A stretch of 63,283 nt of DNA, filler included, from Actinomycetota bacterium (GTDB taxonomy: Bacteria > Actinomycetota > CADDZG01 > JAHWKV01 > JAOPZY01), in assembly GCA_025963875.1 (NCBI GenBank). It is 8 parts of 8 records of this genome, joined end to end, with 100 filler letters (N's around TTAATTAATTAA, not from the genome) between each part and the next. Parts side by side here need not be neighbours in the genome. Positions count along the whole stretch, not along the records: positions 20,541 to 31,692 come from JAOPZY010000266.1; 7 more parts are not named here. One strand, given 5' to 3'. A model generated the notes under the pieces. It was not told the origin of the DNA. It was given only the letters and a program-made list of their open reading frames with translations, and did not search any database. The translations under genes and the position numbers were made by a program. Positions 1-63,283 of this stretch are shown piece after piece. Positions within the stretch are counted from its first letter, which is position 1; each line of letters opens with the position of its first letter.

Positions 1-1066
1 GGCTCGTCCGGCCGCAGCCCAGTCCGTGGCCCCGGCAGCGCGGGCGACCGAGGCGGCGCCCGCTGCCGACGAGCCGCTGCGCGGGGTCCTGTCGCCGCTG
101 GTCCGCAAACTGGCCAACGAGCGGGGCATCGACCTGGCGACGGTCCGCGGGACCGGCACCGGGGGCCGCATCACCAAGCAGGACGTCCTTGCCGCACCGC
201 TGCCGGCCGACGAGCCGGCTCCCGAACCTGCGGCCGAGCCCGCTCCCGAGCCCATCCAGGCGGCCCCAGCCGCGGCCGCTGCCGCCCAGCCGGCACCCGC
301 GGCAGCCGTGGCCTATGCCGCGCCTTCGACCGGCGGTGACGAGGTCGTCCCCGTCTCGAACATGCGCAAGTCGATCGCCGAGCACATGGTCTCCTCGAAC
401 CTCGAGACGGCACGGGCGTGGAACGCGGTCGAGGTCGACATGACCCGCATCTACCACCTGCGCCGCCAGGCCGGGGTTCTCTTCAAGGAGCGGGAAGGCT
501 TCTCGCTCACGTGGATGCCCTTCGTCGCCAAGGCGGTCACCCAGGCGCTGCTCAAGTACCCGCAGGTGAACGCGACGTGGAACGGCGACGGCACCATCAC
601 CCGCAAGCACTACGTCAACCTCGGCATCGCCGTCGCGCTCGAGAACGGGCTGATCGTCCCGGTGCTGAAGAACGCCGACGGCATGAACCTCGTCGGGCTC
701 GCCCGCTCCATCCGCGACCTGGCCGACCGGGCGCGGGCCAAGCGCCTCCAGCCCGACGACGTCAAGGGTGGAACATTCACGATTACGAACCCCGGGCCCT
801 TTGGTTCGATCATGTCCGTGCCGATCATCAATAAAGGACAGGCAGGAATCCTTGCTTTCGACGCAGTGGCCAAGCGACCCGTGGTGGTCACCGATGACGA
901 TGGGAACGACGCAGTGGCCATCCGGCATATGGTGTTCATCTCGATGTCGTGGGACCACCGCATCATCGACGGAGCCGAGGCTGCCCGGTACCTCTCGCAG
1001 CTCAAGAGCCAGCTCGAACAGGCCGACTTCGCGCCGGACCTGAGCGCCTACCTGCCAGGGCGGTAA
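1..1066 (+). CDS. Dihydrolipoamide acyltransferase (E2) of a 2-oxoacid dehydrogenase, 5'-truncated by the window
   Basis: E3-binding domain (SPLVRKLANERGIDLATVRGTGTGGRITKQD), Ala/Pro linker and catalytic SWDHRIIDG motif. Confidence 0.93.
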   Translation, partial: ARPAAAQSVAPAARATEAAPAADEPLRGVLSPLVRKLANERGIDLATVRGTGTGGRITKQDVLAAPLPADEPAPEPAAEPAPEPIQAAPAAAAAAQPAPAAAVAYAAPSTGGDEVVPVSNMRKSIAEHMVSSNLETARAWNAVEVDMTRIYHLRRQAGVLFKEREGFSLTWMPFVAKAVTQALLKYPQVNATWNGDGTITRKHYVNLGIAVALENGLIVPVLKNADGMNLVGLARSIRDLADRARAKRLQPDDVKGGTFTITNPGPFGSIMSVPIINKGQAGILAFDAVAKRPVVVTDDDGNDAVAIRHMVFISMSWDHRIIDGAEAARYLSQLKSQLEQADFAPDLSAYLPGR

Positions 1067-1827
1067 TGAAGACGCTCACCGTGGTCGTCGCCGGTACCGT
1101 CGGCTACGGCCCCGCTCTGGAATGGCAGAACGAGCTCTACCGCCGCAGGGTGGCAGGGGAGGCCGAGGACGTCATGCTGCTGCTGGAACATCCCCACGTG
1201 TACACGCTCGGCCGCCGCTTCTCGGCCGAGCACCTCCTGCTGTCGCCCGAGGTCCTGGCGCAGCGGGGGATCGAGGTCTTCGAGTGCGACCGGGGCGGCA
1301 GCATCACCTACCACGGCCCCGGGCAGCTTGTCGGCTACCCGGTCCTGCAGCTCGAGAACCCCGACGTGATCGCCTACCTCCGCTCGCTCGAGGAGGTGCT
1401 GATCGGTGCGGTGGGCGACTTCGGCATCCCGGCTGAGCGGCGCGAGGGGTTCACGGGCGTCTGGGTCGGCGAGGAGAAGCTCGCGGCCATCGGCGTCAAC
1501 GTCTCCCGGGGCGTCACCAAGCACGGATTCGCCCTGAACGTGACCACCGATCTCTCGTACTTCGCTGGCATGGTCCCCTGCGGGATTGCCGCCGTGCGGG
1601 TCACGTCCCTGGAGCGGCTTCTCGGCGCCGCCCCGCCGATGCCGGCGGTGCAGGATGCGGTGGTCGCCCGGCTCGCCACGATCCTGGGGGCGACGGTCCG
1701 GCAGCGGGACGTCGCCGACGTTGGTTTACCTGGGGTTACAATGCGCGAGGAAGCCAGAATCCTTCCGTTTCCACGCAAGCCGGGCATCCCTGGCGGAAGG
1801 GTAGGGAGCATCGATGGCCAAGGCTGA
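1066..1827 (+). CDS. lipB: Lipoyl(octanoyl) transferase
   Basis: LLEHPHVYTLGR, DRGGSITYHGPGQLVGY, KLAAIG, HGFALNV and VPCG motifs; ATG at 1066 overlaps the E2 stop (TAATG). Confidence 0.93.
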   Translation: MKTLTVVVAGTVGYGPALEWQNELYRRRVAGEAEDVMLLLEHPHVYTLGRRFSAEHLLLSPEVLAQRGIEVFECDRGGSITYHGPGQLVGYPVLQLENPDVIAYLRSLEEVLIGAVGDFGIPAERREGFTGVWVGEEKLAAIGVNVSRGVTKHGFALNVTTDLSYFAGMVPCGIAAVRVTSLERLLGAAPPMPAVQDAVVARLATILGATVRQRDVADVGLPGVTMREEARILPFPRKPGIPGGRVGSIDGQG

Positions 1828-2845
1828 ACGAGCGCAGGAGCGATCCGCCGAGAGAGCGCCGGCGCGCCACGAGGTGGCGAATCTGAGCGAGGCGCAGCTC
1901 CTCGACCTTCACCGCTTCATGGTGACCGCGCGCATGCTGGACGAGCGCATGTGGGCGCTCAACCGTCAGGGCAAGGCACCCTTCGTCGTGAGCTCCGCCG
2001 GGCACGAGGGCTGCCAGGTCGGATCGGCCTACGCCCTCACGCGGGGCTCGGATTTCTGCGTCCCGTACTACCGGGACCTCGGGGTGGTCCTCGTCGCCGG
2101 CCTGACGATGCGCGACGTGCTGCTCGGCGTCTACGCCAAGGTGGAGGACCCGTGCAACGGCGCCCGCCAGATGCCGTCGCACTGGGGGAGTCGCCGGCTC
2201 GGGATCATCAACGGGTCGTCGCCAATCGCTACGCAGGTGCCCCACGCCGTCGGGCTCGCCTACGCGGTGAAGTACCGCCGGGAGCCGGCCGTCGTGATGT
2301 GCTGGTTCGGCGAGGGGGCCACCTCGATGGGCGACTGGCACGAGGCCATGAACTTTGCCGGGATCCACAAGGTGCCGGTCATCTTCGTCTGTGAGAACAA
2401 CAAGTACGCCATCAGCGTGCCCCAGACCAAGCAGATGGCCATCGAGAACGTCGCCGACCGGGCGGCCGGCTACGGGTTCGAGGGCCACGTGGTGGACGGC
2501 AACGACGTCATGGCCTGCTACGAGGTGACCAAGGCCGCCGTCGACAAGGCCCGCAGCGGTGGGGGCCCCACCCTCATCGAGGCCAAGACCTACCGCTACG
2601 CTCCCCATACGTCCGACGACGACGACCGCACCTACCGATCCAAGGATGAAGTGAAGCAGGCCCGGGAGCTGGACCCCATCCCGAGATTCCAGGCATACCT
2701 GAAGGAGCACGGGGTCATCACCGAGGACGGGATCAAGGCGCTGGTGGACACCATCAGGACCGAGCTGGCCGAGGCGGTCCAGTACGTCGACCAAGCCCCC
2801 TACCCCGTCCCCGAGGACGCCCTGCGCCACGTCTACGCAGAGTAG
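1814..2845 (+). CDS. TPP-dependent 2-oxoacid (probably branched-chain) dehydrogenase E1 alpha subunit
   Basis: TPP motif GEGATSMGDWHEAMNFA...CENN; YYRD; RQMPSHW; HTSDDD. Confidence 0.92.
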   Translation: MAKAERAQERSAERAPARHEVANLSEAQLLDLHRFMVTARMLDERMWALNRQGKAPFVVSSAGHEGCQVGSAYALTRGSDFCVPYYRDLGVVLVAGLTMRDVLLGVYAKVEDPCNGARQMPSHWGSRRLGIINGSSPIATQVPHAVGLAYAVKYRREPAVVMCWFGEGATSMGDWHEAMNFAGIHKVPVIFVCENNKYAISVPQTKQMAIENVADRAAGYGFEGHVVDGNDVMACYEVTKAAVDKARSGGGPTLIEAKTYRYAPHTSDDDDRTYRSKDEVKQARELDPIPRFQAYLKEHGVITEDGIKALVDTIRTELAEAVQYVDQAPYPVPEDALRHVYAE

Positions 2846-2887
2846 AGCTCTCCCACTCCGAAGGTTCGGTCGCAAGGACAACAGCCC

Positions 2888-3874
2888 ATGGCGAAGAAGA
2901 GTCTCATCAAATCCATCCACGACACGATGTGGGACCTCATGGCGGGCGACGAGCGGGTGCTCATCATGGGGGAGGACGTCGGCACCCGCGGCGGGGTTTT
3001 CCGGGCGACCGAGGGGTTCGTCGACAAGTTCGGCGAGGAGCGGGTCATCGACGCGCCGCTGGCGGAGTCCTCCATCGTCGGGCACGGCATCGGCATGGCC
3101 CTCGGCGGCCTGCTGCCCATCCTCGAGATCCAGTTCGCGGACTTCATCCACCCCGCCTTCAACCAGATCGTCCAGGAGGCTGCCCGCCTGCGGTACCGGT
3201 CCAACGGAGACTTCACCTGCCCCATCGTGATCCGGGCCCCCTACGGCGCCGGCGTCCACGGCGGGCTGTACCACTCGCAGTCGGTGGAGGCGTTCTTCGC
3301 CCACGTGCCGGGGCTGAAGATCGTCATGCCGTCCACCCCGTACGACGCCAAGGGCCTCCTGCGCTCGGCGCTCTACGACCCCGACCCGGTCCTCTACTTC
3401 GAGCACAAGAAGTGCTACCGGATGATCACGGGCGAGGTCCCGGACGAGGACTACGAGATCCCCATCGGCAAGGCCGAGATCAAGCGGGAAGGTGACGCCC
3501 TGACCGTCATCGCCTACGGCCTCATGCTGCACCACTGCCTCGCCGCCGCCGAGCGGCTCTCCCAGGAGGAGGGCAGGGAGGCCGAGGTGCTCGACCCCCG
3601 CAGCGTGGCACCGATGGACTGGCCGGCGATCTTTCAGTCCGTGACGAAGACCTCCAAGGCGATGATCGTCTACGAGGACAACCGTACCCTCGGCGTGGGG
3701 GCCGAGATCAGCGCCCGCATCGGTGAGGAGCTGTTCTACGACCTCGAGGCGCCGGTGGTCCGCATCGGGGGGCCGGACGTGCCGGGCACCCCGTACTCGA
3801 AGGTGCTGGAAGACTTCTTCCTGCCGACACCCGACCAGATCTACGCGCAGATGCTAGAGCTGGCCCGCTACTGA
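2888..3874 (+). CDS. 2-oxoacid dehydrogenase E1 beta subunit
   Basis: GEDVGTRGGVFRATEG, EIQFADF, GGLYHSQS, FEHKKCYR; directly follows E1 alpha. Confidence 0.93.
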   Translation: MAKKSLIKSIHDTMWDLMAGDERVLIMGEDVGTRGGVFRATEGFVDKFGEERVIDAPLAESSIVGHGIGMALGGLLPILEIQFADFIHPAFNQIVQEAARLRYRSNGDFTCPIVIRAPYGAGVHGGLYHSQSVEAFFAHVPGLKIVMPSTPYDAKGLLRSALYDPDPVLYFEHKKCYRMITGEVPDEDYEIPIGKAEIKREGDALTVIAYGLMLHHCLAAAERLSQEEGREAEVLDPRSVAPMDWPAIFQSVTKTSKAMIVYEDNRTLGVGAEISARIGEELFYDLEAPVVRIGGPDVPGTPYSKVLEDFFLPTPDQIYAQMLELARY

Positions 3875-3876
3875 GG

Positions 3877-4377
3877 TTACGCCTCGGGCTCGGCTTCCAC
3901 TTCCTCTTCCTCCGCGGCCTCCTCCTCCTCGGGTCCGCCTTCGAAGAGGTCCTTCAACCGGGACAGGCAGTCGACCTCGGCCCGCATCTGCCGCTCGATG
4001 ATCTTCCCGGCGAATCGCATCGGCACCTTCATCAGGCCCTTGGCCTCCAGGTCCAGGCTGAACCGGACCGTGGTGGCACCGGCAACCGGCTCCTCCAGGT
4101 CGAAGGACCCCGTCGGGCGGGCGGGCCCGGCGATGACCTCGAAGGCGAACCGGTCCGGGACCTGGTAGTCGGTGATCCGGTAGTCGCCGTCCATGCGACG
4201 GCCCTTCGGCCCCCGCAGCCCCTGGCCGTAGACGGCGCCCTCCTCAGGGCCGCCGTCGGGGGGCGTGATGTCCATGACCCCCGGGCGCCATTGCGGGTTG
4301 TTGGTCCCGTCGGCGATGAAGGCGAAGACGTCGGTGATGGGCGCGGCGATGACGACCATGTTCTCAGCGTGTGGCAA
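3877..4377 (-). CDS. SRPBCC/polyketide cyclase-family protein
   Basis: IAAPITDVFAFIADGTNNPQW signature; TTG start behind an AAGGAGG RBS at 4384-4390. Confidence 0.8.
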   Translation of the reverse strand: MPHAENMVVIAAPITDVFAFIADGTNNPQWRPGVMDITPPDGGPEEGAVYGQGLRGPKGRRMDGDYRITDYQVPDRFAFEVIAGPARPTGSFDLEEPVAGATTVRFSLDLEAKGLMKVPMRFAGKIIERQMRAEVDCLSRLKDLFEGGPEEEEAAEEEEVEAEPEA

Positions 4378-4406
4378 ACCCGGCCTCCTTGTGAGCGCCG
4401 CCCAGC

Positions 4407-6089
4407 CTATCGGGCCGTGAGGCTGATCACCACGACGGCGAGGCCCACCAGTCCCACGCCCAGCCCGGCGAGGTAGTCGAAGGCCCACTGCCACGAGCGG
4501 GTGCGGGTGCCGTCGGCCGCCGTGATGTCCCGGAGCTCGACGACCGGCGTCGGCGAGCGGCGGTACCAGCCCCGAGCCAGGACCTCCTGCTCGGCGTAGC
4601 GGCCGGCCTTCAACAGGGCGAACAGCGCCCGTGAGAAGGGGACCGGCTGGCGGTACAGCAGCGGGACGAAGCCGCTGCCGTCCTGGAGGACGAGGTCCGG
4701 CGAGAGCACGTAGCCCGGCATGGCACGGCCGATGATCCGCCCCCGGAGGCTGACCGGCAGGCCAGTGACGGGGGAGGCGTCGAGGCGCCCGAGCAGGGTG
4801 GTCACCCGGTCGACCGGCTTGTGGTGAGCGGGGGGGTGGCGCAGCAGCGCCTTGACGAGCAGCAGCCCCCCGCCGGCGAGCAGGCACCAGCCGACCACGG
4901 GGTGGTTCTTGGTCACGTAGCCGAGGGCGGCGCCGATGAGGGCCACCGGGGCGGCAAAGCGCACGACCAGCTCACCAGCGAAACGGCGGCGGGCCGTGCG
5001 GACCTGTGGGTCGTCCGCCGCCTCCTCCACGTTGACGGCGTGCCAGCGGGTGGGGGCCCCGGGAAGGCCCGAGCGCTCCAGGTCGGCGATGCGGCGCACG
5101 ACGATCGGGTGGCTGGCCAGGAACTGCTGGAAGCGGGCCCACGGGTTCACGGCCTCCCACCGAAGGGCTCCGAGGATGTCCTCGGGGGCGACGCCCTCCT
5201 CGAGGGCGAGCGTCACCGCAGCCGCCTGATTGGGGTCGGCGATACCGAGGACGCTCATGGACGCCAGGCGGCGCTGGCGGCTGCGGGCCTTGGCCGCGTC
5301 CCGCTGGATCTGGCGCTTTGAGCTCCCGGCAGCCTTTGCCTGGGCCAGCAGTTCCTGGGCCTCCGCCTCCTGGGCCTCCTTCTGCTTGCCCATGCCGTAG
5401 GCGATCTTGATGAGGGCCGAGCACAGGGCGTCGCCGTCGCCCGTCACCTCGCAGGAGTGGTGGTCGGCCGCGGTCTCGCGAGCGCGGGCGAGGGCCAGGA
5501 CCACGAAGGTGCTCACGAAGTAGACGGCGTAGGCCCCGAGCAGGACCGGGAGCGAGTTGCGGTTCCGGTTGGTGCGGGCGGCCAGCACGACGTAGTAGGC
5601 GAGGATCGGGATCGCGGCGGCGAAGGTCATGACGATGAAGTCGTTGTGCTTGACGTGGCCGATCTCGTGCGAGACCACCGCGTCGAGCTCACGCTCGTCC
5701 AGCCGCTCCAGCAGGCCCCGGGTCACCCACACCCGGGCATCGCCACGGTAGTGACCGAACGTGAAGGCGTTGGGCATGCCGTCGTCCACGATGCCGAGCC
5801 GGACGAGGGGGACGCCGGCCTCCCTGCACCGCCGGGCCACGATGGCGCCGACGGGGTGGTCGATGGCGTACCCGTCGCCGTCGGGCGTCAGCGGGATCAT
5901 GGTTGCGGGAACGAGCCACTGCAGCAGGGCGGGGTTGATGGCGTACTGCAACCCGATGATCACGACAGCCAGCACCAGCGGCACCCAGACCGGCACGCCG
6001 ATGGCCACGAGGACGCCACCCCCGACGACGAGGATCGCCCCGAGCGTCATCAGGGAAAGCAACGATCGCCGCAACACGTAACCCGACAT
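4407..6089 (-). CDS. M48/HtpX-family membrane zinc metalloprotease with C-terminal extension
   Basis: PNAFTFG, HEIGH zinc motif, RETAAD, SHP; transmembrane segments; AAGGAG RBS before ATG 6089. Confidence 0.85.
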   Translation of the reverse strand: MSGYVLRRSLLSLMTLGAILVVGGGVLVAIGVPVWVPLVLAVVIIGLQYAINPALLQWLVPATMIPLTPDGDGYAIDHPVGAIVARRCREAGVPLVRLGIVDDGMPNAFTFGHYRGDARVWVTRGLLERLDERELDAVVSHEIGHVKHNDFIVMTFAAAIPILAYYVVLAARTNRNRNSLPVLLGAYAVYFVSTFVVLALARARETAADHHSCEVTGDGDALCSALIKIAYGMGKQKEAQEAEAQELLAQAKAAGSSKRQIQRDAAKARSRQRRLASMSVLGIADPNQAAAVTLALEEGVAPEDILGALRWEAVNPWARFQQFLASHPIVVRRIADLERSGLPGAPTRWHAVNVEEAADDPQVRTARRRFAGELVVRFAAPVALIGAALGYVTKNHPVVGWCLLAGGGLLLVKALLRHPPAHHKPVDRVTTLLGRLDASPVTGLPVSLRGRIIGRAMPGYVLSPDLVLQDGSGFVPLLYRQPVPFSRALFALLKAGRYAEQEVLARGWYRRSPTPVVELRDITAADGTRTRSWQWAFDYLAGLGVGLVGLAVVVISLTAR

Positions 6090-6177
6090 GTGGGTCCACT
6101 CCTTCATCGCGCAGACTGCGGGAATACTCCTGACGACGATGGTACGTCCAGCGTCCACTACACGCTAAGGTTGGTCT

Positions 6178-7122
6178 ATGACCCAGGTGTTCATGGGGGG
6201 ATCGATCCCCACCCGCGCAGAGCTCGGCGAGGCAGCGCCTCGACGGCCGCCTCGCCCGCCGTGGCTGCGCAACCGCCTGCGGACCGGCCCGAACTATCTC
6301 GACCTGAAGGGCCTGGTCCGCGGCCTCGAGCTGCACACGGTCTGCGAGGAGGCCTCGTGCCCGAACGTCTACGAGTGCTGGGAGGCCCGCGAGGCGACCT
6401 TCCTCATCCTGGGCCGCCTCTGCACCCGCCGGTGCGGGTTCTGCGACATCGCCACCGGCAAGCCGGGCCCCCTTGATCCCGAGGAGCCCGTCCGGGTCGC
6501 CGAGGCGGTGGAGCGGATGGGCCTGCGCTTCGCCGTGGTGACCGGCGTCGAACGGGACGACGCCCCGCCGCAGGTCGTGGCCGGCATCTGGGCGGCGACC
6601 ATCCGGGCCATCCGGGAGCGCGTGCCGGACTGCCGGGTCGAGGTCCTGACCGGCGACCTGAAGGGCGACCCGGCCGCGATCGCCACCGTCATGGAGGCCG
6701 AGCCCGATGTCTACGCCCACAACCTCGAGACCTCCCGGCGGATGCACCGGACGATCCGGCCGGGTTTCCGCTACGACCGGTCCCTCGACGTGCTGCGCCG
6801 GGCGAAGGAACTGAAGCCCCTGATCCCCACGAAGTCGAACGTGATCGTCGGCATGGGGGAGACGTTCGAGGAGGTCGTCGAGACGCTCGAGGACCTCCGT
6901 GCCGCCGGGGTCGACCTGATGACCATCGGCCAGTACCTGTCGCCCTCCGCCGACCACCACGTGCCGGTGCACCGCTGGGTCCACCCGGACGAGTTCGCCG
7001 AATACCGCCGCATCGGCGGGGAGCTCGGCTTCGCCTGGGTCGAGTCCGGCCCCCTGGTGCGCTCCTCGTACCACGCGGGCAAGCAGTACCGGGCCGCCGC
7101 CGCCCGCCTGGGGACCGGCTAG
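6178..7122 (+). CDS. lipA: Lipoyl synthase (radical SAM)
   Basis: CEEASCPNVYEC, CTRRCGFC and GPLVRSSY motifs. Confidence 0.97.
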   Translation: MTQVFMGGSIPTRAELGEAAPRRPPRPPWLRNRLRTGPNYLDLKGLVRGLELHTVCEEASCPNVYECWEAREATFLILGRLCTRRCGFCDIATGKPGPLDPEEPVRVAEAVERMGLRFAVVTGVERDDAPPQVVAGIWAATIRAIRERVPDCRVEVLTGDLKGDPAAIATVMEAEPDVYAHNLETSRRMHRTIRPGFRYDRSLDVLRRAKELKPLIPTKSNVIVGMGETFEEVVETLEDLRAAGVDLMTIGQYLSPSADHHVPVHRWVHPDEFAEYRRIGGELGFAWVESGPLVRSSYHAGKQYRAAAARLGTG

Positions 7123-7142
7123 CCCGCCAATTTGGGCGGCAC

Positions 7143-7197
7143 GATGTTCTTTGTGTGAATAACTGCCAATATCATAGTTTTTCACACAAAGAAGATC
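7143..7197. repeat. 55-bp AT-rich palindromic element, copy 1
   Basis: TTCTTTGTGTGAA...TTCACACAAAGAA arms; same length and similar sequence as 46295-46349. Confidence 0.8.
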
Positions 7198-7215
7198 CTC
7201 GGCGTCCATTGCGAC

Positions 7216-7299
7216 CCGCCGACCACCACGTGCTGGTGCTTCGCTGGGTCCACCGCCGCCGCCCGCCTGGGGGCCGCTAGCCCGCCAATTTGGGCGGCA
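7216..7299 (+). pseudogene. Duplicated, internally deleted copy of the lipA 3' end and its downstream hairpin
   Basis: 7216-7254 matches 6947-6985 (36/39); 7253-7299 matches 7094-7141. Confidence 0.8.
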
Positions 7300-7406
7300 G
7301 ATTCCGAGCGCCGCGTCGCGGGCGGGCCAACACCGGAGTAGCTCCCAGCGGGCCTCCGATGCTACAGTCGCTATCCCCATGTGAGGCATTTGAGGCGGTA
7401 GGTGCG

Positions 7407-7949
7407 ATGCAGCGGGATCTTGAGGAAGTGGCGGCCGCGATCCGCTCCGAGATCCGGCTCGAGGCAGAGGAAGCCGAGCGCGAGGCTGCCGTCTCGGCGG
7501 CCATGCGCCGGGATGTGGCCGATGTCGCCCGGGAGCTGATGGCCCACGGCGACACGGTCGCCATCGACGTGGGGCAGTGCAGCTTCGTGGGCCCCATCCT
7601 GGCCGTCGGCAGTGACGTCGTCACCGTCGAGACGGGATCCTCGACGGGATCGAGGGTCGACGTCAACCTGAAATTCCTGCAGCACATGCGGGTGGTCAAG
7701 CGCGCCCGGTCTGGGGGGAGGCGGGGGGCGCGTGGGGCCACAGCGAGCTTCCGGGCCAGGCTGCTGGAAGTCCAGCTATCCGGCGAGGTGATCGAGGCGG
7801 GCATCGCTGGTTCCGGCGAGCCGGTCACCGGCCCGGTGGCCCTCGTGGGATCCGATCACATCGCGCTCGGAGAGGAGGCCGGGCCCGAGTGGTTCGTGCC
7901 GTTCACCTCCCTGGCGTTCGTCAGGACCAGGGATTCTTCGGCGGGTTAG
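7407..7949 (+). CDS. Hypothetical protein next to the Tad locus
   Basis: Open frame with typical GC3 bias; helical N-terminus followed by beta-rich segments. Confidence 0.6.
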   Translation: MQRDLEEVAAAIRSEIRLEAEEAEREAAVSAAMRRDVADVARELMAHGDTVAIDVGQCSFVGPILAVGSDVVTVETGSSTGSRVDVNLKFLQHMRVVKRARSGGRRGARGATASFRARLLEVQLSGEVIEAGIAGSGEPVTGPVALVGSDHIALGEEAGPEWFVPFTSLAFVRTRDSSAG

Positions 7950-8221
7950 GTGGTGGCGGGGGCCGTCTCCTCTTCCTCCTCGTCGTCGGCGGACGCGCTG
8001 GGGAGCTCCTTCAGCCAGCCCAGGATCTCGTCTCGGAGGAAGCGGTACTTGCGCGTGCCGGGTACGCGGTGGCAGGGGATGAGACCGGCATTGGCCCACT
8101 TGCGCACCTGGTTGGCGTCCGTCAGCAGCATCTCGGCCACCAGCGGGACGTCCATCACGAGCGGATAGTCTTCGGCCCGAGCCCGGGTGGGAAGATCATT
8201 GGACTGCACGGACATACTCAT
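7946..8221 (-). CDS. Excisionase-like (HTH_17) DNA-binding protein
   Basis: MDVPLVAEMLLTDANQVRKWANAGLIPCHRVPGTRKYRFLRDEILGWL; AAGGGAGG RBS. Confidence 0.8.
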   Translation of the reverse strand: MSMSVQSNDLPTRARAEDYPLVMDVPLVAEMLLTDANQVRKWANAGLIPCHRVPGTRKYRFLRDEILGWLKELPSASADDEEEEETAPATT

Positions 8222-8464
8222 TCCTCCCTTGGGCACGCTAGACAACTTCTATTGGATCGCAGATCAGCACTGACCCCTACTAAGTGACAATAGGATCTTC
8301 TAAGATGCTAGCCGAACGGTTTGGCGTGTGCAAGGAGATTCGAAGCATGATGGAGGCGACATACGGCTCGTACTGACCAATCGGGCCTCGGCCTCGCGGG
8401 GCCGGGCGCCGGGTCCCCTCTCCAGCCGGCCGGTCGACGCCGGCTATCCAGCGGGCATGTCGTC

Positions 8465-9043
8465 ATGATCGTGGCGGGGCTGCTGGCGACGGTCCTCACC
8501 TACGCGGTCCTCCGCCAGGCTGCCGGGACGGGCACCGAAGAGAGCGTCGCTGCCGACGATATCCACGCCGGGCAGGTCGTCGCGGCCCCGATGTTCGGGA
8601 CCACCAACGTCAAGGCCCCCCCGCCCGCGCTCTCGGGCATCCTCACGCCCGGGGAAGTTGCCGGGATGAGCGGCCAGGTGGCGGTGGTGGAGATCAAGAA
8701 GGGTCAGCTGGTCGGTCGCCAGTTCTTCCGGCCTGCGGCGCCGCCCCCGCCGAGGATGGCCATCACCGTGGATCCCCTCACCATCCCGGGCGGCGCCTCG
8801 GCGCTTGTGCCCGGATCGAAGATCGACCTCGTGGCGGTCACCCAGGCAGGCCAGCCGCTGCTGGTCGCGGGCCTGGTCGTGCTCAAGACGCCCGACAGCG
8901 GGAACGACCGCTCGCTCGGCTCGGCGACCACCGTCCGGATCGACGTCGCCGTGCCCGATGCGACCACCGCCCAGCTGGTCCTTGCGGCTACGAGTGGCGG
9001 CAAGTTCGCCATCCGGGTGGCCGGCGTTCCGGGCGGCGGATAG
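8465..9043 (+). CDS. SAF-domain Flp pilus assembly protein (CpaB/RcpC-like); true start may lie further upstream
   Basis: N-terminal TM, SAF-like AADDIHAGQVV, LVPGSKIDLV; upstream of CpaE-like and CpaF-like genes. Confidence 0.7.
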   Translation: MIVAGLLATVLTYAVLRQAAGTGTEESVAADDIHAGQVVAAPMFGTTNVKAPPPALSGILTPGEVAGMSGQVAVVEIKKGQLVGRQFFRPAAPPPPRMAITVDPLTIPGGASALVPGSKIDLVAVTQAGQPLLVAGLVVLKTPDSGNDRSLGSATTVRIDVAVPDATTAQLVLAATSGGKFAIRVAGVPGGG

Positions 9044-9054
9044 GCGGAGCCCAG

Positions 9055-10356
9055 ATGGCCGAGCCGGAGCTGGCGGTCGTCTACTCCCCGCGGGAGTGGG
9101 CGAACCGGGTCGTCCGCCACATCACCGACCACGGCGGGGGCCGGGTCCGTCTGCGGGTGGTCGACCGCCGGGTCTGCCTCGAGGAGGAGTTCGACGTGCT
9201 CATCGCCGAGGACGTCACGTCCTTCCTCGACGGTCGCCTCGTCCTGGAACTCCGGCGGCGGGGGCGGCAGATCCTGGGCGTGTACGACCCGAAGGAGCCC
9301 ACCGGTAAGGAGCGTTTGCTCGAGCTGGGCGTCGACGACGTCATCGAGGACAGCGCGCCGGCCGAGGAGTTCGTGCGAAAGATCGGCAGGCTCCTCCCTT
9401 TGACGCCCAAGTTGACGCCCAGGATGACGCCCCCGTTGACGCCCAATGTCGAGCTCGCTGCCATCGCCGCCGATCTCGACAGCGCCGGCCAGACCGACCT
9501 CCCTGGGCCCGCCCACCCCGTGCACCGCCTCCGCGGCAGTGTGTGCGCCGTTGGCGGTCCGCCCGGCGGCTGCGGGGCCAGCGAGGTCGCCGTCGAGCTC
9601 GCCCGCGCCGGGCGGCGCCGGGGAGACACCTGCATGCTCGTCGACGCCGACGAGGTCGCCCCCTCGCTGGCGCAGCGGCTGGGACTGCCGCCGATCCCGA
9701 ACATCCGCACCGCCATCGACGCCCTCTTCCACGGCGCCGGACGCCTCCATGACGCCCTCCTGCCCGTGGCCGAGGGTGGGTTCGAGCTGCTCGCCGGTTT
9801 GGCCAACCCGTCAGATTGGCCCCAGGTCCGGCCTCAGGAGGCGGCCGAGGTCGTGGCCGAGCTGCGCAGCCTCCGCGACCACGTGATCGTCAACGTCAGC
9901 GCTCATACGGAGGACCTTCCCCGCCTCGGCGCCGCCGATCGTTACGGCGTCACCCGGGAGGTGCTCGGGGCGGCGGACGTGGTCATCGGCGTCGGGGTGG
10001 CGACGCCCGTCGGCGTGGCCCGCCTCATCTCCTGGATCGCCGACGTCGTGGTCCTCGCCGCCGGCACGCCGGTCCACCTGGTGGTCAACAAGGTGCCGGC
10101 GAGCCGTTTCGTCCGTGGCGAGGTGGAGGCCGAGATCCTACGCAACTACGCACCGGCATCGCTGCACCTCCTTCCTCTGGACCCCGCTGTGGAGAAGGCT
10201 GCCTGGCGGGGGGAGCTCGTCGGCCTGGGGCCGTTCACCAGGGGGGTCGAAGGCCTTGCGACCGCCGCCCTCGCACGGTCGGCCCCCAGCGTCCCGGCGC
10301 CGAGCCAGCGAGCGGAAACCAAAGGCCCCCTCCGCCGCCGTGGAGGTCGGGCGTGA
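9055..10356 (+). CDS. CpaE/TadZ-like protein (atypical receiver plus MinD/ParA-type domain)
   Basis: Deviant P-loop GGPPGGCGASEVA, LVDAD, LVVNK; Tad gene context. Confidence 0.75.
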   Translation: MAEPELAVVYSPREWANRVVRHITDHGGGRVRLRVVDRRVCLEEEFDVLIAEDVTSFLDGRLVLELRRRGRQILGVYDPKEPTGKERLLELGVDDVIEDSAPAEEFVRKIGRLLPLTPKLTPRMTPPLTPNVELAAIAADLDSAGQTDLPGPAHPVHRLRGSVCAVGGPPGGCGASEVAVELARAGRRRGDTCMLVDADEVAPSLAQRLGLPPIPNIRTAIDALFHGAGRLHDALLPVAEGGFELLAGLANPSDWPQVRPQEAAEVVAELRSLRDHVIVNVSAHTEDLPRLGAADRYGVTREVLGAADVVIGVGVATPVGVARLISWIADVVVLAAGTPVHLVVNKVPASRFVRGEVEAEILRNYAPASLHLLPLDPAVEKAAWRGELVGLGPFTRGVEGLATAALARSAPSVPAPSQRAETKGPLRRRGGRA

Positions 10357-10474
10357 TCGCCCCGCCCGACGCCTACGCCTCGATCCGCCGGGCCGTGCTC
10401 GATGCGGTCGAGGAGGCCAAGCTCGACCCCCGGTCCGACACCGGGGCGGTGCGGGCGCTCGTGGTGAAGGCGGT
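10353..10474 (+). CDS. Probable CpaF/TadA ATPase N-terminus, truncated at contig end
   Basis: GTGA overlap with the upstream gene and GGAGG RBS; identity inferred from gene order only. Confidence 0.45.
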
Positions 10475-10574
10475 NNNNNNNNNNNNNNNNNNNNNNNNNN
10501 NNNNNNNNNNNNNNNNNNTTAATTAATTAANNNNNNNNNNNNNNNNNNNNNNNNNNNNNNNNNNNNNNNNNNNN
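10475..10574. other. Artificial contig linker
   Basis: N-run, TTAATTAATTAA six-frame stop, N-run; 100 nt. Confidence 0.99.
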
Positions 10575-10643
10575 GGTGTTCATGTCGTTGGTCATTGCGG
10601 CGAAGCCAGGTCAGGCCCCGGCGCCCACCGTTACGCCGACCGC

Positions 10644-11675
10644 TCACGGACGGACGAGGACTTTGAGCGCTTCGCGGTCGGCCATGGCCCGGTAGCCCTC
10701 CGGCACCTCCTCGAGGCTGACGGTCCGGTCGAACACGCGGCCGGGCTGCAGCGTGCCGTCCAGCACGTCGGGCAGGAGTTCCTCGATGTAGGCCCGGGCC
10801 GGCGCGACGCCGCCGGTGAGGGTGACGTTGCGCATGAACACGTCGAAGTCCATCGGAACCTCCGGGTACTGGGGGGCTCCGACCCGGCTGACCACGCCAC
10901 CGTCGCGCACGACGGCGAAGGCGGTCTCGATGGCCGGCCTCAGACCGACGCACTCCAGCACGGTGTGCGTGCCGTCGCCACCCGTGAGCTCATGCACCTT
11001 CTCGACGCCCTCCTCGCCACGCTCGGCGACCACATCAGTGGCGCCAAACTCGCGGCCGAGATCGGTGCGGTCCTTGTGCCGGCCCATCAGGATGATCCGC
11101 TCGGCGCCGAGCCGCCTGGCGGCGAGCACCGCGGACAGCCCGACCGCGCCGTCGCCGATAACTGTCACCGTCGTGCGGGGGTTGACTCCGGCCTTCACGG
11201 CGCAGTGGTGGCCGGTGGGGAAGACGTCAGACAGGGTGAGCAGAGACGGCAGGAGTGCGGAGTCCTCACCAACCGGCAACTTCACCAGGGTGCCCTGCGC
11301 CTGGGGCACCCGCACCGCCTCGCCCTGGCCGCCGTCGCTGTCCCGGCCCCACAATCCGCCGTGCCGGCAGGAGGTCTGCAGGCCCTCGGTGCAGAAGTCG
11401 CAGGTGTTGTCCGCCCACATGAACGGGGCCACCACGAGATCGCCGGCATTGAGGCCGGACACCTCTGAGCCGACGTCCTCCACGACGCCGAGGAACTCAT
11501 GACCCATGCGGCTTCCCTGATCGGACGCCGCCATCGACCGGTAGGGCCACAGGTCGCTCCCGCAGACGCAGGCGTGCAGCACCCGCACCAGCGCGTCGGT
11601 GGGTTCCTGTAACGTCGGGTCGGGCACATCCTCCACGCGGACGTCGCCGGCGCCGTAGATCAAGGTTGCTCTCAT
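10644..11675 (-). CDS. Zinc-dependent alcohol dehydrogenase (MDR family)
   Basis: CVCGSD, GHEFLG, CDFC...C structural zinc site, GDGAVG. Confidence 0.93.
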   Translation of the reverse strand: MRATLIYGAGDVRVEDVPDPTLQEPTDALVRVLHACVCGSDLWPYRSMAASDQGSRMGHEFLGVVEDVGSEVSGLNAGDLVVAPFMWADNTCDFCTEGLQTSCRHGGLWGRDSDGGQGEAVRVPQAQGTLVKLPVGEDSALLPSLLTLSDVFPTGHHCAVKAGVNPRTTVTVIGDGAVGLSAVLAARRLGAERIILMGRHKDRTDLGREFGATDVVAERGEEGVEKVHELTGGDGTHTVLECVGLRPAIETAFAVVRDGGVVSRVGAPQYPEVPMDFDVFMRNVTLTGGVAPARAYIEELLPDVLDGTLQPGRVFDRTVSLEEVPEGYRAMADREALKVLVRP

Positions 11676-11749
11676 GATGACTCCCTTCGTCGTTGAGGTG
11701 TGCGTGGTGTGCCGTGGTCTCGTCAGAGTTCCCGCCCGCAGGCCCTCAG

Positions 11750-11972
11750 CTAAGGGCCCGATGAGCGGGGGACGAGCTTGATCGTCGTGGAACGCGCGCC
11801 TGGGCTGTTGATGCGATCGGTGATGCTCTTGGCGTATCGCCGGTACTTGGTCCGGTAGGCAGCATCGATCTGGTTGTCGATGCTGTGGTCCGCGTCCACG
11901 AAGGCGACGTCTTTGTTGACCCCACCGGCACGGATGTGGCCTTCGCGTCGTACCCGGGTGCCACGGAACCTC
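11750..11972 (-). pseudogene. 5'-truncated DUF2255-like gene remnant
   Basis: FRGTRVRREGHIRAGGVNKDVAF...IDAAYRTKY looks like the C-terminal half of DUF2255; no room for the N-terminal half before the upstream SDR stop. Confidence 0.6.
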
Positions 11973-11987
11973 GGCTGATCATGCGGA

Positions 11988-12941
11988 TCAGCTATGGAAG
12001 TAGTGGCCCTTATCGAGGTCATCGACGAGCCCGGGATGTGTCGGCTGCCAGCCCAGTAGCTCGCGGGTCAGCGCGCTCGAGACCGGGTTGTCGGCCGCGA
12101 GGAAGCCGGCCAGGAAGCCGAAGTGCTCGCTCGCCTCGTCGGCAGGGACGGAGACCACCGGGAGGTCGAGATGCCGCCCGATCACCTCGGCGATGGCGCG
12201 GATCGGCACGCCCTCGTCCGCGACCCCGTGCAGCGTCGATCCCGCCGGCGCCTCCTCCAGCGCCAAGCAGAAGAGGTGCGCGGCATCGATGCGGTGTACG
12301 GCGGACCAACGGTTGGACCCGTCGCCGATGTAGCCGGAGACGCCCTTGTCGGCGGCGATGCCGACCAGGGCCGCCATGAAGCCGTTGTCTCCTTCACCGT
12401 GCACCGTCGGGGGGAGTCGCACGACCGACGAGCGGACGCCGCGGGAGGCGAGACAGAGCGTCATCTGCGCATTGGCCATCCGACTCTGCGCATGCGCATT
12501 GGCCATCCGAGTCTGCGCACCGCCGATCAGAGGCGCCGCAGCCGAGTCGGGACCGTGCCCGTCCCGTTCGGTCCCCACGCGCCCCGGTGCGAGCCCGAGT
12601 GTCACGGAGGCGATGACCAACGGCCGATCAGAGCCCACAAGCGCCTCGCCGAATGTCTCGACGGCGCGTCGGTCCGCGTCGACCGCGCCCTTGAAGTCCC
12701 CCGAAAAAGCGATGTCGTGCTTGAAAGCGAGGTGGATCACGCCATCCGATGCCCCGGCCGCACCGTGCAGGGCGTCGAGATCGTCAAGATCGCCGCGATG
12801 TACCCGGACCCCAGCCTCGGTGAGGGCAGCGGCCGAGGCGTCCGAGCGGGCGAGGCCGGTGACCTCATGGCCCGCGCCGATGAGCTCGGGAACAACTGCG
12901 GAGCCGATCCATCCGGACGAGCCAGTGACAAAAACGCGCAT
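11988..12941 (-). CDS. Extended SDR / NAD-dependent epimerase-dehydratase
   Basis: MRVFVTGSSGWIG Rossmann motif, VIHLAF, VVRLPPTVHG; GGAGG RBS. Confidence 0.9.
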   Translation of the reverse strand: MRVFVTGSSGWIGSAVVPELIGAGHEVTGLARSDASAAALTEAGVRVHRGDLDDLDALHGAAGASDGVIHLAFKHDIAFSGDFKGAVDADRRAVETFGEALVGSDRPLVIASVTLGLAPGRVGTERDGHGPDSAAAPLIGGAQTRMANAHAQSRMANAQMTLCLASRGVRSSVVRLPPTVHGEGDNGFMAALVGIAADKGVSGYIGDGSNRWSAVHRIDAAHLFCLALEEAPAGSTLHGVADEGVPIRAIAEVIGRHLDLPVVSVPADEASEHFGFLAGFLAADNPVSSALTRELLGWQPTHPGLVDDLDKGHYFHS

Positions 12942-13012
12942 GCCCAACCTCCATATATGTCGATCACCCTCGCCTCAGCGGATGCCGAGGCTGCGCCTGG
13001 CTCTTGGATCAC

Positions 13013-13058
13013 AGTACAGACTGTACTCTCGATTCTGGTCGAGATCAAGGGCTATAAT
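13013..13058 (+). promoter_or_regulatory. Palindromic operator AGTACAG-A-CTGTACT (13013-13027) and -10 TATAAT (13053-13058) of a leaderless tetR
   Basis: Perfect 7-1-7 palindrome in the divergent SDR/tetR gap; TATAAT ends 7 nt before the ATG. Confidence 0.65.
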
Positions 13059-13065
13059 TCGCCGC

Positions 13066-13312
13066 ATGAGGAGGCCACCGTCCAAGCTGGTCCAGCGACT
13101 GCTCAGTGCGAGCGAGGAGGTGCTGCGCCCAGACCGGGCACTTCGGTTGGAGGACATCGCCACACTGGTCGGCTCAGCTCGCGCGACGCTCTACTACCAC
13201 TTCTCTGGCCGCGACGACCTGGTCGCGTTCCTACTGGAAGAGCACCTGCGCGTCGCCGCCGAGACAATCGAGCTCGCCGTCACAACCACCCGGCCACCAG
13301 TCGTCCAGCTGC
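13066..13312 (+). CDS. TetR-family regulator, 3'-truncated
   Basis: LRLEDIATLVGSARATLYYHFSGRDDL helix-turn-helix. Confidence 0.9.
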
Positions 13313-13412
13313 NNNNNNNNNNNNNNNNNNNNNNNNNNNNNNNNNNNNNNNNNNNNTTAATTAATTAANNNNNNNNNNNNNNNNNNNNNNNNNNNNNNNN
13401 NNNNNNNNNNNN
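13313..13412. other. Artificial contig linker
   Basis: N-run/TTAATTAATTAA/N-run. Confidence 0.99.
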
Positions 13413-14523
13413 GCGGCGCTGGCTGCCCTACACCGCCGGCGGGATCGCCGGGACCGTCGTCGCCGTGGCGGCGCTCGCCACGAGTGGCGTGTTTGCCGGT
13501 AGCACCTCGGGCCGGACCGCCTCCGGCAGCGCAGCCGCCCGCGCGGCAAGGGCACCCGCCGTGGCCGGCAGGGCGCCCGGAGGCACCGGCGCCCAGGCGG
13601 TGCCGACGGGGACTGCCTCCGCCCTCGACATCCGGGCGGTGCTACGGGCGGTCGAGCCGGGCGTTGTGGTCATCACCGACTTCACCGCCGGTTCTACCGG
13701 CAGTACCCAGGCGTCCGGGCAGGGCACCGGCATGGTGCTCGACACGCAGGGCGACGTCCTCACGAACGCCCACGTGGTGGCCAACGCCACGACGGTGAGC
13801 GTCCAGGTCTTCGGCCAGACGAGCGTCCACCAGGCGAAGGTGCTCGGCGTCGACACCACCGACGACGTTGCCCTCATCCAGATCCAGAACCCGGGCAAGC
13901 TCACGCCCATCCCGCTCGGCTCGTCTGCCGGGGCACAGATCGGCGACCCCGTCGTCGCCATCGGCAACGCCCTGGGGCTCAGCCCCGGCGGGCCGACCGT
14001 CACCTCGGGGATCATCTCGGGCCTCGGGCGGTCGCTCAGCACGAACACGGAGCGCCTGACGGGGCTGCTCCAGACCGATGCCTCCCTCAACCCGGGCAAC
14101 TCCGGCGGCCCGCTGGCGGATGCCTCCGGCAAGGTGATCGGGATGAACACCGCCGTCTCGACCGACGGCCAGGGCGTCGGCTTCGCCATCCCCGTCGACA
14201 AGATCACGCCGCTCATCGACCAGCTGAAGAAGGGCAACACGGCCGCCAGGCCCCAGGGCTTCCTCGGTGTCAGCCTGTCGACCGCGACCTCGGGGGGCGC
14301 CCAGATCACCGCCGTCACGGCCGGCACGCCGGCGGCGGCAGCCGGGCTGCAGGTCAACGACGTCATCACGTCCATCGACGGGCACCCCGTCACCTCCAGC
14401 ACCGACGCCGCCGACTACATCACCTCGCAGGCCCCGGGCACCAAGGTCACCATCCAGTACCAGCGGGGAGGAGCGGCCCAGACCGCCACGGCCACCCTGG
14501 CACCGAAGGGGTCCACCGGCTAG
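13413..14523 (+). CDS. HtrA/DegP-like S1C serine protease with PDZ domain, 5'-truncated
   Basis: LTNAHVV, DVALI, TDASLNPGNSGGPL; C-terminal PDZ. Confidence 0.93.
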
Positions 14524-14542
14524 ACGGCCGGCCGGTCAAATC

Positions 14543-14564
14543 CAACAGCAAACTCACAGCAAAC
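14543..14564 (+). promoter_or_regulatory. 11-bp direct repeat (caACAGCAAAC/tcACAGCAAAC), putative OmpR-family (PhoP-like) box
   Basis: Resembles the mycobacterial PhoP consensus TCACAGC-N4-TCACAGC; lies upstream of the response regulator. Confidence 0.55.
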
Positions 14565-14639
14565 CCTTAGGGGGTCCCCAGATTGCCAGCACATACTGCC
14601 CCATACTGGGTCACAGGAAGCAACAAGGAGGTGTCAGCT

Positions 14640-15326
14640 GTGGGTGAGGCCCGCATTCTCGTCGTGGACGACGAGCCGTCGATCACGGACGCTGTCTCGA
14701 CGGCGCTGCGGTACGAGGGGTTCGAGGTAACCGAGGCCGGCGGCGGCCGGGAGGCCCTCAAGGTCGCGGGCACGTTCAAGCCCGACCTGATCGTGCTCGA
14801 CGTCATGCTGCCCGACGTCGACGGTCTCCAGCTCACCCGTCGGCTGCGCAACGACGGCGTCCGCACCCCCATCCTCTTCCTCACCGCGAAGGACGCCACC
14901 GAGGACAAGGTCACCGGCTTGACGGTCGGCGGCGACGACTACATGACGAAGCCGTTCTCGCTCGCCGAGGTCGTGGCGAGGGTGCGGGCCATCCTGCGCC
15001 GCACCAGGGGCGGTCCCAAGGCCGAGTCGGTGCTGTCGTTCGCCGATCTCGTCCTGGACGAGGAGACCCACGAGGTCCGTCGCAACGGGGTCGAGGTCCA
15101 CCTCACTGCCACCGAGTTCAACCTGCTCCGCTACTTCATGCTCAACCCCCGGCGGGTGCTCTCGAAGGCCCAGATCCTCGACCACGTGTGGGACTACGAT
15201 TTCAACGGGGACTACAACGTGGTGGAGACCTTCGTGTCGTACCTGCGCAAGAAGCTGGACCGCCTGGGGCCGCCGCTCATCCACACAATCCGCCTCGTCG
15301 GCTATAGCCTGCGGACGGGAGAGTAG
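14640..15326 (+). CDS. OmpR-family response regulator (PhoP/TcrX-like)
   Basis: ILVVDDE, LDVMLPD, FLTAKD, DDYMTKPF, winged helix; GTG after AGGAGG. Confidence 0.93.
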   Translation: MGEARILVVDDEPSITDAVSTALRYEGFEVTEAGGGREALKVAGTFKPDLIVLDVMLPDVDGLQLTRRLRNDGVRTPILFLTAKDATEDKVTGLTVGGDDYMTKPFSLAEVVARVRAILRRTRGGPKAESVLSFADLVLDEETHEVRRNGVEVHLTATEFNLLRYFMLNPRRVLSKAQILDHVWDYDFNGDYNVVETFVSYLRKKLDRLGPPLIHTIRLVGYSLRTGE

Positions 15327-15332
15327 GCCAGG

Positions 15333-16880
15333 TTGTCCCTCCGCGGGCGGCTCCTGGCCGCCTCGCTCGCCCTGGTGGCCGTCGGCCTGACCGGGGCCGG
15401 AGTCTTCACGTATTTTGCCTTTCAAGCTTTCCTGCAGCACCGGCTTGAGAGTCAACTGTTGGGAGCAACGCGAGGGATCTCGCAGTCGTTGGGAGCCGGG
15501 CGCTTGACGCAGGTGCTGGGCGACCAGGTCGCCATAACGTTCCCCGGCATCTTTTTCGAGGTGCTGGACCCGCAGGGAGGCTTGCTGATCGGCACGAGGA
15601 ACGCACCGGCGCCCGTGCTGCCGACGCCCCTGCACATCCCCGCGGAGCCCGGGCAGCTGGGCAACCCGTTTTCGGCAAAGTCGTCAGCCAGTGGTGACGT
15701 GCGGTACGAGGTCCAGGTCTCCAACCTGGGGTCGTCCACGGCGGTGGTCGCGCTGCCCGAGAACGTCTCCAAGACCCTGGCGAACCTCGTCTGGGTCGAA
15801 CTCCTCGTCGGGCTGGGCGTGCTCGCCGCGACAGCGGCTCTCGGCTCGTGGCTGGTCCGCCTCGGCCTCCGCCCATTGGTGGAGATCGAAGGCACGGCGG
15901 GGAAGATCGCGGCGGGAGACCTCACCGAGCGGGTGGCCCGCGCCGACGACCGGACGGAGGTTGGCCGCCTCGGTCAAGCCCTCAACGCCATGATGTCCCG
16001 CATCGAGGCGGCCTTCGAGGAGCGGCGGGCGTCGGAGGCGGCCCTCCGTGCCTCCGAGGAGCGCCTGCGGCGGTTCGTCTCAGACGCCTCCCATGAGCTT
16101 CGGACTCCCGTCGCGTCGGTTCGGGCCTACTCGGAACTCTTCCGGCGAGGTGCCGCCCGCCACCCCGAGGACCTGCCCCGCCTGATGGCCCGCATCGAGT
16201 CCGAGGCAGCCCGGATGGGCCTGCTCGTCGAGGACCTGCTGCTGCTCACCCGCCTCGACCAGGGGCGGCCCCTGGAGATGGCGCCGGTGGACCTGGGGGC
16301 GCTTGCCGCCGACTCCGTGGAGGCCGCACGGATCATCGATCCCGAGCGGCCCATTACGCTGCACGTCGAGGGCTCGGTCGAGGTCATCGGCGACCGTGAC
16401 CGCCTCCGCCAGGTGACCGACAACCTGCTGGCCAACGTCCGGACCCACACTCCTCCCGCCGCCGCGGCGTCGGTCACGGTTCGCCTCGCCGGCGACCGGG
16501 CCATCGTCGAGGTGGCCGACTCCGGGCCGGGCATCGACCCGGAGGACGCGGAGCACATCTTCGAGCGCTTCTTCCGCTCCGATCCCTCCCGTGCGAGGGA
16601 CAGGGGCGGGTCGGGCCTCGGGCTCTCCATCGTCGCCGCCATCACGGCGGCCCACGGGGGGACGGCATCGGCAACCAACCGGCCCGGGCCGGGCGGGGGG
16701 GCCATCTTCACGATCAACCTGCCGGCCCTGGTCGAGGTCGGTTCGGGGCCGGCCTCCAATGGTGCGAAGCAGGATCACCCTGACCTGCAGGCAGGATCGG
16801 AGCCGGACCACACCCCAGGCGACGAGGTCGGCGCCCTCGTGCATCTGCCCCGAGACCCGCCCGGCCTCTCCTCGCGTTGA
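15333..16880 (+). CDS. HAMP-domain sensor histidine kinase
   Basis: Two TM segments, HAMP, DASHELRTP H-box, NLLAN, DSGPGI, GSGLGL. Confidence 0.93.
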   Translation: MSLRGRLLAASLALVAVGLTGAGVFTYFAFQAFLQHRLESQLLGATRGISQSLGAGRLTQVLGDQVAITFPGIFFEVLDPQGGLLIGTRNAPAPVLPTPLHIPAEPGQLGNPFSAKSSASGDVRYEVQVSNLGSSTAVVALPENVSKTLANLVWVELLVGLGVLAATAALGSWLVRLGLRPLVEIEGTAGKIAAGDLTERVARADDRTEVGRLGQALNAMMSRIEAAFEERRASEAALRASEERLRRFVSDASHELRTPVASVRAYSELFRRGAARHPEDLPRLMARIESEAARMGLLVEDLLLLTRLDQGRPLEMAPVDLGALAADSVEAARIIDPERPITLHVEGSVEVIGDRDRLRQVTDNLLANVRTHTPPAAAASVTVRLAGDRAIVEVADSGPGIDPEDAEHIFERFFRSDPSRARDRGGSGLGLSIVAAITAAHGGTASATNRPGPGGGAIFTINLPALVEVGSGPASNGAKQDHPDLQAGSEPDHTPGDEVGALVHLPRDPPGLSSR

Positions 16881-17725
16881 GCTGGGCAACCCTGCCAACC
16901 CGCCCGACCGCACTGGTCTTGGCAATCTCGCTGGCTCTGGCCGTGGCCGGCTGCGGTACCCGGGCACCTGTTCCGTCCGCCTCCCCAACGCCGACGAGCG
17001 TCGCGCCCGGGCCGGTCGCTTCGACAACCGCTCCGGCCTTGCCGACCGCCGCTCCGGCCACCCCAACCCCGCCGCCACTCCCGGCTTCCCTGGTGGGCAG
17101 CGAGTGGAGTCGCCTACCGACCACGCAAAAGGTGGTAGCCCTGACCTTCGACGCCGGAAACAACGACGGCGGCGTGGCCTCGATCCTCGCAACGCTCCGC
17201 GCCACAGGTACACCTGCGACCTTCTTCCTCAACGGCCGGTGGGTCCAGGCGCACCCGGCCGACGCCCGCCAGATCGCTGCCGGCGGCTTCTCGATCGGCA
17301 ACCACAGCGCCGACTTGGTCCACTTCCCGACCCTCAGCGACGCCGAGGCTCGCCAGCAGATCCTGGAGGGAGCCCAGATCATCAAGTCGGTGACCGGGCG
17401 CGACACCCGGCCCTGGTTTCGATCCCCGTTTGGTGACCTCGACGCCCGCACCATCAAGGTCGTGAATTCCCTCGGCTACGGCAGCGTCTTCTGGACGACG
17501 GGCACCCAGGGCTACCTCGGGACGTCGGGGGGCCAGTCGGTGTCCTCGGCGGTCACCCGGGTGCTCGGTAGCCTCCAGCCCGGCGAGATCGTGATCCTGG
17601 AGGTCCAGGCGAATGCCACCGATCACTCCACGCTGGACGCCGACGCCTTGCCCACCATCATCCGGGAGGTCCAGCAACGGGGCTATCGGTTCGTCAGCCT
17701 GGACCAGTTCATGCGTACGGGTTAA
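16877..17725 (+). CDS. Polysaccharide deacetylase (NodB) family lipoprotein
   Basis: Lipobox VAGC, VALTFDAG, ATFF, IGNHS, FRSPFG. Confidence 0.85.
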   Translation: MSWATLPTRPTALVLAISLALAVAGCGTRAPVPSASPTPTSVAPGPVASTTAPALPTAAPATPTPPPLPASLVGSEWSRLPTTQKVVALTFDAGNNDGGVASILATLRATGTPATFFLNGRWVQAHPADARQIAAGGFSIGNHSADLVHFPTLSDAEARQQILEGAQIIKSVTGRDTRPWFRSPFGDLDARTIKVVNSLGYGSVFWTTGTQGYLGTSGGQSVSSAVTRVLGSLQPGEIVILEVQANATDHSTLDADALPTIIREVQQRGYRFVSLDQFMRTG

Positions 17726-17732
17726 TGCGGAC

Positions 17733-17785
17733 GGCGGAAAAGTCCGGAACTTTTCGCGTGCATACACGCGATTCTTTCCGAACTT
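17733..17785 (+). repeat. Degenerate core of the intergenic nested-hairpin repeat family
   Basis: CGCGTG-CATA-CACGCG-ATTC...AACTT aligns with the core of 62260-62448. Confidence 0.6.
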
Positions 17786-17833
17786 ATCCGTAGCTGCACA
17801 GCTTGTCTCAAGCCTGGGCGCCGAAGGCCCAGC

Positions 17834-18988
17834 GTGGGCTTCACCGGTCGCCTGCGGGCGCGTCTCATCTTTGGTTGCGCTCTGCTGCTCGTAGCTTGCG
17901 GGCCACCCTTCCCAACCGTGACGAGGCGGGTCGTGACCCCGTCGCCCACCGCCGTGGGGACTCCGCAGGTGAATCCCTCCGCAGCCGTTTCCGGCCCCGG
18001 CCCGATCCCGAACACCCTCGGCGGGGCACGCTCGATCGGTCACAAGGCCTCGTCGGTCGGGGCCGGCCTCCCGGCCGGGACAACCACCACCGCGGCCCCC
18101 ACGACGCCGAGAAGCACCGTCACGCCCGCTCCTGACCCGCCTCGTTCCACAGCACAGCCGGTCCGGGCCCCCACCCCGGTCCCCCCGCCCGTCCCGGCAC
18201 CGCCGAAGCCCGGCATCCCGCACTTCTCCAAGGTCGTCGTGGTGCTCATGGAGAACGAGGAGTACTCCAGCATCATCGGCAACGCGAGCGCGCCGTACGT
18301 CAACAGCCTGGCGGCGGTAGGGGCGTCGGCCACCCAGTACTACGCAGTGAGCCATCCGTCTCTCCCCAACTACCTGGCCCTGACAGGCGGGTCCACGTTC
18401 GGCGTCACCACGGACTGCACGCCGGCAGCATCCTGCACCGGGGGAACGAGCGTGGTCGAGGAGATGGCGGCAGCCGGCATCGGCTGGAGGGCCTACATGG
18501 AGGACATGCCGTCGCCCTGCGCCCAGGCGGACAGCGGCCAGTACGCGGTGCGCCACGACCCCTTCGTCTACTACAACGGCATCGTGGCCGGCTCGTGCGG
18601 CAACGTCGTGGCCGGCAGCCGCCTCCCCGGCGACATCGCCGCCGGGGCACTCCCTGCCTTCACCTGGCTGACGCCGAACCTCTGCAACGACATGCACGAC
18701 TGTTCGGTCGCCACCGGCGACACGTACCTCGCCGGCATCGTGCCGCAGCTCCTCGGCACCCTCGGGCCCAACGGCGCCCTCTTCCTGGTCTGGGACGAGG
18801 GGACGAGCAACCTCCACGGCGGCGGGCAGGTCACGATGGTCGCAGCGGGTCCCGGCGTGAAGAAGGGATACCGCTCCTCCACCCCCTACGACCACTACTC
18901 GCTGCTGCGCACCATCGAGGACGCCTGGGGCCTGCCGAAACTGGGCAACTCGGCAGCGGCGACGCCGATGGGGGACCTCTTCCCCTGA
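17834..18988 (+). CDS. Phosphoesterase (acid phosphatase) family lipoprotein
   Basis: LVAC lipobox, VVVVLMENE, HPSLPNYLAL, RHDPF, PNLCNDMHD, WDE, YDHYSLLRTIED. Confidence 0.88.
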   Translation: MGFTGRLRARLIFGCALLLVACGPPFPTVTRRVVTPSPTAVGTPQVNPSAAVSGPGPIPNTLGGARSIGHKASSVGAGLPAGTTTTAAPTTPRSTVTPAPDPPRSTAQPVRAPTPVPPPVPAPPKPGIPHFSKVVVVLMENEEYSSIIGNASAPYVNSLAAVGASATQYYAVSHPSLPNYLALTGGSTFGVTTDCTPAASCTGGTSVVEEMAAAGIGWRAYMEDMPSPCAQADSGQYAVRHDPFVYYNGIVAGSCGNVVAGSRLPGDIAAGALPAFTWLTPNLCNDMHDCSVATGDTYLAGIVPQLLGTLGPNGALFLVWDEGTSNLHGGGQVTMVAAGPGVKKGYRSSTPYDHYSLLRTIEDAWGLPKLGNSAAATPMGDLFP

Positions 18989-19036
18989 CGCGACGACGCG
19001 ACGGCGCACGAGGAGGGCCGACTAGAATCGTCCCGC

Positions 19037-19915
19037 ATGGATACCGTCGCCGAGATCGAGCTGGATGACCACCAGCAGGCCATCGCCCGCTACTACCGCG
19101 AGTGCTGGCTCGACTACCGCTTCTTCTGGATCAACCGCAAGAACCTCGGCATGCACTTCGGGTACTGGGATGAGACCACCCGCACCCACGCCCAGTCGCT
19201 CCTGCGCACCAACGAGGTCATGGCCGAGGCCGTCAGCATCGGGCCGGGCGACCGGGTGCTCGACGCAGGCTGCGGGGTCGGCGGCTCGTCCATCTGGCTG
19301 GCGTCCGAGCGCGGGGCCACCGTCGTCGGCGTCAACGTCTCGCCCGAGCAGGTGGGCCACGCCCGCAAGTTCGTGCACCGGCGTGGCCTCGACGACCGCG
19401 TGACGATCCTGCAGCGCGACTACAAGAACACCGGCCTCCCCGACGAGAGCTTCGACGTGGTCTGGGCCTGCGAGAGCATCGCCCACTCCCCCGATCAGCG
19501 CGACACCCTGGCCGAGGCCTACCGGCTGCTGAAGCCGGGTGGGCGCCTCGTGGTACGGGACATCTACCTGAAGCGGCCCCCCGCCAACGAGGAGGAGCAG
19601 CGCATGGTGGACCTCTGGTGCGCCGCCTGGGTGATGCCCCCGCTGCCGACGACCGAGCAGTTCCTTGCCTTCGTGTCCAGGACGGGCTTCACCGAGGTAC
19701 ACATGCAGGACGTGACCGCCACCGGCGTCCGGTCGGGCCGCCGCCTCTACTGGATGAGCCTCGCGGCCCTGCCCGGGGCCACCGTCCTGCACCGCCTAGG
19801 GATCCGGACGGACGTCCAGCACACCAACGTCACGGGCTCCATCGCCGCCTGGCGCGGCTACAAGCGTGGGCTCTGGGAAGCGGCCCATACCACTGCCCGC
19901 AAACCCGAATCTTAA
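19037..19915 (+). CDS. Class I SAM methyltransferase (tocopherol/sterol C-methyltransferase-like)
   Basis: MHFGYWD, VLDAGCGVGG, FDVVWACES, LKPGGRL. Confidence 0.85.
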   Translation: MDTVAEIELDDHQQAIARYYRECWLDYRFFWINRKNLGMHFGYWDETTRTHAQSLLRTNEVMAEAVSIGPGDRVLDAGCGVGGSSIWLASERGATVVGVNVSPEQVGHARKFVHRRGLDDRVTILQRDYKNTGLPDESFDVVWACESIAHSPDQRDTLAEAYRLLKPGGRLVVRDIYLKRPPANEEEQRMVDLWCAAWVMPPLPTTEQFLAFVSRTGFTEVHMQDVTATGVRSGRRLYWMSLAALPGATVLHRLGIRTDVQHTNVTGSIAAWRGYKRGLWEAAHTTARKPES

Positions 19916-19986
19916 ACGCACTTCCGCGGTTCAATCTCCCACCTTTCCCCGGTCGATTTCTCCGTTAGCGCGGACCCAGACCCTTT

Positions 19987-20012
19987 GTTTAGGGCTTGTT
20001 AACCGCGGGTAG
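19987..20012 (+). promoter_or_regulatory. Putative SigF/SigB-type stress promoter GTTT-N16-GGGTAG
   Basis: Matches the actinobacterial GTTT-N15-17-GGGTA consensus upstream of a small acidic protein. Confidence 0.5.
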
Positions 20013-20048
20013 ATCCGTGGCAAGACGAGCAAGGAAAGGAGGCATCAC

Positions 20049-20249
20049 ATGGCTGACGAAGCGCCCGCGCACGTGCCGGGTGTCCGCAAAGGCGAAGAGA
20101 TGATCGAGGAGGAAGGCAAGGAGCCGGGTCGCACCACCACAGGGCACGACGACACCCCTGCTGGCCGGCCCCACGGGACTTCCGATGCTCGGGACGACAC
20201 GGCCATCGATCCTCAGGAGCCAGTGACCGGAACCAACCCGAAGGGTTAA
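20049..20249 (+). CDS. Small hydrophilic hypothetical protein
   Basis: Strong AAGGAGG RBS; 66-aa acidic ORF. Confidence 0.7.
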   Translation: MADEAPAHVPGVRKGEEMIEEEGKEPGRTTTGHDDTPAGRPHGTSDARDDTAIDPQEPVTGTNPKG

Positions 20250-20342
20250 CTCACAGGGGTAAACCTACAGTAAGTGGGTAAACAATGCGGTAGCAAATGA
20301 TGTCTGGCAGTTGGCGGCAAGCGGAATGACAAGGGAGGGGAT

Positions 20343-20440
20343 ATGGGAGTGCTGCTCGCATTTCTGATCATCACTCTGCTGCTGTTCGGCGCAGGATTCG
20401 CCCTGCATCTTCTGTGGTGGATCGCCGCCATTGCACTCGT
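20343..20440 (+). CDS. Small hydrophobic membrane protein, 3'-truncated
   Basis: MGVLLAFLIITLLLFGAGFALHLLWWIAAIAL; GGAGG RBS. Confidence 0.7.
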
Positions 20441-20540
20441 NNNNNNNNNNNNNNNNNNNNNNNNNNNNNNNNNNNNNNNNNNNNTTAATTAATTAANNNN
20501 NNNNNNNNNNNNNNNNNNNNNNNNNNNNNNNNNNNNNNNN
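20441..20540. other. Artificial contig linker
   Basis: N-run/TTAATTAATTAA/N-run. Confidence 0.99.
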
Positions 20541-20588
20541 CTCGCCCACCGCGGCGAGGTGCCCGGTATCACCAAGGCGAGCTGGTAG
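20541..20588 (+). CDS. rpsN: 30S ribosomal protein S14, 3' end
   Basis: [15 protein letters not shown] directly before rpsH. Confidence 0.92.
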
Positions 20589-20597
20589 GGGCCTGTC

Positions 20598-20999
20598 ATG
20601 TCCATGACCGATCCCATCGCCGACATGCTCGCCCGGATCCGCAACGCGCAGGGGGCCGAGCACGACACGGTCGAGATGCCCCTGTCGAAGGTGAAGATCG
20701 AGATCGCCCGGATCCTGAAGTCGGAGGGCTACATCGCCGACTACCAGACCATGACGGCCGACAGCGGCCATCCCGCCCTCAGCGTCCGCCTGAAGTACGG
20801 GCAGGGCCGGGCGAGGACGATCTCGGGCATCAAGCGTATTTCCAAGCCCGGCGGCCGCGTGCACGCGAGCAGCACCCAGCTCCCCAAGGTGCTGGGGGGC
20901 ATGGGGATCGCCATCCTTTCGACATCGTCGGGCATGATGACCGACCGCGAGGCCAAGCGGGCCGGCGTGGGTGGCGAAGTCGTCGCCCACGTCTGGTAG
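20598..20999 (+). CDS. rpsH: 30S ribosomal protein S8
   Basis: [15 protein letters not shown]...RISKPG...GVGGEV. Confidence 0.98.
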
Positions 21000-21013
21000 G
21001 CAGAGGAGATGCA

Positions 21014-21550
21014 ATGAGCCGTATCGGAAGGATGCCCATCACGGTACCCACCGGGGTCGACGTCGACATCGAGCCCGGGTTCGTACGCGTCAAGGGCCCG
21101 AAGGCGTCCCTCCAGCGCACGATCCCCGCCGCCATCGCGTTCCAGCGCGAGGGAGACACGCTCCTCGCCGTCCGGCCCTCCGACTCCGGGGAGCACCGCT
21201 CGCTGCACGGGCTGACCCGCACCCTGGTGGCCAACATGGTGATCGGGGTGACCCAGGGCTTCGAGCGCAAGCTCGAGATCCACGGCGTCGGCTACCGCTG
21301 CACGGCCCGGCCCGACGGCATCGAGCTGGCGCTCGGCTACTCCCACCCCATCCGGTACCCCGCCCCCGAGGGCATCACCTTCGAGGTGCCGACGCCCACG
21401 CGGATCACCATCCGTGGCGCCGACAAGGAGCGGGTGGGCCAGGTCGCTGCGGAGATCCGGGCGCTGCGCAAGCCCGATCCCTACAAGCAGAAGGGTGTCC
21501 GCTACGAGGGCGAGCGCATCCGCAAGAAGGCAGGAAAGGCGTCGAAGTGA
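21014..21550 (+). CDS. rplF: 50S ribosomal protein L6
   Basis: MSRIGRMPI...[11 protein letters not shown]. Confidence 0.98.
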
Positions 21551-21575
21551 GTAACCCTCAAAATTGGAATTCTGA

Positions 21576-21932
21576 GTGACCAAGACTGCCCACGCAGCCC
21601 GCGTCCGCCGCCACGCCCGCGTCCGCAAGAAGGTCTCGGGCACGCCGGCGCGGCCACGGCTGGCCGTCTTCCGGAGCAACCGTCACGTCCATGCCCAGCT
21701 CATCGACGATGTCGCCGGCGCAACGCTGGCCTCAGCTTCGACCGAAGAGGCCGCCCTGCGCTCCGCGACCACCCCGCCGGTCGAGCGGGCAGGGGCCGTT
21801 GGGAAGCTGCTCGCCGAGCGGGCGACCGCGCAGGGCATCACGTCGGCGGTCTTCGACCGCGGCGGGTTCCGCTTCCACGGCCGCGTGAAGGCCCTGGCCG
21901 ATGGCGCACGCAGCGCCGGACTGGAGTTCTGA
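21576..21932 (+). CDS. rplR: 50S ribosomal protein L18
   Basis: [12 protein letters not shown]...[17 protein letters not shown]. Confidence 0.98.
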
Positions 21933-22642
21933 TGCCACCACCACCAAGCGCAGGGCGAGGCCGGGGACCCGGCGGACCGGGCGGGCCCGGTGGCTTCGGC
22001 CGCCGCGACGGCGGCCCGGGCGGCGGGCGCCGTGACGGCCCGCGCCGCGATGGCGGCAACCGCCGCGACGACGAGGCACGGGCCGGCTACATCGAGCGCA
22101 TCGTCGGGAGGCCCCGGCGGGTCGCCAAGGTCGTCAAGGGCGGCCGGCGCTTCTCGTTCAGCGCCGTGGTCGTCGTCGGCGACGGCAACGGGCGGGTCGG
22201 CGTCGGGCAGGGCAAGGCCCGCGAGGTTCCCGCCGCCATCGCCAAGGCGTCCGAGTCGGCGCGCAAGTCCATGTTCGACGTTCCCCTCGTGCTCGCGACC
22301 ATCCCCCACCAGGTGCTCGGCGAGGCGTCCGGCGCCGTCGTGATGCTGAAGCCCGCCTCGCCGGGAACCGGGGTCATCGCCGGCGGTCCCGTCCGGGCCG
22401 TGGTCGAGGCGGCCGGCATCAAGGACATCCTGTCGAAGTCGCTCGGCTCGTCGAACGCTATCAACATCGTGCACGCCACGATCGACGGCCTGCGCTCCCT
22501 CCAGCGACCCGAGGACGTCGCTCGCCGGCGTGGCAAGACGGTCGAGGAGGTGGCGCCGGCCTACCTGCTGCGGCCGAAGGTGGTCACCGCCCATTCCAGC
22601 GGCGCCCCCCACCCTGAACCTACCGCCAGTTCCAGGTCATAA
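21932..22642 (+). CDS. rpsE: 30S ribosomal protein S5
   Basis: [14 protein letters not shown]...GTGVIAGG. Confidence 0.98.
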
Positions 22643-22649
22643 TCGAACG

Positions 22650-22868
22650 ATGGCCGACGTGAGAGTCACCCAGGTACGCAGCGCCGCCTCGCGCAAGGCG
22701 GACCAGGGCCGCACCCTGCGGGCCCTCGGGCTGACGCGCATCCGCTCGTCGGTAGTGCACCAGGACCGCCCCGAGATCCTCGGGATGATCAACAAGGTCT
22801 CGCACCTCGTGGAGGTCGAGCCTGCAAACGGGCGGGCCGACGGCGACCGGAAGCGGAGAGGCCAATGA
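22650..22868 (+). CDS. rpmD: 50S ribosomal protein L30
   Basis: VRVTQVRS...TLRALGL...GMINKVSHLV. Confidence 0.95.
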   Translation: MADVRVTQVRSAASRKADQGRTLRALGLTRIRSSVVHQDRPEILGMINKVSHLVEVEPANGRADGDRKRRGQ

Positions 22869-23311
22869 AGCTGCACGAACTCGCCCCAGCCCCCGGGTCC
22901 ACCCGGCCAAGGCGCCGCGTGGGTCGCGGCCGTGCCGGAGACGGCGGCAAGACCGCCGGCCGGGGCACCAAGGGCGCCAAGGCCCGGGGTCAGATCGCCC
23001 GCACCTACGAGGGCGGCCAGATCCCCCTGCAGATGCGGTTGCCCAAGTTGCCGGGCTTCCGCTCGCCGAACCGGGTGCCGTACACCGTCGTGAACCTGGC
23101 GGCGCTGGAGGCGGCGTTCGAGCCGGGTGCCCTCGTCGACCCCGACACGCTGCGATCCAAAGGGCTGGTGAAGAAGAAGGGTCCGGTCAAGGTCCTCGGC
23201 GAGGGAGACGTCGCCAAGGTCCTCCGGGTACGGGCGCACGCCTTCAGCTCGAGCGCGGTTGCGAAGCTCGAGGCTGCCGGTGGCGGCGTCGAGGTGATCG
23301 AACGAAGCTGA
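22865..23311 (+). CDS. rplO: 50S ribosomal protein L15
   Basis: MKLHELAPAPGS...GKTAGRGTKG...EGGQIPL. Confidence 0.98.
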   Translation: MKLHELAPAPGSTRPRRRVGRGRAGDGGKTAGRGTKGAKARGQIARTYEGGQIPLQMRLPKLPGFRSPNRVPYTVVNLAALEAAFEPGALVDPDTLRSKGLVKKKGPVKVLGEGDVAKVLRVRAHAFSSSAVAKLEAAGGGVEVIERS

Positions 23312-23353
23312 GGTGATGTTCCCCGTTCCCGGCTGTCGCCACGAGGAGCCCTA

Positions 23354-24640
23354 GTGCTTTCAGCGTTTGTCAACGCCTTCAAGGTCCCGGACCTTCGCAA
23401 GAAGCTGCTCTTCACCCTTTTCGTCATCGCCCTCTACCGGCTGGGCTCCCATATCCCGGTGCCGGGGATCGACATCAAGACGGCCCGGAGCCTGACGAGC
23501 GTCAACGGCGGCGTGCTCGGCCTGCTCAACCTCTTCTCGGGCGGCGCGCTCACCCAGCTCGCGGTGTTCGCCCTCGGGATCATGCCCTACATCACCTCGA
23601 GCATCATCATGCAGCTCCTTGCGGTCGTGATCCCCAAGCTCGAGGCCTGGCAGAAAGAGGGCGAGATCGGGGTCAAGAAGATCACGCAGTGGACCCGGTA
23701 CCTCACGGTCGGCCTGGCGATCCTCCAATCCACCGGACTCGCCTTCCTCTTCCACAAGGGAGGCCTGACGAACGCCCAGGGCCAGTCGGTGGACCTGATC
23801 CCCCACTTCACGCCGGCGAGGGTGGCACTCATCGTGCTGACGCTCACCGCCGGCACCGCCCTCATCATGTGGTTCGGCGAGCTGATCACCACCCGCGGCG
23901 TCGGCAACGGCATGTCCATCCTCATCTTCGCCGCCATCGTCGCCCGCCTCCCCGCCGAGGGCCACGCCATCTACCAGCAGAAGGGGGCCGGGTGGTTCGC
24001 GCTGATCCTCGCCCTCGGCATCCTCATCATCCTGGCGATCGTCATCGTCGAGCAGGGGCAGCGCCGCATCCCGGTCCAGTACGCGAAGCGGGTGGTGGGC
24101 CGCAAGCTCTACGGTGGCTCGTCGACCTACATCCCGCTCAAGGTCAACCAGGCGGGCGTCATCCCGATCATCTTCGCCTCGAGCGTCCTGTACTTCCCGG
24201 CGCTCGTGTCGACGATCATCCCGTGGAAGAGCCTCAACAGCTTCCTGTCGAACAACGTCGAGAACCAGGCGTCGCCCGTCCACATCGTCCTGTACGGCTT
24301 CCTCATCATCTTCTTCGCCTACTTCTACACGGCCATCACCTTCAACCCCATCGAGGTGGCGGACAACATGAAGAAGTACGGCGGGTTCATCCCCGGCATC
24401 CGGCCGGGCCGCTCCACGGCCGAGCACCTGGACTTCATCCTCACTCGCATCACCCTCCCCGGATCGCTCTTCCTCGCGGCCGTGGCGATCCTCCCTTCCA
24501 TCGCCCTCGCTTTGCTCAAGGTCCAGAACTTTCCCTTCGGCGGGACCTCCATCCTCATCACCGTCGGCGTCGCGCTCGAAACGATGAAACAGTTGGAGTC
24601 CCAGCTGCTGATGCGTCACTACGAAGGTTTCCTGACGTAG
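23354..24640 (+). CDS. secY: Preprotein translocase subunit SecY
   Basis: ALGIMPYITSSII, GVGNGMS, AGVIPIIFASS, FIPGIRPG. Confidence 0.98.
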   Translation: MLSAFVNAFKVPDLRKKLLFTLFVIALYRLGSHIPVPGIDIKTARSLTSVNGGVLGLLNLFSGGALTQLAVFALGIMPYITSSIIMQLLAVVIPKLEAWQKEGEIGVKKITQWTRYLTVGLAILQSTGLAFLFHKGGLTNAQGQSVDLIPHFTPARVALIVLTLTAGTALIMWFGELITTRGVGNGMSILIFAAIVARLPAEGHAIYQQKGAGWFALILALGILIILAIVIVEQGQRRIPVQYAKRVVGRKLYGGSSTYIPLKVNQAGVIPIIFASSVLYFPALVSTIIPWKSLNSFLSNNVENQASPVHIVLYGFLIIFFAYFYTAITFNPIEVADNMKKYGGFIPGIRPGRSTAEHLDFILTRITLPGSLFLAAVAILPSIALALLKVQNFPFGGTSILITVGVALETMKQLESQLLMRHYEGFLT

Positions 24641-24669
24641 ATGGCGCCGGCCCAGGGGAAGCGCTGGCT

Positions 24670-25326
24670 TTGCGAATCGTCCTCCTAGGACCACCCGGCG
24701 CGGGGAAGGGCACCCAGGCGGCTCGGCTCGCCGCCCACCTGGGAGTACCGCACATCGCCACCGGCGACATGCTCAGGCTTGCTGCAAACGCCGACACCCC
24801 GCTGGGGCGCCGCCTCCACTCCTACATGGACCGTGGGGAGCTCGTCCCCGACGACCTCACCAACTCGATCGTCGAGGAGCGCATCAGCCAGCCGGACGCC
24901 GCGGGAGGCTTCATCCTCGATGGGTATCCTCGAAGCGTGGACCAGGCGAAGATGCTCGACGAGTCGCTCGCAATGCAGGGAGCGTCCCTCGACAAGGCGA
25001 TCAAGTTCATGGTCACGGGGCCGGAGATCGTCAAGCGCCTGTCCGGCCGGCTGGTCTGTCCTGTCGACGGCTCGGTCTACCACCTCGTGACCAACCCGCC
25101 CAAGGTGGACAAACTCTGCGACATCGATGGCACCCCGCTGGTGCAGCGGGAGGACGACAGCGAGGAAACGGTCCTGCGCCGGCTGGAAGTTTACGGGCAG
25201 CGGACAAAGCCGCTGTACGATTTGTACGGTGAGAGGGGCATCCTCGACGAAGTCGACGCCATCGGGTCGACCGAGGAGGTGTACGAACGGCTCTTGAGGG
25301 CCGCAGCCTCGGGGGAGAAAAAATGA
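24670..25326 (+). CDS. adk: Adenylate kinase
   Basis: LLGPPGAGKGTQA, GELVPD, LDGYPR, lid domain; TTG start. Confidence 0.97.
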   Translation: MRIVLLGPPGAGKGTQAARLAAHLGVPHIATGDMLRLAANADTPLGRRLHSYMDRGELVPDDLTNSIVEERISQPDAAGGFILDGYPRSVDQAKMLDESLAMQGASLDKAIKFMVTGPEIVKRLSGRLVCPVDGSVYHLVTNPPKVDKLCDIDGTPLVQREDDSEETVLRRLEVYGQRTKPLYDLYGERGILDEVDAIGSTEEVYERLLRAAASGEKK

Positions 25327-26093
25327 TCCAGAAGAAGAGTCCTGAGCAGATCGAGAAGATGCTTGTCGCCGGGCAGGCCCTGGCGGACGTGATCAACGAA
25401 CTGAAAACCGCGGTGGCCCCTGGGGTCACCACCCTCGACCTCGACGCCATGGCCGAGCGCCTGATCCGGGAGAAGGGTGCCGAGCCCTCGTTCCTCGGCT
25501 ACCGGGGATTCCCCGGCAGCATCTGCGCCTCGCCCAACAAGGTGATCGTCCACGGGATCCCCAACGACGCCCCGCTGGCCGACGGGGACCTGCTCTCGGT
25601 GGACGTGGGCCTGATCCTCGACGGCTGGCACGCCGACAGCGCCCACACCTACCCCGTCGGGACGATCACGCCGAAGTCCCAGCGCCTGCTCGACGTGACC
25701 CAGGCCTCGCTCGAGGCCGGGATCGAGATGTGCCGGCCGGGCAATCGCCTGACCGACATCTCGCACGCGGTCCAGCGGGTGGTCGAGCACGAGGGGTTCT
25801 CGGTGGTCCGGGAGTTCGTGGGCCACGGCATAGGGCGCAACCTGCACGAGGACCCGCAGATCCCGAACTTCGGGCCGGCCGGGCGCGGCCCCGTCATCGA
25901 GGCCGGGATGGTCTTTGCCATCGAACCCATGGTCAACGCCGGCGGCTGGCGCACCCGGACCCTGGACGACGGATGGACCGTCGTGACCGCCGACGGCAAG
26001 CTGTCCGCCCATTTCGAGCACACGGTGGCGGTGACACCCGCCGGGCCCCTCGTCCTGACGAGGCTGCCGGCCCCCTCGTCGGTCGGCGCCTAA
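25323..26093 (+). CDS. map: Type I methionine aminopeptidase
   Basis: HGIP, DVG...HADSA, GHGIG..LHEDP, FAIEPM, SAHFEHT. Confidence 0.97.
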   Translation: MIQKKSPEQIEKMLVAGQALADVINELKTAVAPGVTTLDLDAMAERLIREKGAEPSFLGYRGFPGSICASPNKVIVHGIPNDAPLADGDLLSVDVGLILDGWHADSAHTYPVGTITPKSQRLLDVTQASLEAGIEMCRPGNRLTDISHAVQRVVEHEGFSVVREFVGHGIGRNLHEDPQIPNFGPAGRGPVIEAGMVFAIEPMVNAGGWRTRTLDDGWTVVTADGKLSAHFEHTVAVTPAGPLVLTRLPAPSSVGA

Positions 26094-26253
26094 CCGCTCA
26101 CACTCGCAGCCATAGGGGGGCGGGTTACAGACCCTGAGCGGGGGCTGCCACGGTCAACATGCACCGGGCTGGGGAAAACCTCGCGCTCTGGGGTATTCTC
26201 ATTTCCCCTGGGTCTTCCCCTGGCCAGGGGCCCGCGGAGGGGGCGGGTACGGC

Positions 26254-27714
26254 ATGGAACCGTTGGACGAGCTGGACCCGTTAGCCACGGTCTTCCCCGA
26301 GGAGGACGTTCCTCCGCAGGGGATCTCCCCGCTCGGAGGGTCCCTTGAGACGCGGGCGCCCCGGCACGAGTCGCAACTCCCGGCGCCAAAGGTCCCCTTC
26401 CCGCTCGACCCCATCCTCGCACCGGTCTTCCGTGACTTCGAGCAGTCGGGGGTGCGCTGGTGCCTCCTCGGCCTCCCGGAGAAGGGGCCGGAGGTCGCCG
26501 ACGAGGAGGTCGTCGCCCTCGTCGACCGCTCGGCGCTCACCACCGCACGCCGCGTCCTGAAGGCGAACGGCTTCGCCCCCATCCCCACGTGGGGCCGCGG
26601 CCCGCTGGCCCGCTTCGTCGGCTACAACCCCCAGAGCGACCGCTGGGTGATCCTCGACATCGCAACCCGCCTGACCTACGGCCCCTACGCCGAGTTGGAG
26701 ACCGGCGCCGAAGGGGGTTGCCTGGAGCGGCGGCGCTGGGAGGGGGGCGTCTACGTGCTCGCGGCGGACGACGCCTTCTGGACCCTGCTCCTCCACGTGC
26801 TGCTCGACGACCCCACGCTGCTCGGAGCGCGGCCCCCCGCGTTCGCCAAGACGTTGGAGCGCCTGGCGGTCGAGGCGAGGACGGAAGGCCCCCTCGGCCG
26901 GGTTGTCGCTTCGTTCCTGCCGGAGCGCTGGAGCACGGACGTCCTCGTCGATTGCGTCTGGGACGGGGACTGGGACGCCCTGGAGCGTCTCGCCCCGGTG
27001 CTCGCCGCCGATTGGGCGCGCCGGCAGGAGGGCGCCGCCCGCCGGCGCAACCTCGCCAACCGCACGCTGCGGCGTTTCTCCGCCCGGCGCCTGCTGCCTG
27101 CCCCGAGGGGGCTGTCCGTGGCGCTGCTGGCTCCCGAGCCGGCTGCCAAGGCTGCCCTGGCCGAGGAGTTGGGCCGGACGTTCTACCTCCCGGTGACCTT
27201 CATGCGGATGAGTGCCGCTCCACGCTCGCGCGGCGGCAAACTGACCAGGGCCGGGTTGATCGTGACCCTGGTGACCTTCTGGCTTCGCTACCTCACCGGA
27301 CGCCAGCGGCGAGCGAAGGGCCGGCTCGTGATCTTCGACCGCTACACGTACGACTACCGGCTGCCACCCGCCAGGCCTGCCCGGGCGCTCGGCAAGCTTC
27401 GCCGAGTCCTCCTTGGCCGGGCCTGCCCTGCCCCCGACGTCGTGGTCGTGCTTGACGACCCGACGCCCCCGAAGGTGCGGAAGCTCCGCCCCGACGTCCC
27501 CTACGAGAGCGTCCGGCAGCGCTACCTCGACCTTGCCCAGCGCCTGCCCGATGCCATCGTCGTCGAGGCGCCCGCCTCCCACGAGTCCTCCGACGGGGCG
27601 TCGATGGACACCGAACATCTGCGTCGCGAGATCACCGCTCAGCTGTGGCGGGCCTACGCTGCGGCGCCCCCCACATCGTGGCTGTTGCGACTCGGGGGTC
27701 TGCTCCAGCGCTGA
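26254..27714 (+). CDS. Nucleotidyltransferase-like / thymidylate-kinase-like fusion, degenerate paralog
   Basis: Aligns to 27748-29151 (DDAFWxLLLH, LVIFDR) but the DxD and P-loop motifs are altered. Confidence 0.65.
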   Translation: MEPLDELDPLATVFPEEDVPPQGISPLGGSLETRAPRHESQLPAPKVPFPLDPILAPVFRDFEQSGVRWCLLGLPEKGPEVADEEVVALVDRSALTTARRVLKANGFAPIPTWGRGPLARFVGYNPQSDRWVILDIATRLTYGPYAELETGAEGGCLERRRWEGGVYVLAADDAFWTLLLHVLLDDPTLLGARPPAFAKTLERLAVEARTEGPLGRVVASFLPERWSTDVLVDCVWDGDWDALERLAPVLAADWARRQEGAARRRNLANRTLRRFSARRLLPAPRGLSVALLAPEPAAKAALAEELGRTFYLPVTFMRMSAAPRSRGGKLTRAGLIVTLVTFWLRYLTGRQRRAKGRLVIFDRYTYDYRLPPARPARALGKLRRVLLGRACPAPDVVVVLDDPTPPKVRKLRPDVPYESVRQRYLDLAQRLPDAIVVEAPASHESSDGASMDTEHLRREITAQLWRAYAAAPPTSWLLRLGGLLQR

Positions 27715-27747
27715 CGGTCCCCATCCGGGTTCGAAGCATATGGTTGT

Positions 27748-29151
27748 GTGATGAACGCTGATCCGCCCGTGCCGGTCGAGACCCGGGCCGTCCACCCCTT
27801 GCTGGCCGACGTCTTCGCAGCGCTCGACGCCGCCGAGATCCGGTGGTGCCTCCTCCGGGGCGAGGCGACTCTCGCCGCGCCCAGCGGCGATGTCGACCTG
27901 TTGGTCGATCCCTCCCAGATCCCAGCGATGGAGGCGGCGCTGGCGCCGCTCGCCGTGGTGCCCATCGACAAGTGGGGCGGGGGGGTGCACCGGTCCTTCC
28001 TCGGCTACCACGCCGCGACCGATCAGTGGATCGAGCTCGACGTCGAGCCCGAGCTGGCCTATGGCCCCCACGCCAGTTTCCTCGTGAACTGGATGCTGCC
28101 CAGCCTCCGCACCGGTGTGGCGGCGGGGTGCCTGGCGCGACGCCGCCGGGAGGGCGGCGTCTGGGGCCTCGACCCGGACGATGCGTTCTGGGCCCTCCTG
28201 CTGCACTGCATCGTCGACAAGGGGTCGGTGGCGGAGCGGCACCAGGGCCGCCTCTCCCACCTGGCACCTGTGGCGTCGCCAACGGGGGAGTTCGGCGAGC
28301 TCGTGGGCAGGCATTGCCCGCCCGGATGGGACGCCACCCGGATCATCGAGGCCGCGGCGGCGGGGAGCTGGGACGAGCTTGTTGCGGTCGGGGCGGAGCT
28401 CCCCCGGCAGGCGACTGCGGCGCACCCCCTGGCCACCCGGGCGGAGGGGTTGCTCCGCGGGCTGGGACGGCTGCCGGCAGGGGCGTGGAGGATGCGCCAC
28501 GGTCGGGGGTTCAGCGTCGCGCTCCTGGGGCCGGACGGTGCCGGGAAGTCCACCCTCTCCTCGGGGATCGTCGCCAACTTCGGCCTGCCGGCCAGCCTCG
28601 TCTACATGGGGCTGTGGCAGGGCGAGGAGGGCCAGCGACGCTCCATTCTCCGGGCCGGGCTCGCCGCCGCCAACCGGCCCGTCAAGGTGTGGCGCCGCTA
28701 CCTGAACAGCCGGTACCACCGGGCAAAGGGTGAGCTGGTGATCTTCGACCGCCACGTCTACGACGCCCTCCTCCCGCCCGCGCCCCCGCTCGTGTGGGCG
28801 AAACGTCTCTTCTTCGGGTTCCTTGCCCACTCGGCTCCTGGGCCGCACCTGGTGCTGGTGCTCGACCTGCCGAGTGAGGTGACCATCCAGCGGCGCCCCG
28901 AGGAACGGCCCGACCATCTCGAAGCGCTGCGGGCCCAGTACCGTGCGCTCGCAGAGCGCCTCCACCGGGCGCAGCTCATGTCGGCGGCCGGGACGCCCGA
29001 CGAGATGCGGATCGATGCCACGGATCGCATCTGGCGGGCGTATGCCACCAGGCGCTCGGCCCGAGGCGCCCCTCAAGGCGCCGGATACTCACCCGAGGCA
29101 CCCGTCAAGGCGCCGGATACTCAGCGGGATCCTAGTGCTGCCTCGCATTAA
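27748..29151 (+). CDS. Nucleotidyltransferase-like / thymidylate-kinase-like fusion; last codons altered by the insertion
   Basis: WCLLRG..SGDVDLLV NTase motif; GPDGAGKST P-loop; IFDR; VLVLD. Confidence 0.75.
   Translation: MMNADPPVPVETRAVHPLLADVFAALDAAEIRWCLLRGEATLAAPSGDVDLLVDPSQIPAMEAALAPLAVVPIDKWGGGVHRSFLGYHAATDQWIELDVEPELAYGPHASFLVNWMLPSLRTGVAAGCLARRRREGGVWGLDPDDAFWALLLHCIVDKGSVAERHQGRLSHLAPVASPTGEFGELVGRHCPPGWDATRIIEAAAAGSWDELVAVGAELPRQATAAHPLATRAEGLLRGLGRLPAGAWRMRHGRGFSVALLGPDGAGKSTLSSGIVANFGLPASLVYMGLWQGEEGQRRSILRAGLAAANRPVKVWRRYLNSRYHRAKGELVIFDRHVYDALLPPAPPLVWAKRLFFGFLAHSAPGPHLVLVLDLPSEVTIQRRPEERPDHLEALRAQYRALAERLHRAQLMSAAGTPDEMRIDATDRIWRAYATRRSARGAPQGAGYSPEAPVKAPDTQRDPSAASH
29060..29123 (+). 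repeat. Tandem 32-bp duplication
   Basis: cccgaggcgcccctcaaggcgccggatactca / cccgaggcacccgtcaaggcgccggatactca (30/32). Confidence 0.9.
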
Positions 29152-30682
29152 TAACAGTCAGTTGATTTGGCCTCCACATCTTCGAGATGAGAAGGGTCGC
29201 CTCTCTTTCAAACTTTCTTCGCCGGGCCTGGAAAGGCGGCGTTTTCTGTCGGTACCCGTCGCTATCCTTGCGAACATGTGTTCTGCTAGTTCGGTCCACC
29301 GCACTGCCAGGATCGCCCTGCGGACCACCTCTGCCCAGCGCCGTCGCTGCTACGGCCTGCTGCGCTCCGCCGGGGACGTGTGGGCCTGGGTGATCGACGG
29401 GAACCGCCGGCTCCGGGAGCAGCACCGCCCCGAGGTGGCCAACTTCTCGGCCCTGTGCCGGGAGCTCACGGGCACAAGCTTCGGGGAGCTGTCGCGGCAG
29501 TGCGCCGAGGCGGTCCTGAAGAACTACTCCACTGCCTTCTTCGAGGCTGCCAAGCGCCAGAGGCTGGGTGTACGGGCCGGGTTCCCCCGGCGCAAGCGGG
29601 CACTGGTCCCGGTGCGCTTTCGCAAGGGATGCTTCGCCGTTGACGACTCCCGCGTCCGGCTCAGGGTTTCCAAGGGCGCTCCCGAGCTGTGGGTGCGCCT
29701 CGGCAGGGAGGTCCCCTACCCGGCGGAGAGCATCCGCTCGGTCACCCTCGTCGCCGAGGCTGGACGGCTTTACCTCGATGTCACGGTCGAGGTGGCGGTC
29801 GAGGTGCACGACCTGGATCCCACGAGGACGGCAGGGGTTGACCTCGGCATCATCCATCCCTACGCCGTGGTTGCCGGCGACGAGGGCTTCCTGGTCTCGG
29901 GCCGGGCCATCCGCTCCGAGGAGCGCCTGCACCTCGAGGACACCAAGCGACGGTCCCAGAAGGCGGCGGCAAGGGCTCCGAGCAAGGGACAGAAAGGTAG
30001 TCGCCGATGGCGGCGCCACCGGGCATCCCAGCGCAGAGCCGAGGCCCGTCACCGCCGCAGGGTCCGCCAAGGCCAGCACGAGGCGGCCAAGGGTGTGGTG
30101 TCGTGGCTGGTGGAGCACAGGGTGGGCACCGTGGTCGTCGGCGATCCCAAAGGCATCACCACCCGGGACCGCGGACGACAGCAGAACCTGCGGCTTCGCA
30201 ACTGGCGGCGCACGCATCTCATGGCGTGCCTGAGCAACAAGGCCGAGCTGGCGGGGATCGCCGTGGTGCTCGTGAACGAGCGGGGGACGTCGTCCACCTG
30301 CCCGGAGTGCCGCAAGGCGGTCCCCAAGCCCAAGGGACGCTCCTTCTCCTGCCCTTACTGCGGGCACACGGGCCACCGGGATCTCGTCGGTGCCCGAAAC
30401 ATCGCCGCACGAGGCGGCGGATCCACGCGTGCTCCCGCACGCGTCACGCACCGTCGGGCTGGGACTGTCCCAGCACGGCGTGACCGGCGCCGTCACCTCT
30501 ACGATGAGCGCAGGTCCTGCCCGGCACCGGGCCGCCCGGGGGGACCCGGGAGTCGCTCGCAGGCGAGCCGTCCAGGGGTCGGGTCTCCGGCTCCGGGGAC
30601 GGTTCATACCGTCGACAACGGCACCCTGCGAGGATCGCAGAGATCCGACGCCAACATGCGTGGGACTTATGCGGGGGTGCAT
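29135..30682 (+). mobile_element. Non-autonomous TnpB-encoding element, 1548 bp, with imperfect TIRs and TA duplication in a CTAG site
   Basis: TA at 29133-34 and 30683-84; ends GTGCTGCCTCGCATTAAT / revcomp ATGCACCCCCGCATAAGT; removal restores GGGATCCTAGGTCCC and a coupled operon. Confidence 0.75.
29247..29283 (+). promoter_or_regulatory. RecA-NDp/PafBC-type promoter (TGTCGG-N10-TATCCT) plus LexA box (GAAC-ATGT-GTTC) over the tnpB start
   Basis: TGTCGG 29247-52, TATCCT 29263-68, GAACATGTGTTC 29272-83, ATG 29276. Confidence 0.75.
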
Positions 30683-30685
30683 TAG
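29276..30685 (+). CDS. tnpB: RNA-guided endonuclease TnpB family protein
   Basis: RuvC-I AGVDLGI, RuvC-II VVVGD, zinc ribbon TSSTCPEC...CPYCG, RuvC-III HRDLVGARNI. Confidence 0.92.
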   Translation: MCSASSVHRTARIALRTTSAQRRRCYGLLRSAGDVWAWVIDGNRRLREQHRPEVANFSALCRELTGTSFGELSRQCAEAVLKNYSTAFFEAAKRQRLGVRAGFPRRKRALVPVRFRKGCFAVDDSRVRLRVSKGAPELWVRLGREVPYPAESIRSVTLVAEAGRLYLDVTVEVAVEVHDLDPTRTAGVDLGIIHPYAVVAGDEGFLVSGRAIRSEERLHLEDTKRRSQKAAARAPSKGQKGSRRWRRHRASQRRAEARHRRRVRQGQHEAAKGVVSWLVEHRVGTVVVGDPKGITTRDRGRQQNLRLRNWRRTHLMACLSNKAELAGIAVVLVNERGTSSTCPECRKAVPKPKGRSFSCPYCGHTGHRDLVGARNIAARGGGSTRAPARVTHRRAGTVPARRDRRRHLYDERRSCPAPGRPGGPGSRSQASRPGVGSPAPGTVHTVDNGTLRGSQRSDANMRGTYAGVH

Positions 30686-30690
30686 GTCCC

Positions 30691-31692
30691 GTGCGTAGGG
30701 CTAGCGCTGGCGTCTCGCTCGTCCAGGCCCGCCTCCGGCGAACCCTGGACGGCCGCCGGCGGATGGGCGAGGCCACCGATCTGCTGCCCTCGGTTCTCCG
30801 GGAGATCGTCGCCCAGTCCGGCCTCGAGGAAGCCGCAGGCTGGGTCCTGCAGGCGGCCCACCTCTCCGGCACCCAGGTGGCGGTGCTGATGGTCGGGGCG
30901 CCGGGCGAGCCGGCGGCTGCCGTCGTGAAGATGCCCGCCACACCCGGCGGCGTCGCAAGCCAGCGCCGGGAGGCCGAGGCCCTCGCAGCCCTGAGGGCCG
31001 AGCGGTCGCTGGGAGAGCTGGCGGAGCTGATCCCCGGCCGCTTGGCCGAAGGCGAGCTCGGCGGGATCGCCTACACCGTGGAGCGGGCGGTTCCCGGTGT
31101 CGAGGGCCGCGTGCTGCTCGGCGATCCCTCGATGAGAGACCGGGTCGTGGCGGCGGCGGCTGCTGTCATCGGCCGCTTCCATCAGGCGACGTCGACCCAG
31201 GTGGTGGTCGACGACGAGCTGCTGGAGCGCTGGGTAGGCAGCAGGGTCCGCCTCCTGGCCCCCGCCACCCGCAACGCTGCAGCGCTGGAGCGTCTGGAGC
31301 AGCTCCTCCGCCGGGCCTGGGAGGGCCGGAGCGTGGACGTCGCCTGGGTCCACGGCGACTACTGGCCGGCCAACGTCATCTTCGACAACGACGCTGCCTC
31401 GGCGGACGCTCCGCGGGTGGCAGGCATCATCGACTGGGAGTGGGCAGCCGCCCGGGAGCTCCCGGCCCACGACCTCCTCTACCTGGTGGTCCACATGCGG
31501 ATGCTGGCGGAGGGCAGGGAGCTCGGCCCCGTCGTCCAGTCTTTCCTGACGGGCGAGGCGGGCGTGGCCGTCGACCGGGAGACGCTCCTGTTGGTGTGGC
31601 TGCGCCACGTCGCCTACAACCTGACCCAGTCGCCGGGCGACGCCCGCAACTGGATCTGGACCAGCCGCAACGTCGACACGGTCCTGCGTTCG
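30691..31692 (+). CDS. Aminoglycoside phosphotransferase (APH)-fold kinase, 3'-truncated
   Basis: VVKMP, HGDYWPANV Brenner motif, IIDWE. Confidence 0.85.
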
Positions 31693-31792
31693 NNNNNNNN
31701 NNNNNNNNNNNNNNNNNNNNNNNNNNNNNNNNNNNNTTAATTAATTAANNNNNNNNNNNNNNNNNNNNNNNNNNNNNNNNNNNNNNNNNNNN
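31693..31792. other. Artificial contig linker
   Basis: N-run/TTAATTAATTAA/N-run. Confidence 0.99.
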
Positions 31793-31799
31793 GGCTTCG

Positions 31800-31874
31800 T
31801 TCCGGTCCTTCCAGTACCTGCTCCAGCCCACCGCCCGCCAGGCCCGGGCGCTCGAGCACCTGCTCGGGGTGCAG
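31800..31874 (+). pseudogene. Remnant of the N-terminal HTH of a second tnpB
   Basis: FRSFQYLLQPTARQARALEHLLGVQ resembles the IS605 OrfB N-terminus; similarity stops abruptly. Confidence 0.55.
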
Positions 31875-31982
31875 CCAGCGGCGTCAAAAGCGCGAAGCGG
31901 AGGCCGGCGCGGCATGACCACGCAGGTTGTTCCTCGCGGGCACCTAGTCCGGCACCGAGGACCTAGGCCACCGCCTCAAGGA

Positions 31983-33800
31983 TCATGTCACCGCCCCAAG
32001 GATCATGTCCTTGAAGCGGTGGTACATGAGGGAGCACGCAAGCAGCAGGCAGCCGACGCCGATGAATGCCAGGACCCGCTCACCGGTGCTGAGCGTCCAC
32101 AGGTCCACCACGAGCATCTTGGCGACGGTCGCCGCGAACAGCCCGAGCGCCGCCAGGCGCGCCCAGCGCTGGCGTGTGGCGACGCCCACCGCGAGCAGGA
32201 TGCCGGCGTAGAGACCCCAGATGGTCGACAGGCTGAACTGCAGCGGCTGCCATCCGATCCCGCCTTGGACGGCGTGATAGTGGGCGATGGCTTCAGCGGT
32301 CATCCATGCGACGGCGAGGCCGTTGGCCGCGACCGCGTACCACGGGAACCACAGGCGCGGCGAGTCCGGGTCGGCGTCGCGGGAGAAGAGGAAGGCGTCC
32401 ACCGCGAGCGCCCCCACCACGGCCAGGACGGTGGCCGACCCCGTCGACAGGATCAGGTGGGGTGGGCGGTACCGGTCGAAGAGCAGGCGCAGCGTCACGA
32501 CGGCGCCCCCGCCCAGGATCGCGGCGCCCAGGGTCCGCACGGCGACCGACCGTCCCCGCATGCCGGCCCACGTGACTGCGACGCCCTCGCCGGCCCAGGC
32601 GAGCGCAAGTGCGAAGCGGTGGAACTGCAGCGGGATCGCGACGGTCGTGGCCGCCACGCAGAGCACCCACAGGAACCGACGCAGCGGCAGGTCCCGGGGC
32701 GCGACGGCGCCTGCCAGCCCGGCCAGCCCGGCGAAGGCGGCTGCGAGCCCGAAGGTGAAGATGCCGCGGAGGTCGGCATGGCCGGCCCGCGTCAGCAGGA
32801 ACATGCTGTAGCTGAAGTACGCTGCCGCGCTGACTGCGAGCATCACCCCGTCCACCTCGTCGCTCGGCTGCCCGTCGCGGCGGGCGGGCGCAAGGGTGGC
32901 GAAGATGGGCACGGCGATGAAGAGCAGGAGGAATGCGGTGGCGAAGGCCTCGGCAACGCCGAAGCCCACGGTGGACAGGCCGATACCGAACAGCAACCAG
33001 GTGCCGGCCCGGGCCAGCGCATCGAGGGGCCGCCAGGCCTTGAAGAAGGCCAGGGCGAGGACGCCGGCATCGAGGACCGCGAGGTACGTGTAGAACTGGA
33101 TCCCCTGAACCTTGCCACCCTGCCAGGCGAGGAACGGGTTGAGGAAGCCGCCGATGGTGGCCAGGATGGCCAGGGCCAGCGAATCGTAGACGTAGGCCAG
33201 CGTGGCGCTCCCGGCGGTGACCGCGAGCAGGGCGGCGAACGTGACGGGCGCGGAGATGAGGTGGTACGCAAGGTTGGCGACGATCACCGAGAGGTAGCAG
33301 ATGGCGATGCCGCCGGCTGTCACTGCCTGACAGAAGGTGTGCCAGCCCTTGCCCCGAGCCCAGTAGCCCCATGCGACGAACCCCAGACCGGCCAGGAGCC
33401 CGATCAGCACCCTGAGCTGCTCCGTGATGAACCCGCGGTCGATCCCGTACTTGAAGGCGAAGCCAGCCCCGATGAGCATCGCCAGCGCCCCGCCGCGTGC
33501 GAACCAGGTCCCCACGAGCCTCGCCTCGTCGGGGGCCGTTCGCACGGACCCACCCGGGAGGCCCGGAGCGGCGGCTCGTGGCTGACGGCGCCGGGGCTGG
33601 CTCACCCACGGCGGGCCGCCCTGGGATCGCTGTTGCGCGGCCTTCGCCTGGGCGGCCGCCCCTGTGGCCGTGGGAGCCTGCCCCTGGGCCACGCCGCCGC
33701 TGTGCCAGAGGATCCCCCTCATGATGCCGACGTCGCGCTCCAGCACTTCCACGCGAGCCGCCAGTCGGTCGATCTCGTCGTCGTGCTGATCCGAACCCAT
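31983..33800 (-). CDS. DUF2339-like polytopic membrane protein
   Basis: RLAARVEVLE coil, EARLVGTWFARGG, many TM segments, KMLVVDL...ERVLAF. Confidence 0.8.
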   Translation of the reverse strand: MGSDQHDDEIDRLAARVEVLERDVGIMRGILWHSGGVAQGQAPTATGAAAQAKAAQQRSQGGPPWVSQPRRRQPRAAAPGLPGGSVRTAPDEARLVGTWFARGGALAMLIGAGFAFKYGIDRGFITEQLRVLIGLLAGLGFVAWGYWARGKGWHTFCQAVTAGGIAICYLSVIVANLAYHLISAPVTFAALLAVTAGSATLAYVYDSLALAILATIGGFLNPFLAWQGGKVQGIQFYTYLAVLDAGVLALAFFKAWRPLDALARAGTWLLFGIGLSTVGFGVAEAFATAFLLLFIAVPIFATLAPARRDGQPSDEVDGVMLAVSAAAYFSYSMFLLTRAGHADLRGIFTFGLAAAFAGLAGLAGAVAPRDLPLRRFLWVLCVAATTVAIPLQFHRFALALAWAGEGVAVTWAGMRGRSVAVRTLGAAILGGGAVVTLRLLFDRYRPPHLILSTGSATVLAVVGALAVDAFLFSRDADPDSPRLWFPWYAVAANGLAVAWMTAEAIAHYHAVQGGIGWQPLQFSLSTIWGLYAGILLAVGVATRQRWARLAALGLFAATVAKMLVVDLWTLSTGERVLAFIGVGCLLLACSLMYHRFKDMILGAVT

Positions 33801-33922
33801 GCGGTCTCCTCACAAGATGTGCGTCGATGTCCGCAAATAATGTCGGCAGGATCAGACGAGAAAAGAACCCATTCCGGGAAAACCGAGGCACGGGACCGAG
33901 GTGAGGAGGAAAGGTGTTGCTA

Positions 33923-34111
33923 GAGGGGGGCCTCCGAGGTTGTACACGGCCCGTTTACCGCCCGAATTGCTCCGTTTCCGACCGGCCCCGGTCCGAAGTT
34001 GGGAGCGAATCGCGCGCATACGCGCTCTAGGCTCCCAACCTCCTCCTCCGGCCCCCTGGGTGGCGCGGAGATCCCGAGAAAGCCATACCCCGGCTCGTCA
34101 TTCTGCGACAG
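33923..34111 (-). repeat. About 190-bp intergenic repeat, copy A
   Basis: Reverse complement of 62260-62448 with high identity; GTTGGGAGC...GCTCCCAAC hairpin. Confidence 0.9.
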
Positions 34112-34463
34112 TCCCTATGGCCCGGGCGGCCACCAACGAGGCATGAAAGGGGGGGACCAGATCGCGGCCGAAGAGGCCCTTGCGCCCTTGGCACCACGCC
34201 GGAGGGGGCGACCCCAGCTGAGCATCGACAGTCTGAGCTGCATTTTCGCGCAGGCGGGCCCCCCAATTTCACCCCAGCCTGTCTAGGTACCAAAAACTCC
34301 TCACCTTGGTTCCCGCCTCAGGGAGTGCGGGGCGGCACGGGAACTCGGTGCGTTCCGGCATCGTTCTGGAGAAGAGCAGGCCTCCTCGCGGTTGCCCGTT
34401 CCTTCCGCAAACCGCCCACCCCGGGCGGCCGCGTGGGGGGCCGCTCCCCTCCTCTCGCCTCCT

Positions 34464-35020
34464 TCAGCCCACGTCCATCACGTAGCCCCGGTTGTGCACC
34501 CTCCGCACGACGAGGCCCAGCGGCGCGATCCGCTTGCGGAGCCGCGAGATGCTCACCCGGAGGGCATTCGGCGACGGCTGGCGGACCACGGATGCGGCAG
34601 CCTGCACCGTCGGGTGGTCGACGACCTCCCCGAAGTGCTCCGAGAGGACGTGGGCCACCGACTCTTCGATGCCGGTCAGCCCCACCCAATGGCCGCGAAA
34701 CGTCAGCCGCCCATCCCCCTTCACCTCCGGGGGCTGGGCATGGCGGGCCGCCCGGGCGGCCACCGTCGAGATCCGGACGCGCATGTCGGCGTCCTCGGCG
34801 GGCAGCCGGATCCAGTCCTCGTCGCAGTCGTCGGTCGCGGGGGCAGCGGCGTCCGGCGCGACGAGCAGCAGTCGTGGCTGCCCGAGGGTGCGCAGGCGTT
34901 CCAGGGTGGCCGCCTCCTCAGGCCAGCGCACGATGACGACATCGGACGCACCCGAGGCCGCCCGCAAGACCCCGGGGTACGCCGTACCGTCGGTGGAGCG
35001 TAGCAGCGCGCTCTGGCTCA

Positions 35021-35021
<1 letters not shown>
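34464..35021 (-). CDS. Winged-helix (OmpR C-terminal type) regulator with degenerate N-terminus
   Basis: NALRVSISRLRKRI...VRRVHNRGYVM; start overlaps the PII stop. Confidence 0.75.
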
Positions 35022-35371
<350 letters not shown>

Positions 35372-35471
35372 NNNNNNNNNNNNNNNNNNNNNNNNNNNNN
35401 NNNNNNNNNNNNNNNTTAATTAATTAANNNNNNNNNNNNNNNNNNNNNNNNNNNNNNNNNNNNNNNNNNNN
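35372..35471. other. Artificial contig linker
   Basis: N-run/TTAATTAATTAA/N-run. Confidence 0.99.
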
Positions 35472-36085
35472 GTCACCCCCAGGTGGAGGGGGTAGTCGCA
35501 GCTGGCGGCCAGCAGGCGGTAGGCGGCGATCATCTGCGCGACGTTCTGGTGCTTGACCGAGATCTTGATGTCCGAGAAGCCCTCGTCCTCGAGGATCCTC
35601 ACCTCGGTCAAGGCGCTCTCCACCAAGGCCTCGGGAGTGGGGCCGCCGTGGCGCGCCACGATGCCCCGGTCGAGCGAACCGGCGTTGGCGCCGACGCGGA
35701 TCGGGACCTTGCGGTCGGCCGCCTCGCGGACGACGGTGCGGATCTGGCCGTCGTCACGGATGTTGCCGGGATTCAGCCGCAGCCCCTGCACGCCCGCCTC
35801 GAGGGCCATGAGGGCGAGGCGGTAGGAGAAGTGGATGTCGGCGACGATGGGGACGCCCGCCTGGGCGACGATCGCCGGTAGTGCCCGGGCGTCGCCCTCG
35901 TGGGGCACCGCCACCCGGACGATGTCCGCCCCCTGGGTGGCGAGGGCGTGGACCTGGATCAGCGTGGCGCCGATGTCCTCGGTCTTCGTGATGGTCATCG
36001 ACTGGATGGAGATGGGCGCGCCCCCGCCGATGTCGACGGTGCCGAGGCGGATGCGCCGGGAGGCGCGGCGTTCAGCAAGCATCAT
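35472..36085 (-). CDS. ispG: HMBPP synthase, 3'-truncated
   Basis: IGGGAPISIQSM, VADIHF, RLNPGNI, YPLHLGV. Confidence 0.96.
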
Positions 36086-36218
36086 GATTCCTCTGTCCCG
36101 AAGGCGGGTGCGTGACCGGGGGCGCCACGCTCAAGGTTCGATGTGGAGTAGGTCGTGAGCGCAGCTTACCGCCAATACTCGCCGGCGTGAGCGGCGTCAC
36201 GGATTCTCAATATCGCAG

Positions 36219-36611
36219 TCAGGCAAGGTCCATCTCGAACCAGACGCAGGTGGAAGGCCGGTCCCTGATCCCCCACCGGTCCGCAATGCGACCGAGGAGG
36301 AAAAGGCCCCAGCCGGCCCCCAGGTCCGGGGTCTGCGGGGGGGCGGGGACATCGAACCCCGAGCCGGGGTCACGGACCTCCACGCGCAACGTCGCCGGCT
36401 CCAGCTGAACGACCAGGTGGATGGCATCGCCCGCACCGAGGGCGCTGTGGCGCAGGCTGTTGGTCACGAGTTCGGTCACGAGCAACCGGACATCGTCGAA
36501 GTAGCGGGCGGGAACGTGGGGGGCGAGTTCACCGAGGGCCTTGCGGGCCTCCCGGGCAGCCTCGGGACTAGCGGGTAGTTCGCGGTCCAGCCTGATACGA
36601 GGGACGCCCAT
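36219..36611 (-). CDS. RsbW-like HATPase (anti-sigma factor type)
   Basis: LLVTELVTNSLRH, VEVRDPGSGF, GWGLFLL, VWFE. Confidence 0.85.
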   Translation of the reverse strand: MGVPRIRLDRELPASPEAAREARKALGELAPHVPARYFDDVRLLVTELVTNSLRHSALGAGDAIHLVVQLEPATLRVEVRDPGSGFDVPAPPQTPDLGAGWGLFLLGRIADRWGIRDRPSTCVWFEMDLA

Positions 36612-36669
36612 ACGTAAAGGAGCCTACCCGTGGGTATGCCGGTCCATGACCACGAAGTTGAACGTGCAA

Positions 36670-37419
36670 TCAGAGGCTGCCTCGCAGCCACACCAGGTCG
36701 TCGGCGATGCCGGCCCACGGCGTCTCGAAGATCACCACGGGTGCCTGGGACGTCTGGACCATGTCCAGGATGACGCTCGGGTCCATCTGGCCGGCCCCAA
36801 TGTTGGCGTGGCGGTCCGCCCCGGTGCCGGGCGCATCCCGGGAGCTGTTGCAGTGCAGGAGGTCGATCTTGCCGGTCACCTTGAGCACCCGGTCCACCAC
36901 GTCCGAGAGATCCTCCCCCGCCGCGTACGCATGGCACGTGTCGAAGCAGAACCCCACCTCGAAGCCGGCCAGCCGCTGCCACAGCCGGTCGAGCTGCTCG
37001 ACGTAGCGGGCCACCGCGTTGTCCCCGCCCGCGGTGTTCTCGATGAGGATCGGGACGGGGAACTCCCGCTCCTCGAAGACCTTCCACCAGCGGGTGGGCC
37101 CCTCGGCCGGATCGTCCTCGGCGTGGCCACCGTGCACGATCACGCCAGCCGCCCCGATCTCGGCGGCAGCATCGACGGTCTGCGCCAAGGTCTTGCGCGA
37201 CGGGACGCGGATGCGCGGCGAGGGATGGGTGACGTTCAGCCGGTAGGGGGCGTGGACGTAGATCGGAATGCCGCCCGACCGTAGGGCCTCGACGTCGGCG
37301 CGCGGCGTCGGTTTCTCGAAGCTCTGGGGGTTGCCGAGGAACATCTGGATTGCCTCGGCCCCGATGGCCCGGGCCTCGCCGAGAGGGTCCTCGTCAGGAA
37401 CATGGGCGCCGATCAGCAT
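36670..37419 (-). CDS. nfo: Endonuclease IV
   Basis: MLIGAHV, QMFLGNPQ, HAPY, ENTAG, CFDTCH, DRH, ETP. Confidence 0.93.
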   Translation of the reverse strand: MLIGAHVPDEDPLGEARAIGAEAIQMFLGNPQSFEKPTPRADVEALRSGGIPIYVHAPYRLNVTHPSPRIRVPSRKTLAQTVDAAAEIGAAGVIVHGGHAEDDPAEGPTRWWKVFEEREFPVPILIENTAGGDNAVARYVEQLDRLWQRLAGFEVGFCFDTCHAYAAGEDLSDVVDRVLKVTGKIDLLHCNSSRDAPGTGADRHANIGAGQMDPSVILDMVQTSQAPVVIFETPWAGIADDLVWLRGSL

Positions 37420-37452
37420 CGCCGCAGACTACCACGGCGACCCTGCCTCGCC

Positions 37453-37480
37453 TTGACAATTCTACGCATCTCTCTATTCT
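37453..37480 (+). promoter_or_regulatory. Putative sigma70/SigA promoter TTGACA-N16-TATTCT
   Basis: Consensus -35 and near-consensus -10 upstream of a GAGGAGG RBS and ORF 37514. Confidence 0.55.
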
Positions 37481-37513
37481 TTTACTCACGTTACTAGTGA
37501 GGAGGAGAGGTCA

Positions 37514-37714
37514 ATGCCAATCTGCAAAACGTGCGGAGCGGAGATCGAGGTACCCGAGGGTTGGACGGCGGGCTCGGCCGCGCGCCGGCACTACTGGGCG
37601 GAGCACCCCGACAGGATGCTGAAGCCCCAGGCCGACCGCGCCGCGGCGGCTAGCCAACCTGCGCCAGCCGAGCCTGCATCGCCGCCAGCGCGGCGTCGGC
37701 CTCGGCCTGCGTGA
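37514..37714 (+). CDS. Small putative zinc-finger protein (CxxC...HxxxxH)
   Basis: MPICKTCG...RRHYWAEH; strong RBS and promoter. Confidence 0.65.
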   Translation: MPICKTCGAEIEVPEGWTAGSAARRHYWAEHPDRMLKPQADRAAAASQPAPAEPASPPARRRPRPA

Positions 37715-40700
37715 TGGTGCGCGAATCACGGGTTCCGTCGGCCAGGTAGCAGTAGGTCAGGGTCAGCGGGCCCCGGAAGGCCACCCCCAGGCGGCTCAGC
37801 GCGGCTGCGTACAGCGCGAGCTGGTCCACCCCGGCGAACTCCACACGCCCGCCGGTCTTGAAGTCCACGACCTCCAGGCCGCCGTCGTCGGTCTCGTACA
37901 CGGCGTCGATCCGGCCACGCACCAGCCTGGGACCCACCTTGAGGACGAACGGCAGCTCCGCCATCGGCTCTCCAGAGTCGAGGCGGGCGATCCGGCGCTG
38001 CCGGTATCCCATCCCGAGCCAGGTGTCCCGGAGCTGCCGGATGCGACCGGCCGCCAGCGGGGCGGCGGGGACGTCGAACGCCTCCTCGTCGGCCAGGCCG
38101 GTCAGGCCCCGGGCCTGCTCCTCGATCCAGCGGTGGACCTCGACGCCGATGCGGGCCGCCTCCGACGGCTTGCGGGGAAGGGGCCGGGTCAGGTCGCCCG
38201 GCGTGATGCGCTCCGACAGCAGGCCCGCCACCTGGGTGGCCGAGACCGACCGCGGCAGGGAGGCTCCCCGTCCCGGCACCAGCTGGGCATCCTCACTCGA
38301 GCGCACGAGCGCCGCGGCGACCCCCCGGTGCACTTCCAGCAGCTCCTCCGCCCGTGCCCGGGCGGCCGGGTCGAGGCGGCCGAGGTGGTCTTCAGGCGTC
38401 ACGGCGCCGGCGAGCAGGCCCTCCAGCGCCGCTGGATATCCCTCCAGGAACAACCCGTCGCGCCGGAGCCGGTTGGGCGGGTCCGGTGGCCAGACCGCCA
38501 GCTCGCTCAGGCGTGCGAGCAGCGGACTCTCCTGGGGCATCTCGGCAGGGGTGAGCTCCTCGCTGTCGGGGTCGGCCCTGACTTCGTCGAAGAACATCGA
38601 TGGCCCCCGCGGCTTGTTCTGGCGGTGGTACCACCAGGCGGCCGTGACGTACAGCCGCTTGCGGGCACGCGTAAGGGCCACGTAGAAGAGGCGCCGCTCG
38701 TCCTCGACCGCGCGCTCTTTCAGCTCGCGCTGCAGCTCGGCCTTCTTGCGGGGCCGGCCGTCGGGCTGCCACGGGTTGGGGAGGTGGCCTGCGTCCTCCC
38801 GGACCAGGTGCGGGAGCTGGCCCTGCGACGTCATCGGGTTGGACGTCCGCTCGTCCGGGAAGATGGACTCCACCCGCTCGTCCTTCTCGTTGGTGCGGGC
38901 GGCGACCCCCGGGACGAAGACGACGTCGAACTCCAGCCCCTTCGCCTGGTGCACGGTCATGAGCTTGACCGAGTCGACGCCGCTGGGCACCCCGGCCTCC
39001 AGGGTCTCCTCCACCTCCTCGGCGGCGTCGAGGTAGGCCAGGAACGCCGGCAGCGACGGATCGCCGGCCACCGGGGCGAACCCCGCGACGACCCCGAGGA
39101 AGCCGGTCAGGTTGACCGACGCGCCGGGGCCTGCCGTCTCGAGGGCCTCCGCGATCCCCGACTCACGCATCACCGCCTGCACGAGGTCCGCCAGCGGCTC
39201 CCCGCTGCGCCCTCGCAGAGCGGCGATCTCGTCCCGTGCCCGCTCGAGGCGGGCGATTGCGAGCTGGCCGAGGCCGTCGATCTCGGTCAGGTGGTCCAGG
39301 GCCTCCGACAGCGAGTAGGCCACCTCGTCGGGCTCGGCCTCCACCTCGGCGGGAGCACCTTCCTCGGGTGGGAGCACCCGCCGGCCCGCGGTGAGCTCCT
39401 TGGTCTGGCGGGCTGCCCACCGGGCCAGACGGGTCAGGTCGCGGTAGTGGATGCGGAAGCGGGGGCCGAGCAGGATCCGGGCGAGCCACCGGTTCGCCAT
39501 CGGGCCGGGATCGGCAAGGACCCGCAACCAGGCGATCGTGTCGAGGACCTCGGGGACCTCCAGCAGCCCCGCCAGACCGACGACGTCGACCGGGATGCCC
39601 TTGGCCCGCAGGGCATCGTGGATGGGGCGGATGTGGGACTTGCGCCGCACGAGGACGGCGAACTGGGACCACGGGGTGCCGGTGCCACCGGCTTCGGCGG
39701 AAGCGTGGAGGCGCTCAATCTCGCCCGAGATGAACGACGCCTCCTGCTCCTGGTCCGCCGCCAGCTTCACGCCGACCCATCCCTCGCCGTTGGCGGGATG
39801 CGGCCGCAGCGCCCCGCCCGGCCGCCGCTCGGCAGGAACCCGGTCGATGACCCGGTTCGCCACCTCGAGGATCCGCCGCCCACTCCTGAAGTTCTCCGAG
39901 AGGGTCAGATACTCGTGGGGTTCGTCCCCCAACCGAAGGAAGTGCCTCGTCGGGAAGTCGATGAGGTTGAACAGCGTGGAGCCCCGCCACTGGAAGATGT
40001 TCTGCCGGGCGTCGCCGACCGCCGTGACGTTGTGGCCTGTGGGAGCCAGGAGCTGGATCAGGCGGCGCTGGGCGACGTTGGTGTCCTGGTACTCGTCCAG
40101 CAGGATCGCCGGGTACCGGGCCCGGAGCTCGGCGGCGACCGAGGGGTCCTCCATGATCTGGACCGCCCTCGTCACCTGGTCCCCGAAATCGATGCGCCGG
40201 GCGCGGAGCTTGGCATCGGTGTAGGCCCGGACGACCCTTGCCAGCTCGATGCGCTTGCGCGAGCACGCCACGACGTCGTCGGGGAACTGGGCTGCGTCGC
40301 GCAGGACCCGTTCGTCCTCCTCGATCACCCGCTCCGGTGTGACGAGGTGATTGCCGCAGGCATCGGCGAGGCCGAGGACGCTGCGGCAGATCGACGCCGG
40401 CGACCGGGAGTCGACGGCGTCGAAGGGGGGCAGCGAGTCGAAGCAGGACAGCAGGAGCTGCCAGCGCTGCGCCTCGGACAGCAGCCCCACCTCGGGGTCG
40501 ATGCCGATCCGGACGCCGTGCTCGCGCAGCAGGCCGTCGGCGAACGCGTTGTACGTGGCGATGTGGGGGCGCTCGTGGGGCACGGGGTCGAGCTCGCGGA
40601 ATGCCTCCTCGATGCGGGCCTCCAGCTCCCCCGCCGCCTTGTTCGTGAAGGTCAGACCCAGGATCTGCGAGGCGGCGAACTGGGCGTCCTCTGTCAGCCA

Positions 40701-40856
40701 GACCACCCGGGCAGCCATGACCGCCGTCTTGCCGCTCCCGGCCCCCGCGATGATGGCGAGGGGCACGGCGGGGTGGAAGATCGCCGACCACTGCTCGTCG
40801 CTGGGGTCGTGGCCCCGCAGGGCCGCCCGGACCGCCTCGGTGGCCCGCCGCTTCAT
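37650..40856 (-). CDS. adnB: AdnB-like UvrD helicase with C-terminal PD-(D/E)XK nuclease
   Basis: AGAGSGKT, LDEYQD, GDARQNIFQWRG, TVHQAKGLEF, YVALTRA, GRIDAV..VDFKTG. Confidence 0.85.
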   Translation of the reverse strand: MKRRATEAVRAALRGHDPSDEQWSAIFHPAVPLAIIAGAGSGKTAVMAARVVWLTEDAQFAASQILGLTFTNKAAGELEARIEEAFRELDPVPHERPHIATYNAFADGLLREHGVRIGIDPEVGLLSEAQRWQLLLSCFDSLPPFDAVDSRSPASICRSVLGLADACGNHLVTPERVIEEDERVLRDAAQFPDDVVACSRKRIELARVVRAYTDAKLRARRIDFGDQVTRAVQIMEDPSVAAELRARYPAILLDEYQDTNVAQRRLIQLLAPTGHNVTAVGDARQNIFQWRGSTLFNLIDFPTRHFLRLGDEPHEYLTLSENFRSGRRILEVANRVIDRVPAERRPGGALRPHPANGEGWVGVKLAADQEQEASFISGEIERLHASAEAGGTGTPWSQFAVLVRRKSHIRPIHDALRAKGIPVDVVGLAGLLEVPEVLDTIAWLRVLADPGPMANRWLARILLGPRFRIHYRDLTRLARWAARQTKELTAGRRVLPPEEGAPAEVEAEPDEVAYSLSEALDHLTEIDGLGQLAIARLERARDEIAALRGRSGEPLADLVQAVMRESGIAEALETAGPGASVNLTGFLGVVAGFAPVAGDPSLPAFLAYLDAAEEVEETLEAGVPSGVDSVKLMTVHQAKGLEFDVVFVPGVAARTNEKDERVESIFPDERTSNPMTSQGQLPHLVREDAGHLPNPWQPDGRPRKKAELQRELKERAVEDERRLFYVALTRARKRLYVTAAWWYHRQNKPRGPSMFFDEVRADPDSEELTPAEMPQESPLLARLSELAVWPPDPPNRLRRDGLFLEGYPAALEGLLAGAVTPEDHLGRLDPAARARAEELLEVHRGVAAALVRSSEDAQLVPGRGASLPRSVSATQVAGLLSERITPGDLTRPLPRKPSEAARIGVEVHRWIEEQARGLTGLADEEAFDVPAAPLAAGRIRQLRDTWLGMGYRQRRIARLDSGEPMAELPFVLKVGPRLVRGRIDAVYETDDGGLEVVDFKTGGRVEFAGVDQLALYAAALSRLGVAFRGPLTLTYCYLADGTRDSRTITQAEADAALAAMQARLAQVG

Positions 40857-43783
40857 CTCAGCTCACTCCCTTGCGGCCACAGGGGGCACATCGGCTTCAC
40901 CGCACACCACATGCAGTCGGCCAGCGGCGAGGGGGCGAACTTCTCGTTGCGGATATCGGCGACCAGGCCGGGAAGGCGCTTCAGCACCTTGTCGGCCTGC
41001 TCGGGGTTCTGCACCCGCTCCAGCGGCTTGCCGTCCGAGAACGTGGCGCCCGGATACACCAGCCGGGCGGCGATCGGCGCGCCAAGAGCCGCCAGATCGG
41101 GATCCTCCCTGGCAGCCTTGTAGTAAATGGCGAGCTGCAGGGACTCCTGCGCCTCCGTCACCCCCGCCGCCCACTTGGCCGTCTTGTAGTCCGTGAGGCG
41201 CAGCTTGTTGTCGCCGATCTGGTCGACCCGGTCGATGCGGCCCCGCAGCCGGGTGCTCCCGAACTCCAGGTCGAACTCGTGCTCGACCGCGACCGTCTTG
41301 TAGCGCCGCTCGTAGTCCCAGAAGGCCCGCAGCATCTTCTCCCCGTCCCGCCGGAACTGGCGGGCGATGGTGAGATTGGGGAAGACGGACTCGTCGAAGT
41401 ACTGCCGGTACCGCTCCAGCAACGCCGGCGGCGTGGTGAGCTCCTTGTTGTGCACTGCCTCGAACAGCGCATGCATCCACGTCCCGAACTTCATCGAGTG
41501 GGTCGAGCTCGGGTCCAGGCCCAGCACCGACACCAGCAGGTACTGCAGGCCGCAGTTGTCGTAGTAGCTGAGGCGGGAGTAGGACGTCCTCAGCACGTCG
41601 CCCTCGACCGGGACGGCCCCCTCGGTCCACTCCCAGCGCCCGTACCACTTGCCCGGGTCGGTGCCCGGCAGCTCGGCGAGGGCCAGGAGCGCCGCCACCC
41701 GAGCCTCGGGTGGCTCGGTGCTGGGGTCCACCTCGAGGATGCGGCGCAGCCGCGCCCGCTGCTCCGACTCGGTGAGGGCAGGCAGGTCCTCCACGGGGGG
41801 CGCCACCGGCTCGCAGCCGAGCTCCCCCAGGAAGCGGCTCGGCCGGCCCCGGCCAAACGCCCCCTGGGACACGGTGAACAACACCCGCCGCCGCGCGCGC
41901 GTGGCCGCGACGTAGAAGGTGCGCCGGTCGGCGGCGATCGCCTCGATCGCACGGTCGGCGGCGTCGGCGATCTCGAGGGCCAGCGGATCGAAGAGACCCT
42001 GGGCGCGCCGGCCCTTGGGGATCCACGTGTCGAGGCACCCAGCCACGACGACCGTGTCCCACTCCCTGCCCTTCGCTGCGTGGAACGACAGGATGGCGAC
42101 GCGCCCCGACCCGGTGGGCAGGGGGGGAAGCCACGGATCGCCGCCGAAGTCTGCTCGTGCCGCCTCGTTCAGGTAGTCGCGGATCGTGGCAAGCCCGTGC
42201 CGGCGCTCGACGAAGCGCCCGAGGGCATGGTCGAAGGCGACCAGGGCGTCGAGCTGCAGCGACGCCTCAACCCCGCGTGCCTCCCGCAGGCGGCGGTAGT
42301 ACGCCGCGGCGTCGAAGACCTCCCAGAAGCACTCCTGCGCATTGCCCGCATGGAGCACGACCATGTCGCACAGGCGGGCCAGCGCCGCGACCTCCGCTAG
42401 GCCGGACGACTCCTCCAGCACCTTGACGAGCGGCCGGCCGGTCTGCCAGGCCAGACGCTCCAGCCTGCGGCGCCCCGCGTAGCCGAGCCCCACGAGCGGG
42501 CTGGTGAGCAGACCCGGCAGCACCGCCTCCCAGCCCTCCTCCCTGAGGGCGACGCGCACGAGGTCGAGGAACATGCCCACCGCAGGCTCCGCCCCCAGAG
42601 GCCGCTCCCCGACGAGGGGCCGGTGCGGGACCTCCCAGCGGGCGAGCGCCCGCTGGAGCGACCCCAGCAGGTAGGCGGGTTGCGAGACCAGCACCGCCAT
42701 GTCGTCCCAAGGAACCCCGTCGAACAGGTGGGTGCGCCGCAGCTCCCTGGCGATGTGGTCGACCTCCTCCGCCGGCGATCCGAACTGGCGGGCCTCGAAG
42801 ATGGTCGGGTGCGCCGGCGCGGCCGGTGGCGTACGGTCCCCCGCCGGGTCGTTGCGGGCTGCCAGCCCCGCTGCCGCCGCAGACAGCGGCTGGCCGAGGC
42901 GGTGACCCTCCTCCAGCACGATGGTGCGGGCAGGGCCGGCGTGCCGCTCGAAGCCCAGCACCCACTCGGACTCGGCCCCCCGGAAACCTTCGACGCCCGA
43001 GTCGGGGTCGGCCGCCACACAGAGGTTGTTCCGCTCCAGCAGGACCAGCAACTCCCGCTGCGCCCGGCTCATCTCCTCGGCCTCGTCGACGATGACATGG
43101 GGGAACCGGTGACGCAACGTCTCGGCGAGGTCGGGCTGCTCCGCCAGCATCCGCACCGCCGTGGCGATCAGGCCGGCATAGTCGAGGCGGCTGTCCTTGC
43201 GGAGCTCGGCCTGGTAGGTCTGGTAGAACCTCGTGACGGGCAGCCACTCCGCACGGTGCCGGGCAAGAGCCTCCAGGTCGTCGTTGCTCATCAACCGCTG
43301 GGTGACCCGCAGGCAGAAGTCCGCGACCTCGTCGACAAACGCCCGGTCCCGCAGCCGGTCGCCCCACACTCCCCAGTCGACGGGGCGCTCCGCGGCCAGC
43401 AGCTCCCGGACCTTGCCCCACTGCTCGGGGGCGGTCAGCAGCACCGGGGACTCCCGGTACCCGAGGACCGGGTAATGCCGGGAGACAAGGTGGTTGGCCA
43501 GCGCGTGCCAGGTGTAGACGGGAACGTCCACGACCACCGTCTGCGCAAGCTCGCCGAAGAGCCGGTCCTTGGCCTCCATCGAGTAACGACGGTTGGTGCA
43601 CAGGAAGAGGATCCGGTGCGGCGCCAGCCCCGGAGAGGAGGCGAGCCGCAGGTACCGCTGCTCGAGCGCCCGGGTCTTGCCCGTGCCGGGGCCGCCGAGC
43701 ACAAGGAGGGGTCCTCCCTCGTGGGCCACCACTTCTTCCTGCGCGGGGCTCAGCTCGGCCCGCGGCTCGATGGCGACCCTCAT
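40853..43783 (-). CDS. adnA: AdnA-like helicase-nuclease subunit with Fe-S nuclease domain
   Basis: GGPGTGKT, degenerate motor motifs, HAAKGREW, GRIDRVD..DYKT, C...CMWC.....C. Confidence 0.85.
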   Translation of the reverse strand: MRVAIEPRAELSPAQEEVVAHEGGPLLVLGGPGTGKTRALEQRYLRLASSPGLAPHRILFLCTNRRYSMEAKDRLFGELAQTVVVDVPVYTWHALANHLVSRHYPVLGYRESPVLLTAPEQWGKVRELLAAERPVDWGVWGDRLRDRAFVDEVADFCLRVTQRLMSNDDLEALARHRAEWLPVTRFYQTYQAELRKDSRLDYAGLIATAVRMLAEQPDLAETLRHRFPHVIVDEAEEMSRAQRELLVLLERNNLCVAADPDSGVEGFRGAESEWVLGFERHAGPARTIVLEEGHRLGQPLSAAAAGLAARNDPAGDRTPPAAPAHPTIFEARQFGSPAEEVDHIARELRRTHLFDGVPWDDMAVLVSQPAYLLGSLQRALARWEVPHRPLVGERPLGAEPAVGMFLDLVRVALREEGWEAVLPGLLTSPLVGLGYAGRRRLERLAWQTGRPLVKVLEESSGLAEVAALARLCDMVVLHAGNAQECFWEVFDAAAYYRRLREARGVEASLQLDALVAFDHALGRFVERRHGLATIRDYLNEAARADFGGDPWLPPLPTGSGRVAILSFHAAKGREWDTVVVAGCLDTWIPKGRRAQGLFDPLALEIADAADRAIEAIAADRRTFYVAATRARRRVLFTVSQGAFGRGRPSRFLGELGCEPVAPPVEDLPALTESEQRARLRRILEVDPSTEPPEARVAALLALAELPGTDPGKWYGRWEWTEGAVPVEGDVLRTSYSRLSYYDNCGLQYLLVSVLGLDPSSTHSMKFGTWMHALFEAVHNKELTTPPALLERYRQYFDESVFPNLTIARQFRRDGEKMLRAFWDYERRYKTVAVEHEFDLEFGSTRLRGRIDRVDQIGDNKLRLTDYKTAKWAAGVTEAQESLQLAIYYKAAREDPDLAALGAPIAARLVYPGATFSDGKPLERVQNPEQADKVLKRLPGLVADIRNEKFAPSPLADCMWCAVKPMCPLWPQGSELR

Positions 43784-45162
43784 AGTTCCAGCACGCTCGC
43801 CAGGTCTTCCGAGGAGACCACGAACGCCCCCTGGGCGATGCACCGCTTGCGCAGCTCCCGGTCGGAGGTGACGACGACAGGGGCGTCCGGCCCCCGCGAC
43901 TCTGCTTCGAGCTCTGCGACGATGAAGTCGTCGGCGGTCTCGCCCTCGGTGAAGATCCGGGCGATGGTCCTGCCCTCCGCTCGGGGCATCCAGAACCACG
44001 ACACCTTACGGCCGTCATAGACGACCATGACCTTGTTGCCGGTCCTCGACTTGTAGCGCTCCAGCGCCTGCTCGAGCACCCGGCGTTTGTCCTCGAGCCT
44101 CGCGGCCCCGATGTGACCCAGGCTCACGTTCCATCCGTCGACGAGCAGCAGGAGCCGTTTGGCGTCGAGAACCCCCCGAGCACCGAACTGCACGAAGCGG
44201 TCACGGAGGTCCGCCGTGGTGGGAGCCGCCTCCTCGGACCGGAGCTCCAGCTCGGGCGCGTCCACCTCGACCGGCAGCCTGGCGCGCACCTCCCGGAGCT
44301 CCCGGCGGGCTCGCTGGTAGCGGTCCTCGGACTCGCGGAGCTCTCCCAGGAGGTCGCGGCGCTCCCGGCGGCCCGCCTCGAGGGCCGCGTGGGCCGTGGC
44401 GAGTTCGTGCATCAGGGCCTCGGCCCGGGCGGCCTCGGCGTTGGCCTCGACCCGGGTCCAGCCCGCCCGCGACTCGGCCTTCGTCGCCTGTGCCCGGGCC
44501 GACTCGGCCGTGGTGGTGGCAGACGCGATCTTGCGTTCCAGCGCCCTGCGCGCCCGGCGTTCGCGCGCCAGTTCCTGGTCGACCCGCCGCAGCCGCTCCT
44601 GCGCCTCCAGGTTCTCGCGGGACAGGGCATCGACCATGCCCGCCAGCAGCGTGCCGGAGGCCTCGTCCTTCTGCGTGGCCCATTCCGCCACCTGCTCCGC
44701 ATCGTCGGGCTGGCCGGCGGCGAACAGCAGGCAGACCGCGAGGGCCACATCCAGCTCGGCCTGCTCGATCATCCCGATGACCTCGTCGACCGTGGCCCCT
44801 TCGATGGCGCCGGCCTCGGCCTCCTTGTCCTCGAACAGGCGGTCGAAGGCGGCATCGGTGAACTTCTCGTGGCGGCCGAGGGCGGTGAGGATGGCTTCCC
44901 GGTGGGCACGGGACAGCTTGGGGTGCCGGCGACCGGTCAGCGGAATCAGCCGAGGCGGGACGTCGGTGCGAACCATGGTCTCCAGGCCGTTCACCGCGGC
45001 GTCGAACAACGGCTCGATCAGCCAGTCCGCAACATCGAAGCCGTTGAGGGGCGCGGGGGCGGGTACCGGGGCGAGCGGCGATTCGGCCTCCGGGGAGGTC
45101 TCCTCTTCCACCGGCTGTTCGTCGACGCCCTCGCTCACGATTCCCCTCTCCTGGATGCTCAT
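43780..45162 (-). CDS. Coiled-coil protein with C-terminal YacP-like NYN (PIN-fold) nuclease
   Basis: LLVDGWNV, VVYDG, ETADDFI, VVTSDREL. Confidence 0.85.
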   Translation of the reverse strand: MSIQERGIVSEGVDEQPVEEETSPEAESPLAPVPAPAPLNGFDVADWLIEPLFDAAVNGLETMVRTDVPPRLIPLTGRRHPKLSRAHREAILTALGRHEKFTDAAFDRLFEDKEAEAGAIEGATVDEVIGMIEQAELDVALAVCLLFAAGQPDDAEQVAEWATQKDEASGTLLAGMVDALSRENLEAQERLRRVDQELARERRARRALERKIASATTTAESARAQATKAESRAGWTRVEANAEAARAEALMHELATAHAALEAGRRERRDLLGELRESEDRYQRARRELREVRARLPVEVDAPELELRSEEAAPTTADLRDRFVQFGARGVLDAKRLLLLVDGWNVSLGHIGAARLEDKRRVLEQALERYKSRTGNKVMVVYDGRKVSWFWMPRAEGRTIARIFTEGETADDFIVAELEAESRGPDAPVVVTSDRELRKRCIAQGAFVVSSEDLASVLEL

Positions 45163-46115
45163 GTCGCGAGCCGATCAGGCTCGGCCGGCGCCGGACCGAC
45201 CATAGAGTCGGCTTCCTCCCAGGTCAATCGAGCTTGGCTCTCCTCCCGCTGTGCCGGCGCCGGTGCCGAGATGGCATCGAGAGAGGTGCGCGCGCTCATC
45301 ACCAGTGTGCGCATCTCCGCCGCCGCGTTGCCGGCCATCTTGAGGCCGCGGGAGAGCTGCCCCTCGATCCGGTCGCCCATCTCCTGCAGGTGGAACGAAA
45401 CCTCGTGGATCCGTGCGAGCGCCTGGGCCTCGTCGACTTCGCGCGTGTAGGCGCCGTAGAGGTTCCAGACCGCCATGAGCACCGGCACAGCCAGCGAGTA
45501 GGACACGATGAGCACCCGGGCGTCCTTGGCGAGCCGGTGGGCCTTGCGGCAGCACGCGTACACGGCGTCGGGTACCGCCATGACGGCGAGGGGCGCGGTG
45601 AGCGAGGCGTCGACATAGCCCGCCACCTCCCGGAGGCGCCCGCAGACGACCTTCTCGACCCGGCGGCGGAGCTCGTCGCGGGCCGCGGGATCCAACTCCT
45701 CCTGCAGGCGGGCGGCGATCTCGACGCTCGGCCACTTGGAGTCGATGGGGAGGACCTTGCCGTCGGGCAGGGCGAGGGCGAACTCGCAGACCCTCCCGCC
45801 GAGCGTGAAGTCCCGCTGAACCATGTCCGGAGGGAATTCGCCGAGGGCGGCGGCGAGCAGGTTCTCCCCCGCCCGGCCGCGCGACCACGATCCCGCCACC
45901 AGACGCTCGATGCGGCCCACGGCACCGGTGGCCTGCTCCTCCAGCCTGCGGCGCTCCTCGAACTTGCCGAGGAGCTCGGACATCGAGGCGGCCGTCTGGT
46001 CAACCCGCGCCTGCAGCGTGCGCGTGGCCTCGTCGGGCTCCGAGCTACCTCGCCGGCGCAGGAGGAGCGCGGCGACAACGATGGCCGCCGCCAGGACCAC
46101 CAGCCCTCCATCCAT
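45159..46115 (-). CDS. rmuC: RmuC-family protein
   Basis: N-terminal TM, RGRAGE, LPDGKVLPIDSKWP, AVMAVP. Confidence 0.75.
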   Translation of the reverse strand: MDGGLVVLAAAIVVAALLLRRRGSSEPDEATRTLQARVDQTAASMSELLGKFEERRRLEEQATGAVGRIERLVAGSWSRGRAGENLLAAALGEFPPDMVQRDFTLGGRVCEFALALPDGKVLPIDSKWPSVEIAARLQEELDPAARDELRRRVEKVVCGRLREVAGYVDASLTAPLAVMAVPDAVYACCRKAHRLAKDARVLIVSYSLAVPVLMAVWNLYGAYTREVDEAQALARIHEVSFHLQEMGDRIEGQLSRGLKMAGNAAAEMRTLVMSARTSLDAISAPAPAQREESQARLTWEEADSMVGPAPAEPDRLAT

Positions 46116-46153
46116 AAGCGCCTCCCAGCTCTGTTCGAATACCTGCAGGACCG

Positions 46154-46175
46154 ATGGTACGGAGAGGTACCGACA
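46154..46175 (-). promoter_or_regulatory. RecA-NDp/PafBC-type promoter TGTCGG-N10-TACCAT for rmuC-NYN-adnA-adnB
   Basis: Minus strand reads TGTCGG-tacctctccg-TACCAT, 38 nt upstream of the rmuC ATG. Confidence 0.75.
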
Positions 46176-46294
46176 AAAAACGGCCCGTTTTCGATGGCCG
46201 CCAAAAAAGTAGTCGGCTCCTCGCTGTTTCGAGTGGGTGAGCAGATCTCTAGGTAGGCCCGGCAGGCTCAGACTCAGAGCATAACCATCACAGC

Positions 46295-46349
46295 GATCTT
46301 CTTTGTTTGATTATACATCATTATCATGTTTTTTCATACAAAGAAGATC
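46295..46349. repeat. 55-bp AT-rich palindromic element, copy 2
   Basis: GATCTTCTTTGT...ACAAAGAAGATC; aligns without gaps to 7143-7197. Confidence 0.8.
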
Positions 46350-46374
46350 GGCGCCGCAGCGAAGGGGCCAGATT

Positions 46375-46520
46375 CCGGGGTATGGCTTTTCCGACCTCCG
46401 CGTCACCAGGGGCCGGAGGAGAAAGGTTGGGAACCTAGCGCGCGTGCGCGCGATTCACTCCCAACTTCGGATCAGGGGCCGGGCATCGAGGCCAATTCGG
46501 ACCGAAAACGGGCCGTTTAC
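46375..46520 (+). repeat. Intergenic repeat family, copy B (more diverged)
   Basis: ccggggtatggcttt...ggttgggaacctagcgcgcg...cccaacttcgga...aaacgggccgt aligns with copies A and C. Confidence 0.85.
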
Positions 46521-46536
46521 TAAGAACCCGATAGAA

Positions 46537-47310
46537 ATGGCCCGTGAGACACTGCCGGGCGTGGCTCCCATCCCCCGGCCCCCGAGGGCCGTCACCATCG
46601 ACTGCTGGTCGACGCTGCTCCGGGACCTCGATTCCGGCGGCGCGCTGCGCCAGCGCGGCGCTGCGCTGGCGGGCGTGGCCGGGCGGCTGGGCCGAGAGAT
46701 CGCCCCGGAGGCTGCCATGGAGCTGATCGACCGATCCTGGGCTCTCCATCTCGACGAGTGGCGAGGCGGAAGGACCTTCGGGCCGGAGGGCGCTGCCCGC
46801 TGGTGCCTCGACGAGCTCGGCCTTGCCGCGCCCCGGCCGGATGTCGAGGAGCTGGCGGAGGCGATCGCTACAGGCACGCTCTCGGTGGGCACCGCGGTCG
46901 TGGACGGCGCCGCGGAGGCGCTGGACGCCCTCCACGGTGCGGGCATCCCCACCGCCCTGATCTGCGACACCGGCTTCACGCCGAGCCGGGTCGTCCGCGA
47001 GGCGCTGCGGATGCACAGTCTCCGGGTCGACCACTACTTCTTCTCGGACGAGGTCGGCATCCCGAAGCCCCACGCCCCGATGTTCCTCGCCGCGCTCGAG
47101 GCCACGGGAGCCAAGCCGGCCGAGGCGGTCCACATCGGCGACCTGCGCCGTACCGACGTCGCCGGTGCCCGGGCTGCGGGCATGGCTGCGATCCGCTTCG
47201 CCGGGGTCCACGACGACGGCTGGCTGGCGGAGGACTGCCAACCCGACGTAGAGGCCGACGCCGTCCTCTACCGCTGGGCCGACCTCCCGGAGCTGCTCGG
47301 CCTTCGCTGA
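46537..47310 (+). CDS. HAD-superfamily hydrolase
   Basis: TIDCWSTL motif I, FSDEVGIPKP, VHIGDLRRTDVAGA; start uncertain. Confidence 0.88.
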   Translation: MARETLPGVAPIPRPPRAVTIDCWSTLLRDLDSGGALRQRGAALAGVAGRLGREIAPEAAMELIDRSWALHLDEWRGGRTFGPEGAARWCLDELGLAAPRPDVEELAEAIATGTLSVGTAVVDGAAEALDALHGAGIPTALICDTGFTPSRVVREALRMHSLRVDHYFFSDEVGIPKPHAPMFLAALEATGAKPAEAVHIGDLRRTDVAGARAAGMAAIRFAGVHDDGWLAEDCQPDVEADAVLYRWADLPELLGLR

Positions 47311-47397
47311 CCCCGAGCAGCCAAAGAGGTCAGTCGTTTTTCGCGCGGATATGCGCGATCGCGGACTAAGGTCGGCCTCCGCTGACCGCGGGGCCGC

Positions 47398-48486
47398 CTA
47401 TGGACCGACCGTCACCTGGGCGACGGGGATCGGGCCCGTCCCCGTCACCGACGCCGGCGCAAGTTCGACCCAGGTGGCACCGGGCGCCAGCGGGATCGGC
47501 GCCCCGGACGCGTCGAGGTACTTCGTGACGTCGGCGGCAGACGGCCGGCTCCAGGTTCCCTTGACGCAGGTTCCAACACGGCAGACGTACGCCGCCCCCG
47601 ACCCGATCAGGGTGGCGATCGGCTGATGGGAGCCGCTCGGGTCCTCGATGAACGTGCTCATCGTGACCGGCACCGACTGCACGATGACGTTGGTGGTCGA
47701 GATCTGCTTGCCGGCAGAGTCGTTGGCCGGGGTGGCCCCGTAGTAGCGCTTGTAGGTGCTCGACGCGGGGTCCCATTTCCAGACCACGTCGGAGTACTGG
47801 GAGAAGTTCACGTGGACCGTCGCACCTGGGGTTCCCGCCGTGGGTGAAGGAGCGTAGGTGAACACCGGCTTCGGCGCCGGCAGGCCCTTCGCCTCGGGCC
47901 GGTTGTACAGCTCCTGGGTGCTGGTGTAGAGGCTGTGTACGTCGTTGTGGCGGGCGGGATCGCGGTGGTAGGCCCCGCCGGCGGAACCGAACGAGCTGAC
48001 CCGCACCAGGGTCCCGGCCTTCTCGGCCGCGGTCAGGGCGGCCTCGGTGGGTGGGCTCCCACCGGCGTCGCCGAACAGCGGCTTGCCGAACTGCGACAGG
48101 ATGTCGACGTCTTCCAGGCGGGCGCTCCGCACCGGCTCGACACGGGCCGCGTCCTGGCACTGGTACACGACGACGAATCGGGTGATGCCCCCCTCGACCG
48201 CCTCCTCGTAGACGATGTCGGCCGTGTCGAGGCCGGTGGGAGGCCGGGACTCCGGCGAGTTCTCCATCTTGATGGCGAGCGCCGGCCGATTGGGCACCGA
48301 GCCGCTGGGAGGTGTCTTGCCGGTCAGGGGGCAGACGGCCGGGGCAGCAGGGACTCCGGGCGTGGACGGCGAGGGGGCCGCGGACTTGTTGGCCGTCTTG
48401 TGGGAGCACCCCGCCATCACGAGGGCGCCTGCTGCGGCGACGGCGGCGAAGCGGGTGCCCCGCGCTCGGAAGAACCTTCTGTTCAT
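47398..48486 (-). CDS. DUF3048-like lipoprotein
   Basis: MAGC lipobox, CPLTG, ADIVYEEAVEGGITRF, PVRSAR, GATWVE. Confidence 0.85.
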   Translation of the reverse strand: MNRRFFRARGTRFAAVAAAGALVMAGCSHKTANKSAAPSPSTPGVPAAPAVCPLTGKTPPSGSVPNRPALAIKMENSPESRPPTGLDTADIVYEEAVEGGITRFVVVYQCQDAARVEPVRSARLEDVDILSQFGKPLFGDAGGSPPTEAALTAAEKAGTLVRVSSFGSAGGAYHRDPARHNDVHSLYTSTQELYNRPEAKGLPAPKPVFTYAPSPTAGTPGATVHVNFSQYSDVVWKWDPASSTYKRYYGATPANDSAGKQISTTNVIVQSVPVTMSTFIEDPSGSHQPIATLIGSGAAYVCRVGTCVKGTWSRPSAADVTKYLDASGAPIPLAPGATWVELAPASVTGTGPIPVAQVTVGP

Positions 48487-48664
48487 GGACACCGGCACAT
48501 CCTCCTGTGGTCGTCAGCGTTCTGGATTTCGCGCTCGGTCCGGCACCGGCACGCATGCGGCTGCCAACGAGGGGCAACCCCGGGCTCTTGGGAACCTCGG
48601 CAGCTTACCTACGAGGCCGAACGCAAGCAAAGTCCGCTCAATCCGGCACAACGGGCAGTTGCGC

Positions 48665-49696
48665 CTACGCGGCTGCAGGCTCGGGCGCCGTCTTCAGCTT
48701 GTACTGGTCGATGTAGGCCTGGATCTCGTTGGTGTTGACCTTGTCGCAGGTCTGGAGGCGGCCCCAGGTCGACATGGCCACGTTCTTGCCGCTCGGGAGG
48801 TTGGGATACGAGATCACGAGGACCTTGTCCTGGTCGGCGAAGGACCGCAGCGATGCGATCTGGTCGCTGGACAGTCCGTTGCCGTACCAGATGTCCACAT
48901 AGCCATGCTCCAGCGAGTGAACCGCCTGGTAAAGGTTCGGCGTGTCCTTGGGGTTGGTGGAAAGGGGGCCGTAGACACCCTTGGGGAGCGGGACCGGGTG
49001 ATGGGCTCCGCCCGAGGGCGGCGACGTGCTGTAGGTCACCGTCACGCCGGCGTTGATCTGAGCGTCGGTGAGGTGGGTCCGGGTAGTGGTGCCGGCCAGC
49101 GACGTCGTGTCCTGGACACCGGTGCATCCTGCCGCCTTCGACAGCGTGGCGAAGGCTTGCGTGGAATGCCGCGACGAGAGGAAGAGCAACGCGATGACCA
49201 CGACGAGGACGACACCGATGCCAGCGTAGATGGCGCTGTTGCGAAGCTTGCGCCTGCGCTCCGCCGCCTGCTTCCGCTTCTGCGCCTCCATGCGCCGCTC
49301 CCGGGCTGCGGTCCGGGCCTCCTCCCGCTTGGCGGCGGCTTCCGCGGTTGGTCCCTTGGCCGGCACCACCGGAGGCTTGCGGGCGGTCTTGGTCGACGGG
49401 GGCTTCGGCCACTCGGCCGCCTGGGCGTCGTCCGCCGGCGGACCGCCCACGGCCGGTGGGGCAGGGGGCGGGGTTCCGGCCTTGCCTGCCGGCGCATCGA
49501 CGGGTGGGTTCTCGGTCCGTGCGCTCTCGCTGGCAGCCTCGTCTCCCGGGGGCGGGGCCGGGGTCTTCGGCGCAGCTGGGCGCTGCCCGCCGCTCCTCGG
49601 GGGCTGGGGGGAGCGGGGACGCCCTGCTCCACCCGACGGCGATCCCGGGCGTCCTGAGCGGCTCCGACCGCCGGCCGGACGCTTCTTCTGGCTCAT
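48665..49696 (-). CDS. DUF3105-like membrane-anchored protein
   Basis: Pro-rich N-terminus, TM, YSTSPPSGGAH, VHSLEHG. Confidence 0.8.
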   Translation of the reverse strand: MSQKKRPAGGRSRSGRPGSPSGGAGRPRSPQPPRSGGQRPAAPKTPAPPPGDEAASESARTENPPVDAPAGKAGTPPPAPPAVGGPPADDAQAAEWPKPPSTKTARKPPVVPAKGPTAEAAAKREEARTAARERRMEAQKRKQAAERRRKLRNSAIYAGIGVVLVVVIALLFLSSRHSTQAFATLSKAAGCTGVQDTTSLAGTTTRTHLTDAQINAGVTVTYSTSPPSGGAHHPVPLPKGVYGPLSTNPKDTPNLYQAVHSLEHGYVDIWYGNGLSSDQIASLRSFADQDKVLVISYPNLPSGKNVAMSTWGRLQTCDKVNTNEIQAYIDQYKLKTAPEPAAA

Positions 49697-49699
49697 CGC

Positions 49700-50371
49700 C
49701 TACGTCCCGCCCGCCGAGCCTGAATGCGAGCCCGGATTCGAACTGGATGCCGCTGCGAGCATCGCGTCGATCTGGCTCTTGAGCTGGGGCCGGGAGACGG
49801 CGCCGAGGATCCTGGTGCCGAAGCGGCTGCCCTGCTCCTGGCCCTGGCCGATCGAGAAGAAGCGGAACTGCGCGTCGACGAAGAAGGTCTCGGGCACCCC
49901 ACGGACCCCGAACCTGGTGGCCAGCTCGCCGCCCGTGTCCACGACGCTCGGGTAGGTGATGCCGTACTTGCCCACGAACGCCTGCGCATCCACCGGCCGG
50001 TCCTCGTAGTCGACTCCCACCACCCGTACTCCCTTGGCCTCGTACTGCTTCCACGTCGCTTGGAGATCGGGGGCTTCCTGGTTGCAGGGATCGCACCACG
50101 ACGCCCAGAAGTTGATCACGACGGGTGCGCCTTTCAGTCCGCTGCTCGACAGGGTACCTCCCCCAACCGTGGGCAGGCTGAAATCGGGTGCGACCGCCCC
50201 CTGCCGGACCTTTGGCGCCTCGGTGCGGATCAGGCCGACCGCCAGCACGCCCATGAACAGGGCGGGGACCACGATGAACGCCAGGACCCGCAGCCTGCGG
50301 CGCACGTTCGGCGACAGGGTCCTGGATGCGGCCGTCCGGGGTGTCCCCGCGGCGTCGAGCTGATCGACCAT
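49700..50371 (-). CDS. TlpA/ResA-like thiol-disulfide oxidoreductase
   Basis: APDFSL, INFWASWCDPC, GVPETFF. Confidence 0.9.
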   Translation of the reverse strand: MVDQLDAAGTPRTAASRTLSPNVRRRLRVLAFIVVPALFMGVLAVGLIRTEAPKVRQGAVAPDFSLPTVGGGTLSSSGLKGAPVVINFWASWCDPCNQEAPDLQATWKQYEAKGVRVVGVDYEDRPVDAQAFVGKYGITYPSVVDTGGELATRFGVRGVPETFFVDAQFRFFSIGQGQEQGSRFGTRILGAVSRPQLKSQIDAMLAAASSSNPGSHSGSAGGT

Positions 50372-50375
50372 GGCC

Positions 50376-51353
50376 CTATCCTACGAGCGGGGTCAGCGCC
50401 GTCCGCACCTGGCCGGCCGTGAAGCCGCCCTCGAAGCGGGATGCGATGACGCCGTTGCGGTCGATGACGAACAGCCACGGTTCGGTCTGGACCTTCCACT
50501 CGGCGAAGGTCGGGCTGGGGATCTGCTGCTGCAGCGTCTGGGCCTGGTCGTTCAGGTAGACCTCGGCGTGGACGAAATTGGCCTTGCCCTTGAGGTCGCT
50601 CTCGACGGTGAGCAGCTCGTCGACACTGGGACCGCAGTTGCGGGAAGCGCAGTACGCCGGGGTGGCAATGACGAACGCCGTGGGCTTGCCCGAGGCAATC
50701 GCCTGGCGAAGCGTGATCTGGTGCATGTCGCAGGGTGGCTTGCGGGTGCAGATGGGGCTCACGCCCCGGGCGTTGTCCACGGTCGGGGTGTCGCTCGGGA
50801 TGGCCTTGTCGCCGGGGAGCAACGTCTCCGCCTTCGTCCGGTCCTTCACCTGCACCAGGGTCGTGGCGACTTGGCGCGGGGCGGACGTCGTCTCCACCAC
50901 CATCGTCCAGACCCCCACGCGATCGAAGGTCACCTGGAGCCCGTTGAGCCCCTTGGTGACCGTGGGACCCGGCTCGGGGTTGGCATAGCCGAACCAGGGG
51001 GCCGCCTTCGGTCCCACGGGGGTCACCTTGGCATCGGCGTCCGAGGTCTGCGCCAGCCACACCCGCGTGTCCGCCCCGAAGAGCCGGTCACCGTTCGGCT
51101 TGGCGAGGTAGAAGCCGAGGTAGTTGTCCACGCCGGCCACGTAGTCCTCGCCGGCCAGGCTGGGGACCACGAGCTTCGTGCCGTCCCCGGCATCCTTGCG
51201 GGCCTTGAGCAACCCGTTGACGGATCCCGCCGTGAGGACGTCCGGGTGCGACCCGCCGCATGCCTCCAGCAACCCGCCGACGGCTCCGCCGAGCGTCAGG
51301 CCACCCGCACCGATCAGGCCGAGGCGGAGCAGTTCACGGCGCGAGACCCTCAT
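50376..51353 (-). CDS. Tat-exported lipoprotein with C-terminal thioredoxin-like fold
   Basis: SRRELL Tat motif, LEAC lipobox, TPAYCASRNCGP, EPWLFVID. Confidence 0.7.
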   Translation of the reverse strand: MRVSRRELLRLGLIGAGGLTLGGAVGGLLEACGGSHPDVLTAGSVNGLLKARKDAGDGTKLVVPSLAGEDYVAGVDNYLGFYLAKPNGDRLFGADTRVWLAQTSDADAKVTPVGPKAAPWFGYANPEPGPTVTKGLNGLQVTFDRVGVWTMVVETTSAPRQVATTLVQVKDRTKAETLLPGDKAIPSDTPTVDNARGVSPICTRKPPCDMHQITLRQAIASGKPTAFVIATPAYCASRNCGPSVDELLTVESDLKGKANFVHAEVYLNDQAQTLQQQIPSPTFAEWKVQTEPWLFVIDRNGVIASRFEGGFTAGQVRTALTPLVG

Positions 51354-51931
51354 GCTGTCACCTGGACGCCGAGGTACTGCTGGATGAACCCGCGCAGCTC
51401 TGAGGCGGTCATCTGGCCCACGTGGAGGCCGGCGAGGGTGCCGTCGGCCCGCAGGAATGCGGTCGTGGGAGGCAGCACCCGCAGGGAGATCCGCCCGTAC
51501 AGCAACCCGCCGTCGTCGTAGGCGAGAGGGTAGGCGACCTTGCGCTGCTTCGAGAAGTCGACGGCTGCCGAACGCACCTCTCCGTCGACGCCGAGCAGGT
51601 CGAGGCCGAGGAACTGGACCTGCGGGGCCGCCGACGCGTAGACCTGCTGGAGGTCGGGCATCTCCTGGATGCAGGCGCCGCACCAGCTGGCCCAGAAGTT
51701 GACGACGAGAGGCTTGCCAGCGGCGATGTCGGAGATGGTCACCGGGGAGCCCGCCGGCAGGGCCTCGACCTTGCAGGTCCCCGGCACGGTGTGGCCGACC
51801 TCGATGATCGACCTTGCGGTACCGCAGTCCCGGGCCGATGCGGTGAGTCTTGGGGAGTCGGTCTGGGAGCGCAGGACCAGCACCACGGCGCCGGCCGCAA
51901 GGAGGGCCATCACGGGGAGGAGCTTCCTCAT
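51350..51931 (-). CDS. TlpA-like thiol-disulfide oxidoreductase
   Basis: VNFWASWCGAC, PPTTAF; coupled to ccdA. Confidence 0.88.
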   Translation of the reverse strand: MRKLLPVMALLAAGAVVLVLRSQTDSPRLTASARDCGTARSIIEVGHTVPGTCKVEALPAGSPVTISDIAAGKPLVVNFWASWCGACIQEMPDLQQVYASAAPQVQFLGLDLLGVDGEVRSAAVDFSKQRKVAYPLAYDDGGLLYGRISLRVLPPTTAFLRADGTLAGLHVGQMTASELRGFIQQYLGVQVTA

Positions 51932-52668
51932 TACACGATCCAGTTGTGCTTCACGAAGAGCCGCACGAGCGGCGTGAAGAGGCGCTGCCAGGCCCCGGTC
52001 ACCAGGAACAACCCGATGGCCACCAGCAGCACGCCGCCCACCTGTTCCACGATCCGGCCGTGGCGCTGCACGAGGTGGAAGGTCCGCCCGGCCCGCGAGT
52101 ACACGAAGGCGAAGAGCAGGAAGGGGATGCCCATGCCGAGCGAATAGACGAAGAGCAGGAGGGCGCCCTTCGACGCCGTGGGGGTGTTGGCAGCAACGGC
52201 GAAGACGGCGGCCAGGACCGGGCCGATGCAGGGGGTCCAGCCGAATGCGAACGCCATGCCGAGCGGCACGGCGCCAACCGGTCCGGAACGGATGCGGTTG
52301 AGATCGAAGCGCTTCTCCCGGTACAGGAAGGGCAGGCGCAGCACGCCCAGCGTCGCCAGCCCCATGACGATGACGAAGACGCCGGCCACCTTGGTGATGA
52401 GCGGTTGCTGGCGTAGCAGGAAGGTGCCCAGCACCGAGGCGGTGGCCCCGAGCGCCGTGAAAACGATGGCGAACCCCAGGACGAACAGTGCCCCGGCCCC
52501 CACCACCCGGCGCGTCCTTCCCGTCTCCCCCACCGCCACGCCGCTCACGTAGGCCAGGTAGCCCGGGATCAGCGGCCACGAGCAGGGAGAGGCGATCGAC
52601 AGGGTGCCCCCCGCGAAGGCCACTGCGAGTCCGGCCGCCCCCGCCGTGTTGACGGCACCGGAGAGCAT
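51931..52668 (-). CDS. ccdA: Cytochrome c biogenesis protein CcdA (DsbD transmembrane domain)
   Basis: SPCSWPLIPGY and FGWTPCIGPVL. Confidence 0.9.
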   Translation of the reverse strand: MLSGAVNTAGAAGLAVAFAGGTLSIASPCSWPLIPGYLAYVSGVAVGETGRTRRVVGAGALFVLGFAIVFTALGATASVLGTFLLRQQPLITKVAGVFVIVMGLATLGVLRLPFLYREKRFDLNRIRSGPVGAVPLGMAFAFGWTPCIGPVLAAVFAVAANTPTASKGALLLFVYSLGMGIPFLLFAFVYSRAGRTFHLVQRHGRIVEQVGGVLLVAIGLFLVTGAWQRLFTPLVRLFVKHNWIV

Positions 52669-52938
52669 CAGGTCCGTCCAGCCGCGCGCAAGCGCTGGCT
52701 CGATGCAGCAGGCATGGACCCATTATCCCGCGGGTGTTCGAAGGAACTTAGGTTCGGCACAGCCGGGGCCCAGGGTCATCGCCCGTCGGGGATCGACGGC
52801 TGCGTCCGGGCCGCGTCAGGGCTTGTCGGCGGCGACGATGCCGTAGCCCCAGAGGCCCTTGCGCATCGCCCGGTACTGATCCCGGGCAGCCCGGACGTTG
52901 CCGTGCTGGAGATCCGATCGCAGTCCCACCTTGTGAAG

Positions 52939-53038
52939 NNNNNNNNNNNNNNNNNNNNNNNNNNNNNNNNNNNNNNNNNNNNTTAATTAATTAANNNNNN
53001 NNNNNNNNNNNNNNNNNNNNNNNNNNNNNNNNNNNNNN
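52939..53038. other. Artificial contig linker; flanking contigs overlap by about 125 bp
   Basis: 52813-52938 is identical to 53042-53167. Confidence 0.97.
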
Positions 53039-53044
53039 GCTGCG

Positions 53045-53932
53045 TCAGGGCTTGTCGGCGGCGACGATGCCGTAGCCCCAGAGGCCCTTGCGCATCGCCC
53101 GGTACTGATCCCGGGCAGCCCGGACGTTGCCGTGCTGGAGATCCGATCGCAGTCCCACCTTGTGAAGGCCCGCTGCGATGGGGTAGCAGCCCATCGTGAC
53201 CCGGTACAGCCGCCGGCAGGACTTGATGACGTTCGGCGTGCAGTCCCGCTTGGTGACATTCGTGAAGCCGACCTCCTCGGCGTAGCCTGCGAACTCGGGC
53301 AGCGACGACAGGTTCGGCACCACCCAGCCCTCGAGCCACGACTCCTGGAGGCGGTGTTCGGCAGGGGTCAGGGCACGGTCGGCCCGAAAGCCGTCCTGGA
53401 CCGCGATCCGTCCGCCCGGCTTCAGCACCCGGAAAGCCTCCGAAAGGTACTGCCGCTTCGACGGGGCGTAGTTGATGCTCTCGAGGCCGTAGACGAGGTC
53501 GAAGGTCTCGTCGGGGAACGCCATCTGGCAGTAGTCCTGGAGGGCGATGCGCACCCGCTTGTCGAGGCCCCGCTCCGCGGCGTAGCGGTTGCCCCGCACC
53601 ACCTGGTCGGGCGTGACCGTGATGCCGGTGACGTCGACGTCGTAGTGCTCGGCCATCCACATGGCGGTCCCGCCGACCCCGCAGCCGCAGTCGAGGATCT
53701 TGTCGCCCGCCTCCGGGCGGAGGTTGGAGGCCAGCACCCGGTTCATGTTGAGCAGCGACTCGGAGTGGTTGCGGGTGGTCTCGTCCCAGTAGCCGAAATG
53801 GATGGCCCGGTTCGAGGGGTTCAGCCACAGCATCCGGTAGTCGAGCCAGGTCTCCTCGTAGTAGCTGGCCGTGGTCTTCGGGTCGCCGCGGACGAGGGGT
53901 TCGGTCAGGGGTTCGGTCACAATGGGCGGCAT
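53045..53932 (-). CDS. Class I SAM methyltransferase, paralog of 19037-19915
   Basis: WLDYR..W.N, IHFGYWDETTR, ILDCGCGVGG, LKPGGR. Confidence 0.85.
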   Translation of the reverse strand: MPPIVTEPLTEPLVRGDPKTTASYYEETWLDYRMLWLNPSNRAIHFGYWDETTRNHSESLLNMNRVLASNLRPEAGDKILDCGCGVGGTAMWMAEHYDVDVTGITVTPDQVVRGNRYAAERGLDKRVRIALQDYCQMAFPDETFDLVYGLESINYAPSKRQYLSEAFRVLKPGGRIAVQDGFRADRALTPAEHRLQESWLEGWVVPNLSSLPEFAGYAEEVGFTNVTKRDCTPNVIKSCRRLYRVTMGCYPIAAGLHKVGLRSDLQHGNVRAARDQYRAMRKGLWGYGIVAADKP

Positions 53933-53933
53933 T

Positions 53934-54743
53934 CTACTGCTCGCCGCTGCCTGCACCCGGGAGGTCGTACGCCCGCCACGCGATCGTCGAGGACGTCGGC
54001 CGCAGTTTGTCCAATGACCCGTAGGTGGCCCGTGCCCACGCCCGCACCTCTCTGGCTGCCCGGAGGCGGGTTTGGTCGTCCATCCGCCAGGTGTAGGAGT
54101 AGTCTGCCCGCTCGAAGCTGGCGATCAGTCGCTCCAAGCTGACCTGGCCCGGCTCCTCGAGCGTGGGCAGGTCTCGGCGGGACGCCCCCAGGGCCGCGAA
54201 GCAGGCGTCCATCTCCTCGGGATTCGCCACGCCGACGTGCATGCGCTCCAGCCCCGCCGCCGCGGCGAAGCGCTCCCGGAGGCCGTGGAACAGCTCCCCT
54301 CCGCTCCCCGTGAGATCCACGACCACGACGCCGCCGGGGCGGACGACCCGGGCAAGCTCCGCCACGCCCTGTCGCCACGGCGGGATCAGGTGGAAGACAT
54401 GGGCGGCGATGGCACCTCCGAAGGTGGCATCACGGAACGGCAGGGCCGTGGCGTCGGCCAGCGAGAGGGGGAACGGGGGCCGCCCGCCGGCCTTCTCGAC
54501 CAGGCGGTCGACCATCTTCGGCGAGATGTCGACCCCCGCCAGGGGGATACCCGAGCGGTGCAGGGGCAGCGCGATCCTCCCCGTGCCGACGCCGATCTCC
54601 AGGCAGCGCCCGCGCCCGGCGAGCTCGGCGCCCAGCAGGTCGTTGACCCGGGCCTCCACCTCGGGCGAGTGGGTGCGGGTGCCGTCGTAGAAACCGGCGG
54701 CCCGGTCGAAGCTCACGGACCCAGAAGAGGGGTTGGGCGTCAT
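53934..54743 (-). CDS. Class I SAM methyltransferase
   Basis: SVSFDRAAGFYD, LEIGVGTGRIA, ADATALPF, RVVRPGG. Confidence 0.88.
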   Translation of the reverse strand: MTPNPSSGSVSFDRAAGFYDGTRTHSPEVEARVNDLLGAELAGRGRCLEIGVGTGRIALPLHRSGIPLAGVDISPKMVDRLVEKAGGRPPFPLSLADATALPFRDATFGGAIAAHVFHLIPPWRQGVAELARVVRPGGVVVVDLTGSGGELFHGLRERFAAAAGLERMHVGVANPEEMDACFAALGASRRDLPTLEEPGQVSLERLIASFERADYSYTWRMDDQTRLRAAREVRAWARATYGSLDKLRPTSSTIAWRAYDLPGAGSGEQ

Positions 54744-54860
54744 TCGGCAAAGAGCGTAGCGTCCTGACGGCAGCGCGGTTATCATCCGTGCGTCGCCGCC
54801 GAGGGAGCCGGACGCTGATCCGACGCCCTCATCCGACGCTATCGGAACAGGGAGAAGTCC

Positions 54861-55659
54861 ATGCCCGAGGAGTACTTCCTGACGCTCGTCGGACCGCGAG
54901 TGGCACCAGCGGACCGGCTCTCCGAATCCGGGGTCCCGCTCGAGGACGGCCACACCCTTCCCTTTGTCGTCGATCGTGGCTGGGTCGGCCCGGCCGGGAC
55001 CTACATCGAGCAGTGGTCGATCCGGACCGGCGAGACGGTCCTGTACCGCAACCCCGCCAAGTACATCGAGGTCCGCGGGTTCCAGTCGGTCCGGCGGTTC
55101 AGCGACACGGTCCGCGTCCCCGTGAAGCTGGAGCCGGGGGTCTACGACATCGTTTTCCTCGTCGAGGATTACCGGATGGGCTCCTTCGCGGTCGAGGCGC
55201 ACAAGCTGTCGGAGAAGGTCGAGGCCCCGGCCGCAGCGGAGCCCGCCCCCGCAGCGGAGCCCGCCCCGGCTCCTACTCCCCCGCCTGCCGCCGCCCCAGC
55301 CCCGAAGCCGGCCGCGGCGCCACCCCCAGCGCCGAAGCCCGCTGCCGCTCCTGCCGCCCCGGCCGCGGTGTCCAGCGGTGAGGACCCGGCCGCCGTCCGC
55401 AAGCGCGTGTACGAGGAGGAACTCGCCAAGGGGTCGGATCCCAGGGTGGCCGAGGGGAGGGCGAAGTCCGCCGAGATAAGGGCCAGGAAGGGGATGGGCG
55501 CTGCCACGGCACCTGCTCCAGCCGCGGAACCCGCACCCGCTCCAGCCCCGGAACCGCCGCCGGAGCCCGCCCCACCCGCCGCCGTCGGCCTCCGCCCCGG
55601 CGAGCCGGTTCCCCCGCCCCGTACCGCGGCCCCCGAGCCCGCCCCTGCGGCGCCAGCCG
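54861..55659 (+). CDS. Hypothetical protein with Pro/Ala linkers, 3'-truncated
   Basis: Beta-rich N-terminal domain, AP-rich linker, helical YEEELAKGSDPRVAEGRAK module. Confidence 0.7.
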
Positions 55660-55759
55660 NNNNNNNNNNNNNNNNNNNNNNNNNNNNNNNNNNNNNNNNN
55701 NNNTTAATTAATTAANNNNNNNNNNNNNNNNNNNNNNNNNNNNNNNNNNNNNNNNNNNN
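55660..55759. other. Artificial contig linker
   Basis: N-run/TTAATTAATTAA/N-run. Confidence 0.99.
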
Positions 55760-55849
55760 GACGCGATCGTCTTCGCCGAGGATTCCGGCTTCTCCCATCC
55801 GGTGGTACTCCTCGACCGTGAACAGCCGGGGCTGGGGTCGAACGGCCAT
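55760..55849 (-). CDS. Uma2-family endonuclease N-terminus, truncated
   Basis: RLFTVEEYHRMGEAGILGEDDRV; AAGGAG RBS. Confidence 0.85.
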
Positions 55850-56119
55850 ATCGCTCCTTGCATGGTATCGGAACAGCGGGCAGCCACTACCACAGACATT
55901 ATCTACATATAATAACATATATCAACACTAATTAGTGGTGCTCTGGCAGTGGGTGTCGGGTTAGCGGCGTCGCAGGGCAGAGGACCGTGACGACCTCTGG
56001 CCCCAAGTCCCGTTGGGGACTTGCGATCGTAGTCCCGGTCGATGTGGATCACACCAGGCCGTGATGGAAGGCGGTTTCAGCGATTGGCAGGTCGCGTATG
56101 GGTGTGCGCTGCAAGAGAG

Positions 56120-56200
56120 TCAGTCGTCGGCCAGGGCCTCGGCAACCGTGGCGAGGGTCTCGTCGCCGTAACGCTCCAGGCGCCCGGGGCCGAGGCCCTC
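56120..56200 (-). pseudogene. HRDC-domain C-terminal remnant
   Basis: EGLGPGRLERYGDETLATVAEAL*; no recognisable upstream coding sequence. Confidence 0.45.
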
Positions 56201-56730
56201 GGGTTCCCGCGGAGCGAGCCTGTGCGTAGCTGCGTGCTCGCGGTGTTCGGCTGCGGACGAGCGTCGTTACCGAGGTCGGAGACCCTCGACCTTGTTGTGC
56301 TCATACAAAATCAGCGTAGCTCGCACCTTTGGGATGCCCCACCTTTCCCGTCACGTCGACGACGCCGCGCCGAGCGGCACGCGGGAAGGCCTCGCTCCTG
56401 CTTGTACCGAGGGAGTTCTGTGTAGATGTCCGAACCGTTGCCAAGGGAGCGGCCGGCGAGCACGAGCGTTGCCACGATCGTCGTGCCAGCCGGAACGAAC
56501 GGGTGAAGATGTCGGTGGTCGAAGACGTAGCGTGTGCCTGCGGCCAACTCACCATCGAACAGGCCAGTCGGGTGTAGCGAACCTCAGCCTCTCGGAACCG
56601 CCATCCGAGCCGAAGGTGGAAGGGTATTGAGTGATGCACCGCGAGGCCGGGACCGTTATTCCGCGGGTGAACCTGTCACTGGTGCACGGAATCAGTGCGG
56701 CGCCGTCGGCCATACTTCACCCCCAAAGCC

Positions 56731-57159
56731 TCACCCCAAGATCTCCAGATCGACCCCGAGCGCCCTGTACGTTTCGATCGCTCGCCGATCCCGGGTCGCA
56801 AGCCGGAGCCGGTGCTCGAGCGCCGCTGCGCCAACGAGCGCGTCGTAGACCGCACCCCCGGCGATACCAGCCCCCGCAAGACGGGCGAGGAGCTGCTGGG
56901 CCGCCGCAGCGCCAAGGAAGCGGGACCATGGAAAGTTCCTGGCCAGCAGAGTCTGGGTCGCCTTCGGCGTGCGCCTGAGGGGTGGGGGCAGCCGGGTGAC
57001 CACGGAGAAGGTTTCGAATGCAGCATGCCCGGCGAGTCCGACGCGGCGATCGGCGATCGCATCTGCGGTCGCCCGGTGATGCTCGTGATCCGCTACGACA
57101 AGGGCGACCGCGACACTCGTATCGACCAGGAGGTCAGGCTTGTCACCTCTGACTGGCAT
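56731..57159 (-). CDS. vapC: VapC PIN-domain toxin
   Basis: LVDTSV, AFETFSV, GGAVYDALV, LATRD. Confidence 0.9.
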   Translation of the reverse strand: MPVRGDKPDLLVDTSVAVALVVADHEHHRATADAIADRRVGLAGHAAFETFSVVTRLPPPLRRTPKATQTLLARNFPWSRFLGAAAAQQLLARLAGAGIAGGAVYDALVGAAALEHRLRLATRDRRAIETYRALGVDLEILG

Positions 57160-57376
57160 CCCGGAGGGCCCGGACGAGGTCGTCGTCGATCTGGCTCCCG
57201 GCGGCAGGGATGACCAGGCGTCCGTCCTCCTCGTCGAGCTCGTCGCCGGCCAGCGGCTCGACCCTGAGTCCCGCCCCGTCCGCGATCACCTCGACTTCAC
57301 CTGGCACCAGGCCGACCTGGTCGCGTAATGGTTTCGGAATCACCAATCTGCCTGCCTTATCGATGGTAGTTTTCAT
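57143..57376 (-). CDS. vapB: AbrB/MazE-type antitoxin
   Basis: MKTTIDKAGRLVIPKPLRDQVGL; overlaps vapC. Confidence 0.9.
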   Translation of the reverse strand: MKTTIDKAGRLVIPKPLRDQVGLVPGEVEVIADGAGLRVEPLAGDELDEEDGRLVIPAAGSQIDDDLVRALRDASQR

Positions 57377-57671
57377 GCCCATAGGTTACCAGGCAAAAGG
57401 GGAGGGCCGTCTGCCGACGACTGCTCCCGTGCCGTCAGCCTCCGGAGCAACAGATGGCAGAGTCCATCGAGACGGGTCAACGAGCACGGCGGCTTGGCCC
57501 TGGGGCCGACGCTCCGTGGCCAAGGCAGGCCGCTGCCTCATCGTCCGGCTCGCATCCCCTCGCCGACCGTCAGTCAGCGGCGCGGGCTGTGGGCATCGAT
57601 ACGCCTCATGCCAGCTGAGGCAGGGAGACGGGCGGCGGTCGACCTGGGAGATCTTTAGGAACGGTGACCCG

Positions 57672-59681
57672 CTACCAGGGCCGCGCATCGGGGGTCCCGA
57701 TCAGTCGGTCGATGTCGGCTCTTGCCGCCTGGATCGAGGAAGCATCGGGGCTCCAGAGCCTGGACTGGCCCGGCGTGCTCGGCCGCAGGCCCGCTCGGGC
57801 CCGCGCTCGCTCGACGATTGCGGCCGCCATCACATCCGGCGCGTGGCTCTCGGTGCCAGTTGCCGCTCTGATCTGGCACCATTGGGCGAGGCAGCGCAGG
57901 ACGAAGCTCAGGCCCATGCTGGCAACGGTCTCCTCCCAGACCTGCGTCTCGACGGGGTCGAGCGGCGTCCGGGGCGGCGGAGGGTTGAGCAGCTCGCGTG
58001 CCACGATGGTCGGGAGGGAGGATGCCGCAACGAGTGCCCCGTCGGCACAGAGGTGCGGCAGGGCCTCCCCAACGAGGGGGTCGCCCTGCACGACCTGCCA
58101 CCGGAGCGTGTAGAAGAAGCTGCCGGCGCTGGTTGCCAGAAGCCCCGAGGTCGTGTGGGGCGACGTTGGATGCGGTTGCGTCTCCCGGACAATCATGTCG
58201 AGGGGGTGAGCATCGGGCGGCACCCCGATGGCCCGGAACGGGCCCTGCGTGCCGTAGAGGCGAGCGAGGACCGACATCGGCGAATGAGGGGCGGTTGCCT
58301 TGCCCCGCCAGCGGCAGCCGAGGGCGGCTGCGTCCCAGAATGCCGTGGCCACCTTGGCCCCCAACTTGAACAGCCGTTCGTCGCCGGTGCCGTGGCTCAC
58401 GGACCCGTTGGTTGCCTTCGCCGGCCTCGTTGCTCGCCGCGGTTTGCCGGCGGGGGGTTGACCGCCCGACCGGGCTGGGGAGCGTGCCGGCGCGACGGGC
58501 CGCTGAGGTTCCTGGGACCGGGCCGCCACCTTCGATGCCCGATCCTCCGACGACCCCTGGGGGTGCTCTTGACGAGGCGCGGTGGGAGCCGGCTCGACCG
58601 CGGGCCGCGGAATGCAGGTCCTGCAACCGAGACGGTCGCGCCCGGCTACGAGCGGCGAGCTGTCGCCGCAGTGCGGGCACCGCAGCGGGAGGAAGCCCAC
58701 TCCGCCGGGAACCCACGTGAGCGTGAGGGGAAACGCCCGGTCTCCCCTCCGCACGCTGACGGGCACGCTCAGGGCAGGCACCGCAACGAGATGGAGCCGG
58801 AAGGGTTGGATCTCGTGGCGCGGTTCGAACCGTTCCTCGATCTCGGCAAGCCGGCGATCCCGCTCCGTGATCGTCACCTCCGCCTGGGAGGCGAGGAGCC
58901 CGCGCCGCTCCTGCGGTGCCGTCGCTGCCCTTGCCGCGATGGATTCGAGGGCAGTTGCGTAGTAGGTCGCCGCCCGGCGCAACTCCTCTTCCCGGGCAGC
59001 CCGGGCCTGGCCGGACAGCTCTGCGCGCCTCGCCAACGCCCGCCCCTCGATGAGCGTGTGGGCCGCGGCCAGGGCAGCAGGCAGATCACAATCCAGCATC
59101 GGCCGTGCGGGATCGATGCCCGCCTCGAGTGACCGGCTCGCCACGTGGGCTCGCACGGGGGCCTCCAGGGGAAGGCAGGCCCGTGCATCGATCCACACCT
59201 CTTCGCGCTCCTGGAAGCGGTCCTCGAGCGAGGCGGAATAGCTCACCATGGCACCGACCCGCAGGACCGGCAGGTGCGCTTCCACGGGAGGCGTGCCCGT
59301 AGCGTCCAGCTTGCCGTGGTCCACCCCCAGCGCTGCCCGCGCTCGCAGCACCAGCTCCGTGGCTGATGGTGGCATCGATGCCGGCCAGGCCATGCGCGAG
59401 AACCCCACGTCGGCGCGGTTCAGCGCTGCCGACGCGGCCCGGTCGACGATCGGGTGCCCGTGGATGAGCAGGACCGCCCCCTCCTCCCGGGCCGCTTCGG
59501 GGTCGGCCGTGACGGTCAGCTCCTCGGGAAGGTCGAGGTCGGCCTGCACTGCGTCCGGCAGCAGGAGCAGGGTCGTATCGTCGCGCCGCTCCCAGGCGCC
59601 ACCCCGAGCCTGGGCATAGTCGAGCACGAACCGGAGCGCCTCGTCCGGTGCCGCCGGCGGCGGGCGACCCGCCTGCCTCAC
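57672..59681 (-). CDS. SNF2-associated hypothetical protein (YqhG-like position) with zinc finger
   Basis: GTGA overlap with the SNF2 gene; coiled coil, CPHC...CRTC, low-complexity linker, extra C-terminal domain. Confidence 0.7.
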   Translation of the reverse strand: MRQAGRPPPAAPDEALRFVLDYAQARGGAWERRDDTTLLLLPDAVQADLDLPEELTVTADPEAAREEGAVLLIHGHPIVDRAASAALNRADVGFSRMAWPASMPPSATELVLRARAALGVDHGKLDATGTPPVEAHLPVLRVGAMVSYSASLEDRFQEREEVWIDARACLPLEAPVRAHVASRSLEAGIDPARPMLDCDLPAALAAAHTLIEGRALARRAELSGQARAAREEELRRAATYYATALESIAARAATAPQERRGLLASQAEVTITERDRRLAEIEERFEPRHEIQPFRLHLVAVPALSVPVSVRRGDRAFPLTLTWVPGGVGFLPLRCPHCGDSSPLVAGRDRLGCRTCIPRPAVEPAPTAPRQEHPQGSSEDRASKVAARSQEPQRPVAPARSPARSGGQPPAGKPRRATRPAKATNGSVSHGTGDERLFKLGAKVATAFWDAAALGCRWRGKATAPHSPMSVLARLYGTQGPFRAIGVPPDAHPLDMIVRETQPHPTSPHTTSGLLATSAGSFFYTLRWQVVQGDPLVGEALPHLCADGALVAASSLPTIVARELLNPPPPRTPLDPVETQVWEETVASMGLSFVLRCLAQWCQIRAATGTESHAPDVMAAAIVERARARAGLRPSTPGQSRLWSPDASSIQAARADIDRLIGTPDARPW

Positions 59682-61417
59682 CGCGGCCCGACCTGCTGCT
59701 CGCCCACGAGGCGGTCTGTTCCCTCCCGGCTGGCGAGATAGCCCCGGCGGGCCTGGGCGAGCCCATCTCCGAGAACCTCCAGCCGGTCCGCGAACTCGGC
59801 ATCGTCGGCCGAGGCCAGGTGGGCCTTGAAGATGACCGACTCGAATTCGAAGTCCTCCTCCACGCGCCCCAGGATCATGTCGAGCTCGCCCACCACGAGC
59901 TCGAACAGGTTGATCTTGGCCTCGAGGAGCTCGAGGATCCGTTCCTCGACCGTTCCCCGGGCCACGAGGTTGATGAGCAGGACATCGCTCGTCTGGCCGA
60001 TACGGTGGATCCGCCCCAGGCGTTGCTCGATCTGCATCGGGTTCCACGGAAGATCGAAGTTGACCATGACGTGGCAGAACTGCAGGTTGCGCCCCTCCCC
60101 GGCCGCCTCGGTCGTGAGCAGGATGGGGGCGTCCTCCCGGAAATCGGCGATGGCCTGCTCTTTTGCGTGGCGGCTGAGTCCACCGTGGTAGATGACCGCC
60201 CGCAGCCCGGCGTCGGAGGCCAGGCGCGCGAGGTAGTCGAGGGTCTGGCGAAAGGCGGTGAAGACCACCACCTTCTCCGACTGGGCTTCGTGGCGGCGCA
60301 GGGTCTCCATCAATGCGAGGGCCTTGGCGGTCGGCCCGAGCCGCGTCGCCCGTTCTGCGAGATCGCTCCAGCCCACCTTGGTGAGAATCGGCTCCATGAC
60401 GGCAGGGCTCGACCCGGCCATGCGCTGGAGCGCCAGGAGCGCCATGGCCCGCGACGGGGACGCCTCCCGCCCCTCCCGGCGCACCCGCTCCGATACCGCC
60501 TGGTAGAGGGCCGTCTCGTCGGCCCCCGCCTTGACCGGGATGGTCCGTGCGAGGCGCCGGGGGAGCATGAGGGCCACTTCGCTGCGCCGGTGCCGGACCA
60601 TCACATCGCGCATGGCGGAGCGTAGGGCGGCGAGGTTGCGAGGCTCCCCCCCGTTGGAGCCGTGCCGGGAGCGGAACTCGCGCTGGTTGCCGAGCAACCC
60701 CGGCGAGACGAGGCTCGCGAGCTGGAACAGATCCTCCAACCGGTTTTCCACCGGGGTGGCCGTGAGCAGCAGGAGGTGCCTTGCGCTGATGGCGCGGACG
60801 GCCCGGCCGGTCGCGCTGCGAGGGTTCTTCACCCGGTGAGCCTCGTCGACGATGAGCAGATCCCACTTCGCCGCCGTGAGCTCCTCCCTGAGCGGGGGCC
60901 GCCGTGCGGAGGCGAGGGAGGCGATGAGCACCGGTGGGTCGTCTCCCCGCGCATGGTCGGGGATGCCAGTGGCCGTGAGGACTTCGGAAGGAAGGCCGAA
61001 TTTGCGCTCCAACTCCTCACGCCATTGCTGGACGAGGCCCGGTGGGACGAGGATCAGGATCCGCCTCGCGACGCGACGCAGGCGCAGCTCCGCCAGGATG
61101 AGACAGGCCTCGATGGTCTTGCCGAGTCCGACCTCGTCGGCCAGGATGGCCCGGCCCCGCATCCGGCGGAGCACCGCGGCAGCGGCGTTGAGCTGGAAGT
61201 CGAAGGGCTCGAAGCGCAATTCGGGCAGCGAGACAAAGGTTTCGAAGCCCGGCCGGGACCACAGCCCCAGCGCCCGGTCGACGAGCCGGGATTCTGCCTC
61301 CTCGATGGGCGGCGCCGTCTCGAGTCGGCTGAGCAGTGGAAGGTACGAGTCAGGCAGCGATGCCAGACCGTCCCCGCGGGTGGGGCCTGTGGCTGGGAAC
61401 GGTAGAACTACACTCAT
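59678..61417 (-). CDS. SNF2-family helicase (YqhH-like)
   Basis: LADEVGLGKT, DEAH, LTATP, GEGRNLQ, LPWNP, EQRLGRIHRIGQ. Confidence 0.92.
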   Translation of the reverse strand: MSVVLPFPATGPTRGDGLASLPDSYLPLLSRLETAPPIEEAESRLVDRALGLWSRPGFETFVSLPELRFEPFDFQLNAAAAVLRRMRGRAILADEVGLGKTIEACLILAELRLRRVARRILILVPPGLVQQWREELERKFGLPSEVLTATGIPDHARGDDPPVLIASLASARRPPLREELTAAKWDLLIVDEAHRVKNPRSATGRAVRAISARHLLLLTATPVENRLEDLFQLASLVSPGLLGNQREFRSRHGSNGGEPRNLAALRSAMRDVMVRHRRSEVALMLPRRLARTIPVKAGADETALYQAVSERVRREGREASPSRAMALLALQRMAGSSPAVMEPILTKVGWSDLAERATRLGPTAKALALMETLRRHEAQSEKVVVFTAFRQTLDYLARLASDAGLRAVIYHGGLSRHAKEQAIADFREDAPILLTTEAAGEGRNLQFCHVMVNFDLPWNPMQIEQRLGRIHRIGQTSDVLLINLVARGTVEERILELLEAKINLFELVVGELDMILGRVEEDFEFESVIFKAHLASADDAEFADRLEVLGDGLAQARRGYLASREGTDRLVGEQQVGPR

Positions 61418-61532
61418 GGAATTATCATTCTGTATTCTCGACGGACGTTCCGCAACATCGCGAAAAACGGGTGGGCCGGTCCGACAGCTCCTGGCGTGTG
61501 GCGTTTCGGCGCTACGGCGCTATGTTGGCGTC

Positions 61533-61775
61533 ATGGCGACCATCCACATCCGCAACGTTCCCGAGGCTGTCCGCCGCGTCTATCAGACGCGGGCTGCGGC
61601 GGCCGGGATGAGCCTGCAGGAATACCTCCTGGCCGAGCTCGTGCACAACGCCGGCCTTCGTTCGTCTGCCGAGCTGATCGACGAAGTCGAGGCTCGGATG
61701 CGAGTCGAAGGTCGCGAGGGATTCGCCGCCGCGTCCTCGGCCGACGTTGTACGTGCTGACCGCGACGCACGCTGA
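61533..61775 (+). CDS. FitA-like ribbon-helix-helix antitoxin
   Basis: MATIHIRNVPEAV...RAAAAGMSLQEYL. Confidence 0.88.
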   Translation: MATIHIRNVPEAVRRVYQTRAAAAGMSLQEYLLAELVHNAGLRSSAELIDEVEARMRVEGREGFAAASSADVVRADRDAR

Positions 61776-61786
61776 AGGATCCTGCG

Positions 61787-62212
61787 GTGGCGGTCGTGGA
61801 CGCGAGCGTCTTTGTTGACGCCCTGGTCGGTGCGGGCCGGCCGGGTGAGCTGGCCAGGGCCGAGCTGCGGGGCCGGAGCGTGCTGGAGGTGCCAGCCTTC
61901 TTCGCGGCCGAAGCCACCTCCGCGCTGCGAGGTCTTGTCCGGGGCGGCTCTCTCAGCACACTTCGCGCGGCGACAGCGCTCGAGCAGATCCGTACGGTGA
62001 GGACGATCCAGTACCCGTTCGAGCCGTTTGCTTATCGGGTGTGGGAACTGCGGGACGACGTGACGGTCTACGACGCCTGGTATGTCGCGCTCGCCGAGTG
62101 GCTCGGGGTCGAGTTCGTCACCGCGGATGAGCGACTGGCCGGAGCATCCGGCCTGCACTGCGCGGTCCGCCAGGCCGGTGGCGGCCAGGGCTATCCCGGG
62201 CCGTTCTCGTAA
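61787..62212 (+). CDS. vapC: VapC PIN-domain toxin
   Basis: VVDAS, E, TVYDAWYVALAE, VTADERL. Confidence 0.9.
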   Translation: MAVVDASVFVDALVGAGRPGELARAELRGRSVLEVPAFFAAEATSALRGLVRGGSLSTLRAATALEQIRTVRTIQYPFEPFAYRVWELRDDVTVYDAWYVALAEWLGVEFVTADERLAGASGLHCAVRQAGGGQGYPGPFS

Positions 62213-62259
62213 CCTGCCGGCGGCCGTCCCGGCGACTCCTTTCTCGAAGACTCCCCCGG

Positions 62260-62448
62260 CTGTCGCAAAATGGCGACCCGAGGTAGCGCTTGTCCGGAAC
62301 TCCGCGCCACCCAGGGGCGGCGGAGGAGGAGGTTGGGAGCCTAGCGCGCGCATACGCGCGATTCGCTCCCAACTTCGGACCAGGGCTGGTCGGAAACGGA
62401 GCAATTCGGGCGGAAAACGGGCCGCGCACAACCTCGGAGGCCCCCCTC
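62260..62448 (+). repeat. About 190-bp intergenic repeat, copy C
   Basis: Reverse complement of 33923-34111. Confidence 0.9.
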
Positions 62449-62561
62449 AGTAGAATTTCGCGATGGCCTGCGCACGTCGACTTCTTGACGAAAAGAACGT
62501 CGGGTCACCGGCGATCGGCGAGGAACCGCTTGCCGGCGTTCCTTCTGACAGAGGGCAAAGG

Positions 62562-63281
62562 TCAATAGTCAGGGACGGTGAAGGCCGGATTGTCGCGTAG
62601 CGGAGAATCCGGATCCGTTGGGATCAGCCTTGACGCTTCGATGAGGACTGCCAGGTTTGCAGGATCGCCGATCCCCGACAGTTCGAAGGCGATGGTCTCC
62701 GGTGTGTCGCCTGCCAGCCAGATCTTGATGGTCACCTCTTCGAGATCGGCCACCACGTATGCGAGGTTCTGCAGCGACTGCCATCCGCCGGCTTCCGGAT
62801 CGATATCGAAGCAAACCCAAAAGTGTCCTTCGGGCGCTTGACTGATGGACAGCGGGGGTTGATGGCCGCCGCACGAGGAGAAGGTCCGCAGGCCTGCAAA
62901 GCGGTTCATTGCATCCACGAACGAGGCGATGTTGGCGTCGATCGGATAGGCGCGGGCCGCCCAGGTCTGAGCATCCGCCACCGGCGGCGCCTCGGGTGTG
63001 AGATCCGCCAGGACGTCTGACGTTCTGCTCGACGCCTCTCCCGGGCGCGTCAGCTTGCCTGGATTGTTGCCACGCTTTGCACTCCGTCCTGCCCTCTTGG
63101 CGTACATCTCTCTGACCCAGGCTTCCACTGGCTGCTTCCAGGGCTGACGCGGCGACGGGATGTTCTTGATCAGGGACCGCGGGTTCAGGCCCATCTCCTT
63201 GGCCATCGCGAGGGCGTCGCCGGAGAGCCGGCATCGCTTCTTCGCTTCCCTCCATTGCGCATCCCTGGTCGTCTGTCCCAT
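62562..63281 (-). CDS. Two-domain hypothetical protein
   Basis: Basic helical N-terminus (WREAKKRCRLS..MAKEMGLNP) and C-terminal IDANI..TFSSCGGH domain; start close to window edge. Confidence 0.6.
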   Translation of the reverse strand: MGQTTRDAQWREAKKRCRLSGDALAMAKEMGLNPRSLIKNIPSPRQPWKQPVEAWVREMYAKRAGRSAKRGNNPGKLTRPGEASSRTSDVLADLTPEAPPVADAQTWAARAYPIDANIASFVDAMNRFAGLRTFSSCGGHQPPLSISQAPEGHFWVCFDIDPEAGGWQSLQNLAYVVADLEEVTIKIWLAGDTPETIAFELSGIGDPANLAVLIEASRLIPTDPDSPLRDNPAFTVPDY

Positions 63282-63283
63282 CT

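Follow-up and report, generated by a model that had tools for sequence, protein, structure and literature searches.

The tnpB gene described here is very probably the cargo of a non-autonomous IS630-family element that is moved in trans and that combines a TnpB protein with a 3′ guide-RNA region extending through the right inverted repeat. It lies in a 63-kb window, the whole stretch of DNA that was analyzed. Sequence, ORF and Pfam analyses bear out the original prediction of a 1548-bp element with tnpB as its sole gene and TA on either flank. Because no DDE_3 transposase is encoded in any of its copies, the element is classed as non-autonomous. It has IS630-type ends and the insertion signature of a TA-targeting element, and therefore most likely borrows an IS630 transposase.

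Features of the element and its surroundings, in window positions, are:

27748..29151, plus strand: upstream host gene, whose last codons are replaced by the insertion, so that it ends in QRDPSAASH and a stop instead of QRDPRSRA and a stop
29133..29134, no strand: left copy of the duplicated TA, inside C-TA-G, read from the sequence; the empty-allele contigs keep only one TA
29135..30682, plus strand: whole non-autonomous element, 1548 bp; boundaries from the empty allele and from where homology to other copies ends
29135..29152, plus strand: left terminal inverted repeat, GTGCTGCCTCGCATTAAT
29276..30685, plus strand: tnpB, 469 amino acids, the sole long sense ORF
30413..30682, plus strand: conserved structured region, read as a putative guide-RNA (omega RNA) scaffold; start approximate
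30665..30682, minus strand: right terminal inverted repeat, ACTTATGCGGGGGTGCAT, reverse complement ATGCACCCCCGCATAAGT
30683..30684, no strand: right copy of the duplicated TA
30691..31740, plus strand: downstream host gene, an APH-type phosphotransferase, whose GTG overlaps the upstream stop in the empty allele

The TnpB protein

The TnpB protein has a conserved core of about residues 1–395, followed by a poorly conserved tail that overlaps the RNA region. Its Pfam matches to OrfB_IS605 (PF01385, 3.5e-12) and Cas12f1-like_TNB (PF07282, 1.3e-18) are both above the cut-off. Residues D189, E335 and D369, which we take to be the RuvC motif residues of TnpB, are invariant among four aligned sequences, as are the zinc ribbon cysteines C342, C345, C359 and C362. 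A RuvC domain and a zinc ribbon had been predicted and both are present, but the acidic residues form a D-E-D set and not the D...D...D set proposed. With these residues and the ribbon kept, the TnpB looks active. A sequence search of the PDB gave 19 matches at E<0.01; the best is a Cas12f chain (1.5e-14), a chain named "RNA-guided DNA endonuclease TnpB" matches at 5e-8, and no chain named Fanzor is among the 19. The tnpB stop codon is built as predicted on the duplicated TA, the right TA and the flanking G30685 together forming TAG. A promoter and terminator scan returned no sites.

Sites with and without the element

In contigs of two metagenome runs (X5 and X6), both from soil and from two different studies, position 29132 is joined straight to 30683 and 1550 bases are skipped. 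These contigs are the allele without the element, and they hold a single TA, which is the joined form expected from removal of the element and one TA. The shorter sides of the joints measure 32 and 41 letters, three letters fit either side, and the joints are marked "between: not known". The insertion is thus polymorphic in soil samples. When the window sequence is read with the element and one TA removed, it becomes ...CAGCGGGATCCTAGGTCCCGTGCGTAG, so that the upstream gene ends in QRDPRSRA and a stop that overlaps the GTG at 30691. This upstream gene has only a weak Pfam match, to Thymidylate_kin, below the cut-off.

Relatives were found in 236 stretches of genome contigs and in at least 41 of metagenome contigs; a scan of viral contigs gave 27 pattern matches and no relatives. 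They are solo tnpB elements, roughly 1.5 kb long, that have inverted ends and are flanked by C-TA; the best TnpB match in genome contigs is 80% identical. Many solitary or truncated ends also occur among them. Cultured carriers hold hundreds of copies in Micromonospora, Actinoallomurus and Dactylosporangium. In the draft genome of Actinoallomurus liliacearum, which has at least five copies, C precedes TAG at all 12 distinct ends, and the orthologous site in each of four sister Actinoallomurus genomes is empty and reads ...GC-CTAG-TCTTC..., with a single CTAG. Copies and empty sites elsewhere could have revealed boundaries lacking TA, and instead they have the same boundaries with TA. A first repeat finder recovered clean CTAG pairs in 26 of 77 loci and spurious pairs in many, and most of the others were recovered when TA was required. 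In 28 elements for which the end search required only TA, C precedes the left TA in all 28 and G follows the right TA in just 22, hence TA is the only part that is always duplicated.

A single CTAG at the empty site does not by itself distinguish TA duplication from insertion beside CTAG without duplication. It fits equally well a solo tnpB element of the IS1341 type (IS200/IS605), moved as single-stranded DNA by a Y1 TnpA and inserted 3′ of a CTAG-like target; its right end would happen to finish in TAG and the TA duplication would be merely apparent. Most solo tnpB genes are of this type, and Y1_Tnp matches are present in some host genomes (one in G001, six in G002 and five in G004). None of these matches adjoins a tnpB copy, and in G002 none is near one. 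In G003, a complete genome with the element and a short derivative of it, there is no Y1_Tnp match, and there is none in G005 either. Furthermore, only TA is repeated in the six of 28 elements whose right flank starts without G, and the terminal inverted repeats are kept across subfamilies and agree with real IS630 ends at 15–17 of 21 positions, whereas IS200/IS605 ends are described in the available text of PMC13565253 as asymmetric with subterminal hairpins. An IS1341-type origin is accordingly extremely improbable.

One insertion, represented by L003 and by several metagenome contigs that cover its site, has CTGAG instead of CTAG on both sides and stands as an unexplained exception. Members of the IS427 and IS1031 groups insert preferentially at CTAG or CTNAG, with duplication of TA or TNA, and the C-TGA-G of L003 is CTNAG-like, as it would be if an IS5-family DDE transposase of one of these groups moved the element. 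TnpBs linked to ISL2 and IS1031 are also listed in the available part of Kojima 2026 (PMC13565253). The three-base form is nevertheless found in only one of about 75 independent insertions examined, and the repeats match those of ISs whose transposase is Pfam DDE_3, the IS630 type. Movement by an IS5-family enzyme is very unlikely.

Comparison with IS630 ends

The two 18-bp ends of the element are complementary at 12 of 18 positions (by eye). Taken alone they are a weak pair, outside the 25 longest of the 135 inverted pairs in the window. Each 18-mer occurs once in the window at three or fewer mismatches (0 expected from shuffles), and neither end has a second copy there at that threshold.

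Their identity is clearer from comparison with insertion sequences. The motif CTAGTGCNGCNNCGCRTTAAT, which the left end of the window element satisfies, occurs in at least 125 stretches, nearly all from Actinomycetota, and 88 ends in 80 loci were fetched from these. An IS630 transposase lies just inside 43 of the 88 ends and tnpB lies inside none; the sequence is too short for a decision at 28, and at the other 17 both genes are missing from 1.8 kb or more of sequence. A consensus of this widespread actinobacterial group (the GTGCAGCnCCGCGTTAAT group) was built from 52 distinct ends and compared over 21 positions. Agreement with it is 17 of 21 for the left end of the window element (CTAG counted in) and 15 of 21 for its right end (CTAA included); left ends of the same subfamily, such as GTGCACCGCCTCGTTAATC, agree at 17 of 19 by eye. 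The imperfect repeats proposed at the outset are therefore real, and they resemble the terminal inverted repeats of real IS630 ISs, as their assignment to this family implied. The ends are symmetrical, unlike those of IS607, and inside the 1.5-kb unit there is no Y1, serine recombinase or other transposase gene, only tnpB. Subterminal hairpins used by such enzymes, which had been named as the contrary outcome, are thus not what is found.

Actinobacterial IS630 ISs with ends C-TA-GTGCAGCnCCGCGTTAATCC are similar in size to the window element and likewise have TA in CTAG at both ends. An example is the 1.55-kb IS of Micromonospora sp. NBC_00898, present in four identical copies with a 398-amino-acid DDE_3 ORF and ends C-TA-GTGCAGCTCCGCGTTAATCC. 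The likeness covers 15–17 of the first 21 repeat bases and stops after about 21, and the gene content is reversed: these ISs encode a DDE_3 transposase and no tnpB. The Micromonospora-type repeat of the tnpB elements, GTGCGGTGTCCACTAACGTT, and the IS630 ISs in the genome that carries it have only about C-TA-GTG in common. At one locus (L027) a complete IS630 IS abuts a tnpB element and TA is common to both. The same repeats also occur as a 362-bp pair with unrelated DNA between them.

Search for a transposase partner

No IS630 transposase was detected in the window by tblastn, inside any copy examined, or in the sequence flanking the 41 metagenome loci, L003 and L004. One occurs in the flanks of one of 79 genome loci, where it belongs to a separate IS. 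The expectation of an IS630 transposase with the same inverted repeats was disappointed to this extent: neither the window, nor the flanking sequence at 120 related loci, nor an exact-pattern scan yielded one whose ends are identical. The exact subfamily repeat GTGCAYCNCCTCGTTAATC occurs in 16 stretches of genome contigs; these are from unrelated phyla, without TA flanks and with neither tnpB nor an IS630 transposase, and for these reasons are read as chance matches and not as partner ISs. Seven unpaired repeat matches fetched from G002 proved to be tnpB copies or remnants, not ISs bearing a transposase. In the partner search with the Micromonospora-type repeat, ends were identifiable for only two of the other DDE_3 loci. 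The window-type end pattern that a matching IS630 IS would carry is GTGCACCnCCTCGTTAATC.

These results bear on whether the copy is now immobile, a relic whose partner is gone and which is kept or spread only by TnpB homing and recombination, or which is decaying or being domesticated. Besides the lack of a partner with identical ends in the places searched, the draft genome of A. liliacearum has no DDE_3 match in spite of its copies, L003 is frameshifted, and solitary or truncated ends are common. Against this, the ORF and catalytic residues in the window are intact, the insertion is polymorphic in soil, and a near-identical element is present at other sites: its ends recur at a different site in L251 (88% amino acid identity), its left end recurs at yet another in L279, and loose ends occur in metagenome contigs. 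We regard a relic as quite unlikely, and movement in trans by an IS630 transposase remains the preferred reading.

The putative guide RNA and the flanking bases

The conserved 3′ region covers the 3′ end of the tnpB core and the sequence after it, through the right repeat. In an alignment of 24 right-end regions, conservation ends at GCAC-TA, exactly at the repeat tip. RNAalifold predicts 24 pairs, four of them with compensatory changes. Rfam has no match for the 3′ region of the element at E up to 1.

The flanks of the elements are not symmetrical. On the left flank, 42 of 54 Micromonospora-type insertions have G at position −4, against only 18 of 54 with C at the mirrored right position, and the same left position is C at 14 of 15 sites of the subfamily of the window element (by eye). 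IS630 ISs have no such bias at this position (G31, C27, A17 and T7 of 82 ends). A motif that includes the duplicated TA is found only on the left: Micromonospora-type elements have GC-TA there and window-type elements CC-TA. To judge from these base counts, the asymmetry looks like a TnpB target-adjacent motif. A second asymmetry concerns the repeat tips. At 71 positions where an element has unlike bases in its two tips, the left one agrees 32 times with the in-register base of the right flank, and the mirror comparison gives 10 of 71. Six loci were left out of this count (L035, L048, L049, L088 and L092, for which the finder chose an internal TA, and L023). No description of asymmetric flanks, or of left tips overwritten by right-flank bases, was found in the literature.

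The proposed cycle would begin with a DDE transposase of the IS630 family that the cell encodes outside the element and that would bind the repeats and cut and paste the element into TA. The tnpB gene would be transcribed from within the element, and the 3′ part of the transcript, through the right repeat into the flank, would become the guide RNA. TnpB with this guide would recognize the empty site by the left-flank motif including C-TA (CC-TA in the subfamily of the window element), followed by the sequence of the right flank. TnpB would cut the empty site and repair from an occupied copy would restore the element. Meers and colleagues reportedly showed such a homing mechanism for IS605 elements in 2023. 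Occupied sites, where the element's own right junction is AC-TA or AT-TA, would be spared from cutting, and overwritten left tips would be the residue expected of a broken empty site that was cut on the guide side and incompletely trimmed. It is possible that TnpB-guided homing has acted here on a bacterial cut-and-paste DDE transposon and left its natural traces in the elements, but we hold this as a tentative and rather doubtful proposal. If true, it would be the first sequence-level evidence for TnpB restoring IS630-type elements, with a target motif predicted.

Relation to known TnpB and Fanzor elements

The usual associations of TnpB are with IS605 and IS607, elements that leave no scar on excision. 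The window element shares with the IS1341 group (IS200/IS605) a single tnpB, a 3′ guide-RNA region (putative here) and many copies per genome. It differs from that group, which in the accessible text of PMC13565253 has asymmetric hairpin ends and no inverted repeats or duplication, by its terminal inverted repeats and the TA on both sides.

The association of TnpB with IS630 is already published, and the novelty first claimed was overstated. The available portion of Altae-Tran et al. 2023 (PNAS, PMC10691335) reports IS630-linked "DDE-6" TnpBs with symmetrical ends, as well as solo TnpBs with ends almost the same as those of elements that bear a transposase, and it suggests both mobilization in trans and a link to Fanzors; IS630-associated TnpBs are also cited in the part of Kojima 2026 (PMC13565253) that is available. 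The present example is unusually clean. As described in the accessible text of PMC10691335, DDE-6 elements resemble it in having TnpB within an IS630-family transposon, symmetrical inverted ends and the 3′ end of tnpB near the transposon end. They carry an IS630 transposase and a separate HTH protein in cis, some in giant viruses, whereas by comparison with that description every copy examined here is a 1.5-kb solo unit in Actinomycetota.

Fanzor1, according to the text available of Yoon et al. 2023 (PMC10711439), is an RNA-guided nuclease between inverted repeats, found in Tc1/mariner and other cut-and-paste transposons, including a Fanzor-only non-autonomous element of an ascovirus. Its repeat and duplicated bases lie in the guide-RNA scaffold and its 5′ duplicated bases in the recognized motif (PMC10711439 and PMC13565253, accessible parts). 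There is a parallel in the window element, whose right repeat is spanned by the conserved RNA region and whose left-flank motif includes C-TA. Unlike Fanzor1, the window protein is a compact bacterial TnpB with about 395 core residues.

What Fanzors are to eukaryotic transposons, TnpB is to DDE cut-and-paste elements in bacteria, a pairing that only a survey paper has sketched until now. With defined ends, known empty sites, identifiable candidate IS630 partners and a predicted target motif, this family offers a test system for an RNA-guided nuclease cooperating with a DDE transposase encoded elsewhere, and it adds compact TnpBs with a putative CTA-containing motif to the candidate tools for genome editing.

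The tnpB element and its surroundings

The sequence from 29133 to 30685 reads C-TA-GTGCTGCCTCGCATTAAT ... ACTTATGCGGGGGTGCAT-TA-G and comprises the following features.

29135-30682, element between two TAs, 1548 bp (sequence reading)
29276-30685, sense strand, tnpB ORF, 469 aa, the sole long sense ORF in the element

The ORF matches the Pfam families OrfB_IS605 (3.5e-12) and Cas12f1-like_TNB (1.3e-18), and its stop is a TAG made of the right TA and the flanking G, as originally noted. When the protein is aligned with three relatives, D189, E335, D369 and four zinc-ribbon cysteines are invariant; the RuvC triad is D-E-D, not D-D-D as originally noted. Sequence comparison with solved structures gave 19 matches, none to a chain named Fanzor; the best were to a Cas12f chain (1.5e-14) and to one named 'RNA-guided DNA endonuclease TnpB' (5e-8). 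The sequence of the protein is that of an ordinary compact TnpB.

The ends are imperfect, being complementary at 12 of 18 positions as had been claimed, and are inconspicuous on their own: of 135 inverted pairs, the 25 longest do not include them. Neither a further copy of either end nor an IS630 transposase was found in the window. About 45 bases before the tnpB ATG (TTTCTGTCGG...GCTATCCTTGCGAACATG; 29230-29278) are conserved across subfamilies, and also in loci L251-L285, while the remainder of the left region upstream of tnpB is not. These bases possibly act as an internal promoter whose leader would be very short; the sigma-70 scan gave no hit.

The upstream gene's 3′ end, directly before the insertion, consists of two tandem 32-bp copies that are 94% identical (29060-29123). 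In each of the four soil-metagenome runs, contig depth summed over 29022-29095 exceeds that of neighbouring bins by a factor of 20 to 100, so this short sequence is widely repeated. The adjacent genes at 26254-27714 (486 aa) and 27748-29151 (467 aa) are similar in length and paralogue-like by eye; the only Pfam match of the second is a weak one to Thymidylate_kin, below cut-off. A masked or N stretch lies at about 31696-31745, where ORF translations finish in runs of X.

Empty alleles and insertion sites

Contigs of the four soil runs were compared with 28800-31000. Two contigs, one each from runs X5 and X6 of different studies, pass directly from 29132 to 30683 and skip 1550 bases, which is the element plus one TA. 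Three letters at these joints could belong to either side, the shorter arms measure 32 and 41 letters, and the intervening letters are not stated; as the X5 record matches 30683-30869 from its letter 35 onward, additional letters would hardly fit, if at all. The contigs have the form of the empty site that had been predicted, ...GGGATCC-TA-GGTCCC..., in which the upstream gene ends in QRDPRSRA* and overlaps the downstream GTG. These runs also have loose contig ends at 29131 and 30685, which represent the element at other sites; one of them carries the right flank of L251, a locus of the window's subfamily. The proposed element boundaries are correct.

A protein-guided scan of species-representative genomes gave four loci at first; with the four-sequence alignment as query it gave 236 relatives, and 79 loci were retrieved. 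Most genome relatives are in Micromonospora, Actinoallomurus and Dactylosporangium. Scanning metagenomes added another 41 loci, which belong to the subfamily of the window element and reach 88% identity. Both ends could be placed in 57 elements from genome loci, representing 54 distinct insertions. In 28 elements found by requiring TA alone, the left TA is preceded by C in every case and the right TA is followed by G in 22. Where the right flank begins with A, C or T, the repeat is limited to TA (CTA if the final C of the element is counted), and TA is therefore the duplicated part.

In Actinoallomurus liliacearum the 19-base end occurs 11 times at ≤3 mismatches, with three pairs 1560-1584 bp apart, and C precedes TAG at 12 of 12 distinct ends, one of them added at a looser threshold. 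Four other Actinoallomurus genomes have ...GC-CTAG-TCTTC... at the orthologous site of one insertion (flank 96% identical), that is, a single CTAG and then the right flank. Other copies and empty sites, in Actinoallomurus and in the soil contigs, thus show boundaries with TA again. An exception is one independent insertion, seen in L003 and in several contigs that cover its site, with CTGAG on both sides. The metagenome loci L275 and L285 have C-TG, not C-TA, before the left repeat; their right ends lie beyond the contigs.

Three further arrangements were observed. At L035, L045, L048 and L091 (four genomes, two genera) one repeat adjoins the same flank of about 90 nt, the junction being ...GGAGCCTCACTG followed by GTGCGG; this flank ends in CTCACTG, with TG in place of TA. 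The arrangement could reflect a host element common to these genomes or an insertion that has been conserved. L249 (G003:C1:3074183-3074544, in a complete Dactylosporangium genome) is a 362-bp Micromonospora-type repeat pair with C-TA...TA-G flanks; the DNA between the repeats is unrelated to tnpB, and the unit is either a short derivative or different cargo. L005 (G001:C16, about 1349-1519), L243 and L247 are solitary right ends that have the RNA region and lack tnpB, and so represent either guide-RNA remnants standing alone or the products of deletions.

Comparison with IS630 insertion sequences

Micromonospora sp. NBC_00898 has a 1.55-kb IS in four identical copies, with a 398-aa DDE_3 ORF and perfect ends C-TA-GTGCAGCTCCGCGTTAATCCTTGAGGG. 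The motif CTAGTGCNGCNNCGCRTTAAT, which fits this end as well as the left end of the window element, occurs in at least 125 stretches of genome contigs; the hosts, among the matches listed, are nearly all Actinomycetota. The 80 loci retrieved from these stretches hold 88 motif-bearing ends. Among the matches listed, an IS630 transposase lies directly inward of 43, the sequence is too short to judge at 28, at least 1.8 kb inward holds neither gene at 17, and tnpB lies inward of none.

The window's ends agree with the consensus of 52 distinct IS630 ends at 17/21 (left) and 15/21 (right) positions. Metagenome left ends of its subfamily, such as C-TA-GTGCACCGCCTCGTTAATC, are closer (17/19 by eye). 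One IS630 IS is present in the MAG that carries L003 and L004, the genomic loci most closely related to the window element; it is adjoined by the truncated end of another such IS, with GTGCAGCCGCGCGTTAGAG. At L027:100-2760 a complete IS630 IS and a tnpB element are arranged head to tail with one TA in common, as expected if every insertion recreates CTAG at its junctions; the pair is inserted in CTAG at the centre of flanks of about 100 bp that are inverted repeats of each other. By these sequence matches, the window element's ends are IS630 ends. The L002 ends, the L002 row in alignments A1 and A2 and the L107 IS630 ends come from an unpublished genome (G006), and the main conclusion is independent of them.

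A transposase with identical ends was found neither in the window nor in the sequence flanking L003, L004 and the 41 metagenome loci, and the only IS630 transposase beside the genome loci is that of the separate IS at L027. The exact repeat of the window's subfamily gave 16 matches, which are chance-like. DDE_3 has no match in the draft genome of A. liliacearum, despite at least five element copies. The Micromonospora-type repeat has about C-TA-GTG, and no more, in common with IS630 ISs of the same genome. Y1 transposase genes occur in some hosts, nowhere near the tnpB copies, and none was found in the Dactylosporangium genome G003, which carries the element family. We therefore infer mobilisation in trans by an IS630-type transposase from the ends and not from observation. 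The TA boundaries, the empty allele and the IS630-like ends confirm what was originally observed and support its interpretation.

Relation to published elements

Altae-Tran et al. (2023; PMC10691335) associate, in the passages cited here, a 'DDE-6' TnpB branch with IS630 transposases and an HTH protein, report symmetrical ends, with inverted repeats in all six DDE-linked TnpB groups, and propose a possible link to Fanzors. The same passages describe solo TnpBs with ends almost identical to those of elements that encode a transposase, suggesting mobilisation in trans. A passage in Kojima 2026 (PMC13565253) repeats the IS630-linked TnpB account. The IS630-linked TnpB is thus an already published kind, to which the window element adds a member. 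No description of the actinobacterial solo family, the flank asymmetry or the tip overwriting was found in the full texts searched on TnpB with IS630 or with mariner-type repeats and DDE transposases.

Putative guide RNA and flank asymmetry

When 24 right-end regions drawn from all subfamilies are aligned, they are conserved as far as GCAC-TA and no further. RNAalifold predicts 24 pairs, four of them with both sides changed in 10-11 sequences; these changes track the subfamily split, so possibly few events are involved. Rfam has no match for the region. It is read as a putative guide-RNA scaffold with the right repeat as its last part, which agrees with passages on Fanzors in repeat-bounded transposons, where the repeat is reported to be part of the guide-RNA scaffold (PMC10711439, PMC13565253).

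The left end's outermost bases sometimes depart from the repeat and equal, in register, the bases directly after the right TA (8 bases in L017, 7 in L028, 5 each in L093 and L002, 4 in L036). Across 58 elements, one element's two tips disagree at 71 tip positions. At 32 of these the left tip has the base found in the right flank, against 10 of 71 in the mirror comparison (Fisher's test, p = 9e-5, positions within one element not being independent); two other controls gave 12 and 21. As a hypothesis only, an empty site might be cut on the guide side and repaired with the invading end incompletely trimmed, which would leave right-flank bases in the left tip.

The flanks are asymmetric despite the palindromic CTAG target. 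In Micromonospora-type insertions, left-flank position -4 is G at 42 of 54, whereas the mirrored right position is C at only 18 of 54; in the window's subfamily, position -4 is C at 14 of 15 sites by eye. At 82 IS630 IS ends the same position is G in 31, C in 27, A in 17 and T in 7. The element's own right junction is AC-TA or AT-TA. The flank asymmetry has the appearance expected of a target-adjacent motif for TnpB with the left TA as part of it; if it is one, occupied sites would be spared.
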